NCBI GenBank assembly: GCA_964016885.1
Contig: OZ024742.1
Location: 111,972,001-112,036,000, forward strand
Direction: 5' to 3'
Source of the DNA: Eledone cirrhosa
Lineage: Eukaryota
DNA length: 64,000 nucleotides
Positions within the stretch are counted from its first letter, which is position 1. Each line of letters begins with the position of its first letter. Made by a program: the position numbers and the translations under genes. Below the pieces are notes generated by a model. It worked only from the letters and a program-made list of their open reading frames with translations. It ran no database searches and had not been told where the DNA came from. Shown one piece after another: positions 1 through 64,000 of this stretch.

Positions 1-2686
1 GAAATCAAGGTCGTCCCTAATTTTCACAGGAAGAAGAGCGTCCAAGGCTCATTAAAGAACAATATCCCAGACACCATTTTTGGAGCACCCCAGAAGGCAT
101 GCCTACTGGGAAAACATGTACTTTCCGATATATGTGAATATCTGAGGGTGCATGTAGCCGTTTGATGTTTTTAATGAAAATTTTCCGGTTAAAATAACAG
201 CAATCACTTTGATATCAAAATATAACTTGGTGTAACAGGTACTGAAAGGAGATGTTTGTTGATCCGTGTAGCTTGACTACGGGGCATTAAATCAATGTTA
301 AACAATACGAGAAAATTGTAAGATTTGCAGGCTTAGGAATAGATGTCAAGAGAATGTGTAATTTGAAAGCAAGTGTGGGTGACACTCAGAAGACCCCCAG
401 AAAAACCTTGATAGAATCTTTATCAGTCTAGAATATCATGCAGACGTTCAATCGTATAGAAATTGTCCTGTAAGCTGGTGAGCGTGAGCATATTGGAATA
501 AATGATTGAAAATAAAGAAACAACGAAAGAAGGGAGAAAGAAAAAGACAGATGGTTTGGTGAAATACGCACCACCGTAGTCTTACCGGAAATTTCAATGG
601 CCAGCAATACACACATGTAGACTCCAGCCCTGGACACTAACGAAAACCGAGCGGACGCTTACTGTTACTTTATTAACGACTTCGAGATTAAATAGATAAA
701 ATGTTGCGAGAAGACCAGCCAAACTGTCGCTATGTGAATTCATATTTTCCCTGGTGCTGATACGTCTGTAAACAATTTAAATCTTCCAAAATAAATACAT
801 AAATAAATAAATAAATAAGATTTAATGCCACATAGTGCTTAGCCATACGCTTTCTAGCCACATACAGGACATGACTCCTAACTCTCATTTAATCCCAATG
901 CTACGACGAAAATGGCGTATCAGAAATTGCTTTCTTGTAAACTTGTTTAGGAGTTACAAAATGTTTGGCATGCATTGCTAAACATTTTGTAACTCCTTTC
1001 GGAAAAACATTTATCCGGCTAATTATTCTACCGTATCGTACACTTTGACTGGAAACAACGCTGTATTCCTTCAAGGGTATACAGATTGGTGTGAAGTGCA
1101 TACCTTAATACTAAAGTTAGTATTATTGTCAACTTTTGTCAATATCGACTCATGGATTTTCTCAATATTCATGTGTAAATAGTTGATTCTGTTGACGTTG
1201 CAACAATTCCACTTAACCTGTAAACGCGCATAAATATATGGTGGAATGTTTGGGTAAAAATTATTATATTTCATTCTGATAAAAACAGAATAATATAAAT
1301 CACTTTATACCAATATATAATTATGTACGAGCCGCTGAAGTTACATCCTACTTAAAATGTAAAAAACAATTACAAAATTCGTTCTATCACTACTGATATA
1401 AGGGTGGAAATCCTGCAACTAATAACTGACCAGCATTCAAACCACTTAAGGAAAAAACATGGAAAAAAACATAATTGACTTAAACAAAAATAAAAGTGAA
1501 TAAATAGGGAAATCACATCACAACCAAATTTCACTTATTTAAACGAAATCTAACCAAATTAATCCGAAACATCATATTATCATCACCCAGCCAGAAAAGA
1601 ATAGAGAAACAAACAGTTAGTCTATAACATAGAACACAAGCTGAATATTAAGCAGACCACTAACTTAAAAATAATACACATCAGTCTTGAACCAAGAAAA
1701 GCCGGTAAAATGTTGAAGTATTTAGTATAATTTCAAACAAAAGAAAGTGAAAATATATTTATATTATTCATAAAATGTATTAAAATGATAGCCTCTTTTA
1801 GAAAAGAGTTTCCATTTTCGGTGTAGAAGCGATAGCCACCCCGTTTACATTTGTGGAGATATTTGCGGCTTGATTAACGAGCCACTACTACACAAAAGCT
1901 TCTCTAGCCAGTAACCTGAATTGCCCCTTGACATTATAAGATGTAGGGTGATTTTCTGGGACAATTTCTTGAGAACAAAGTGCGTCTAATGCCATGAAAT
2001 ACGGTATATACATATAAACTATGTTACTATTCATTTTTTTACCTAACTGGATTTCATAGAAATATGATATAACTTAAATTATGTAAATTCATTTTTTCTT
2101 TCAGATTCCTTAAGGATGTAATTTACGTATCTGGTGTAGGCCTGGACATCTACAGCACAGATACTATGTCAAGTTGCGTATATAAATAAGCTCAAGACAT
2201 AAAACATTATACCTGAATATATTGACCAAATATTCTTCAATACGAACATTTTCAAAATTGTGAATATTGGGTTTAACAATATTAACAACTCAATCTTACA
2301 TATTAGAAAAATGAAAACTCATCTCTATTCCCTAGAAAAATGTAAATATCTAATTTTAACATAGATCAATACAACAATAATGCACAAATAGCAACATAGT
2401 TTCTTTGACTTGGAAATAAGAAAAATTTAACAACAATGATGAACTCCACCATTTTGTAATTCTGAAATATTGAACAGTCTAATATTTCAGAACTTTTAAT
2501 TGAAGAACTTTCAGGCTCTCATGGATTTGAATAAAACCATAGTTGATGCATAGACGAAGCAGTTTCCTTGAAATCTGAGTTTTCCAATTATATTTCAACT
2601 GACGGATGATATAGATAGTATATTAGCAACTCACCACAAATACTTGTATAAGACAACTGATAGCGTCATCTTACGTTAAATTTGTG

Positions 2687-2719
<33 letters not shown>

Positions 2720-2728
<9 letters not shown>

Positions 2729-5390
2729 AGAACTAAAGATGGTTAAAAGAGTTCCATGTATTTTATTATGCGCATTTCAAAAACAATTATCATCATGCAG
2801 TAATATTTGTGTTTTCATCAGATAAAACATGAAGACATGATATGAAGGTTAAAAAACACTTGTGGATAGTTCAGTTTTAAATCAACATATGAGAAGTAGT
2901 TTTAGATTGATGTGTGATATTGGGAAAAAATATTTTATTTAGAGGGGTGGGTGGAAAGGATGAAAAAGAGGAGGAGATGAGAGTAAAAAGTGGAGAGGGA
3001 TGAGTATAATGAGGATGAGATAGGAGGAGAGATGGGTGATAGATAGAGAGAGATAGCTTTTATAACTGAGAAAGATATATTGTTTTACATAGACAGGTTG
3101 AAAACCGTTGGAAGATAATGAATAAATTAAAAGAATTTGAAAATTAACGAAGAGAAAAATAATGTAAAGTTAAGGTTTGTATATTGAGGGGTTTGATAAT
3201 ACGTGCGATGAAAAAAGAAAATGTTAATATGTATTGAGAATAATGTTTAAGGGTTTAATAATATATGCGATGTTAAGAAGATGTTGATATGTATTATTAA
3301 AAGGAACAACAGGTTATTTAAGTAAGGAAATATTGTGAGATGAATGAGTTAGATGAAAGGGAGAAAGAATAATGAATTGAGGATGAATAATCTAACGTCA
3401 AAAAAATGTATATGTTTACGAAGGATTTTTACAGGTGATATAGAGTAAGAATGTATTGTATTATGTAATAATTGATTCTGTGATAGGCAAGAGTGAGAAA
3501 AGATACAGATTAGGGGTTAGACATTAAAAGTAGAAGAGAAGAATGAGTAACAAGTATTATAGAATGTATAATAACCTTTGAAATAAGGTAGAAAGATGGG
3601 TATATTTTTAAAAGAAGTGTATATATATATATATATATGTGCCTTTGAGAAAAAGATTCTAAATTCATAAAGAATTGAATATTAGTTGTATACTTTGTGA
3701 AATGTTTTATGGAATTTATGCAAGCAGATAGAAAACAAGTCAGTGCGTCTATTTATTATAGAATCTAAATGAGAAATAATGGTAAATTTTTCATTTAGAC
3801 AGAGATTGCAAATTTTGGATAGAGAACTGTTCAAGCATGGTGACGCAGAAGAAACCTTCTTCCAAAAGATGCTATATTTAATATTTTTGTCTTTCAAGGA
3901 CTATATGAGTTCTGAGAGAGCCGTGTTGGTTCTTTTAAGTTTGTATTTAAAAGACGAATGATGGTTATAAAGACGAGCTTTAAAAGAGGTGGAAGTGGAG
4001 CCAAAATAGGTGAAGGAATTGGTGTCAGTTATAACTTTACATTCGTAAATTAAGTTTTTATCAAGACAATGTTTGTTGAGAGGACATTTATTTTTAATAG
4101 GGCAATTGCAATTGCGATTAGAGAGATTATTAATGAGTGACCTAGTGTTATCTATAGAAGGAATTGGATTGGAGAAGTTATTTGTGATAGGAATAATAGT
4201 TTCTTGATTTAGAATGGGATTAAGAACATTTATCGAAGTTGTGTTTGACGTTGTATTTGGGTTTGTAGAAATTAGCCTAGGGTTTACAATGATGTCGGGA
4301 GTACTATTATTATGATATTCAGTGTTGGAAGGAAGAGATTTAGTATTTAGTATTTTATTGTTGTGTTTAGAGATAATGTTGGAAATGTTGGAGGATGTAG
4401 AATAGGAAAATGTTATAGTGTGTTTGTTAAATATTTTACTATAGATATGTGAGGGAGGGAAACATTTATTTAAGGCACTAAAGAATAATTTAGGAATATT
4501 GTTATTAATAGAGATGGAGAAAGGAGCATTATACCAGATTATGTTTTTGTATCTAGGTCTTTTATTAAAGTTATTGGAATGATCATGATTAATTATTCTA
4601 CTGTAATTTCTTCTAGAATTTGTTTCTTTACTATATTTAATTTTATCAGGATAGCCGGCTTTAGAAAGCGCGTTATTATAGTAATTGGCGTTAGCATCAA
4701 AGATGTTTTTATTAGAAGATAGGTTAGATATTCTTTTTCCAATATTACTAACTATAGCATTCTTGATATTAGTAGGATGGTTAGATTTAAAGTTAACATA
4801 ATTTAGGTTCTCATTGTTTTTATGGTAAAGATAATATAGGCCAGTGTCAAGATTAAGAGATACATCCAAGAAATTAGCTATTTTTATGCTGTTGCCAAAT
4901 TGAATTTTTAGGTTATGTTGGTTAAAGAGATTACGTATATTGTTCTTAATAATATTAAGGTTAACTATGTTGCAATTTAAGATAGTAAAGAGTCGATCGT
5001 CACCATAAATTCCACCGCGAAGTTGAGGAATTTTCCGACTCAAAGATTTTCAAAATAAAGATACCAATTAAATCTGTCAATTGGGATGAATCGGATGCTC
5101 CCATTGTGATATCGAAGTTGTTAGAGGTATCGGCTCTGGTCCAATATTCGTTGTTGAACTCAAGGATGGTTTTACGTGCAGTGAGAATGATGTGAAGTTC
5201 ATCTGTGGTGATGTCAGAATATTTAAGTGCGAAAGATAGAGCATTATTGAGAAGTGAAGGCGAAATAGAAGAATAGTAGCTGGCATTATCAAATTGAACA
5301 AATTTTAGTTTGTTTTTATTATTCAATTCGTTGAACCAGCTACTCACTTCAGAAGTACCAAACCATAAATTTAGGTTCAAAGAAGAGCAA
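2720..5390 (-). mobile_element. 5'-truncated, frameshifted Penelope-like element (family A; possibly Hydra-clade) with 3' tail/pseudo-LTR
   Basis: ORFs 5380-5000, 5043-3901 and 3897-3682 join into RT (FDITMG..DLIG, GGIYGDD, FLDVSL), linker WYNAPFS, CNC..CPL..C, GIY-YIG (IYECKV..TYFGST) and C-terminal CNLCL.EK..INRR..C.H. HHR in the 3' tail; both ends abut (TA)n. Clade assignment is from motif recall only. Confidence 0.9.
2761..2827 (-). ncRNA. Minimal type I hammerhead ribozyme (PLE family A tail)
   Basis: Minus strand: ttttat CTGATGA aaac...gttttt GAAA tgcgca TA ataaaa. 6-bp stem I, palindromic helix III ATGCGCAT, AUA cleavage triplet. Confidence 0.8.
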
Positions 5391-5741
5391 TTATATATAT
5401 ATATATGGATGAAGGTATGTGTTTATATATAGGTGTAAGTGCACTAAATCCCTTTCTGTCACGCTCCACTATCCTACCGACCACAGGAAGATATATGTAT
5501 GTATATTGCTTCCACCCCCTCACTGACCAGCAGCTGGCCAGCTGGCCATTGCTAAATCTGACCTTTATAAAATAACCCACACCCCAAATAACTTCTCATT
5601 CACTACCAGAAAGGGACACAGCAGTCAACTTGTTGCTACCTAGATGAAAACTACTATGAAATCCCACAATGAATTTTATACTTGAATTTTCAAATCTCAA
5701 ATTTTAACTCTTCGTATTATTAATTTTTCTTAATATTAATC

Positions 5742-5789
5742 AACATTTGAAAAGATGGCTTTTGCAGACGCATCGAAACCGGTCATTTT
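5742..5789 (+). ncRNA. HHR-like motif with U3-A8 core variant (family B 5' pLTR)
   Basis: TTGAAAA gatg...catc GAAA ccgg TC. Palindrome ACCGGT, GUC site; stem I weak. Confidence 0.5.
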
Positions 5790-5960
5790 TTATACCCTTT
5801 ATTATTTCCTTACCTTATAAAATTATATGTTTTTTCACAAAAAAGTATTCTGTCTCTTATATATTCCATGTGCCATTACCAACCTCAATTTTCTCTATAA
5901 CCTTCGTTTTGTGTAGAAAATTACACTGTTCATATATACTAACCTACGCAAATCCGGAAA

Positions 5961-8900
5961 ATGGCACTGGAACAAGACAACACAACTTCAAACTCCAATA
6001 TAAATGAGGAAATCCTGAAAATCCTAAAAGAGATAAATGGAAAACTCACCATTCTGACAAAAAAACAGGATATACTCCAAACCACCACACCGACTGACAA
6101 CCAAATTTATTTAAACGTTCAAAACGTATGCAACTCCATCGAAAAACTTATGAATACCAACACAGAACAAACGACATTGCTCCATATCAAAAACCAAATG
6201 GGACACCTCTGGAAAAAACATCTAAAAACCAGAAAATTCACTTTCTGGAATATGATAAAAAACCTCAACAAAGCTGGAATTTACCAAAAATGGATTAACT
6301 CAACACCGATAGTTTTACCACGTAAATTCCAAATAAAGCATATTACAAACGAACCTGAACCAGAAAGAAAACTCCGTGAACAAATGTCACTCAACAGGAT
6401 ACACATGGAAATAGAACTCCTAAAATTAAGGGCCACCTCAAACGAGCAAGAGTATAAGGATACTGATAAAAATATGGAGGAAGAATGCACTAAAAAGGCC
6501 GAGGGAACAACCCTACAAAATTTAATCAAATCGTGGAAACAGGACTGCGAGAATGCAGAAATTATTTCCCTTAAACGGTGGGAAAAATCTGAAAACTGGT
6601 TCCTCAAATATGAAGAAGACTTTAAAAGGACGCACCAAACAGGTAACCCCTTTATAAAGCATTTGAACATAACAAGAACTACAACAGACACATTTACACC
6701 ACCAAACCCAACACACACTAACCACAGGCACATCCCCCACCAACACAAACCAAATACGGCCAACTACACCAAAAGAAACACACCCAACCACCACAACACA
6801 GGTTTCCGTAGAAATGCCCCCTACATAAACCAACGACGAAATAACATAGATCCAACTCACAACACTCACACCACATTCCCCAGAAGAATTCCACCCAGAC
6901 CACTTGAAATCACAACAGAACTTACCCACAACCACACCAGACATCACCCTCAATCCAACAAAAGACAACCCCCCAACCTCAACACTCTGTACCACAGAAA
7001 TAACGAACCCAGACCACATGAACCAACAACAGAACCCTTGCTCATCAACAACCACAACACATACCACCCCCACCATCACATTCACCCTCATGAAACAACA
7101 AGCTACAGACCCACACGCAACAGACCAACAAAATATAATCACACACAAAACTACATTCCTTCTTTAGGGAAAAGCCTGAAATACCAGGATACTCGATGGC
7201 CCCCCCCTCAGGAGAAACCAAAAATAATCAACCTCTCAAAGACACCTCTAACCAGCACACAAATCAACATTTTATGTAAGGGCCTGAAATTTACACCTAC
7301 ACCACGTAAACCAAACTTCCCCGAAATGAAGGATGACATCATGGAATACTGCCGAAAGCTGCGACTAACGGAATTCTTCCACAACGACACCAACACTGAA
7401 GACGAATCACTGGTTAGAAATAAAAGCAATTTCTGCCCACAAAAGGGAAGAAATAAAGCACTGGACACGTACTGCGAACACATCACCAACTTTCCCTATG
7501 AAAAAAATACAAATAAACACACGAAATCAAACCTATCTACACACGAATGGGAAGAATTATTCACACTTAGAAACAACCCTGAGATAACTATCAAAGAAGC
7601 CGATAAAGGCAGTACTGTTGTCATTATGAATACGGACTACTATAGGACCCTCGCACTTAACATTTTAGAAAACAACACATACTATGAAAAAACAGAAAAC
7701 TACAAACACACCAAAACAATGGGGAACTTTTTGACCTTACTGAATAAATACCGCAACAGCTTAACCACAAAAGAGTTTAACTATATAAGCCACTTCAAAT
7801 GCAATACAAGCTCTTTTTACGGCTTACCGAAACTCCACAAATGTAAGCCCATAAACGATGCATGTGACACCTCAACCAACAATTACATTGAACTAACACC
7901 ACTAGAAGACCTAAAACTCAGGCCAATTATAGCAGGCCCTACATGTGAAACCCACAGACTTAGTAACTTTCTGGACATCCTACTGAAACCCTTTCTACAA
8001 CATATACAGAGCTACATACGAGATGACCTTGACATGCTGAAACACCTCCCTAAAACAGTAAGTGCAAATACAATTCTTGTCTCCTTTGACGTAATAAACC
8101 TCTACACAAACATACCCCACAACTATGGAATAACAGCAGTCCAATACTCGCTTAACACAAACCCATCAGAAATACCGACACGCATCAACACAGATTTTAT
8201 CACTGACGGACCCCGCTTTATCCTACAAAATAACTACTTCACATTCAATGGTTCAACATACAGACAAGTATCAGGTACGGCAATGGGCACGAAAGTAACA
8301 CCCACATATGCCAACCTAGTCATGGGATTCCATGAACAACAAATATACAGTCAGTCCCTTCTCTTATTTGGAGACTCTTTCCACACACACCTCAAAGCCA
8401 ATTGGAAAATATATCTAGACGACTGCTTTATCTTATGGCAAGAAGACATGAACTCAGTTACTACGTTTAAAAACATGATAAACAACATAGATAATAACAT
8501 ACAATTCACAATGGAATCCGATCCTAAGGAATTAGCCTTCTTGGATATTCTCATCTCTGTAATAGACGAGAAATTAGATACAGATATATTCTATAGACCC
8601 ACAGATTCCAAGCAATACCTCTTTTTCACATCAAGTCACCCAAAACATACAAAACTTAACATTCCTTACAATTTGGCCAAACGTATATGTACCATAGTAT
8701 CAGATCCACCTAAACGGGAGCAAAGACTAAAGGAACTAAGAGCCTTTCCACTTGAAATAATCAACAATGGAATAGACAGGGCAAAACACCTAAATCCCCA
8801 TCAACTTAACAATCCAAAACAGAAAACCACACTCAACACCCTGCCATATGTATCCACTTTCAACCCCAGAAATACCGAAATGTTTGATCACCTACACAAA

Positions 8901-9416
8901 AACCTCCCCATCCTACTTAAAGATGTAAAAATGAAGTCTATTCTTGAAACACACAAGATCCTTAAAAGTAAAAGACAACCCAAATCACTTAAACGCATTC
9001 TCACTGGACCAAATATACCCAAACCAATCCTCAATCCTACAGTTACCAAATGTGGTAGAACAAACTGTGGAACGTGCCTCTACCTCACTGAAGGACAAAC
9101 ATTTACATTCAAAGAGGGCCAAACATTTACAGTAAAAAACAATTTCACCTGCAACTCGGAGAACTTGATTTACGCAATAACTTGCGGTGGGTGCAAACAC
9201 AACTACATAGGACAGACGGGCTCCTCATTACGCAAAAGAATGACCATCCACCGCCAACAAATCCGGGACGCTAACACAAGAAAAATCCCCTTGAGCAGCC
9301 ATATTGCGAACTGCTCAGGAATGACACTACCCAACTTTAAAATCTTCCCCTTCTACAAGTGCTCAGATTCGTTCACACAGCAAACAAAGAATAAACAAAG
9401 AAAATCTATTCCTTAA
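5961..9416 (+). CDS. PLE polyprotein: N-terminal extension + reverse transcriptase + CxxxxCxxC linker + GIY-YIG endonuclease (C-terminus frameshifted)
   Basis: Motifs IINLS..L.KGL.F.P, ADKG, FYGLPKLHK, RPIIA, SFDV..LYTNIPH, Q..GTAMG, YLDD, FLDI, KCGRTNCGTC, IYAITC..C..YIGQTG..RM..H. Confidence 0.93.
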   Translation: MALEQDNTTSNSNINEEILKILKEINGKLTILTKKQDILQTTTPTDNQIYLNVQNVCNSIEKLMNTNTEQTTLLHIKNQMGHLWKKHLKTRKFTFWNMIKNLNKAGIYQKWINSTPIVLPRKFQIKHITNEPEPERKLREQMSLNRIHMEIELLKLRATSNEQEYKDTDKNMEEECTKKAEGTTLQNLIKSWKQDCENAEIISLKRWEKSENWFLKYEEDFKRTHQTGNPFIKHLNITRTTTDTFTPPNPTHTNHRHIPHQHKPNTANYTKRNTPNHHNTGFRRNAPYINQRRNNIDPTHNTHTTFPRRIPPRPLEITTELTHNHTRHHPQSNKRQPPNLNTLYHRNNEPRPHEPTTEPLLINNHNTYHPHHHIHPHETTSYRPTRNRPTKYNHTQNYIPSLGKSLKYQDTRWPPPQEKPKIINLSKTPLTSTQINILCKGLKFTPTPRKPNFPEMKDDIMEYCRKLRLTEFFHNDTNTEDESLVRNKSNFCPQKGRNKALDTYCEHITNFPYEKNTNKHTKSNLSTHEWEELFTLRNNPEITIKEADKGSTVVIMNTDYYRTLALNILENNTYYEKTENYKHTKTMGNFLTLLNKYRNSLTTKEFNYISHFKCNTSSFYGLPKLHKCKPINDACDTSTNNYIELTPLEDLKLRPIIAGPTCETHRLSNFLDILLKPFLQHIQSYIRDDLDMLKHLPKTVSANTILVSFDVINLYTNIPHNYGITAVQYSLNTNPSEIPTRINTDFITDGPRFILQNNYFTFNGSTYRQVSGTAMGTKVTPTYANLVMGFHEQQIYSQSLLLFGDSFHTHLKANWKIYLDDCFILWQEDMNSVTTFKNMINNIDNNIQFTMESDPKELAFLDILISVIDEKLDTDIFYRPTDSKQYLFFTSSHPKHTKLNIPYNLAKRICTIVSDPPKREQRLKELRAFPLEIINNGIDRAKHLNPHQLNNPKQKTTLNTLPYVSTFNPRNTEMFDHLHKNLPILLKDVKMKSILETHKILKSKRQPKSLKRILTGPNIPKPILNPTVTKCGRTNCGTCLYLTEGQTFTFKEGQTFTVKNNFTCNSENLIYAITCGGCKHNYIGQTGSSLRKRMTIHRQQIRDANTRKIPLSSHIANCSGMTLPNFKIFPFYKCSDSFTQQTKNKQRKSIP

Positions 9417-9876
9417 CAAATTTAAACCAAAACTAAACAGGTTATCACCCCAATAGAATTGTCATAAAATATAAACACACATACGCACGGAATCACTACT
9501 ATTAAAGACCAGAGACCAATTCTGTAGAATCAGGTTTATTCGTTGACTGACCATGCCTTTGTGTGACCAACACATCCATGTTAAACCCTGCACGTGCACA
9601 CACATATATTTATATATATATGCGCACACAGAATTCACCACTGTCGGTTGCGGGGACAATCTACATGAAGAACTCAATGTGATCAGAATGACTTGTATTT
9701 TAATTTCACTGTCCCAACTTCTTATATTATGGAAAAAATTTATGTGTATGTATGTATATATATATATATTTGGAGGCCATTTATCTGTGTGTGGGTGTAT
9801 GTATGTGTATATGTGTGTGTATGTGTGTGCATGTGGATGTATGTATTGTGTGTGCGTGTGTGTGTGTGTGTATGTA

Positions 9877-9913
<37 letters not shown>

Positions 9914-10464
9914 GTGTATATACATATGTGTGTGTGTGTGTGTATGTATGTGTGTATCTGGATGTATGTGTATGCATATATATGTGTGTGTGTGTATATA
10001 TATATATATATGTGTGTGTATGTGTATATATGTGTGTGTGTGTGTATGTGTGTGTGTATGTATGTGTGTATATGTATATATATATATATATATGTATATG
10101 TGTATGTATATGTATATGTATGTATGTGTGGATGAAGGTATGTGTGTATATATAGGTGTAAGTGCACTAAATCCCTTTCTATCACGCTCCACTCTCCTAC
10201 CGACCACAGGAAGATATATGTATGTATATTGCTTCCACCCCCTCACTGACCAGCAGCTGGCCAGCTGGCCATTGCTAAATCTGACCTTTATAAAATAACC
10301 CACACCCCAAATAACTTCTCATTCACTACCAGAAAGGGACACAGCAGTCAACTTGTTGCTACCTAGATGAAAACTACTATGAAATCCCACAATGAATTTT
10401 ATACTTGAATTTTCAAATCTCAAATTTTAACTCTTCGTATTATTAATTTTTCTTAATATTAATC

Positions 10465-10512
10465 AACATTTGAAAAGATGGCTTTTGCAGACCCATCGAA
10501 ACCGGTCATTTT
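10465..10512 (+). ncRNA. HHR-like motif with U3-A8 core variant (family B 3' pLTR)
   Basis: TTGAAAA gatgg...ccatc GAAA ccgg TC. 5-bp stem II; stem I weak. Confidence 0.55.
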
Positions 10513-10616
10513 TTATACCCTCTATTATTTCCTTACCTTATAAAATTATATGTTTTTTCGCAAAAAAGTATTCTGTCTTTTATATATTCCAGGTGCCATT
10601 ACCAACCTCAATTTTG

Positions 10617-10767
<151 letters not shown>

Positions 10768-10796
10768 ATATATATGAATATATATATATATATCCA

Positions 10797-10965
10797 GGGC
10801 ACTGGATTGGCAGTGTCGGTAGAGGGTCCTGCGCCAAGCTTTGCACCAAAGAGTTAAGGTCCTTTATGGTCTGAGTTCAAATCCCGCTGAGGTTACCTTT
10901 GCCATTCATCCTTACGGGGTCGATAACATAAAGTACCAGTAATACACTTTTGTGCCAAATGTAGA

Positions 10966-10970
<5 letters not shown>
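10797..10970 (+). mobile_element. tRNA-derived SINE
   Basis: A-box-like TGGCAGTGTCGG, B box GAGTTCAAATCCC, conserved body ttcatccttacggggtcgataa..gtaccagt; many copies in the window. Confidence 0.85.
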
Positions 10971-11016
<46 letters not shown>

Positions 11017-11080
11017 TTCTACTTTGGTGGCACACACACACACATTCACATATGGCTGAATACAATAAATGTAATCTGCG

Positions 11081-11580
11081 AACACAAGAGCAAGAATGAG
11101 GGGCTCTATTCTGCTTACATGCCTTTAAAAAAGAGGCTTGTTTGCATAATTGCAAACGAATCGAATATTATTATTAATATTCGAAAAACTCAAGTTAGAT
11201 ATATTGTATTCAGCCAAGTAGAGCGAACTATTTCTAAATTTACATTTGAATATGGCAAAGCCGGCCATTAATCGCTCGTATTCAGGAAACTGACTGGCCA
11301 GTCTGTTGATATGCGGATCTGAATGATCAGCCAGTCTACTAATATGCAAATAAGGCCGCTCAGTCACTAGCTCTGAGAGTTGGCATGTTAAGAGTGAACT
11401 GTACTGATGAAGTGTAATACCCGGAAACATTAGTGTTTGCAGTTCTCATAACATGCCAACACAAGAGCAAGAATGGTGGCGGGGGGGTGACTCATTCTAC
11501 TGGCATGGCTTTAAAAAAGAGGCTTGTTTTCATATTTGAAAAGGAATCGAATATTTTATTAATATTCGAAAAACTCAGAT

Positions 11581-11584
<4 letters not shown>
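11081..11584 (+). repeat. Retrozyme-like HHR repeat, family R2 (377-bp unit plus about 125-bp terminal redundancy)
   Basis: aacacaagagcaagaatg...aatattcgaaaaactca starts at 11081 and again at 11458. HHR at 11396-11445. Homologous locus at 24957-25480. Confidence 0.75.
11396..11445 (+). ncRNA. Type I hammerhead ribozyme in R2 repeat
   Basis: gaactgta CTGATGA agtgtaatacccg GAAA cattagtg TT tgcagttc. 8-bp stem I (one G-U), near-palindromic helix III ACATTAGTGT, degenerate stem II, GUU site. Confidence 0.75.
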
Positions 11585-11620
<36 letters not shown>

Positions 11621-11661
11621 CGAAACATAAGTCAATTGTATGAACTCATAATCTTTTCCTT

Positions 11662-11717
11662 ACTGCTATATATATTTCGATGATAGTCATCGAATGGATA
11701 TGACCTCATCAGGCAGT
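11662..11717 (-). ncRNA. Minimal type I hammerhead ribozyme in a probable PLE 3' fragment (about 11617-11975)
   Basis: Minus strand: actgc CTGATGA ggtcat...atgactatcatc GAAA tatata TA gcagt. Palindrome ATATATAT. Confidence 0.7.
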
Positions 11718-12619
11718 TAGTCAGTTCATATATATGCCTGTCTGTGTTGATGGTATCAGAGCCTTGGGACATATATATATATTCTGTAGAGATTGTTTTG
11801 GTAAAAGCAGGAGCACAGAGGAGAAAGCTATTCTATATTTGTAGTTTGTAGTTACGATGGAGATTGAGTAAAAGCATAACATTAAGATAGATGCTGATGT
11901 TACTTGAATCATTTATTCATAATAATTATTTCAACAGTTCTATCATGCAATCCAAAATGTAATTCATGCATTTGTTGTTATGAGAACGGTAACCTCAGAT
12001 GAAATTCGATTTTGTGATATGCTGCAGGCAGAAAAACACGTCCTTCTCTTCGTGCGCCCGGTAGACACATAAGTTACTAAAGGTTCCTTCCCTGCCGCCG
12101 TTTTTACATTTTCTGGAGCTAAGTGCTATCTATGCGTCAATTAGTAAATCTGGACTCATCTACCCCCCACGGAACTGAATCGTAAATTACCAAAATGCTA
12201 GCCCTTCAACTGTATTGTGGTGATATGCACCAGAAAATAGTTTATGCGTACCTAGATTTCAGCAGATAGTGGAAGAAGTAAATGGAACTCTGAGGGTGGG
12301 CGATATAGACAGTTTGATGGAAGCTATATTCAAGACAACAACAATATCAGTAACAACAACAACACCGACCACATCGCCTAATTTTGTCGTTGTAGTATCA
12401 GTGATAATAATATCCTGCTAATGGCAACTACTATATTTCGATCGGAAAGCCAGGCAGTGGCGGCAATAACGAAAACACTAGTAATGAAATCCACCACAAC
12501 GACGACGGCAAAAAAAAATGCATTGGTGGTATAATCGCTCTAAATAAATTCCTATAGTAATGATAATAATAATCGTTTCTACTCTTTCGTACAAGGCCAG
12601 CAAAAATCCCAGTACATAA

Positions 12620-12807
12620 TAATTGTTTCTACATTTGGCACATGACCAGAAATTACCCCAGTGTATTACTGGTACTTTATTATAACGACACCGAAAGGAT
12701 GAAATGCAAAATTAACCTCGGCGGCCATTTGAACTTAGATCATAAAGGACCGTAACTCTGTGCTGCAAAGCGTGGCCTCCAACCTTCGACCGATACTGCC
12801 AACCACT
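12620..12807 (-). mobile_element. tRNA-derived SINE (plus a duplicated 3' fragment at about 12575-12617)
   Basis: Reverse complement of the SINE consensus (ctggtacttt..aaggatgaaa..aacctcggcgg..ttgaac..ccgatactgcca). Confidence 0.8.
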
Positions 12808-13212
12808 ATAGTAGTCGGTCGTAACTTGAATGGTATTAATAGTAACAACGACAACAACGCCGGGACAAAAATGACTGCGTGAGTGTCAATTCGAGTTGTA
12901 GGTAGTGAATAGAGGAACAAACACATACATAGTGGTATATATATATACAAGCGCATGTATACATACAGGGAAAATTGAACAAATGGATATGTAACACGGA
13001 CCCTCATGTTGTGAGTATACAATCCTATACGTGCATAACACAATGGTGGTAGTGTGATTTTGTGTCAGACACACACAGGCCATCGAGGATTAGCCCGAGG
13101 TTTTGGTCGGTGTGTGGCCACGCACGGCTTCCATGGTGGAGATTTGTACTAGACCATACCCAGTACATCAACGTTGCTAATTTGTATAGTCTGAGCCAGG
13201 TTCCAGTTGATA

Positions 13213-13214
<2 letters not shown>

Positions 13215-13308
<94 letters not shown>
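13215..13308. repeat. (TG)n microsatellite
   Basis: Pure TG run. Confidence 0.95.
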
Positions 13309-13309
<1 letters not shown>

Positions 13310-13836
13310 ACGTATGTAGATATTTGTGTGCGGGTGTGTATTACATATTTACAATATGGATTATAATTTTTAACACCTACAATTCTAATTCTAACACCCT
13401 TTACCAACAGGATTCTTAATATTGATAAGCATACACATCCCCAATGAACCCGTATCTGTTTACATATGTGAATATTTCACTAACAACTTCAATACTACAT
13501 CAAATTGAGGGTTAGTAGTTACATATTAACACTACTGCCACTAATATCAGATAGGTCACCTAGACCAAGGCACCCCTATTTTCTTGGTATATATAGTTAT
13601 TATAGCTGGTTGTTAAAAGCAACGTTAACAATGTGACCTGATTTTAGGACAACTGACCTAACAAATTCAATAGACTTGGTATTAGAATGATAAGATGGTA
13701 TCTGACCAATGAGAGGAAAGTATATTCTACTGATGCTTTAATTCGTTCATTCTAAATCATATGCTACCAGTTATTTGAGAAGGCAATACAATATTTCGGG
13801 ACAGGGCATTTCAGAGGACCGAAATAAAGGAGATCT

Positions 13837-13942
13837 CGCTGAGGTTAACTTTGCCTTTCATCCTTACGGGGTCGATAAAATAAAGTACCAGTAATGTACT
13901 GGGTAATTGCTGGCTCCGTGCCAATAGTAGAAACAATTATTA
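13837..13942 (+). mobile_element. SINE 3' half
   Basis: gaggttaactttgcctttcatccttacggggtcgataaaataaagtaccagt...gtagaaacaattatt. Confidence 0.8.
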
Positions 13943-14565
13943 TGTTGTTCTCTTTTTTGTTCTTTTATGTTATAGTTCTAGCTGTATTATGTGGTCATAG
14001 TGGTTGAATAAGGTTTTATTCATATTCGCTGTCATATATATTTCGTTGATAACAATTATTCAACAACTATGACCACATCAGTTATATATGGGAGAGTGTT
14101 TGTTCCTGTATGTGTGTGTGTTCTTATGCATATCTAAATGTGAGCCTGCAAGTGGAATAGAAACCTAATTAGTGATGCAGCGCAAGCTACAATAGAGACA
14201 CTGGAAAGCGGGGGCTTATTAGATGAAAGTTTTACTAAACAGAATTAGGAAATTTACTAATGGTGCTCTGCCTGAATATTATTTGTACAACTCTGAAATC
14301 TATATCGAATAACATTCCATACTCAGAATTTCTATGAGATGCGTTTATTTAAACGATACAATAATAAATATATGAATTTTATCTATTTTCATATCAACTC
14401 AAACGAAATCTTATTTCTAAGACATTTAGTTTATGTTTGACCAGCACTATTAAGGTTTCTATTATTGTATAAATATCGTTTCTGCAAATGAGGAATATAT
14501 ATGTTTTGATTAATTTGAATTTCTCGTGTTTAACAAAGTGCATATTGTTTTTATATAAATTGTAT

Positions 14566-14757
14566 GGCAGTGGATTGGTAGTATCGGTAGAGGGCCGTTC
14601 GCCATGCTTTGACGCAATGAGTTACAGCCCATTCCATTCTGAGTTCAAATCCCGCCGAGGTTAACTTTGCCTTTCATCCTTACGGGGTCGATAAAATAAA
14701 GTACCAGTAATGCACTGGGATAGTTGCTGGCCTTGTGCCAAAAGTAGAAACAATTAT
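14566..14757 (+). mobile_element. tRNA-derived SINE, full length
   Basis: A/B boxes, body and tail as in other copies. Confidence 0.85.
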
Positions 14758-15245
14758 TTTACTGGAGGTAGTTTCATATATTTAGGTAGATATATATACT
14801 ACATTTATATAGGCATACACATCTGTGGAAATGCAAAGTGTCTTCGAATATGGAGACATATATAAAGCATATATATAGCATTGTCAGAGTCACTGATTTC
14901 TAATGCCACTGAGGTTAGCTTTGTCTATCATCGATTCAGGATCAATCATTCTTATAACATACAAGTAACACGAATGTGTTGTTTCTCTCTCTCCTTGTTT
15001 CTTTCTCTCTCCCACTTTCTCATTGTATCTGCTACAGTAAGCCTTTTGGAGTATAAATGAAGAGGGCTGAGAGAAGAGTTGGTAATCATTCACTCTATAA
15101 ACATTGAAATATATATAGCTTGGAAAATATATACATATAAGTAAGTCTTCAAACGTACATATATACATACAACCAGGCATTGATTCGATTTGTAAACAGA
15201 CTTGTCGTTTCCGGTTATACTAATATCAAGCTTGAGTTTAATCAT

Positions 15246-15580
15246 CTCCTTATAATATATAACCAGCAATTTCTCTGTCTGTCCGTCCGAGAGTGGAAAC
15301 AGGTGCGCGCGTGCGAATGTTTTTTGCGCAAGCGACGCGTAGAGAGAGAGTGAGAGTGAAAGAAAGAGACAGACTACAAGAGGGAGATAGCGGGAGGGAG
15401 AGAGCGGGGAATTTAGGAGTGCTACAGAAACATATATACATTTCTGTGTGTGTGTAATATATATATATATACACACACAGAAATATATATATATACACAC
15501 AGAAATATATATACATTTCTGTGTCTGTAATATATATATATATATATACACACAGAAATATATATACATTTCTGTGTGTG

Positions 15581-15639
<59 letters not shown>

Positions 15640-16198
15640 CAGACATATATTTAGCATTTCTCTGTCTGTCTGTCTGACTGTCTGTCTGTCTGTCCTTCCC
15701 TAAAACTCAAATGTAGGTGCTACAGATATATTACCTTCCCCTTCCTTTCTCCACTTTGGTACTCCCAAGAGAAACACTGTCGCTATAGAAACATTACCTT
15801 CCCCTCTCCACTGACTTTGGTCACTGAGGCCGAGGGAATCGCTGGTTGCTATAGAGACACCTTGCACAAGCCAGAAGTACCCAGTTCGAGGCGGTTCTGA
15901 CTTGACACCATGCCAAGGACCATTTGAAGATATATTTCCATCGTTATAACATAACGTTTATGTATCATAACGTTTATATTTCCGTCACTAATCTCTTTTT
16001 CTCATTTTTCGTTTTAACATATATTTATTTCAAAGATTTTACCCTATAGATAACATATATATTTATACATGCATAAAGACACAGCGAGAGACGGTGAACA
16101 TGTGGTGCCGAAAACATTTCTCATCCAAATCTCAACAATATCAGCATATACACTAGATTTGCTAACAGAAAACCGCCCACCGGGTGGTTTTCTGCTAG
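15246..16198 (+). mobile_element. Non-autonomous Helitron-like element, followed head-to-tail by a second Helitron-like 5' end at 16199
   Basis: 5' TC..TATAATATATAA..ctgtctgtccgtcc start; 3' GC-rich hairpin (ccgcccaccgggtgg) then CTAG at 16195-16198. The next element starts TCTCTATATATATAAAA..tgtctgtctgt. Confidence 0.5.
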
Positions 16199-16733
16199 TC
16201 TCTATATATATAAAATGGAAGATGTCTGTCTGTGTGTGTGTATGATATTTATGCATTTATGCATTTCCACATTTCTCTACTGATTTTGATGATTTTTTTC
16301 CAATGTGCTCCAGATTTACCAAGGATGGTCAACGCGTAATAAACTTTGCCAAAAATGTCCTGCTTCTATGAAAAAAATCTAAATACATGCTGTAACTCTC
16401 TCTCTTACACGCTTAATTCCTCTCACTACTACCCTAAAAAATCTATGAAACTACATACATGTTGCAACTCTCTCTCTATATATATATATCACACACATAT
16501 ACATATACATCTAAAGAGAGAAAGGGAGATGTAGAGAGAGAGAGAGAGAGTGAGATAGGTCGTTATACAGAGAGTGGTACAAGATACTCAGATAGAGAGA
16601 GCATGGCAACGAACGCTGGTTCACACACACACACAAACACATATATATATAAAGACAGAGAGAGAGAGATCTGCGCGTTCTTTATTGTTCTCCATTCTGT
16701 AGAGGAAGAGAGAGATGGGGTATGGGTGAGAGA

Positions 16734-16772
<39 letters not shown>

Positions 16773-17169
16773 GAGGGTATGAGAAAAAGGGAGAGTGGTT
16801 GAGAAAAAAAGAAAGATTAAGCAACGAATCGCTGCTTTCAACATTAACGGGATCTTCTTAAACTAAAAAATTAAATCTGTGGACGCAGAATTAAATATTT
16901 TGAGAAACGTTGCAGCCGAAGGAAAACGGGAAGACAATATTTTGGTTCGTGAAGACGTTCCGTGTTAATGAACGGAAAAAAAAGCGAGGATAATACGTCG
17001 TTATGTGGACGAGAAGAACAATCTCATGCAAAGACGAGACCAAGTTTATGGTATAAATAGAGTCGTTAGACTAATATTCTATTTAAAATAAGCAAAAGAT
17101 TTCTAGCCCCGGAGTTTAAGAATGATGTAAATAAAATTGTAAACGAAAATGACAGAGTTTATTAAAATA

Positions 17170-17280
17170 GTTGTTTCTACTTTTGGCACAAGACCAGCGT
17201 TTAACCAGTACATTACTGGTACTTTATTTTATCAACCCCGTAAGGATGAACGGCAAAGTTAACCGCGACGGGATTTTAAC
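17170..17280 (-). mobile_element. SINE 3' half
   Basis: Reverse-complement SINE body and tail. Confidence 0.75.
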
Positions 17281-17731
17281 TTTGGCTTAAAATCGTAAAA
17301 GTAAATAGTGAAGATTTAGGCAAGTACATAGGTATGCGCCAACGGACATAGACATACATATACATACGCACACACAAATACATACACGCGCGCGCGCGCG
17401 CGTGTGTAAACCTTATGCATTTCTACAGTATTTTCACCAAACTTAAGAATAAGTTTCTTATGTACTCCAAATGGTCATGGGCACTCTCATTTTTCCAGAT
17501 ATTAATTATAGGGCCTCCCGGCAGATAACCACATTTAACCACTTCCTTGGAGTCGACTGAAGAACTGCAGTGCAATGCAACACAACGTCATAACATCTGC
17601 AGTTCGCAACCGATTTTTACAAAACTTGACACATGGGCTACGTTTGTTCTACAGATGAATGTGAAAGGAACGTAACATTGTAACTTTAACACAGCTACTG
17701 AGCAGCCCCAAGCAACGCCGGGCTTTACTGC

Positions 17732-18045
17732 TATAGGCGATAAAGTTGTGCAGAGAGACAGTCGTGCAGAGAGGTGATATAGGCGATAAAGTTGTGCAGA
17801 CAGAGAGTCGGGCGCATAGACGATGTAGGCATTCAGACAGACAGTCGTGCAGAGAGGTGATATAGGAGATAAAGTTGTGCAGACAGACAGTCGGGCACAT
17901 AGACGATGTAGGCATTCAGACAGACAGTCGAGCAGAGAGGTGATATAGGAGATAAAGTTGTGCAGACAGACAGTCGGGCTGATAGACGATGGAGGCATGC
18001 AGACAGACAGTCGTGGAGAGAAGTGATAGGCGATGAAATTGCATT
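17732..18045. repeat. Minisatellite (about 80-bp higher-order unit of cagacagacagtcg-containing subunits) between two Helitron-like 3' ends
   Basis: atagg(c/a)gataaagttgtgcaga..gtcg repeated 4-5 times. Flanked by 60-bp direct repeats 17674-17733 and 18340-18399 ending ccc(a/g)agcaac(g/a)ccggg..gcta. Confidence 0.8.
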
Positions 18046-18407
18046 TTCTTTTGTTTTTCATATCCATCCAATTTCTTGGTTTCAAAAAATCTGATAGTTT
18101 GGTTACGCTGATGTTTTTTGTCTGAGACAAGTGTTGCAGTGTTTACATTTTCGATTTTTGTTAATAGATTACCAGTGCAGTTTTTATCGCCAGCATCCTC
18201 TTTTGTTTTAACATTCGAGTTATGGATATGTTTTCTTAACTTCATAAGGCATACACTTGGTTGAGGGAATATTAATCAAATGTACCACATGAAAGTCTAC
18301 ACTGTAGACTCTACAGTGTTTAAGCCAAGAAAGGAACTTAACATTGTAACTTTAACACAGCTACTGAGCAGCCCCGAGCAACACCGGGCTTTACTGCTAC
18401 TATTTAA

Positions 18408-18692
18408 TAATTGTTTCAACATTTGACACAAGGCCAGCAATTATCCAGTGCATTACTGGTACTTTATTTTATCGACCCCGTAAGGATGAAAGGCAAAGTT
18501 AACCTCGGCGGGATTTGAACACAGAATGGCAAGGGTCGTAAATCTATACGTCAAAGCATGGCGTCCCACCCTCGACCTATACTGCCAATCATAGTTAATA
18601 ATTGTTTCTACTGTTGGCACAAGGCCAGCAATTACTCAGTTCATTACTGGTACTTTATTTTATCGACCCGGTAAGGAGGAAAGGCAAAGTTA
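18408..18692 (-). mobile_element. SINE, full copy (18408-18590) plus 3' half (18598-18692)
   Basis: Reverse-complement SINE consensus. Confidence 0.85.
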
Positions 18693-19699
18693 AATATTGC
18701 TTTCCTATTCTATTGCTATATATTTACGATTACATTAACTAATGAGTACTCTTCTGCTTTAGACGGCGTGGTGCAAACTGTAATTGTTGCTGATATATCA
18801 TGAAACATTTATTAGGAGCTACCTCATTCAGTGCTACATACCATGTGAAATGTATAATAATGCATCTGCTGAAATTTATTATATAATGAGGCTAATTATA
18901 TAGAAATCTCACATGGAGCAAACATAAAGCATTAATAATTTATATTTTAAAAAGAAAATCAAATTGATTATCAGAATTTCTTTCGGATCAAATAAGGACA
19001 ATTTCATAAATCTAATAAATGAAAATGCTTTTGAAACATTCAATTACAGTAGCAGGCAATATATTCATTGTTAATTTTCTAGTAGCCTAACTCTATTCAG
19101 TGATTTCACTGTAGAGCTGCAAGCCATATTATGGATAGTACTATAATTTGTATTTTGGAATGAAAGTGTGCCATGTTATATATGATATATATGCCATGTT
19201 ATATATGATATATATTATATATAGTGATTATAAGTAAAGATTTATAGTGTGAGTATGTGCAAGTCTTGCAGGTTTGTTTTTGTATGTCGGTGAAAGATTT
19301 TATCAATTTCTGTGGCACCTATTATTTGAATGTTTTTTTATGTTTTCTATTGTATCATTATTGCTTTTACTTTATAGTAGCCATAATTTCATTGTGAGCT
19401 TTCATCCCACTAGCAGCGTTGGGCATATTTACTCAGAGGGCGTGTAGTGTTTAAGTGTTTATTTTTCATTTGATTGGAAACACGTGCAATGTATGTTTTA
19501 TATGGTAGTGCAATTTTTAAAACTCTGTCTATATAACGTCCATGATTCTGGTTATTTAATTGATGCGACATTTTAATCATTAAACGACGTAATGCCACAG
19601 GAATTGTTTCTAGATAATGCTTATCACTAACATCGGGAATTGACCCATCTCTCTCTCTATATATATATATATCTCCCTATCTATCTATCTATCTCACTT

Positions 19700-20640
19700 A
19701 GAATGCGTTCCAAGCGGAAACGGCAATCCGCGGAGACTCCAATTCGACATTCTATAGGGGATTAGTGGAGGATAAGTGTTACGACGTTCTCGGGGAACTT
19801 TAGGCATCGAGGAGGATGAACTGACCAGTCTGTTCAGGAGGACTTTCTGTCCAGAGGTCTCTGGCCTGGCAGTTGTATCGAGGAGCTCTACCAGTTCGAG
19901 ACAACATCTACTGGCATGGACGCCCTGGCAGAGATCATGTTAAAAGGACCTTTCCAAGATGCGAGCAGGATATCGAAACCGTTCTGCACGCAATTGTCCA
20001 GTGCCCAGGGGTGACCGACCTGTGGAATTATGTCGAACAGCTGCTGTCACCCATGGGACGCATACGGTTATCAGCCAAGTCCACCGTGAGGATCACCCCG
20101 CCGCCTTCATTTAAGAATGAAGGAGAGGCGGTTTTCCTCTGTCTGGTGGCTATGGCGAAAGAGGTAATATGGTGGACGAGGTTAAAAGGACTGAGGGCAA
20201 ACACCTTTATGTCCGGACAAGAACTTATCTATCATCTTCTTAAAGTACTACTTCAGAAGGAAGGTGAGATTGGAGAGAGAGGTGCTACACTCCAGTAAAT
20301 TCGCTAATAGGTGGGTGAATGTGGCGAAAATGGCCCGAGTGAATGGGCCTTGTCTGTATATAAACCTGTAGGTTGAGGAAGATAAACAGAGGGAAGACGG
20401 GATCACATACAAAACGTGGTCCTGGTGTTGAGGGTTGTTCTATCTACGGGGTGTAAAACAACCCTGCAGTAACGCCCCCACCCCCACCCCCCCACCCATA
20501 TTGGGGATTTCAATTATTATTTTATTATCCATAGTTTATTGTTATTTATTAATGTTAAAGTTATATGATTTTTATGTAAAACCCCCGCCGTCACGCCTTG
20601 CAATGTGCCATTTTTGTACGCCCTGTGGCAAATAAAGAAA
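19700..20640 (+). mobile_element. L1/Tx1-like LINE 3' fragment (zinc-binding C-terminal domain, 3' UTR)
   Basis: WQLYRGALPVRD...PRCEQDIETVLHAIVQCP...LW...AKEVIWWTR resembles the zf-RVT C-terminus of L1-clade ORF2; ends with aataaagaaa. Confidence 0.7.
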
Positions 20641-21310
20641 TGCAATGGATGATCGCATTTAAAGGCCGTTAAAGGTTCTTGGCTCTACCATTGTTACTAT
20701 CACTTTCCTCTAGCCATGGGACTTGGAGACATGAGCCGAATGCTACCATTCTATTATTCATCGGTGTGGGACTGCTCTTTCTAATAGCCATCTTTTCAGC
20801 TCTTAATAATTTGTGTGTGAGACACGTTGGCTGAGTTCTTTTGACGGGAACGGACGGATTGGTTTTCTAGTTTCCCGCCACCATGTAGAGTTTGTAAATC
20901 GGTGACTAGTCGAGAGATAGAATTGTATCGGGTGCCGGTTGCTAATCGCTTTACAGTGTCTGTTGTCACAAACAGTCATGACCGGCATGGGCTTGTGTTT
21001 GGACTCTGTTGATCGGTTGGTTATTGATTAGGCGATACCCGCTGATGACGCCGTATAAGCCGATTGTGCATTGTTGCATAATATATGCAGACGGATGGTG
21101 CAGTGCACCTTACTGTTGCATTAGTGCGGCCGAAACTCGAGTCCGGGAACTATTATAGGCAGCCGTTTTACGTGTGTGGTATTCAAGCGAATATCTATGT
21201 GTATACTCTGGGAATGTATCTTATATTGCCCATAGAGTACGCTGAGATACAACCGGTCCTGGCATTGATAAATATGCTGGGTCCGTCAACTCCTGATATA
21301 TATATATATA

Positions 21311-21696
21311 ACACACATCAAACAAAACACTATACACACACGCAAATGCATGCGCAAAGAAGACAAAATAAAATAAACAAATAAATAAATATATAAACAG
21401 ACTAAATAAAGATGGCGTAGACAATACAATACAACGGGAGGAAACTATAGCACCATTGACGATGTTGCAGATGTGCAACGAAAGATTTATGATAAACTAT
21501 ATATATATGTGTTTGTGTCTATATTGTATCTGTATTATTTTTTGACCGTCGGTCAGTCAATGGCAACATTGAGGACCGAGTAAGTTAGATTACCGATATA
21601 AAAGACAGCGAGAAGCGAAAACCAACCAAACAGTGAGTGTGTTCTGTTATTAATTCTGGCAATATTACACAAATATGACCCTCCCCAAGTATAACA

Positions 21697-21700
<4 letters not shown>
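21311..21700 (+). mobile_element. Solo pseudo-LTR of PLE family D with HHR-like motif (21451-21492)
   Basis: Reverse-complement match to 60343-60750. TTGACGA t gttgca gatg tgcaac GAAA gattTA. Confidence 0.8.
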
Positions 21701-21731
<31 letters not shown>

Positions 21732-22489
21732 TTTTTTTCAAATGTAAACAAGATACGGATTAACGAACTCGCATTACAATCTTGCGCACCACGTGAAACC
21801 ATGATTCACTCCATTATCCCAGTCACAATGAAAGGCAATATGGTATTGTCAATTAAATACATGCATGTGTTGGTAACTTCTAAAAATATACGTTCACATA
21901 TATTCCAATTATGAATTATGTAAATGTAAAGGAACTACTTGGCTAACACTTCTGTACAGAACATAACAGAATTAGACAGAACTATAGTAGAATGGGCGCC
22001 AGTATTCCAAAATGTCTAACATAATCTTAGGAAAGATAGATCATAATTTATCATTCTATACTTTGATTTACTGATTTATTTTCGCTTTACTAGCGTTGAT
22101 TTTTATGGCGTTGTCTTGAATCTTTGATCGCGTTTCCTACTTATAATATTATTATCTAATTCTTCCAACACCGTATTGTTTGAATCGCTATATTTGGTGA
22201 TCGTGTATTATGGTTGAACTAACGAATAATATAGATAATTATATTATGGAATTTCTACAATATTTATACTATTTCAGTTTCCTATATACTGCTGATGATG
22301 TACTATATAACCTTATCAAGTATCATTCATGCGTTTCGAAAATATGTATGTACGTACATGTAAACAGCACTATTTAAAACTATTACTCGAGAATTTGAAT
22401 TAATTGTCTATGATATTATTTTGCCATCTATCGTTGATATGCACGTACATTTCATAGTTCCATACTGATAAATATCTCATTATTTCGGC

Positions 22490-22640
22490 GTCGGACACCA
22501 TGCTTTGACGCAATTCTTGCAATTCTGAGTTCAAATCCCGCCGAGGTTAACTACGCCTTTCATCCTTACGGGGTCGATAAAATGAAGTACCAGTAATGCA
22601 CAATGATAATTGCTGGCCTTTTGCCAAACGTAGAAACAAG
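22490..22640 (+). mobile_element. SINE, 5'-truncated
   Basis: B box and body. Confidence 0.8.
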
Positions 22641-22847
22641 TATTTCGGCCTGAGATAGAATTAGATTTACTATAATAAAATTAGACGCTATGATGTTACG
22701 TGATATGTTATTCATAGGATATTTTCTCAACATACACATGCACTTACACATACGCAAACACACACAGACACACACACATATACGCGCACGCACACACACA
22801 TAGACACACCAAATATATATATATATATATATATATAGGAGAAAGTA

Positions 22848-23068
22848 TGACCCCGACGGCAGAGCTCAAGCGTTCCGACGGCTATTTCTGGAGTAAAGTA
22901 AGAGTTTAAAAAAAAAAACTCTTACATTAGTCCAGAAATAGCCGTCCAAACGGCTTGAGCTCTGCCGTCGTGATCATAATTTCTCCTATTACCCACTCTA
23001 CTACCCTAAGTATTGAGTACTCTGGTGCGTTATGGTCCATCTGGTTCCTTACCACAACTCCTTCGTTA
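22848..23068 (+). mobile_element. Fold-back fragment of the family E pseudo-LTR
   Basis: Matches the reverse complement of 43349-43490 and 46703-46835; palindrome 22848-22976. Confidence 0.75.
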
Positions 23069-23113
23069 TATATATATATATATATATATATATGTAGATA
23101 TATATAATAATAA

Positions 23114-23304
23114 TAATTGTTTCTACTTTTGGCACAAGGCCAGCAATTAACCAACACATTATAGGTACTTTATTTTATCGACCCCATAAGGATGAAAGGC
23201 AAAGTTAACCTCGGCGGGATTTGAACTCAGAATGGCAAGGGTCATAACTCTATGAGTCAGAGCATGGCGTTCGACCCGCTACCGATAGTTCCAATCCACT
23301 GCCC
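23114..23304 (-). mobile_element. tRNA-derived SINE, full length
   Basis: Reverse-complement consensus. Confidence 0.85.
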
Positions 23305-23589
23305 TATATATATATAATAATAATGAGTATAACCGTAGGTGTAGCTCCGAGTAGCAGATTTGCAACCGATTTTCGAAGGTTGTACCAAAGCACTCAATGA
23401 GAGAGTAATGAAGAAATTACTCCTCAGAGTTAACAAAATAAGTTAGGTAATAGTGACACAATGAAAAATGTGACCCCAGTCATGTTGCTACATTAATACT
23501 ACAACAACTAAAAATACAAACAGGTTAAAGACGAACCTGGACCTGATCGATAGATATTAGATATAAATCGATAAATATCTTGAATAGGT

Positions 23590-24935
23590 TTGCGAAAAAT
23601 CCAGAAGTTACACTACAAATTGCGTAATGTGTATGTAAATCAGTAATGTTTCCATGTCTTTCAAATCAGGATTTGTCTACCAAGGCAAGAGCTATTGTTT
23701 ACGGAGACATATCCGGGTGTAGGAGATTTATCCGGGATTTCTTGATGGAATTTGTTCAAAGACATCTCGAACTTTATGGGATCTGTTCCTGTTTTAATGC
23801 GTTTTGGTGTAATCTCAACGAGAGCGGGGCCAATTAAGGTGAAACAATTGTGCCATATTGTTGTTATGAGATGCGAGTGTGATTTTTGTTGTGGGCGGAT
23901 AGCACGGGGCCCAAGCCTTGGGTGTACCTTAAAAGTGATGCTAACAACAGTTGGGCAATGCTGATGGAATATTTTCCACATCATGCAGATGATGTAGCGC
24001 TGACGGCGAGGTTGGAGAAAATAAAGTTTGAGTTTTTCTAGTCGACCCCAATAGTCAAGGCCTCACATGCCATATGTCGTTGTGGCTCTGCAGGAGCTTC
24101 AGTTTTCATGATAAATTGTTTCGTGTGGGGAGACCAGAATGGACAACACTATTCAATGTGGGGTTGAGTAAAAGTGGAAAAGAGATGGATAATACTGTGG
24201 ATATCCTCGGTCAGCAGCATATTGTTATTTTCTGCCCATTCGATAACAGCCAGTAGGTCTGACTGAAGGCATGTCCGGTCACCCACCTCATTGATGACCT
24301 TCTCGAAGTTGGAATCATCAGCAAAGATTCTTATGTTTCTGAGCTTGATGATGTCAGTAATGCCATTAATTTAGATGATGAAAAGAAGTGGACCCAAAGA
24401 ATGCCTTGCGGAGCGCCACTAATGACTTTGGCTGGGCTTGATTTTACACCTTCGACTACAACATGTTGAGCTCTGTCTGTCAGGCAACAGTTGATCCATT
24501 GCAGTAACTTTCCAGGGACACCAATGTTGGTTGCATTTTCCAATAGAATTTTGTGATCAACCCTATGAAAGGCCATGCTGAAATCAGGGTAGATCGCATC
24601 AGTGTTGGAGCGCTCTTCCAAAGCTCCCAAAACGTCATCAAAGTGATGCAGGACCTGCGTTAGGCATTCCCTTCCAATACGGAACGCATGCTGGTTGAAG
24701 TTGAGCAGTCTGTTGCTTTCAAGAAAGTGGGTTATTCATGATCTCACCACTCTCTCAAATAACTTGACGATATGAGAGGTGAGTGAGATCGGAAGGTAGT
24801 TCACTGCAAGGGACTTGTTTCCCTTTTTGAAAACTGGGACAACACCCTAGAGCAGAAGATTAGTAATAGGATATGTAATTTTGTGTCGAAACACCTTCAG
24901 GACACAAGCAGGGAAACTATCGGGGCCTTCTAGTG
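23590..24935 (-). mobile_element. Degenerate CR1/Jockey-group LINE ORF2 fragment
   Basis: DAIYPDFSMAFHRVDH..LL, V..SGAPQG, IFADDS, YWGRLEKLKLYFLQ.RRQRY.I..MWKI motifs in broken frames. Confidence 0.8.
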
Positions 24936-24956
24936 AATTGTGTTTAATTTCGTTTA

Positions 24957-25480
24957 CATGCCAACACAAGAGCAAGAATGAAGGGCTCATTCTACTGACA
25001 TGGCTTTAAAAATGAGGCTTGTTTGCCTAATTGCAAACAAATCGAATATTATTATTAATATTCGAAAAACTCAGATTACATTTATTGTATCCAGATTACA
25101 TTTATTGAACATGGAAAAGCCGGCCATTCATGGCTCATATACAGAAAACTGACTGGCCAGTCTGCTGATATGCAAATCTGACTGATCAGTGTATCAGCTA
25201 ATATGCAAATCTGACTGATCAGCCAGTCTGCTAATATGCAAATCAGACCAATCAGTTACTGAATATTTTAGAGAATATCATATATTCTCACTAGCTCCGA
25301 CAGTTGGCAGGTGAACTGTTAATACCCAGAAACCTTATTGTCTGTAGTTCTGTTTGCATGCCAACGCAAGAGCGAGAATAATGGGCTCATTCTACTGATA
25401 TGGCTCTAAAAAGGAGGCATGTTTGCATGATTGCAAACGAACCGAATATTAATATTAATATTCTAAAAATCTAGATTACA
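24957..25480 (+). repeat. Second locus of retrozyme-like family R2 (400-bp unit plus about 120-bp redundancy; HHR core deleted)
   Basis: Collinear with 11081-11584. At 25313-25350, gaactg-ttaatacccaGAAAccttattgTCtgtagttc lacks CTGATGA. Three ATGCAAAT octamers. Confidence 0.75.
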
Positions 25481-25481
25481 G

Positions 25482-25558
<77 letters not shown>

Positions 25559-26553
25559 TAGATAAATAGACAGATATATCAATATATATATATCAAGTAG
25601 AGCCATGACATTCTAATGATAATTTCTTCATGTCATGTTTGTTTATTGCAGTTACATCAATATCTTTCATTTTGTCTTTCAATCATATTTACACTTAACT
25701 GAAAGCATAACATTACAGAAACAAGCATATATTCCTCAACGTATATGTTATGGCTCTAATATATATTAGCTTGCTTTTTTAGACTGCATTCATAGAAGAT
25801 GTTTTGTATTCAAATATATAATACTGTAGAATCAAATCCGAATATTGTTTTTCCGAAATATATTTGATTTGTATTTCTTAACATTTATAAAATCAAATTT
25901 GGTAAAGATATGCGCAGAAAATGTCATGCTCAACGTGTTTCTACAATACACACATGGAAGAAACCTCTTTAAAGTGTAATTCCAAAGTGTAATTCATCAG
26001 GTGAATCAGGAATATATCCAAGAATTCAGAAGTAATTTAAACATATGTATTTGTCTGGATCGCGTCTCCACATTAAAATGCAAATGTATGGTTAGTCAAC
26101 GATTCTCAACTAAGTTAAATTCCAGTGTACGGAGGGAGGTATATTCATATATTACATATCCAGCACAAGCCAAAACATTTCATCGCATCACATATTATCA
26201 GTATTTTATTTGTTTCATAAAAGGTGTTTAAAATATATTTCACATTTAGCATAGATAATGTTCCTCATTTAGTAAAATTCAGAAATGTCTTAATTTTACT
26301 ATGTCATGTGTATAGAACATTCTTATGTATATAGTCGATGTAAATTAAAGGCGTTTGCTAAAGAGGTTTTAGAAATATCAAGGTTCTTAAGGCTATAGAT
26401 AATATTCTAGGCTTCAGTTACGTTTGATCAACTGCACGCTATAAATTATTTTCCATTCTGATCAATATGGTTTTCTGTCGAAAGGAATTGAACCAAGATA
26501 ATTTAAAAATATTACTAAAATGTTATTTTCATATCATGTTTTTATATGTCATT

Positions 26554-26948
26554 AGGGTCGGACGCCATTCAAAGAGTTACGGCCCTTTATGGTCTGAGTT
26601 CAAATTCCGCCGAGATTAACTTTGCCTTTCACCCTTACGGGGTCGATAAAATAAAGTACCAGTAATACAATGGGATAATTGCTGACCTTGTGCCAAAAGT
26701 CGAGACTATTATTAAGCATGAACTAAGGGTGGTGGATTGGCAGTATCGGTAGAGAATCGGATTCCATGCTTTGCAGCATAGAGTTACGGCCCTTTATGAT
26801 CTGAGTTCAAATCCCGCCGAGGGTAACTTTGCCTTTCATCCTTACGGGTTCGATAAAATAAAGTACCAGTCACGCACTCGGGTCAATTTAATCGACTTTC
26901 CCCTCCTCCAAAATTGCTGGCCTTGTTCCTATATAAGAAACTATTATT
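26554..26948 (+). mobile_element. Two tandem SINE copies (26554-26712, 26727-26948)
   Basis: B boxes and bodies; the second has a longer 3' variant. Confidence 0.85.
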
Positions 26949-28129
26949 AAGCATGAGCTAAATACTTTATTTGTATTGCAGCTGAACAAGAGACAGTAAT
27001 AAACTTCCGAAGAGCGAGATAAACACCGGGTGTTTTGAGTAAACAGTGTTTGAAAAACGCTAAATGTGTAAGTGTTATGAGTAAATTTCATCAACCGATT
27101 TAAATAAAATTCAAATATGTTTATGCATAGTCCAACAAAATGTTGCTTTAAGTAAAAGGTCCTCTATTTTGAAAAGAATACATAAAGAATCGAATGTGAA
27201 ACCGAAACAAACTTTCAGCAGCGATATTATTTTGGGTGTTATTGAGGCATTATGTGAGGAGCATATGAACGTGGGAGTGTCCAGCAGCAATTTCATTATC
27301 TACTGCATTAATGTGGCTGATGTCAATAATCTACTGAGAGATGAAAATGAGATTTCGTATCAGTCGAGAATTGGCAGACGGGTTCGGATCGCTTCGCATA
27401 GATAATTGTTTTGTGGTCCGTATGAATAAACAAAAATTTGCAAGGATTTTGAGCAGGGGATGGACAGATTTAAACAAAATGTAAGCTGGCAACAATTCAC
27501 CTTTAGCGTTTTGAAGTCACTCGTAAAATGTAGCTCACTACTCCCCACCGATCAACAGATTCATCAAGAAACAAATTGGAGCATCGGATTTAAGATGAAT
27601 AATCAAAATATCTTCTGATAATGTTGCTCCGATTTTTGTAAAAGTGGCTAAGTACTTTTGATTCAGAGGAATTAACTCTTCCGTTACGATGTGGTTGGTT
27701 GGTTTCAGCAAAATGAGGAAAGAAACACCGATAAAAGACATCGGGTTAGAATTTCGAGCAATTTCCGCGCTGATGCGGTCACAGGAAATATAAGATATAT
27801 TTTACTTTCTCGCTGAGAAATCGTATTTCATACACAAAGTATAAATTTAGAAAAGGAATATGCTTGGGATAACGTTAACAGCATATCACATCGAATGTAC
27901 GGACAGGTAATGCAGATAAGTTAGGTGAACTCCCTCGCATTTACTAGCTACACGAATATCCAAAGTATATGTGAAGTAGCAGATTTTAGAAAAGTTTAAC
28001 ACGCGTGTTTTAAACATTAAATTCAAAACAAGATATCGTTGTCCTAATTCAATTCTATTGCTCCTATTATGAAACATGAAAATCTACACATTTTTCGCAA
28101 AAAGAAAAAAAAAATGTTTTCTTGTCAAA

Positions 28130-29020
28130 CGGAATTCTTCAGTCATGGAGGCGAAGAAATCGTGTATAGCATTATTTCGACTGTTTGCTTGTTGAAGACG
28201 TTTCCGTCTAGCAGTTTGTCGAAATGCATGAAAAAGCCATAACCATTGGCCGGAAAGTACTCTGGATAAACAGAATTTCGTAATTTAATTCGTTCAACTT
28301 AATGACCGTTGAATGTGCAATGCGCTTTCGATCGCCGTCATGCAAGACATTTGGAACGTGTCTATTGGCCAATGCTGCACAGATATACTACGATATGTTA
28401 TGTATTTCATCGATTCGTTGTAAATACATCTCCGCTGCCATCTTCTGGAAGATGTAGTGGATCAATCCGGCTGTAGACCTCGAAACATTTCTAAGATTTT
28501 CCATTAGAGCAAATTCGGCTTTCGGAAATGTTGAGGAGGTTCATCTTGGGCTAACCACCCTGCCGAATATCATCACCTATTGCATATAGTCTAAATTTCA
28601 GTGTAGAGAAAATACATTAAAAACGCCCTTTCTTTATGCAAAAGAAAAGAAAACGAAGTATTCATAACCATTTTTTTTACTTATTGTCATTCATTAAGTG
28701 TGGAACCCATTAAAATGAACAAGCAGACTTCATGAACCGCGATCTTTCAATTCAGTTCAACTTATTAGTAGTTCTACCAATACGGCTTTCCTGCAACATG
28801 CTGCATAATTGTGTGATGTGTGATTCTAACAAATGATAGAGGAACAAATGCGACATTCCTTAACTTCGAGAGTAAATTAACCACGAAGTCATTCATCAAA
28901 GAAAAATTGCATTGTGCTTTCATTAAGACTTCCTCTTCAAATGTTTACATTAAGTCAAACATCTGATACTTGCGAATAATGCATTTTATGAAACTGCATT
29001 AATTTGCGAAAAACCTAATA
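28130..29020 (-). pseudogene. Degenerate mariner transposase remnant with TIR-like end
   Basis: Minus strand reads WLAQDEPPQHFRKPNL..IHY..YLQRIDEIH..ALANRHVPNVLHD...KLNELNYEIL..FFMHFDKLL (Hsmar1/Mos1-like). TATTAGGTT..TCGCAAA end near 29020. Confidence 0.75.
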
Positions 29021-29723
29021 AGCAGTATCCGCATGTAACGTGGTTGATAACAGGTTGAAATGTTACCTAGGAAAGTTTGAGGCCAATAGAGATATACAGG
29101 AATTCAAAACTACTAAAATGTGTAGTTATGACTGTCTTAGCAATTTACTAACACTATTTCAGAGTCCCCTATTCTATGAATAAGCCCTAAAATTCATATG
29201 AAGAAAACATCATTTTTTAATAATTTGAGATACGTTTTGAGGGTAACTTTTAAATTATTAGAATGTTTATGAAATTGAAAATTTATTGTTTGCTTAATAT
29301 TCTTCAAATGTAATGTTCTCCGCTTAGACAACTTCCTTTGATAATTGAATCGAGTTTGCATATCTTCCGAGTCATTGCACCGTTTTGGGACACGTTATAT
29401 ATATGTTCTTTTATTGACGAGTGATGAAAAGGCGAGATATCAATTGTTGATTTTCTGGTTTCATTTTATAATCATAAATCATTTTGTCGCTCCCTGCTGG
29501 GCATTGAAGTTAAATCAAATGCCTTATATTGAAAGGAAATCAATTGCTTTTACGTCAAGTATAATTTGTTGGCATTCTGTGAGTACGAAAGCATCCGATT
29601 GATATCTGTATATATTTTCTGCAGCATTTTCTCATACGATAACATGTATTCGTCAATTGTATTTACAGTGTTACATTTTGATCTCACAGCAGTCATGATA
29701 TATCTAACAAAATATATCCTCCG

Positions 29724-30045
29724 TTTTCTTCTTCTTCTTCTTCTTCTTCTTCTTCCTGAGATGTTCATGGGCCAGATTCCTCGAATACTTCTGTCAGAAC
29801 GAGCCGCCTCCAACTGATTCGGTTGGATCCCCAAGCAAGTCCAGCCAAGATCATGGATGTTATCCAACAATCTTGCTAGGAGTCTACCCATGGGTCTCAT
29901 ACTCGTTGGTTTTGTGCGGAAAATCAGTCCAGCGATTCGTTTCCAAGACATTTTAACCACATGCCCATATTATCGTTGCTGTGATCTCCCAGTTCAGAGA
30001 AGTAGCGCTTCCATCTGGAGTGACCGTCTGATCTCAAATCTATGA
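29724..30045 (-). mobile_element. RTE-like LINE 3' fragment with (GAA)n tail
   Basis: GHVVKM..KRIA..IF..KP...RPMGR..ARLLDNIHDLGW..LG C-terminal motif followed by a (GAA)n run. Confidence 0.65.
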
Positions 30046-30259
30046 TTCTATTCGGGAAAATATCATTCAATAATGACAGTAACAATAGATATATCAAAAT
30101 TCCAAAACAAGTTATGTTCTGAAAGAAGTGAAATGAGTTTAGCTGATCTAAATTTTAAATATTATCCGCATTAGAAGGGAAATTATATATATTTAATTTG
30201 AAATCTTTGTTTTCAATTTGTTTTCCAAATTCTTACTGTCATTATAATTGACATTAATA

Positions 30260-30452
30260 GGGCGGTGGATTGGCAGTATCGGTAGAGAGTCGGACGCCAT
30301 GCTTTGCATAATAGATTTACGGTCCTTTACGGTCTGAGTTCAAATCCCGCCGAGGTTTACTTTGCCTTTCATCCTTACGGGGTCGATAAGATAAAGCACC
30401 AATAACGTACTGACGTACATTCCCCTCTCCCCAAATTACTGGCCTTGTGCCA
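30260..30452 (+). mobile_element. tRNA-derived SINE, full length
   Basis: A/B boxes, body, tail. Confidence 0.85.
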
Positions 30453-30517
30453 GTAATTTAGGGAGAGGTAGGCGGTTTGAGTACTCGATGCTCTTACAGA
30501 GCAGGGTATGATATCAC

Positions 30518-30861
30518 ATAAGAAACGGAGAATCAGTGTTGCGACGAATAACACTTATTAGACATATTATCATCGTTTCTCTGGCGACCAGCTCGATGCA
30601 CGATCGATGTAATGATCGAACCTGTCTCTGAAATCGCAAGGTCCCCAGATCCGTCTCGATTCTCCAAATTTCCTCAGATACGTCTCGATTCTCCAAATTT
30701 GGAAATTCTGCTTCGTAGAATCGAGATGTATCTGAGGACCTTGCGATTTCAGAGTCAGGTTCTATCATTACATCGATCGTGCCTCGAGCTGGTCGCTAGA
30801 GAAACGATTGTAATATGTCTAATAAATACATTTTATTCGTCACAACATTGATACTCCGTTT

Positions 30862-30868
<7 letters not shown>
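30518..30868. repeat. Long imperfect palindrome (about 145-bp arms), MITE/fold-back-like
   Basis: aagaaacggag..gcgaccagctcga..aaatcgcaaggtcc..tctcgattct mirrored by agaatcgaga..ggaccttgcgattt..tcgagctggtcgc..ctccgtttctt. Confidence 0.85.
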
Positions 30869-31361
<493 letters not shown>

Positions 31362-31365
31362 TTAG

Positions 31366-32510
31366 ATACATCTATTCAAAATATACGGTAGTGTACAATC
31401 CGTATGAAGAACTCAATGTAATCCAAATATCATGAAAAGAGAACATGCATTCAAAAATTTTCGATGAAAATCAGAGGAAAACAGAGTTAAGGTAAATTAA
31501 TAAAAACAATGAATAAAAACAAAAAATAAGTTCCTTATATTAAAAAATTCATCACTTTACGATCGTTTCTAGGATATATATGTGTGTTTGTATGTATATC
31601 ATATAGATATATGTAAACATATTACAAACTATTAGAGGAATACATACCTCCACATATATATGCTGTCTTCAGAAATGATGAGATTTGTCTATTGAAAAAA
31701 AACAACAAAAATTTAATATAATAGGTCTGTTTGGTAGCTGGTTGGGATTGAGCAATAGAAAAGTAGTAAGAGGTCAAGTTGATAGAATAGTAGTAGTAGA
31801 AATTTAATTTAGGGGTAGAGGAGTGCAGACTTATGTTGTGAATAGAAAGAATACTTTGAATGAAAATAATACTTTGGGGTTGAAAAGAGGTCAAGCCGGT
31901 GAAGGGTTCACGAAAATGTGATGTTATTAAAGAATAGTGTTAAAAACGAAGGAAAGTAAAATTTTAGGGTAAGTGAGAAATACCAATCTATTTTAAACCA
32001 CAAGGAATCTAGATCTATAAGAAGAAATTAAATTAATTGATAGGTATACTTATAGGGATAAATTTATATTACTTCATATGGATGTGATATATAAGAATTA
32101 GATGTTATTAAAGAATGTTGTTAAAAACGAAGGAAAATAATATTTTGGGATAAGGGTAGTAGTGAGAAATACCAATCTTATATAAACTACAAGGAATCTA
32201 GATTCATAACAGGAAATTAAATTAGTTTATACGTATACATTTAGGTATTAATTTTAGGAAAAGAGAGCTGTAAGAGGGAAATAAAATTATGAAGTTCTCT
32301 GTAGTAAAGTACTAATTATAGGTTAACTAAATTTAAAAAAAATAATTATAATAATATGTAAAATATAAGTGTAAGGTGTATAGTAATTAGGTTTATAATA
32401 TTTGAAAGTTCTTCTAATTATATGATTGCAAGATATAATTAATTCTTGAAATAATTCAAGAATTATTGCTATTTCTAACTACTACCCTTGCTAAACAAAT
32501 TCAGAAACGA
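31366..32510 (-). mobile_element. PLE 3' fragment (degenerate C-terminus plus tail with an internal about 150-bp tandem duplication and an HHR)
   Basis: Weak LN..ELIISCNH-like end near 32420-32470; duplication 31919-32067/32101-32256; HHR at 31549-31681. 31366-31490 is also repeated at 56650-56775. Confidence 0.55.
31549..31681 (-). ncRNA. Type I hammerhead ribozyme with extended stem II
   Basis: Minus strand: tcatcattt CTGAAGA cagcatatatatgtg...cacatatatatccta GAAA cgatcg TA aagtgatga. 9-bp stem I, palindrome ACGATCGT, GUA site. Confidence 0.75.
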
Positions 32511-32511
32511 A

Positions 32512-32562
<51 letters not shown>

Positions 32563-32600
32563 ATATTAATAAATGGAATCTATATTTTTAAAACCATATT

Positions 32601-32666
32601 TATTTTATTATATATATTTCAAGGGCAACCAAGGCAAATGATGGTGCGCTTTCATCAGATAAAATA
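32601..32666 (-). ncRNA. Minimal type I hammerhead ribozyme
   Basis: tattttat CTGATGA aagcgc...gccctt GAAA tatata TA ataaaata. Confidence 0.85.
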
Positions 32667-33851
32667 CAGATTTGTATTATAAATAAATATTGATATACCC
32701 GGAAAAAAGACAACCTTAATAGTTGGAGCTTCCTGGATAGTGGAGATAATATTTTATTGAGGGTAATACAAAGTTATGAGAGAGTATGCAAATGAGTGTC
32801 CGAAAAGCTGAAAAAATAACGGTTTATTTAAATTAAACTGTTGGAAGGAGAGGATATGTGAGGGAGAGAGAAGAAAAGGAAGGTGAAAGAGAGAAGAAGA
32901 AAGAAAGAACGATTATACATAGTGATAGTGAAGATAGTCAAAGTGAACGAGGAAATAAATTTTAATGGAAGAATATACAGAGCGTAAATATATCTAAGTG
33001 AAAGAAGAAGTGAAAGAAGTAATAAGATTAACGTGGAAGAATAAAAATTTAGAATGTAGGGTTCATTACGTTGTGATTATACGATTTATAATGATCAGTT
33101 GAAAAATTAAATTAAAATAAAAAATAAAAAATCAAAATTATAGATTAACATTTACTTTAATATTACAAATTTAATTTAATATTAATATTAAAATTAACAA
33201 TTAAAATTAAAACAGAAGTATTTATATTATATTACGACGTATTAGTAATGATATATTGGTTAGATGTGTATGTTATGGATTATAAATTATTTAAATGTAT
33301 AGTATTTTACATGAGAGAAAATCTATTATAGTTTATTTGATTAAAGTAAGTTTGGCAAAATTATATTTATTAATAGTTGTAAGACAAAACTTAAACAGCC
33401 AAATAATTCCAAATTTATGAAAATTTACGAGAGTTTACAAAGGAATAACTATTTAATTAGATTATAAAAACAGTAAGGAAGTATAAAGGAAGTTAGAAGT
33501 GATTTTTTAAGAACTCAAATAACTCCAAGGATACATAAAAAAACTTAAAACATTTTTTTTTTTTTTTATTTTTATGAGAAGTCATAAATGTTATAAAGTT
33601 AAAAAATGTATCTTAAGAATATAATTAAAACATAAACCATAGGTTATTCCACATATAAATAAAAACCATATGTTATTCCACATATATAAAAATATTTGGA
33701 TATATATTAAAAATGTTTGAAGATATAAAACATTGGAAGATATGAAAATAATGGTTTTTCCCTATCTTTCAAAGGAACCTTCAAAAGATTTACCAAGAAT
33801 TTTCTAAAACATATTTCCCGGTATGTCAATATTATTTATAAAAGAAATCTG

Positions 33852-33918
33852 TATTTTATCTGATGAAAGCGCCCCAATAACTTGCCTTGGTTGCCCTTGA
33901 AATATATATAATAAAATA
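33852..33918 (+). ncRNA. Minimal type I hammerhead ribozyme
   Basis: tattttat CTGATGA aagcgc...gccctt GAAA tatata TA ataaaata. 8-bp stem I. Confidence 0.85.
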
Positions 33919-34049
33919 AATATAGTTTTATAAATATAGTTTCCTTTAATTAATATATTGTGTATTTACTTCACTACATTGGTGAGTGCTTTATTTCAGT
34001 TATAACGTTTTTTAAGCTTGTTGAATCCCAACAAATTAGATATAAGCTC

Positions 34050-34085
<36 letters not shown>

Positions 34086-34739
34086 ACCTATATATTTCTA
34101 GGGGTACTTAGTACCCATGGGCATATTAACTTCTTTTATCATACTCAGTTATGTTGAGAACAAATCTGTTGTTTCTATTTAGCTGCTATTTTAGTAACTA
34201 GATAGACAACACGTCTATGCTTTTCCCGCTTTCACCTCGGGCAGTTCACGTACGGGTCATTTTTCGACCTTTTAGATCCGTGCTAGCTGGCGGATAACAA
34301 TATATTTTATCGTTCCTGGGTCTTTAGCCCTAGGAAAGGAAAATGCTTCTCTGATGAACTTTGATTTTCCATTAGAAATCAATTGGATTTCTGGTGTTTT
34401 ACAAAGCGAAACCGATCGGTAAGGGCCAAAAGAATAGGTAAATATTTAAATTATATTTTTTTATTTATTTAAAAAAATTTGTTGAATTTTGCTTGTTCTG
34501 CTTCTCTTAATATATATATATATATATATATTTATTTATATATATACACATACATGTATATATATGTGGGTATGTGTGTGTATATATATATATGCATATA
34601 TGTATATATATATATACACACACACACACGCACATATGTATGTATATATATATATATATATATATACATATATGTGTGTGTGTATATATGTGTGATTGTG
34701 TGTGTATATATATGCATATATATATATATATATATATAA

Positions 34740-35038
<299 letters not shown>

Positions 35039-35157
35039 GTTATTCCGGGTTGAATCGGAGGTAACCACAGTAAGTAAGGTACTCAATACATAGCAGAGTA
35101 TAACAGTTTTAATATAGATGAGATTCTACAGGACTAGAACTGTTTCATTCATTAGAA

Positions 35158-35235
<78 letters not shown>

Positions 35236-35322
35236 GTGTGTGTATAAACAAAAATGCTCAGCCGTTAATTTTCATAAGGAAAGTATATACTTTCGAACGT
35301 TCAACTATCTGGCAGATGGGTA

Positions 35323-35367
35323 AACGGTGCTGATGATAGCTAACAAGTTTGAAACTAGTACATCGTT
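35323..35367 (+). ncRNA. Minimal type I HHR, R1 unit 1 (core intact)
   Basis: aacggtg CTGATGA tagct aaca agttt GAAA c ta g TA catcgtt. Palindrome ACTAGT; predicted cleavage after 35360. Confidence 0.8.
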
Positions 35368-35796
35368 CCTGTGTCAGTGTTGAACAAAAAGGTGACGTGG
35401 TTGCTTTAACACCGTATGGCATAAATTCAGGCTGTTCAGTTTGTTTACAAACGAACAAAGCGACGTTATAATAAGCTCAGCTAAACTGATACGTGCATAT
35501 ATGTATGTGTACCTGTATGCATATGTATGTATATATGTATATATATATATATATATGTGCATGCTACTGTACGTCTGTATACATATATGTATGTACGTAT
35601 ACATGCATACTTACATTTAAGTAAGTGCCATACTAAGAGTGAGAAATGAAATTTCGTTTTCATTTTGTTTCAATTTATCGTTTTCGGTATGCCTGACCGA
35701 TTTAACTCACTCAATATGCAAATTAGGCTGCTCAGCCGTTAATTTTCATAAGGAAAGTATATACTTTCGAACGTTCAACTATCTGGCAGATGGGTA

Positions 35797-35841
35797 AACG
35801 GTGCTGTTGATAGCTAACAAGCTTGAAACTAGTACATCGTT
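35797..35841 (+). ncRNA. HHR, R1 unit 2 (core mutation CTGTTGA)
   Basis: Same fold; A6 changed to T. Confidence 0.65.
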
Positions 35842-36005
35842 CCTGTGTCAGTGTTGAACAAAAAGGTGACGTGGTTGCCTTAACACCGTATGGCATAAAT
35901 TCAGGCTGTTCAGTTTGTTTACAAACGAACATAGCGACGTTATAATAAGCGCCGCTAAACTGATACGTGCATATATGTATGTGTACCTGTATGCACATGT
36001 ATGTA

Positions 36006-36039
<34 letters not shown>

Positions 36040-36276
36040 CATGCTACTGTACGTCTGTATACATATATGTATGTACGTATATATGCATACTTACATTTAA
36101 GTAAGTGCCATACTAAGAGTGAGAAATGAAATTTCGTTTTCATTTTGTTTCAATTTATCGTTTTCGGTATGCCTGACAGATTTAACTCACTCAATATGCA
36201 AATTAGGCTGCTCAGCCGTTAATTTTCATAAGGAAAATATATACTTTCGAACGTTCAACTATCTGGCAGATGGGTA

Positions 36277-36321
36277 AACGGTGCTGATGATAGCTAAGAA
36301 GCTTGATACTAGTACATCGTT
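36277..36321 (+). ncRNA. HHR, R1 unit 3 (core mutation GATA)
   Basis: Same fold; A14 changed to T. Confidence 0.65.
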
Positions 36322-36754
36322 CTTGTGTCAGTGTTGAACAAAAAGGTGACGTGGTTGCCTTAACACCGTATGGCATAAATTCAGGCTGTTCAGTTTGTTT
36401 ACAAACGAACAAAGCGACGTTATAATAAGCGCCGCTAAACTGATACGTGCACATATGTATGTGTACCTGTATGCATATGTATGTATATATGTATATATAT
36501 ATATATATATATATGTGCATGCTACTGTACGTCTGTATACATATATGTATGTACGTATACATGCATACTTACATTTAAGTAAGTGCCATACTAAGAGTGA
36601 GAAATGAAATTTCGTTTTCATTTTGTTTCAATTTATCGTTTTCGGTATGCCTGACCGATTTAACTCACTCAATATGCAAATTAGGCTGCTCAGCCTTTAA
36701 TTTTCATAAGTAAAGTATACACTTTCGAACGTTCAACTATCTGGCAGATGGGTA

Positions 36755-36799
36755 AACGGTGCTGATGATAGCTAACAAGCTTGAAACTAGTACATCGTT
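36755..36799 (+). ncRNA. Minimal type I HHR, R1 unit 4 (core intact)
   Basis: aacggtg CTGATGA tagct aaca agctt GAAA ctagTA catcgtt. Confidence 0.82.
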
Positions 36800-37034
36800 C
36801 CTGTGTCAGTGTTGAACAAAAAGGTGACGTGGTTGCCTTAACACCGTATGGCATAAATTCAGGCTGTTCAGTTTGTTTACAAACGACAAAGCGACGTTAT
36901 AATAAGCGCCGCTAAACTGATACGTGCATATATGTATGTGTACCTGTATGCATATGTATGTATATATGTATATATATATATATGTGCATGCTACTGTACG
37001 TCTGTATACATATATGTATGTACGTATACATGCA

Positions 37035-39595
<2,561 letters not shown>

Positions 39596-40237
39596 GAAAA
39601 GTGTAATTTTCTACACAAAGCGAAGGTTATAGAGAAAATTGAGGTTGGTAATGGCACATGGAATATATAAGAGACAGAATACTTTTTTGTGAAAAAACAT
39701 AATTTTATAAGGTAAGGAAATAATAAAGGGTATAAAAAATGACCGGTTTCGATGGGTCTGCAAAAGCCATCTTTTCAAATGTTGATTAATATTAAGAACA
39801 ATTAATAATACGAAGCGTTAAAATTTGAGACTTGAAAATTCAAGTATAAAATTCATTGTGGGATTTCATAGTAGTTTTCATCTTGGTAGCAACAACAGGT
39901 TGACTGCTGTGTCCCTTTCTGGTAGTGAATGAGAAGTTATTTCGGGTGTGGGTTATTTTATAAAGGTCAGATTTAGCAATCGCCAGCTGCTGGTCAGTGA
40001 GGAGGTGGAAGCAATATACATACACATATCTTCCTGTGATGGGTAGGAGAGTGGAGCGTGATAGAAAGGGATTTAGTGCACTTACACCTATATATACACA
40101 CATACCTTCATCCACACATACATACATATACATATACATATATATATATATATATATATACATATACACACATACATACACACACACATACATATACATA
40201 CACACATACACACACACACATATATATATATACACAT

Positions 40238-40285
<48 letters not shown>

Positions 40286-40355
40286 GCATATATATACATA
40301 CACATACATCCAGATACACACATACATACACACACACACACATATATATATATAT

Positions 40356-40407
<52 letters not shown>

Positions 40408-41012
40408 CCACACATACATACACACACACACACATATATATATACATACACATACAAACATACACACACACATATATATACACACACATACACACACACA
40501 TATATACACACACACACACACACACACGCATATATATATATATATATACACATACGCATACATCCAGATACCCACATACATACACACACACGCACACACA
40601 ATACATACATCCACATGCACACACATACACACACACACACATATACACATACATACACCCACACACAGAGAGAAATGGCCTTCAAATATATATATATATA
40701 TACACATACAGACACATATATTTTTTCCATAATATAAGAAGTTGGGGCAGTGAAATTAAAATACAAACTGCTATGAAATCCCACAATGAATTTTATACTT
40801 GAATTTTCAAGTCTCAAATTTTAACTCTTCGTATTATTAATTTTTCTTAATATTAATCAACATTTGAAAAGATGGCTTTTGCAGACCCATCGAAACCGGT
40901 CATTTTTTATACCCTTTATTATTTCCTTACCTTATAAAATTATGTTTTTTCACAAAAAAGTATTCTGTCTCCTATATATTCCATGTGCCATTACCAACCT
41001 CAATTTTCTCTA
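39596..41012. mobile_element. Inverted family B pseudo-LTR structure (minus copy 39596-40768; plus partial copy 40770-41012), HHR-like motifs at 39736-39783(-) and 40859-40906(+)
   Basis: Reverse-complement match to about 9695-10615 and 5406-5930, followed by a direct partial match to 5654-5898. Confidence 0.88.
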
Positions 41013-42046
<1,034 letters not shown>

Positions 42047-42047
42047 G

Positions 42048-42705
42048 TGTGATAAAATGGGGAGAAAAATACTGCTGGTAGCACATGGATAACATGTAAT
42101 AAAATAAGTCCCACATCAGTGATTTGCCGACGATCATAGATATTTCATTGCATTAAAAATCATATACCTCACGTCGGTGCAATAATAACTAAATTAAGTT
42201 ATTAGGCCTATTAAAACGCGTAAAGCGAGTGAGACAGGAAAACAACAAAGAATAGAGCTAACCGTAGAGGAAGGAAACAAGCTTCATAGTTATTCTGTTA
42301 GCGTAAGCTAGGTGAATATATGAGCGCTTAGAAAAAAGACCTTTCGCGAACGAATGCAATATAAGAAATAGAGAAATTGCTTTCGTTACGAACGGGGTGA
42401 AGTGAGGAGAGGAGAAACAGTGAGTGAGTGGAAGTGTGAGGAAGAGTTAACTGACACGACAGAGGGAGCGAAGGAAAGTAGGAGAAACAGAGAGAATGAG
42501 GGAGCAGTAAGAGAGAGAGAGAGAGAAAAACAGAATCGCAGTATAGGTAAATATATGTGATACAATGGGGAGAAAAATACTGCTGGTAGCACATGGATAA
42601 CATGTAATAAAATAAGTCCCTCATCAGTGATTTGCCGACGATGAGGTATATGATTTTTAATGCAATGAAATATGTATGATCGTCGCCAAAATACTGATGA
42701 GGATA
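42048..42705 (+). repeat. Direct repeat (about 508-bp spacing) with an internal micro-inversion; unknown element
   Basis: gtgata(a/c)aatggggagaaaaatactgctggtagc...gatttgccgacgat at about 42049 and 42557. Confidence 0.75.
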
Positions 42706-42876
42706 ATACCTTCCAGTGTTCTACCACTATATATATATATATAAAAATACATATTTACATATATACATATATAAATATATACATACACATATACATATAC
42801 ACATATATACATGCATATATACATACATATATATATATATATATACATATATACATATATACATACACACAGATAT

Positions 42877-42959
<83 letters not shown>

Positions 42960-43249
42960 TGATAACTGTCCCCTCGTTATCGAGTATGGCCATTGCACGA
43001 TATAACATTATTGATAATTATTAATTAATTCTATCGTGCAATGCCTGTGCGTGAAGATATGTTTTAAAGTGAGGAAACACTGTGCACTGAGCCAATCCAA
43101 CTTTCTGAGCGACAGTAGCTATAAACCGAAAAGATCAATATCACCAGTAACTACTGAGCCGCAGGTTTTATATCGGTGTTATCCAAGTTTCCTAAGTGCC
43201 ATCTCCCAGAAGAATGTGCTGACAAAATCTAGGGGTCCTTGACTCACAG

Positions 43250-43340
<91 letters not shown>

Positions 43341-46248
43341 TATATATATAACGAAGGAAATGTGGTAATGAACCAAATGGACCATAACGCACCAAAATTC
43401 TCAATACTTAGGGTAGTAGAGTGGGTAACAGGAACGAGTAGGACCTCGACCGCTGATCTCAAGCACTTTCGACGGCTAATTCTGGACCAAATGAACATAT
43501 TTATCATGGTACATGAATAGCCGAGCTTCTCAGATGGTAATTCCATATATGGTAAAAGTGATTGTCACAAGGATTGGTCAAAAGTTTGTTGTTGAGACAC
43601 ATAATTCTATCTTGGCATTTTGTGGAAGGAAGGGGTAGCTGAACTTGCCAGTAGAAGAAAGAGGGAGAGGGATTGGAGGAAACCCAGTCGTGCGTTGAAA
43701 GTGGCAACTACAGCAGGATCCTAAGGATAAGAGGTCGAGAAAGTATACTACGGAGGGGGAGGGGGAGGAAGTCGAAACAATAATTAAATCAATACGGGGT
43801 AAATATATAGAAGAATATTAAGAATGTTAAAAATATAAAAAAACAATTTCTGGTTACTATTCCCTTACCACAATCATCAAGTCTCTCACTTGTACTGCCA
43901 AAGTACAGACAAGTTTAATAGGTGGGACGGAATACTAAATACGAGATTGTAGTGAAAGAATTTTATGAGTTAGTAGTACTCATCCAAATCTATGTTACAG
44001 TGACAGGTCAACAATTAGGGGGCCAAATACTAAAGAAACTACTACGAAATAATAATTCAGAGTCCCGAAACTAATACGAAATAATAATTCAGAATGCCGA
44101 AAATGAATACTAATATACGAGAAACTGAAGCAGAGATACCACTAAGAAATCTAGAAAGCACGGAAATGGGGCAGCCATCGGATAAGAAAGCAAGTATCTG
44201 GGGTCTATCACATCTGCTATAGCAAGCGTAGTTGGCCAATTCTATCATAGAATAGGTGATGGGGGTGGGGGTAATGAGGCTACAAAGGACCGAAGGGCTG
44301 CCTCTGGGTGGGCGAGAAACTAAAAATGACGACGAAAAAGAAGGAGAACTGGGGTGGAAGGACTAGGAAGGGAGGGGGGGGGAGGAAATATAGAGGAAAC
44401 GATAAAAAGATATATAAGAAAATCTTACGTCAACCTTTGCAAGCAGGGGTTACCTTACCCTTAAAGTGTACAACCCCAGTAGTACAGACCGGGTCCTTAA
44501 ACAATTAATCAATTTCTTCCGCAACTGGGGATTTAAATAACCCTACAAAGGTCCCTAACCCGAGTTAACTTGCTGGACGTTACCCTTGACCTCGATAATG
44601 ACCTGTACTACCCATACAGGAAACCCAACCACAACAAGCACTACATCCACCGACGGTCAAACCATCCTAGAAATACCACCAATAACCTGGTTAAAAACAT
44701 CTCCCTCCGCATATCTCTTTTGTCCGCTAATGAGCAGATATTCGAGGAACATTAACCTTATTACAACCCGGCCCTCAAGCGGAGTGGCTTCCGGGAGGAT
44801 ATATCCTACTGTCCAGCTCCCATTAGCGGAACCAGCAGGCGACACCGCCACTCATGCAACTTAACATGGTTCAATCCTGCCCACAACGCTGAGTTGACAA
44901 CACCTATCGGGACAATCTTCTTTAGGCTCATCGAAAAACACTTCCCACTACAACACCGCTACCATAACATAATCAACAAAAATACCATCAAACTCTCCTA
45001 CAGCACCACACCTAACTTTGCACAAAACATCGTCTCCTCTAACAACAAAAAACTCAACCCCTATGGAAGAAATAACCTAAATAGCAGCGGAGATCCGACC
45101 AGGAGATGCAACTGTCCAGAGCCAATTCTTACACGGGAGGACACCGTCCGTGCAATTTATGCTCGGAGGAAACATTACAAATGCTGTTTTCGACGGACTA
45201 ACTCCTAAACAAGAAAGACGAACTGGTAACTGCATGCACACATGGATTGCGTAGAACTTACCTCGTCCTCAAACCCCATAATGATCCGGGGGGGGGGGTA
45301 GACAAGGGCTGTAACACTCCACTTGCCGACTTTGTAATGGGTAACCCCTGCTTGTAAAGGTAGACGTAACATTTTCTTATATATCTTTTTATCGTTTCCT
45401 CTATATTTCCTTCTTCCCCCCCCCCATCCCTTTCGATAGCAGATGTGATAGACCCCAGATACTTGCTTTCATATCCGATTGCTGCCCCATTTCCGTGCTT
45501 TCTAGATTTCATAGTGGTATCTGTGTTTCAGTTCTCGTATATCATTTTTTTTTGGGGGGGGGGGTCGATTCTGAATTAATATTTTTCGTATCAAATTTTT
45601 CATATATATCGTACGAGCATTTATGTAGTTTGTATTAGAATTTTTGTATCGTAGTGGCTCCCTTATATATTGTTTTAGAATTCATTTTCGGGATTCTGAA
45701 TTATTAATTCGTATTAGTCTCGGGACTCTGAATTATTATTTCGTAGTAGTTTATTTAGTATTTTGGCCCCCTAATTGTTGACCTGTCACTGTAACATAGA
45801 TTCGGATGATTACTACCAACTCATAAAATTATTTCACTACAATCTCGTATTTAGTATTCCGTCCCACCTATTAAACTTTTCTGTACTTTGGCAGTACAAG
45901 TGCGAGACTTGGTGATTGTGGTAAGGGAATATTAACCAGAAATTGTTTTTTTATATTTTTAACATTCTTATTATCCTTCTATATATTTACTCCGTATTGA
46001 TTTACTTATTGTTTCAACTTCCTCCCCTCCCCCTCCCTAGTATACTTTCTCGACCTCTTATCCTTAGGATCCTGCTGTAGTTGGCACTATCAACGCGCGA
46101 CTGGTTTCCTCCACTCCCTTTCCCTCTTTCTTCTACTGGCAAGTTCAACTACCCCTTCCTTCTATAAAATGCCATGATAGAATTATGTGTCTCAACAACA
46201 AACTTTTGACCAATCCTTGTGACAATCACTTTTATCATATATGGAATT

Positions 46249-46344
46249 ACCCCCTGAGAAGCTCGGCTATTCATGTAGCAGGATAAAAATGTTCATTTAG
46301 TCCAGAATTAGCCGTCGAAACGGCTTGAGCTCAGCCGTCGGGGT
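46249..46344 (+). ncRNA. Type I HHR-like motif with full helix III and variant core (inverted, more degenerate copy at about 43443-43538)
   Basis: acccc CTGAGAA gct cggcta...tagccg tc GAAA cggct tgagctc agccg TC ggggt. Confidence 0.6.
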
Positions 46345-46354
46345 CCTACATGTT

Positions 46355-46394
<40 letters not shown>

Positions 46395-46399
<5 letters not shown>

Positions 46400-46539
46400 G
46401 TAGTAACACAACAGTTAGTTCACCACACTGAGAACAGTTGTCTCACTTTAGCGGATCCTCAGCTCGTAATCTTAGGATCCGCTAAGGTGAAACAATTGTT
46501 CTCGGTATGTTGAACTAACTGTGGTGTAACCACTTCTAC
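46395..46539. repeat. Imperfect hairpin (about 65-bp arms), MITE-like
   Basis: tagaagt..cagttagttca..ttagcggatcct / aggatccgctaa..tgaactaactg..acttcta. Confidence 0.8.
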
Positions 46540-46626
46540 CTAATTCGTCCCATGGACTGAGTGCTCTACCACTACGGATATTACCTTCCAGTGTTCTACC
46601 ACTATATATATATATATATATAATAT

Positions 46627-46704
<78 letters not shown>

Positions 46705-46951
46705 CGAAGGAAATGTGGTAAGGAACCAGGTGGACCATAACGCACCAAAGTACTCAATACTTAGGGTAGTAGAGTGGGTAATAGGAACGAGTAGGACCTC
46801 GACGGCTGAGCTCAAGCCGTTTCGACGGCTAATTCTGGAATTAGCCGTCGAAACGGCTAGAGCTCAGCGGTTGGGGTCCTACTCGTTCCTATATATATAT
46901 ATATATACATACATACATATTTACATATATATATATATATACATACATATT

Positions 46952-46989
<38 letters not shown>

Positions 46990-47082
46990 CATGCATATTT
47001 AAATATATATATATATATACATACATATATACATATACACATATATACATATATACATACATATATACATATATATATATAC

Positions 47083-47115
<33 letters not shown>

Positions 47116-47256
47116 CATTTTTACATATATACATACATATATATACATTTTTACATATATACATACATATATACATACACATATATATATATACATATAT
47201 GATGACTGCCCTCTCGTTATCGAGTATGGTCATTGCACGATATACCATTATTAATA

Positions 47257-48020
47257 GTATTTCCTACAACTTACCCAAGAGAATCTGTACTATAATCTCC
47301 AATATAAACACCTGTTACTTACGGCTACAAGAACTAAAGTACACACTCATTGGCAGGGACTACCCTACATTACTAATTGACAATGGAATCCAACGTGCAC
47401 TAAAACTCAGTACCCAGGACCTTAGGCACCTAAAGTAAATCAATCGAAACTAAAAGCTTTTCCATACATCTCCATACACAACCTCCTCAACAATGGGGCC
47501 TTTGACACCATCCTCCAGAACATCCCTGTGTTAAAAAATGACCATAGAATGAACCAAATCCTTCGAACACACGATATCATAAAGAGCAAAAGACAATCTA
47601 AGTCAATGAAAAACATCCTAACACATGCCAACGTACCCACACAACAACGAAACCCACAGTAAAAAAAATGCGATAGACGCAACTGTGGCATATGCATCAG
47701 CCTAATAGAGGGTTCGGAATTCTATTTCAAAGAAGGACAACGTTTTATAGTAAAATACAATTTCACATTCGCATCTGAAAATCTAATATATGTATTAACT
47801 TGCTCAGGCTGTCGAGAACAATACATAGGCCAAACCAAAAAAAGCATCCGCCAACGCATGGCTGTCCATAGATCCCAAATTAAAATACGAGAATACAGAA
47901 CAATACCACTGAGTGAACACATTGATACCTGTGCCGCACAAAATCATCCCAACTTTAGAATCTTTCCCCTCTACAAATTTAAAGATAATGCCACCCACAC
48001 CCAGCGCATCAGAATCGTTT
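47257..48020 (+). mobile_element. Degenerate PLE fragment related to family B (thumb, Cys linker, GIY-YIG)
   Basis: [32 protein letters not shown]; KCDRRNCGIC; NLIYVLTCSGCREQYIGQT; IFPLYK; contains stops. Confidence 0.85.
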
Positions 48021-48176
48021 TTTCAAATTACTGATATCGAATAATGTACACTATTTTTACCAGTATCACAAAAATACTGGTCTATCCACACACACACACA
48101 CAAACACACACATATACACACATATATACACACGCGTACACTAACATACAGACAGACAGATACACACACACACACT

Positions 48177-48209
<33 letters not shown>

Positions 48210-48308
48210 ACTTCTCCGTATAAGACAAGAGCTGAAAAATATCTTTCAACATGTTAAAATATCCCCCACACACGTACAGACACATTCCCTCTACCACGAA
48301 CAACTCTG

Positions 48309-48352
<44 letters not shown>

Positions 48353-48933
48353 TTGTCTTAATAGACACCTGAACTGTTGACCTTTCAACATGACTGCAAT
48401 TCACAAACACATCCCTACTGACTATTATCACAACAATGAACCTCTTTACTACACACACACACACACACACATATTTGTCTTAAAATACTTATTTTTCAGT
48501 GACTTCTCAATCAGGCGAAAAAGGACACTCTTCGACAAAACTACATTTGGCGGAAAATCAATTTTTAACATTCACGTGACCTCTACTGACCAATCAAAAT
48601 TGTTTTAACTACAAGAATTTTTGCAACACGAATTGGCGCGAAACTTATAGTACTCATTCACGAGACATTCAACAACCAACCAAATCTTAATACCTCTTGA
48701 GCCACTTTTTTCACATAAAATAGGTAGAATTTCCAAAACTGATCAGATTAGAGCAAACATCACGGGCGCTCTATTTCAAAATTATTTTTGAAAAGCATTA
48801 GAAATGAGCAATCGTTAAAAACTTAAAACTAAAACTGAATACTAACCAATACTTATTACTAATTTTTACTTATTCCTAATTAAACTATTTTTCATTGGGA
48901 ACAATTTGTCAGCATTTTCTTTTCCTTTTACTA

Positions 48934-48971
<38 letters not shown>

Positions 48972-51900
48972 TTTGGGTCCAGGGTTTGACATGTGTCAAT
49001 TTCATAAAATGTTAGCCCTTAGTCGAGAAAGGAGAATCTATATAACAGTGTTCTGGGAATATAGTATTCTGATAGAAAATTTCTCTATGACGGCAAGCTA
49101 TTCTCTCATTACTGATCTATGCCATATATAGTAGATTCCTCTGCAATTCTCTGTTTATAGCTTCCTAAAACAGCGAGAACTATGTGTTAATGTAAGTATG
49201 AAAAGATACATTTATGTTGTCGATTATATATAGACGATGTAATTTACTGCATCAATGTTATAACTTATATAATTATATGTGAGTGACAGAAACACATAAC
49301 TGGACAGAAAGGGATTTTATTTTATTTCCATAATACAACGGTATTGTTACGAATTCCATTTTAAGCTAGCTAAATCCCTTGCTATTTTAAGCTAGCTTCA
49401 TATTAAAACATATGTTTTTTTACATGTACGTAATTACAACGTTAAAATGAGTTCCAAGTGTTGCAGTTGAGACCATTTTACTGTTATATTGTTAAGTTAC
49501 TGCTGATATTATAGTACGCAACCGACCCGTAGCAACGTTACACTCCAGATATTTTCTACAGTTTAGTACTAATTGCCACTGTTCTTTTTTCAATTGGCAA
49601 TTATTCAGTAAAGAATATAATATATGCAAATAAAATCATCAAATCACTTGTGACAATGATTACTATTAAATAATTTAAGCATATTTCAACGGTTATTGTT
49701 ATCGGTTTAGAAAACCTAAATTATGAATTTGTTTAACGTACCTGCTCTTCCCACGCAGAGGAATTCTCTTTTCCACGCAGATAAATCTAAACGAAACACA
49801 TAGACCAATACGGTCATAAGTAAATACATAAATAAATAAATAAGTAAATGCATAAATACATGAATAAATAAATGAACGAATGAAGCAAGTTAGAAAAGAA
49901 GACGATGCTTATAAATTGCTATCGATTTGATTTTTTATTGAAAATTAATTCCCAAATTAGCATTTGTGTGAATATTCGAAAATAATAATAGAACGTCATT
50001 GGTGGTGTTGATTATGATAGTTCTAATGGTATTCGTTAACATGAGGCTGGGGAGGGAACGTGAAGTAGTGTTACAATGATAAATAGGAGGAGGGTGATTG
50101 TGATATTTGAGATTATCAATCTCTAGAAAGAAACCTTCTGCGGCAATATGTCTAAATATAATGTAGCGGAAAGTGAGTTATTCAAAATTCGGCGAGCCGT
50201 ATCAACAAGCTAGTCGAGTCGGTTACATGTCAGATTGAAGCTCATTTATATTAGTTCATTTAGAGTAGAAATTTCCCATTTATCATCAGTAAATTTTCCA
50301 ATAATGAAGATTATACGAAGGCCTCTGAAGACAAGCTGATCATTTACTTTTCAATATTTAGTTTGATCTCGACATAAACCTGACGCCAAATAAACGTTTA
50401 AGAAAACAGTAAATGTAATTAGCCAATATATAAACAGTAATCACTCATTAACTATGATACTCCGTTATGGGTAGTTAGCACGTGATGTATTAGTATTAGT
50501 TGTATCAGTTAGGTTAAGCACTACCTCTGATAGTGTACTGCAGGGGAAATAATACTGAGTAGTATATCAACTACTAATAGTTTATGAATTTATTCCAAAC
50601 GTGACGAATATGAAAGTGTATAGCTCATTTATACTATCAATTTAAAAGTGATTAGGGATGATACAAACGAAATGGTAGATTAATTCAACTCTGTTCGTTA
50701 GAGGGAGATGTAATTGTAAATATTTATTTGTTGGCAAGTAATATCAAATGTGTTTCATAATTATTGTACAAGTTTCATTGCCTTGTGGTAAATACGAGTA
50801 TACAACACCCATTAAGTTAATATTTAGAAAGGCTTGACTTACTTAATCTAGCAGCCACATTTCTCAAGATTGCCACTGTACAATCTTTAGAAAATAAACG
50901 ATTCATATAGGCTAATAGAATCTATTACACATTATGTGTGCCAGAAAGGCCACAGTGGGTTAGGCCATTTAAAACAAATAGGGGGTAAAACAATTTTGCT
51001 TTGTTAAGAGATTGTTTAGAAGCGACATATATTTTGCATTGCAAAGAAACACCGGTATAATATAATGTAGATTCAATTGATGCTATGCTATTTGGATGTG
51101 TTTCGTTTTCGATATACTATTCGCACAAAATATGCATTAAGTATCGTCATATACAATAGGTTATCTCGAAAAACTATGTAAATGTTATGTGATGTAGATA
51201 AGAATACTTTTAGAAATAATTTCGTAAACATTCTGATATATAGAAATAACAATAAGATTAGACTAATATTTATAATGGGACATATTCGATAATTATGCAA
51301 TGGAAAAACTATATAATTCATTGACAATGCTCATTCTATGTAAATGCTGATGTGAGAACATAACTTACATGAGTTGTCATATGACTCAATATTGAATAGA
51401 GTAATATGATTCAGAAATATGTGTATTGCCTTCTGATTAGGAATATAGACAGCGGTAATAGATAAACCATTTTGTCGTGTGTTGAAGAGAGCATTAGATT
51501 TGACTATTGGATATTATTGAACTTTGTCGAAATCCCAATGTTACATGGGAAAATGAGCAATGCCGTCCGTATACATCAATCACTTTCCCAAAGATATATA
51601 TTTATAGAAACTTTGGATACACACACAGAAATGCATTCATAAAACACACACACAGCCACATACTCATGCACGCACCCATCCACCCACTCACACACGCACA
51701 CATATATGAATATACATTGAGAGATGTATGTGAAAGGATGGAAAGCCTCTCCTATATGTTTATTCTTAATTTATTTCTATGTGTTTACAATAAACAAGAG
51801 AGTGTACGTAGAGACGTAACTATATGCGTGCTCATATTTAAGCAAAGATTGTTTAGAGTACTATGTGTGCGTAAACAATGTTCTCTTCTACACTGATTTA

Positions 51901-52521
51901 TGGCCTGAAGACGGTGGGTGGCTGATAAGAGTGAAAATAATTAATTAGCTCGAAAATAGACATAAAGCTGCAGTGTTTTTATACCATTATAAAGTAAACT
52001 ATGAACTAAGGAATGACTATATGGACAAAAGAGTTAGTTACTGCTGTGTACATAACACTGAATATCCAATGTTTATTTTGCTGTTCTAAACGCACTTTCA
52101 TACTGAGATTAAACAAGGCAAACATCACTTTCGGTTTTAGAAGATTGATTAAAAATATCGATTTAATGAAAAATCCCAATGGTCTAAAATGGTCACAGGG
52201 TTATTTTCAGATATAAAATGGTACATGAGTGTGAACAGAATCATTTAATAGCAACTCAGTCATTTTGTTGTTAAACATGCACCCCCTTTTATATATATAT
52301 TTAAGCGTCTGTAGTTATGTACGCATATATATCACAGGTATATATGACAGCATACACGCACACTCACACATATACACACGTACACACACACACACATTCA
52401 CATAAACACAGGCACAGACACACACTAACACTTTCAATATATTGTTTTAGCGAATATTCAATCGTAGCAACAGTGAACCGTCAGTTTTGTGGGAAGATGA
52501 TATTGTATATGACGTCGATTA

Positions 52522-52903
52522 CACTGGTCAACAAAAAAATATTCATTTCATGGTTCTGGTATAATTTAGTATGATTCTAGGGTAACCAAGTGTGCAGAAT
52601 CTGAATATGACAACGGTTAAGCTGTATCGGGTCTAGTTTTCAAGAACCAGCATATCCATGTTTATGACCCATAGCTATGTGGCTCATATTACTTCATCCA
52701 ATTGTATCCACTATATTTAGTTGTTAACTAATTTATATTTGCTGCTTTTGTTATGTTCACAGAATTGTAACTATGCTCAGCTATTCTTGGATAATTCACA
52801 ACAACTTTGACTAGTGGGAGAGATGGAACGCCGGAAATGTGTAAATGACCCGGACCGATTTTGCTATATTTGTGGACTCTTTACCCAAGAAAGCATGAAG
52901 AAA

Positions 52904-52908
<5 letters not shown>
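52522..52908 (+). mobile_element. 5' end of a DNA transposon, probably Chapaev3-like (CMC), truncated by microsatellite
   Basis: CACTGGTCAACAAAAAAA terminus; ATG 52823 MERRKCVNDPDRFCYICGLFT resembles the C.N.PD.FCYICG N-terminus of this transposase group (family call from recall). Confidence 0.5.
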
Positions 52909-52940
<32 letters not shown>

Positions 52941-52941
<1 letters not shown>

Positions 52942-53118
52942 TATGTATGTATGTATGCGTACATACATATATGTATACAGACGTACAGTAGTATGTATAT
53001 ATATACATACATGCACACATATATGCACGTATCGGTTTACCGAACATCTATTATAATGCTCGGTTTGTTTACAAACAAACCGAGCATCATAACAGATGTT
53101 CGGTGAATCCATACGTAC

Positions 53119-53152
<34 letters not shown>

Positions 53153-53274
53153 ATGTATGTATATATATACATACTACTGTACGTATGTATACATATATGT
53201 ATGTACGTATACATACATACATACTTACATTTAAGTAACTGCCGTACTAAGAGTGAGAAATAAAATTTCGTTTC
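52941..53274. repeat. Fold-back palindrome (52941-53224) made from an R1-related segment
   Basis: Centre cggtttgttt-ac-aaacaaaccg. The right arm and extension match the R1 unit (tactgtacgt..catacttacatttaagtaa.tgcc.tactaagagtgagaaat.aaatttcgttt). Confidence 0.8.
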
Positions 53275-53909
53275 TTTCTATTCCATATATATATAGATAC
53301 ATATATATACTAACAGGTTTATCCCCAAAGTAACAATACTACGTTTCTTATGTACAGCATTGTAACTCAGAACAATGTATCAGCATATTGGCTGCACGCA
53401 CTTACTTGATCGATTGAGTCAATAGTGACTTATTGCTATGTATGTACAGATGTGCTTATACACTCTGTTACGTGTGTGATGCAGAAAAATATTGAACAAC
53501 GCAACGCGGTAAAATTTCGTTTATGATTTCTACATCTTCCCTAAGTTGGTTTCGAAGTTGAAGGGTCATCATTATCGGACTTTGGAAAACATACAAATCA
53601 TTATAATCCACAATCTAAGCGCACTCACATAAAATCACCTACGGTACTGTTACGATCAATAAAAAAAACAATGTTGAAAGCACTGTGTGATTCACATGGT
53701 TCATATTTTAAACGAGATAACTTGTAATTCCATGTCTGTTTTATAGATATTTAAATAAAAAAAACGGTAAGTTTACTTTTGTGAGAAAGCTCGTATAACA
53801 TCTTACATACACAATCACACACAAACTCACGTGCAATCGTAGATATATACGCATATATTTTAATATATATATATATTTGTATTTATACGCACATATATGC
53901 GTACATACA

Positions 53910-54770
53910 TGATGATGACGATGGCTGCAACCCGATTTCGAGTAATGATACTTAAACATGGGCATCACAGATCTGGCCTTTTAGTCCTGCTAGGGATTTT
54001 ACCTATGGCCAGCAATATCATGCATCGCAAAAAAATATCGCGTATCAAGCGATATCTGTACTTAACGCTTTTTAAAGTAAGGAAAGGTTTTTCACGAGGC
54101 CAATCCCTTCTCTGAACATCAAGTGCAGTTGCCCCAAAAGAAGACCTGGTTTACATCATTGGATGCAATTTTAGTCGCAAGTTTTATATCAGAGTGAACA
54201 TCTCCTAAAGAGATGTGTTAATGAAGACTAGGAATCTCTCGTTCCACAAACAAACAAAAATTGGATTGCCGTTGACTCTCCTGAGTTACTCCTCCCTTTG
54301 ACGGATTTTGCTTTTCATCACGTAGCGTGTCCTCAACCACCTTCCTCATCAAGCAAACTAGGTGAGATTGCCGTACATATATACATATAAACATACATAC
54401 ATACATACATACATACATACATACATACATACATACATACATACATACATACATACATTTAATATCCGAATAAAACACAAACATATCAGATAGAGCATAG
54501 TGATATGGAATAAAGAAAAGGGGGCAAACATAATAATGGAAATACGCTGCGCCGCAGATTTCAATATCATTCTAAAGGTAGTAAACGAAAGATATTTATA
54601 ATGAACTAATGAGGACTATTCACAAAATCTACCCTGACAATGCCTTTATATCTGTACCTATGGTCAATGGAACTCTGGGATATGACACTAACTGCCTCAG
54701 TTCAAATTTGAAAAGCTGGGGTTCACAGACAGATAAAAAATATGTAAAGCATTTCAAAAATGCAGCATGT
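53910..54770 (+). mobile_element. Highly degenerate R4/NeSL-like (restriction-like endonuclease) LINE fragments
   Basis: SIVIWNKEK..IMEIRCAADFNI..K..IYNELMRTIHKIYPD..VPMVNGTLGY..CL..NL..WG resembles a PD-(D/E)xK C-terminus; interrupted by (CATA)n. Confidence 0.45.
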
Positions 54771-55394
54771 AATCACATGTACACAACTATAGTCACAGAA
54801 ATATATGCAAGTATACACATAACTCAAAACATACAGATCTACACATGTAATAACACCCATACCTGCACAGTACACATAAGCAAGCAAATAGGGATATATA
54901 TACGTTTTTGTCATAGTTGATCTTGTATAAATTCTAATGAAAGAATCTTGTGTTCATGTTAGAAACAAACTCTCTCTCTCTCTCTCTATTGGTGACAATT
55001 TATGAAATGATTATACCAAGAAAGCATACATACATATATGAATACATACATACATGCTTGCATGCATACACACATGAATGTGTACATATACACATGGCAC
55101 ATTCATATCTATTATGTATATAGTCCGTTTTATAGACAATTGAATAGGCACATTATGAAGTAATCACCAACTGAATCCATTTGGCTTGTGAAATTACGTC
55201 ATACATTGTATTCCTGTTCACGTATTAGATTTGTGGGTACGATGTTATGCATATTCTAATGTTAGTTATTGTACGAAAAGTGAACGTATACCTACAATCC
55301 ATATCATTCAAACGATCATATTCTTTGTGAACGTTGTATTCCTTACACTGCGAAACAGTGTGGTGTTTCGCAGTGCCGTCATAATAAAGAATAT

Positions 55395-55494
55395 TTGTTT
55401 CTACTTTAGGCACAAGGCCAGCAATAACCCAGTTCATTACTGGTACTTTATTTTATCGACCCCGTAAGGATGAAAGGCAAAGTCAACCTCGGCG
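55395..55494 (-). mobile_element. SINE 3' half
   Basis: Reverse-complement body and tail. Confidence 0.8.
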
Positions 55495-56341
55495 TATTGT
55501 CATAATTGTCATAATAAAGAATATTGCGCATACATACACGTCCTTACTGATATAGTTATATTTGGAGCATTATTAGTAAAACGTAAATGTATTTTGCATC
55601 GTATGATAGTAAATTCTCTTACAACACATTAATTGATAACCCCTCTTAAGCTTATAAAACACCATAGACAATATACGCTAAGTAAATATTTATATGTTAG
55701 AATTATAAAATATTATACTTTTGATCGAATCAACAATAATTTTAAGTGCTTAGGACGATTTTCAATCAAAAATCAAAACAGTGTGTAAGTCAAGCCAGTG
55801 TACTGATTCAACATTTCAACACTTAGAACACTATGTATATGCTCATCACAAGCAATCATACAATCAAACACACACATATACACACACACCCCTCCCCATA
55901 CATACCCACGCGCACACACACACACACATACACACTCACACACTCACACATGACTTCACATTCACACGCACGCACACCCCCATATATATGCTTTATATAT
56001 TGAAACCAGTGACAAAATAACGATGTGCTTACATGAGGTGTGTCTTCCTCATATATGTTTATGACACAGATAACATATTTTATTCAGGGTCTGATAACGA
56101 TATTATCTCTGGACATCATTTCTTCGTTTTTGTGTATGACATTACGGTGCGCTATTTCCCAGCCAAAAGAAATTGCAGGTTACCTGGATACGGTATGCCA
56201 TTTTAAATCTATTGTATAATAAATGTTTATACAGAATCTCCAGGTACTCTCTCACCATGTATTTGTTTCTGTTTAGCTAGATACATTTCCGCTCTTTCTA
56301 ATACTCGCTCTATAAATATACATATATATATAATATATATG

Positions 56342-56494
<153 letters not shown>

Positions 56495-56495
56495 A

Positions 56496-56534
<39 letters not shown>

Positions 56535-56587
56535 AATATAATATATAAATATAATATATATATATAATATATAAATATAATATATAA

Positions 56588-56649
<62 letters not shown>

Positions 56650-56731
56650 GATAAATCTACCAAAATATACGGTAGTATCCAATCCGTATGAAGAAGTACT
56701 CAATGTAATCCAAATATCATGAAAAGAGAAG

Positions 56732-57763
56732 ATGTATTCAAACATTTTCGATAAAAATCATACGAATACAGAGTCGATGCTGGCCATCACCTATATGAAC
56801 CAGCTAGAATGCCGAGCCCTCTACACCTGCCATTCCCATACCTTCTTCACCCGATATGTAGATGACATACTCATCCTTACATCATCCCGTGAGGAGGCAG
56901 ATAAAATATACACAACATTCCCCAACATGGACGCCAGTATAAAGTTCAGCATGGAACACCCCGATGACCGCGGATCCCTATCCCTACTGGACTTCCAACT
57001 CAGAGTAACAGAAGAAGGCAACATCCCCACCTGTTTCTATGAAAAAGCGGCCAGCAGGAACTTGTTCGTACATTTCAGATCGGCCCTCCCAGCCGGTGCT
57101 AAATTCGGATACATAAGGAACGAACTAACACGTATCCGGAACAAATGCACAGACGCTAGAGACCGAGACACACACACCACACATTTCCTGGAAGTACTCA
57201 AACTGAACGGATATACCACATCCACCACAAACTGTGCCAGGAAGAACAGAGGACACCACACACGAGGCACTAACACTTGCTTCCTGAAGCTCCCACACAT
57301 CAGTGACGAAACAACAACAGCCATCCGCAGAGCTATCAGACGAGAGGGACTAGATATCCAACTGGCCCACTCACGTCCTTCTCTACACGGACAGCTAACC
57401 AGAAGACACCCCATCAGACATGACAACTGCTGCAGGCTAGCTAACTGCCCCATCAACGATACAGACCTATGCCACCAGGCTTACGTCGTATACAAACTAG
57501 GGTGTGGCAAATGCAGCAACTTCTACGTAGGTAGCACCACCAGACCACTCCACATAAGAATAAAAGAACACCTCAATACTAACGCTTCCTCATTTAAGAA
57601 ACACCTAGTTATGTGCAAAAACACCGGCAAAACCATAACAGTTAGAATAGAAACTAAGGAAAGAAACCTCGGCAATCTTAGAATTAAGGAAGCACTAATT
57701 ATAGACAAAACACACCCACCAATCAATAATAGACTAGAATTCAACACCCAATTTATAATTTGA
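56732..57763 (+). CDS. Partial PLE RT (C-terminal half) plus GIY-YIG endonuclease
   Basis: RYVDDIL, KFSME, LLDF, YEK..SRNLFVHF.SA.P, LNGY, CP..LC...VVYKLGCGKCSNFYVGSTTRPLHIRIKEH, LRIKEALII..P.INNR. The first about 15 residues come from an unrelated flank. Confidence 0.9.
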   Translation: MYSNIFDKNHTNTESMLAITYMNQLECRALYTCHSHTFFTRYVDDILILTSSREEADKIYTTFPNMDASIKFSMEHPDDRGSLSLLDFQLRVTEEGNIPTCFYEKAASRNLFVHFRSALPAGAKFGYIRNELTRIRNKCTDARDRDTHTTHFLEVLKLNGYTTSTTNCARKNRGHHTRGTNTCFLKLPHISDETTTAIRRAIRREGLDIQLAHSRPSLHGQLTRRHPIRHDNCCRLANCPINDTDLCHQAYVVYKLGCGKCSNFYVGSTTRPLHIRIKEHLNTNASSFKKHLVMCKNTGKTITVRIETKERNLGNLRIKEALIIDKTHPPINNRLEFNTQFII

Positions 57764-58329
57764 TAGAGCTTCTAGCCCCATATTTACACATACCCCACAC
57801 GCACCCACGTACACACACGCACACACACACGCACGCACACACGCACGCTTACACCTCCACTTATTCTCTCTCACACACACACATACACACACAAAGACCA
57901 GTTCTAACACGAGATAAAATCTATCCCCCACATTTACATATAGACATATCTTCTCACACTCACATACACACACTCACATACTTAGACCTTCATGCATTGT
58001 CCCACACACTTAAACAGGCATGTAAAAAAAAAACCTTTTAAAAGGAGACTACTCTTTATCCACCTAACCTTAACTCTTTGACATTAGAGATAGAACAGAC
58101 ACTCTATACCATTTCCTGTCAGCATGACTTGGCAAGCTATTTAAAACACTGGTTAACTGCTTTACTTCCCTCCGGAGAAGAGATATTATCTCGAAAATTA
58201 AGGACATTTAAATAAATCTAAGGTAAAAGACTAATTGTCAACAATATATTTTGTATTTGCATTCTTTATTCTATATCTATACCTGCATTGTTTTGGATTC
58301 ATTATACATATACAAACGTTTATATATAT

Positions 58330-58410
<81 letters not shown>

Positions 58411-58441
58411 GATATTTATTATATATATATATATATATCTA

Positions 58442-58497
<56 letters not shown>

Positions 58498-59031
58498 CAC
58501 TTGAAGCATGGTGTAATGAGGTATAAACGTTTGTATATGTATAATAAAGCTAAAACAATGCAGGTATGGACATAGAATAAAGAATGCAAATGCAAAAGAT
58601 ATTGTTGACAATTAGTCTTTTACCTTAGATTTATTTAAATGTCCTTAATTTTCGAGATTGGGTGTTGAGTTCTAGTCTATTATTGATTAGTGGTTGTTTT
58701 TTGTCTATAATTAGTGCTTCCTTAATTCTAAGAATGCCGAGGTAGCAGCACCAGTCCACTCCGCATAAGAATAAAAGAACACCTCAATACTAACGCTTCG
58801 TCATATAAGAAACACCTAGTTAAATGCAAAAACCCCGACTAAACCATAACAGTTAGGATAGAAACTAAGGAAAGAAACCTCGGCAATCTTAGAATTAAGG
58901 AAGCACTAATTATAGACAAAACGCAACCACTAATCAATAATAGACTAGAACTCAACACCCAATTTATAACTTTATAGAGCATCTAGCCCAATATTTACAC
59001 CACCGACTCCAACACACACTCACGCACACAT

Positions 59032-59062
<31 letters not shown>

Positions 59063-59552
59063 TACGCTTACCCCTCCACATATTCTCTCTCACACACACA
59101 CATAAACACACAAAGACTAGTTCTAACACGAGATAACATATATCCCCCACATTTACGTATATACATATCTTCTCACACTCACACACATACACACACATAC
59201 TTACACCTTCGTTCATTGTCCCACACACTTAAACAGGCATGTACAAGAAAAAAAACAAAGAAAAAAACCTTTTAAAGGGAGACTACTCTTTATCCACCTC
59301 ACCTTAACTCTTTGATATTAGAGATAGAAAAGATACTCTATACCATTTCCTGTCAGCATGACTTGGCAAGCTATTTAGAACACTGGTTTAACCGCTTTTC
59401 TTCCCTCCGAAGAAGATATATTATCTCGAAAATTAAGGAAATTTAAATAAATCTAAGGTAAAAGACTAATTGTCAACAATATCTTTTGTATTTGAATTCT
59501 TTATTCTATGTCCATACCTGCATTATTTTGGGTTTATTATACATATAGACAC

Positions 59553-59555
<3 letters not shown>
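56775..59555 (+). mobile_element. 5'-truncated Penelope/Poseidon-like element (family C) with tandem and inverted partial duplications
   Basis: 57532-58325 is repeated at 58744-59555; 58523-58743 is inverted relative to 58190-58322 and 57666-57750. Degenerate HHR-like motifs at 58168-58204 and 59402-59439 (CCG(G/A)AGA..tatctc GAAA atTA agg). Confidence 0.88.
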
Positions 59556-59596
<41 letters not shown>

Positions 59597-59597
59597 A

Positions 59598-59634
<37 letters not shown>

Positions 59635-59684
59635 TATATATATATTATATATATATATATTATATATATATTATATATATATAT

Positions 59685-59750
<66 letters not shown>

Positions 59751-59893
59751 TATATATATATATATCATATATATATATTATGTATATATGATATATATAT
59801 ATATTATATATATATTATATATATATGATATATATATATATATATATACTATATATATATGATATATATATATATATATACTATATATATATG

Positions 59894-59966
<73 letters not shown>

Positions 59967-60094
59967 AACATACATATATATATATATATATACATACATA
60001 TATATATATACATATATATATATACATATATATATATACATACATATATATATATATACTATATATATATATATATATATATATACTATATATA

Positions 60095-60134
<40 letters not shown>

Positions 60135-60211
60135 TATATATATATATATACTATATATATATATATATATATACTATATATATATATATACTATATATAT
60201 ATATATATATA

Positions 60212-60285
<74 letters not shown>
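59556..60285. repeat. Degenerate (TA)n microsatellite (similar tract at 56310-56646)
   Basis: Direct observation. Confidence 0.95.
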
Positions 60286-60287
<2 letters not shown>

Positions 60288-60289
60288 CG

Positions 60290-63200
60290 GCGATGAATTA
60301 GTTTAGCGAGGTTTTTTATATGAAACCGTGTGTCGAAACAAATATTGTTATACTTGGGGAGGGTCATATTTGTGTAATATTGCCAGAATTAATAACAGAA
60401 CACACTCACTGTTTGGTTGGTTTTCGCTTCTCGCTGTCTTTTATATCTGCGGTCTAACTTAATCGGTCCTCAATGTTGCCATTGACTGACCGACGGTCAA
60501 AAATGATTCAGCTACAATATAGACACAAACACATATATATAGTTTACATAATTTACATAAATCTTTCGTTGCACATCTGCAACATCGTCAGTGGTGTTAT
60601 ATTTTTTCCTCCTGTTGTGTTGTATGTCTACGCCATTTTTTATTCAGTCTGTCTATATATTTATTTATTTATTTGCTTGTTTGTTTATTTTATTTTATCT
60701 TCTTTGCTCATGCGTTTGCGTGTGTGTATAGTGTTACGTTTGCTGTGTGACTAGTGTGTATAGTGTTGTGTCTGCTGGTTGACTAGTGTGTGTTTATGTG
60801 CTTGTTGTTATTGTGCTTGTGTATGTATTTATTTATCTTATTTTATTTTATTTTATTTACTTATTTATACTTCTCTTAGGTCAGTGTTGTTTGTTTGGGT
60901 GTTGTTGTTGTTCCACTCATTCTTTCTGTTTAACTTTGGTCTTCTAATTTCTATTTCACTGGCCTCTCTGATTTGCCTATCTGCTGGGTCATTCCTATGT
61001 TTAGATATTATTATAATTTCTATGTTGTCTATGTTACCATCATGTTGTTGTCTAGCATGTTCGTATAGTACTGACCCGTTTTTTCGTCCTTTTAGTTCCC
61101 CCCAGTGTTGGTCTATCCTTTCACCTATGCTACGAGCTGTTTCGCCTATGTATGTTGTTGTCATATTTCTGCAAGTACCCTCTGTACATCTTATGCTATA
61201 GACTACGTTTCTAGTTTTACAGTTTATCCGGGGGTTCACCTTACATATGATACATTTCCTATTGGTACAGTGGGTTTTCTGAAAGGGGTAGGTTTTGCTG
61301 ATCAGGGATTTTATGGTGGTTCCTGGCTTTTCTACCACCTTTATTTTTAAGTGGGTCTTTCTCAGGGCCTTTCTACACTGGTTAGCTAATTTCCCTCCAG
61401 GGGTGGCGTCCACAAACATGACACTCTGATATCTCTGGTTGTCGTACCATGATGTGGTCTTCCCTATCTTATGTCTAGCCCTATCTAAGCTATTCCATGA
61501 TTTGCTCCTGTATAATGGGCAAAATCCTTTCATGTCCAGTTCTATGAGGGTCTTATACTTTTCCATGGCTCCTTCGTATACTCTGACTCTGTCTCTTTGG
61601 TTGTAGCCAGAGAACTGCATGCGGTTGATGAAGTGTTGGATGTGTCTTTCCATTTCTGTTGGGTCGCTCATGCTGGACACATTCTTCATCACTCGTACCA
61701 AATCTGCGATCAGAATATTAAACTTAGCACTACTGGACATTGCTGAGTTTTTGAGTATCAGGTATTTAGAGGCCATGGGTTTAGCATAGTGTGGGTGGAG
61801 AATTTGGGCTCACTCGTCTATAGTGTTAATCCAGAGTTCTGTGTCTAATACAGGTAGTCTATTGTTAGGGTGTTTGGAAGAGAAGTCGATAGTTACAGTT
61901 ATACTCTGGTGTATGGAATTAGCTATCTGCTGGATGCTTTCCATCGTGCTACGTTCTAATTCAAACTTGTTAGTGCTCTCTAGTGGGGGTGCTCTTATAA
62001 CTATATTGATATCGTCTACATAACGAGAGTACATGATGAGGTCTATGGAGCTTTCATTAAGGAGATATTTAAGTCTCCTTTCCCACCATACCATGAAAAG
62101 GTTGGCAACATCACCAGCTATGCTGACGCCGATGGCTGCTCCCTCATTTTGGGTGTAGATTTTCTCATTGAACTTAAATATGTGGCCTTTTAGGTTAGTT
62201 TTGATACTAGCCCCTATTGCATGTGCGACCATTTTTCTTACCTGATCATTGTTTTGGGGGGTCCGTATAGCTTTGGTTCACCCAATCCACCTTCCCATGG
62301 GAGTCTTTTTTGCCATTGAGGTTATGGTGGACGGTCTACCTCTTATGGGTCTACTAGGGCAGAAACATCTAAGGTCATGGCTGTCTAGGTATTCAGTGTC
62401 GTGTCATAGGTAAGTCTAAGTAGGAGGCCCAGTTCGTCTGTGTCGACGTCGCAGAACTCCACCTCACTCTCGATGATCATCTCCACACATCTTTTCACAG
62501 CAAAATCAATGTTAATGGATGGGTACAGTGACAGCACATCCATGCTGCCTATTATGCAGTTGGATAGGCTACTGTTTTTGTTGCACTCACTGATTCTGCT
62601 GAGGAGGTCCTCTGTACTTTCAAATACATCTGGGGACATCTTGACTATGGGGCGTATAACCATCGAGAGGAAGTAGGAGATCCTGTAGTTGCTAGCTATA
62701 TTAGCTCCGCATATGGGTCTTGTTGGTGGTCCTGTTGTCGGGTCGTCGACTGTCTTGTGGTCTTTGCGGAGCCCATACAAGGGTGGTATGCCATTGTTAG
62801 ACCCCTGGAAGTTGTTGGCAGTGCGTCTGCTTGGCTTTAGGATGTCAGTCCACATCATCATGTGAGCGTTGAGGATTTTTTCTCTCCCATCGTGTGTTTG
62901 TTGTTCAACTTCGCTCGTGTTGGTGATGTGGGGTTGCATAGCCTCGATGTAGTTCGGCATGCTATCTATTGACATCCTACCAGACTTATCTGTGGGTAGA
63001 CACACTACCTCACCATCCCTTGTGCGCTGCTTGAGGCTAACCAAGCCTTCTACAGGTTTCCTCCCAAGTTGTTGGGCCTCTGGTCTGCTCTGTCTCTTAG
63101 TATACCTGTCTACTACTTGTCTAATCTTATTTCTAGCTATGGTGAACTGTGCCTCTGTCTCGTCATCTATTTGCTGTGGTATGCAAACTCTTTTATTAAA

Positions 63201-64000
63201 GGGTAACCTCGTAGGATAGATATTACCCATCTTATATGTTTTGTCAGCTGGGTTGAAAAATAGTTTCTCTAAGGGGTTGTCATTATATCTATCGTCATAG
63301 TTGTGTGTGTGTGTGTTGCTATTTTGTTATCCGGGTGGTTGTTGTTGTTTCTATCATTAGCATTATTATTATTGTTATGATTGCTAGATGTATTGTTGTT
63401 TACTTCACCGTTATTGTTGTTGTTGTTACTGTTATTTCTACCATTGTGGTTGTTACTATTATTATGTTTCTTGTTTTTGTTGATGTTGCTACATGTACTA
63501 TTTCCATTATTACCACTGTGGTTATTGTTGTTGTTGTTCGTATTGTTACTGTTATTACTACTGTGGTCGCTGTTGCTGTGTCTGTGGTTAATGTTTCTAT
63601 TATTATTATTATTGTGGTTGTTGTTGTTCTGTCTATTGCTAGTATTATTACCATTATCACTATTTCTCACTTTCCTGCCATTGTTATGGTTATGGCTGTT
63701 CTTTCTATACCCAGAGTTATTGTTTATATTACTACTACCGTTATTATTGTTGTTGTTGTTTACCTTTGCATTCCAACGTATTTTTGTGAAACACTTTTCC
63801 AGCTCCATTTTGCACTCCATAGGGTTAATCTTTTTTGTAGATGGCAAATTTTGGTGGTAACCGTAGGATTTGTTGTTCTTGTTCACTGATTAAAGTGTTC
63901 CCATAGATATTTATTGTGTGGTCATTGGTAAATTCTTCCGGTAAATTTACATCAGTCATACGGATATTGTCGATGTTATCTGGGTATTTTTGAGAATATT
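60290..64000 (-). mobile_element. Frameshifted Penelope-like element (family D) running off the window end
   Basis: ORFs 63886-63269, 63230-62385, 62232-61810 and 61776-60865: TDKSGR, PPLYGLRKDHK, PTRPICGA, GSMDVLSLYPSI, Q.EGAAIG, RYVDD, LPVLD, C...C..C, VVYSIRC..YIGETAR, RQIREA, LNRKNEW. Confidence 0.92.
60555..60596 (-). ncRNA. Minimal HHR-like motif in family D pLTR
   Basis: cacca CTGACGA t gttgca gatg tgcaac GAAA gatt TA tgt. 6-bp stem II, near-palindrome AGATTT; stem I short. Confidence 0.6.

Follow-up and report, generated by a model that had tools for sequence, protein, structure and literature searches.

Hammerhead ribozyme repeats of Eledone cirrhosa carry a putative internal promoter of snRNA-type boxes

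Introduction

The question raised by this locus is whether an octamer-containing block in front of two different hammerhead ribozymes is a promoter that the repeats carry within themselves. The window, by which is meant the whole 64,000-nucleotide stretch of Eledone cirrhosa DNA analyzed here, holds two such repeat families, R1 and R2. The original prediction took them for divergent members of one superfamily, the conserved part being either an internal promoter or an RT-recognition signal.

Animal retrozymes are reported to be abundant circular RNAs. What transcribes them is not addressed in the available portions of PMC7229834 or of 10.64898/2026.07.22.740005, and newt satellite 2 is the sole internal snRNA-type promoter reported in the sources at hand, transcribed by Pol II from an snRNA promoter according to the accessible parts of papers citing the work (PMC2220036, PMC6765202).

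Results

Repeats of the window

The window includes R2 insertions and an R1 tandem array (Table 1). No matches were obtained when the window was scanned with Rfam at gathering thresholds, and the hammerhead variants were identified by pattern.

Table 1. Coordinates of the R1 and R2 repeat features in the window.
Feature	Position	Strand	Remarks
R2 insertion	11047..11584	+	Short inverted arm, then a partial and one full unit; 3' end into (AT)n
Inverted 5' arm	11047..11078	-	Reverse complement of the R2 tail
Octamer box	11344..11354	+	ATGCAAAT-NAG, as in the proximal box of host U6, U6atac, MRP and tRNA-Sec genes
TCAG	11360..11363	+	Core of the proximal element in host Pol II snRNA genes; 16 nt past octamer start
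R2 type I hammerhead	11379..11459	+	Extended stem I; cleavage predicted
R2 downstream hairpin	11470..11547	+	With ATGGC/AGGCT block and degraded terminal hairpin
Second R2 insertion	24952..25485	+	Partial and full unit, 3' end into (TA)n
33-bp triple repeat	25156..25255	+	Octamer in each copy (25170, 25203, 25236), TCAG 16 nt on
R1 tandem array	35255..37043	+	3.8 units of ca. 480 bp, flanked by (TA)n tracts
R1 unit 2 promoter boxes	35716..35764	+	Octamer 35716, TCAG 35732, TATATAC 35758
Two fixed 3' end points of R1 insertions	36086..36157	+	After ca. 36093 and ca. 36157; putative RT start sites
R1 unit 3 promoter boxes	36196..36244	+	Octamer 36196, TCAG 36212, TATATAC 36238
R1 unit 4 promoter boxes	36674..36722	+	TATA mutated
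R1 minimal type I hammerhead	36742..36810	+	Core intact; stem III palindromic, 6 nt; cut predicted after 36792
R1 downstream hairpin	36813..36886	+	With ATGGC/AGGCT block and terminal hairpin ending in CAAACGA

The R2 copy with the motif at 11341 lacks 32 nt, including the TATA, that are found after 11368 in other R2 copies. Its hammerhead has the CTGATGA core at 11404, GAAAC at 11424 and a damaged stem II, the cut being predicted after 11437. The partial unit of the same insertion includes an intact terminal hairpin at about 11139–11159. In the R2 copy at 24957, the hammerhead core CTGATGA is deleted.

Within the R1 array, the boxes of units 2 and 3 are intact and their ribozyme core is mutated; in unit 4, the core is intact and the TATA mutated. 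Unit 1 is truncated through the octamer. Among the other hammerheads of the array, the one at 35330 is intact, and the core is mutated at 35804 and 36284–36309. From the spacing of host promoters, the transcription start of unit 3 is predicted near 36268, at the A of TGGCA.

About 5 kb of degenerate (AT)n lies directly after the R1 array (window 36952–42046). At 32580–33960, two minimal hammerheads of a Penelope-associated family form an inverted pair (32658 minus, 33860 plus) framing ca. 1.1 kb of AT-rich DNA, and a reversed ATGCAAATGAG box is present at 32786, ca. 130 nt upstream of the minus-strand ribozyme of the pair. The hammerheads at 2821 (minus) and 34351 (plus) represent two further families without the octamer, both recurring in the random genome sample.

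Motif common to R1 and R2

As had been predicted, a 23-base motif is common to R1 and R2, with 21 identities out of 23. It is present at 11341–11363 in R2 and at 35713, 36193 and 36671 in R1, with no other occurrence in the window. When the R1 unit was compared with 150 dinucleotide shuffles of the R2 unit, the best 23-base match had 19 identities and the mode was 16. The GCTCAG ending of the motif is private to the 11341 copy, most of the 26 anchored R2 blocks having GATCAG, and with the latter ending the R2 motif still has 20–21 of 23 identities with R1. Altogether 12 exact octamers are present in the window, seven of them within the R1 and R2 repeats; the remaining five are close to the background expectation of four (41 per 660 kb). 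The three octamers reported for the 24957 locus were recovered, all within the 33-bp triple repeat.

Also the other proposed blocks, TGGCA, ATGGC, AGGCT and CAAACGA, are collinear in the two families, except that R2 has an intact CAAACGA in its upstream partial copy (11153) alone and not in the copy at 11525–11547. The claimed gap of 45–75 nt between motif and ribozyme was not borne out: from the motif end to CTGA, R1 has 68 nt and the 11341 copy 40 nt. Measured from the octamer start to CTGA, the distance is 92 nt in the R2 family, 88 nt in R1 and 60 nt in the 11341 copy, where it is short because of the private 32-nt deletion.

Related families in the genome

First-look candidates from the search of the 3.0-Gb genome itself numbered 2,767 for R2 and 1,458 for R1. 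The R1 copies are 94–99% identical to the window unit and the R2 copies ca. 80% identical to the 11341 copy. Majority sequences were constructed from 30 R1 and 25 R2 loci and aligned end to end; the whole-unit score was 150 against 85 ± 8 in 300 shuffles, which supports R1 and R2 as divergent members of one superfamily.

Four further families have the layout of R1 and R2, namely R1b (76–80% identical to R1), R4, R6 and R7, and the consensuses of all six include the core motifs and stems of a type I hammerhead. Because the families share ancestry, they are not six independent cases. In tandem form, R1 reaches the 3.8 units of the window, some arrays fill loci of 3.3 kb, and R2 has mostly 1.2–1.6 units. 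Among 66 evenly spaced stretches of 10 kb (660 kb, mostly from large chromosomes), ten hold a family: five the R1 group, three R4, one R2, one R7 and none R6. This scales roughly to tens of thousands of loci for the superfamily. Within the same sample, 8 of the 41 exact octamers are in these repeats, which may therefore be a main genome-wide source of such sites.

The promoter segment (60 nt) is the best-conserved part between families. For R1 and R2, its z was 7.8 (4.9 without the octamer), against 3.4 for the ribozyme, 3.0 for the downstream part and 1.7 for the upstream flank (48 nt). For R1 and R4, the corresponding values were 7.3, 1.1, 0.2 and −0.3, and for R2 and R4 the promoter had 5.5 and the upstream flank 0.0. 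The exceptions were the upstream flank of R1 and R6 (z 3.3) and the promoter of R1b and R2, which had z of only 1.0 without the octamer. In an alignment of seven copies from five families, TATGCAAAT, a G three bases on and CA at offsets 17–18 were invariant, and R7 has them likewise. Within families, the octamer is retained in 19 of 26 R2 blocks and in 22 of 30 R1b loci, which does not clearly exceed the neutral level. As inserted copies decay neutrally, conservation within families is uninformative and that between families was used instead.

Two loci of the superfamily include other sequences. At L229:5400–6400, another element has been inserted in the hammerhead stem II of an R7 copy. At L305, an inverted R2 promoter segment and a U6atac pseudogene are directly fused, which suggests capture during R2 reverse transcription. 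A metagenome scan with the pattern of box, YCAS and hammerhead core gave ten matches, none with hammerhead stems, and these were taken as chance.

Promoters of the host snRNA genes

The host genes compared were U1, U2, U3, U4, U5, U6, U11, U12, U6atac, MRP, RNase P, 7SK and tRNA-Sec, each taken to belong to the Pol II or Pol III class generally ascribed to it. Loci without promoter boxes (14 of 18 U6, five of six U6atac and one U4 locus) were set aside as likely pseudogenes, and near-duplicate array members were omitted from the 20 distinct Pol II promoters.

Two proximal boxes were observed among the Pol III genes, the TCAG type in RNase P and 7SK and the octamer type in U6, U6atac, MRP and tRNA-Sec. 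Seven promoters of the octamer type (three U6, U6atac, MRP and two tRNA-Sec) have an ATG(C/G)(A/T)AAT-NAG box at −76 to −79 and TATA 46–48 nt after the box start; none of them has YCAS at offset 16. The 7SK and RNase P genes have no octamer, and TATA follows their TCAG 33 and 32 nt later, respectively. The host Pol III genes end in T5–T10, 7SK and RNase P in T8–T10.

In the Pol II promoters (U1, U2, U4, U5, U11, U12 and U3), YCA is at −55 to −58 in all 20, followed by a TATA-like box at a distance of 25–29 nt in 19 of them and 31 nt in one. All 16 U1, U2, U4 and U5 promoters also have AATTA 32–34 nt before YCA. The octamer was found in none of 29 rows of host Pol II snRNA promoters, nor in any of seven in a second comparison. 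In the proposed comparison with host snRNA promoters, the octamer was thus matched in Pol III promoters and absent from the Pol II set. Spacing from core to TATA is 25–29 nt in host Pol II and 32–33 nt in host Pol III promoters, i.e. the Pol III genes hold their boxes 5–7 nt farther from TATA than the Pol II genes. It follows from the host box positions that the octamer box and YCAG are in one register, ca. 16 nt apart.

Some further features were observed in the host set. A distal element, TTACCTCCCTT, is present near −250 in several U1, U2 and U6 promoters. The U6 array and U6atac have one-base variants of the octamer, and the box may accordingly be a SNAPc site rather than a POU site. Ten consecutive bases around TCAG are identical between R2 (window 11359–11368) and one host U2 promoter, and a variant of the 33-bp R2 repeat matches a different U2 promoter around TCAG. 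By eye, the R2 tail (window 11570–11582) loosely resembles the Pol II 3' box of U1, U2, U4 and U5; none was seen in R1.

Promoter boxes of the repeats

All six families keep ATGCAAAT, with NAG after it in five and TGG in R1b, YCA(G/C) at offset 16 and the best TATA-like box at 41–43. From YCA to TATA there are 25–27 nt in each of the six, which is the Pol II spacing, and none has TATA 46–48 nt past the box start as in the U6-type layout. The Pol III-type octamer together with the Pol II-type TCAG core is a hybrid without a host example. The YCA scored 2.7–4.9 bits in R1, R1b and R2 and −1.6 to 0.9 in R4, R6 and R7 (host U6atac 0.3). In R2 (3.5 bits) and R4 (1.9 bits) the TATA is weak, and an alternative at 45 comes near the U6 spacing. 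The AATTA found 32–34 nt before YCA in host genes is absent from the repeats, R1b having GATTA there.

The box-plus-TATA pattern had six matches in the 660 kb of evenly spaced genome, all within these families. At 50–130 nt before the hammerheads of seven other families, a sense octamer was found in 0 of 49 cases. When the search was widened to 220 nt and both strands, one other family had a reversed octamer in 3 of 17 cases, at 112–131 nt, and a forward one in 2 of 17, the reversed arm accounting for one of these two.

Vertebrate snRNA genes have an octamer enhancer ca. 200 nt upstream of the start. A vertebrate-type distal enhancer was rejected as a reading of the present octamer, which is at −76 to −79 in host genes and 16 nt before TCAG in the repeats. 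Thus the predicted internal promoter of snRNA type agrees with host promoters in its boxes, but the octamer would have a proximal role and not that of a distal Oct enhancer. Judged from the sequence matches, the octamer block probably works as a promoter, and the start is predicted at offset 72–73 from the octamer, at the A of TGGCAG in R1 and R2.

Ribozymes and conserved helices

The pairing partner of TGGCA is TGTCA or TGCCA, located after the cut site; in R4, R6 and R7, other pairs replace TGGCA. The first downstream hairpin and a terminal hairpin ending in CAAAC(GA) fold in R1, R1b, R2 and R6 despite differing sequences, the terminal hairpin also in R4. Ahead of the terminal hairpin, five families have retained A(C/T)G(G/A)C at the sequence level. 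In the per-family fold predictions on which these helices rest, TGGCA would be an arm of an extended stem I and the downstream blocks would be hairpin arms, forming a separate class of shared block. They are better candidates than the octamer for recognition by a protein.

The repeat RNA is predicted to self-cleave. In each of the six folds, the 5' arm of the extended stem I begins 5–14 nt ahead of the predicted start, and a full-length stem I would therefore be formed only in read-through or circular RNA. The position of the arm ahead of the start could fit read-through RNA; alternatively, the start could be misplaced.

Insertion pattern and mobilization

The insertions consist of tandems, either partial or long, and an inverted 5' arm is often present. 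In the three families included in the 3'-end tallies, 28 of 36 R1 ends, 34 of 41 R1b ends and 31 of 33 R6 ends were at two fixed sites running into (TA)n; in R1 these fixed ends are ca. 40 and ca. 100 nt before the octamer. The accessible parts of PMC8557442 and PMC11167929 describe the same pattern of partial tandems, 5' inversions, tail and fixed ends for Penelope-like elements. Elements with RT plus GIY-YIG are abundant in the same genome, several of them with the Cys linker that PMC8557442, as far as available, ties to (TA)n targeting in Penelope-like elements.

A search of 50 of the 150 listed GIY-YIG loci (10,596 candidates exist) revealed no autonomous element bearing an R-type terminal repeat, and the Penelope-like partner is therefore inferred. 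The flanks of 150 repeat loci did not include an autonomous partner either, the five Penelope protein matches being all outside the units, and R copies near ORFs look like nested insertions. By analogy with the described elements, it is likely that the repeats have been moved by Penelope-like elements.

A hammerhead array behind the ORF of locus L092 was rejected as the partner repeat, as it is a separate tandem family. This family (L092:5480–6400), located behind a Penelope-like element, has a unit of ca. 460 bp, a long stem II and no upstream octamer box. The 3' regions of L092, L102 and L107 are terminal repeats of two Penelope-like families, in which a hammerhead-like fold, its core non-canonical, comes after CCAAT and TATA.

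Polymerase class

The longest T run of a full unit is 6–7 in R1b (11 of 11) and 5 in R6 (6 of 6). In R1 it is 4 in 18 of 24 units and 7–9 in six, while R2 has a T tract of 5–12 in four of six and the R7 majority sequence has T5–6. The promoter is upstream of the start, and is therefore copied to a new site only from RNA spanning the whole unit. The T runs on this read-through path together with the TATA spacing favor Pol II; provided that the block is a promoter, the repeats are likely to be transcribed by Pol II.

Discussion

On balance, R1 and R2 appear to be homologous non-coding hammerhead repeats of the non-LTR retrozyme type, with a probable internal promoter composed of snRNA-type boxes, likely read by Pol II, and likely moved by Penelope-like elements. 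The established part of this reading includes the homology, the boxes, their spacing, the match with host promoters and the insertion pattern.

The first alternative is a U6-type promoter read by Pol III, with leaky termination yielding the read-through RNA that carries the promoter. Among host promoters the octamer box was found only in the Pol III set, R1 and a tRNA-Sec promoter have 15 consecutive bases in common, R2 and R4 offer the alternative TATA at 45, and the second fixed 3' end is in or beside a T-rich tract. Also Schistosoma hammerhead repeats are reported as Pol III transcripts in the available text of PMC6765202. However, the TATA of R1, R1b, R6 and R7 is 4–6 nt closer than in all seven host octamer-type promoters, the YCAS at offset 16 is found in none of these seven, and in most R2 copies, as well as in R1b, R6 and R7, T5–T12 runs separate the start from the next ribozyme. 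Transcription by Pol III hence seems unlikely.

According to a second alternative, the block is merely inherited or an Oct/POU enhancer, and transcription comes from flanking host promoters or TA tracts. One ancestral element could underlie all families and the octamer is not retained above neutral within them; R2 multiplies the 33-bp octamer–TCAG unit in an enhancer-like way, and an unrelated hammerhead subfamily has the box reversed ca. 130 nt upstream (3 of 17). Yet the box, YCA and TATA keep their positions while the flanks, and even the ribozyme stems, diverge to chance, and the orientation and distance of the octamer are fixed in six families, which makes this explanation improbable.

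That the octamer block is an RNA-level signal for the Penelope RT, the other possibility raised in the original prediction, would agree with its location inside the copied unit and its conservation between families. This idea is not supported by the insertions, the fixed 3' ends of which are upstream of the block; moreover, the block matches host DNA promoters, where it is outside the transcripts, and it is absent ahead of the hammerheads of Penelope elements in this genome sample. We regard it as very improbable. Chance likeness of R1 and R2 in an AT-rich genome, to which the private change in the 11341 match could contribute, is excluded by the shuffle tests of motif (21 of 23 against a maximum of 19) and whole unit (150 against 85 ± 8) and is contradicted by four more families with the same layout.

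With an internal promoter read by Pol II, the life cycle of the repeats could be as follows. Transcription would start shortly before the hammerhead, ca. 72 nt past the octamer, and continue through the promoter of the next unit as far as the following hammerhead. The RNA would then be cut, probably as dimers in the case of R1, to give a monomer or an oligomer holding the promoter inside. A Penelope-like RT/endonuclease would copy this RNA from the two fixed internal sites into (TA)n, producing partial or long tandems with 5' inversions. As a consequence of such tandem copying, every insertion of more than one unit would bring its own promoter ahead of a ribozyme.

A wider and more tentative reading, for which the odds are slightly unfavorable, is that at least six retrozyme families, with tens of thousands of copies, have a hybrid promoter seen in none of 29 host promoters. 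A TATA shift of 5–7 nt, a half-turn, would set the polymerase, and the repeats, being on the Pol II side, could read through their own T runs and package the promoter in self-cut RNA.

The newt satellite 2 promoter has a distal octamer. Unlike it, the octamer of the present repeats is proximal, 16 nt before the TCAG core. In the accessible parts of the papers citing newt satellite 2 (PMC2220036, PMC6765202), the combination of a hammerhead tandem unit and an internal snRNA-type promoter is the same as here, and the likeness is likely convergent. Schistosoma Sm-alpha, as presented in the available text of PMC6765202, is similar in having a promoter ahead of the ribozyme and in needing tandem copies to propagate, but it is reported as Pol III transcribed, whereas the boxes here are upstream and of snRNA type.

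The repeats resemble metazoan non-LTR retrozymes, as far as these are described in the available portions of PMC7229834 and 10.64898/2026.07.22.740005, in their short tandems, one type I hammerhead per unit, low GC and co-existing Penelope-like elements, which are the proposed mobilizers there. They differ in having snRNA boxes, no internal promoter being described in the accessible text for the retrozymes of Cervera and de la Pena 2020 and of Li, Clavereau and Pollet 2026. In contrast to the Xenopus retrozymes, the present repeats gave no homology to the terminal repeat of an autonomous element. With non-autonomous Penelope-like elements and pLTRs, according to the accessible parts of PMC8557442 and PMC11167929, the repeats share the arrangement in partial tandems, the 5' inversions, a tail on one side, RT starts at fixed internal positions, (TA)n or AT-rich targets and a promoter in the terminal repeat. 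The autonomous Penelope-like elements of this genome differ from R1 and R2 in having CCAAT and TATA ahead of the ribozyme and no snRNA boxes, and they have no terminal sequence in common with R1 and R2.

In snRNA promoters of Drosophila the spacing is 8 versus 12 bp. As in the insect promoters treated in the available parts of PMC1761439, both polymerases use one proximal element with class-specific sequence and conserved spacing to the downstream box; the sequences are different, though, and here a TATA-like box is present in both classes with a spacing difference of 5–7 nt. The literature search, whose coverage excluded bioRxiv supplements and most subscription journals, gave no paper on an snRNA or octamer promoter in hammerhead repeats or U6 genes of cephalopods or molluscs.

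The host layout, with its two proximal boxes and the 5–7 nt difference between Pol II and Pol III, is useful for guide RNA expression. The six families, in turn, give a precise invertebrate candidate promoter with predicted start base, polymerase and box mutants. If the wider reading given above is true, the repeats would be a portable, self-contained expression unit for circular RNA, and the question of how invertebrate retrozymes are transcribed would be answered.
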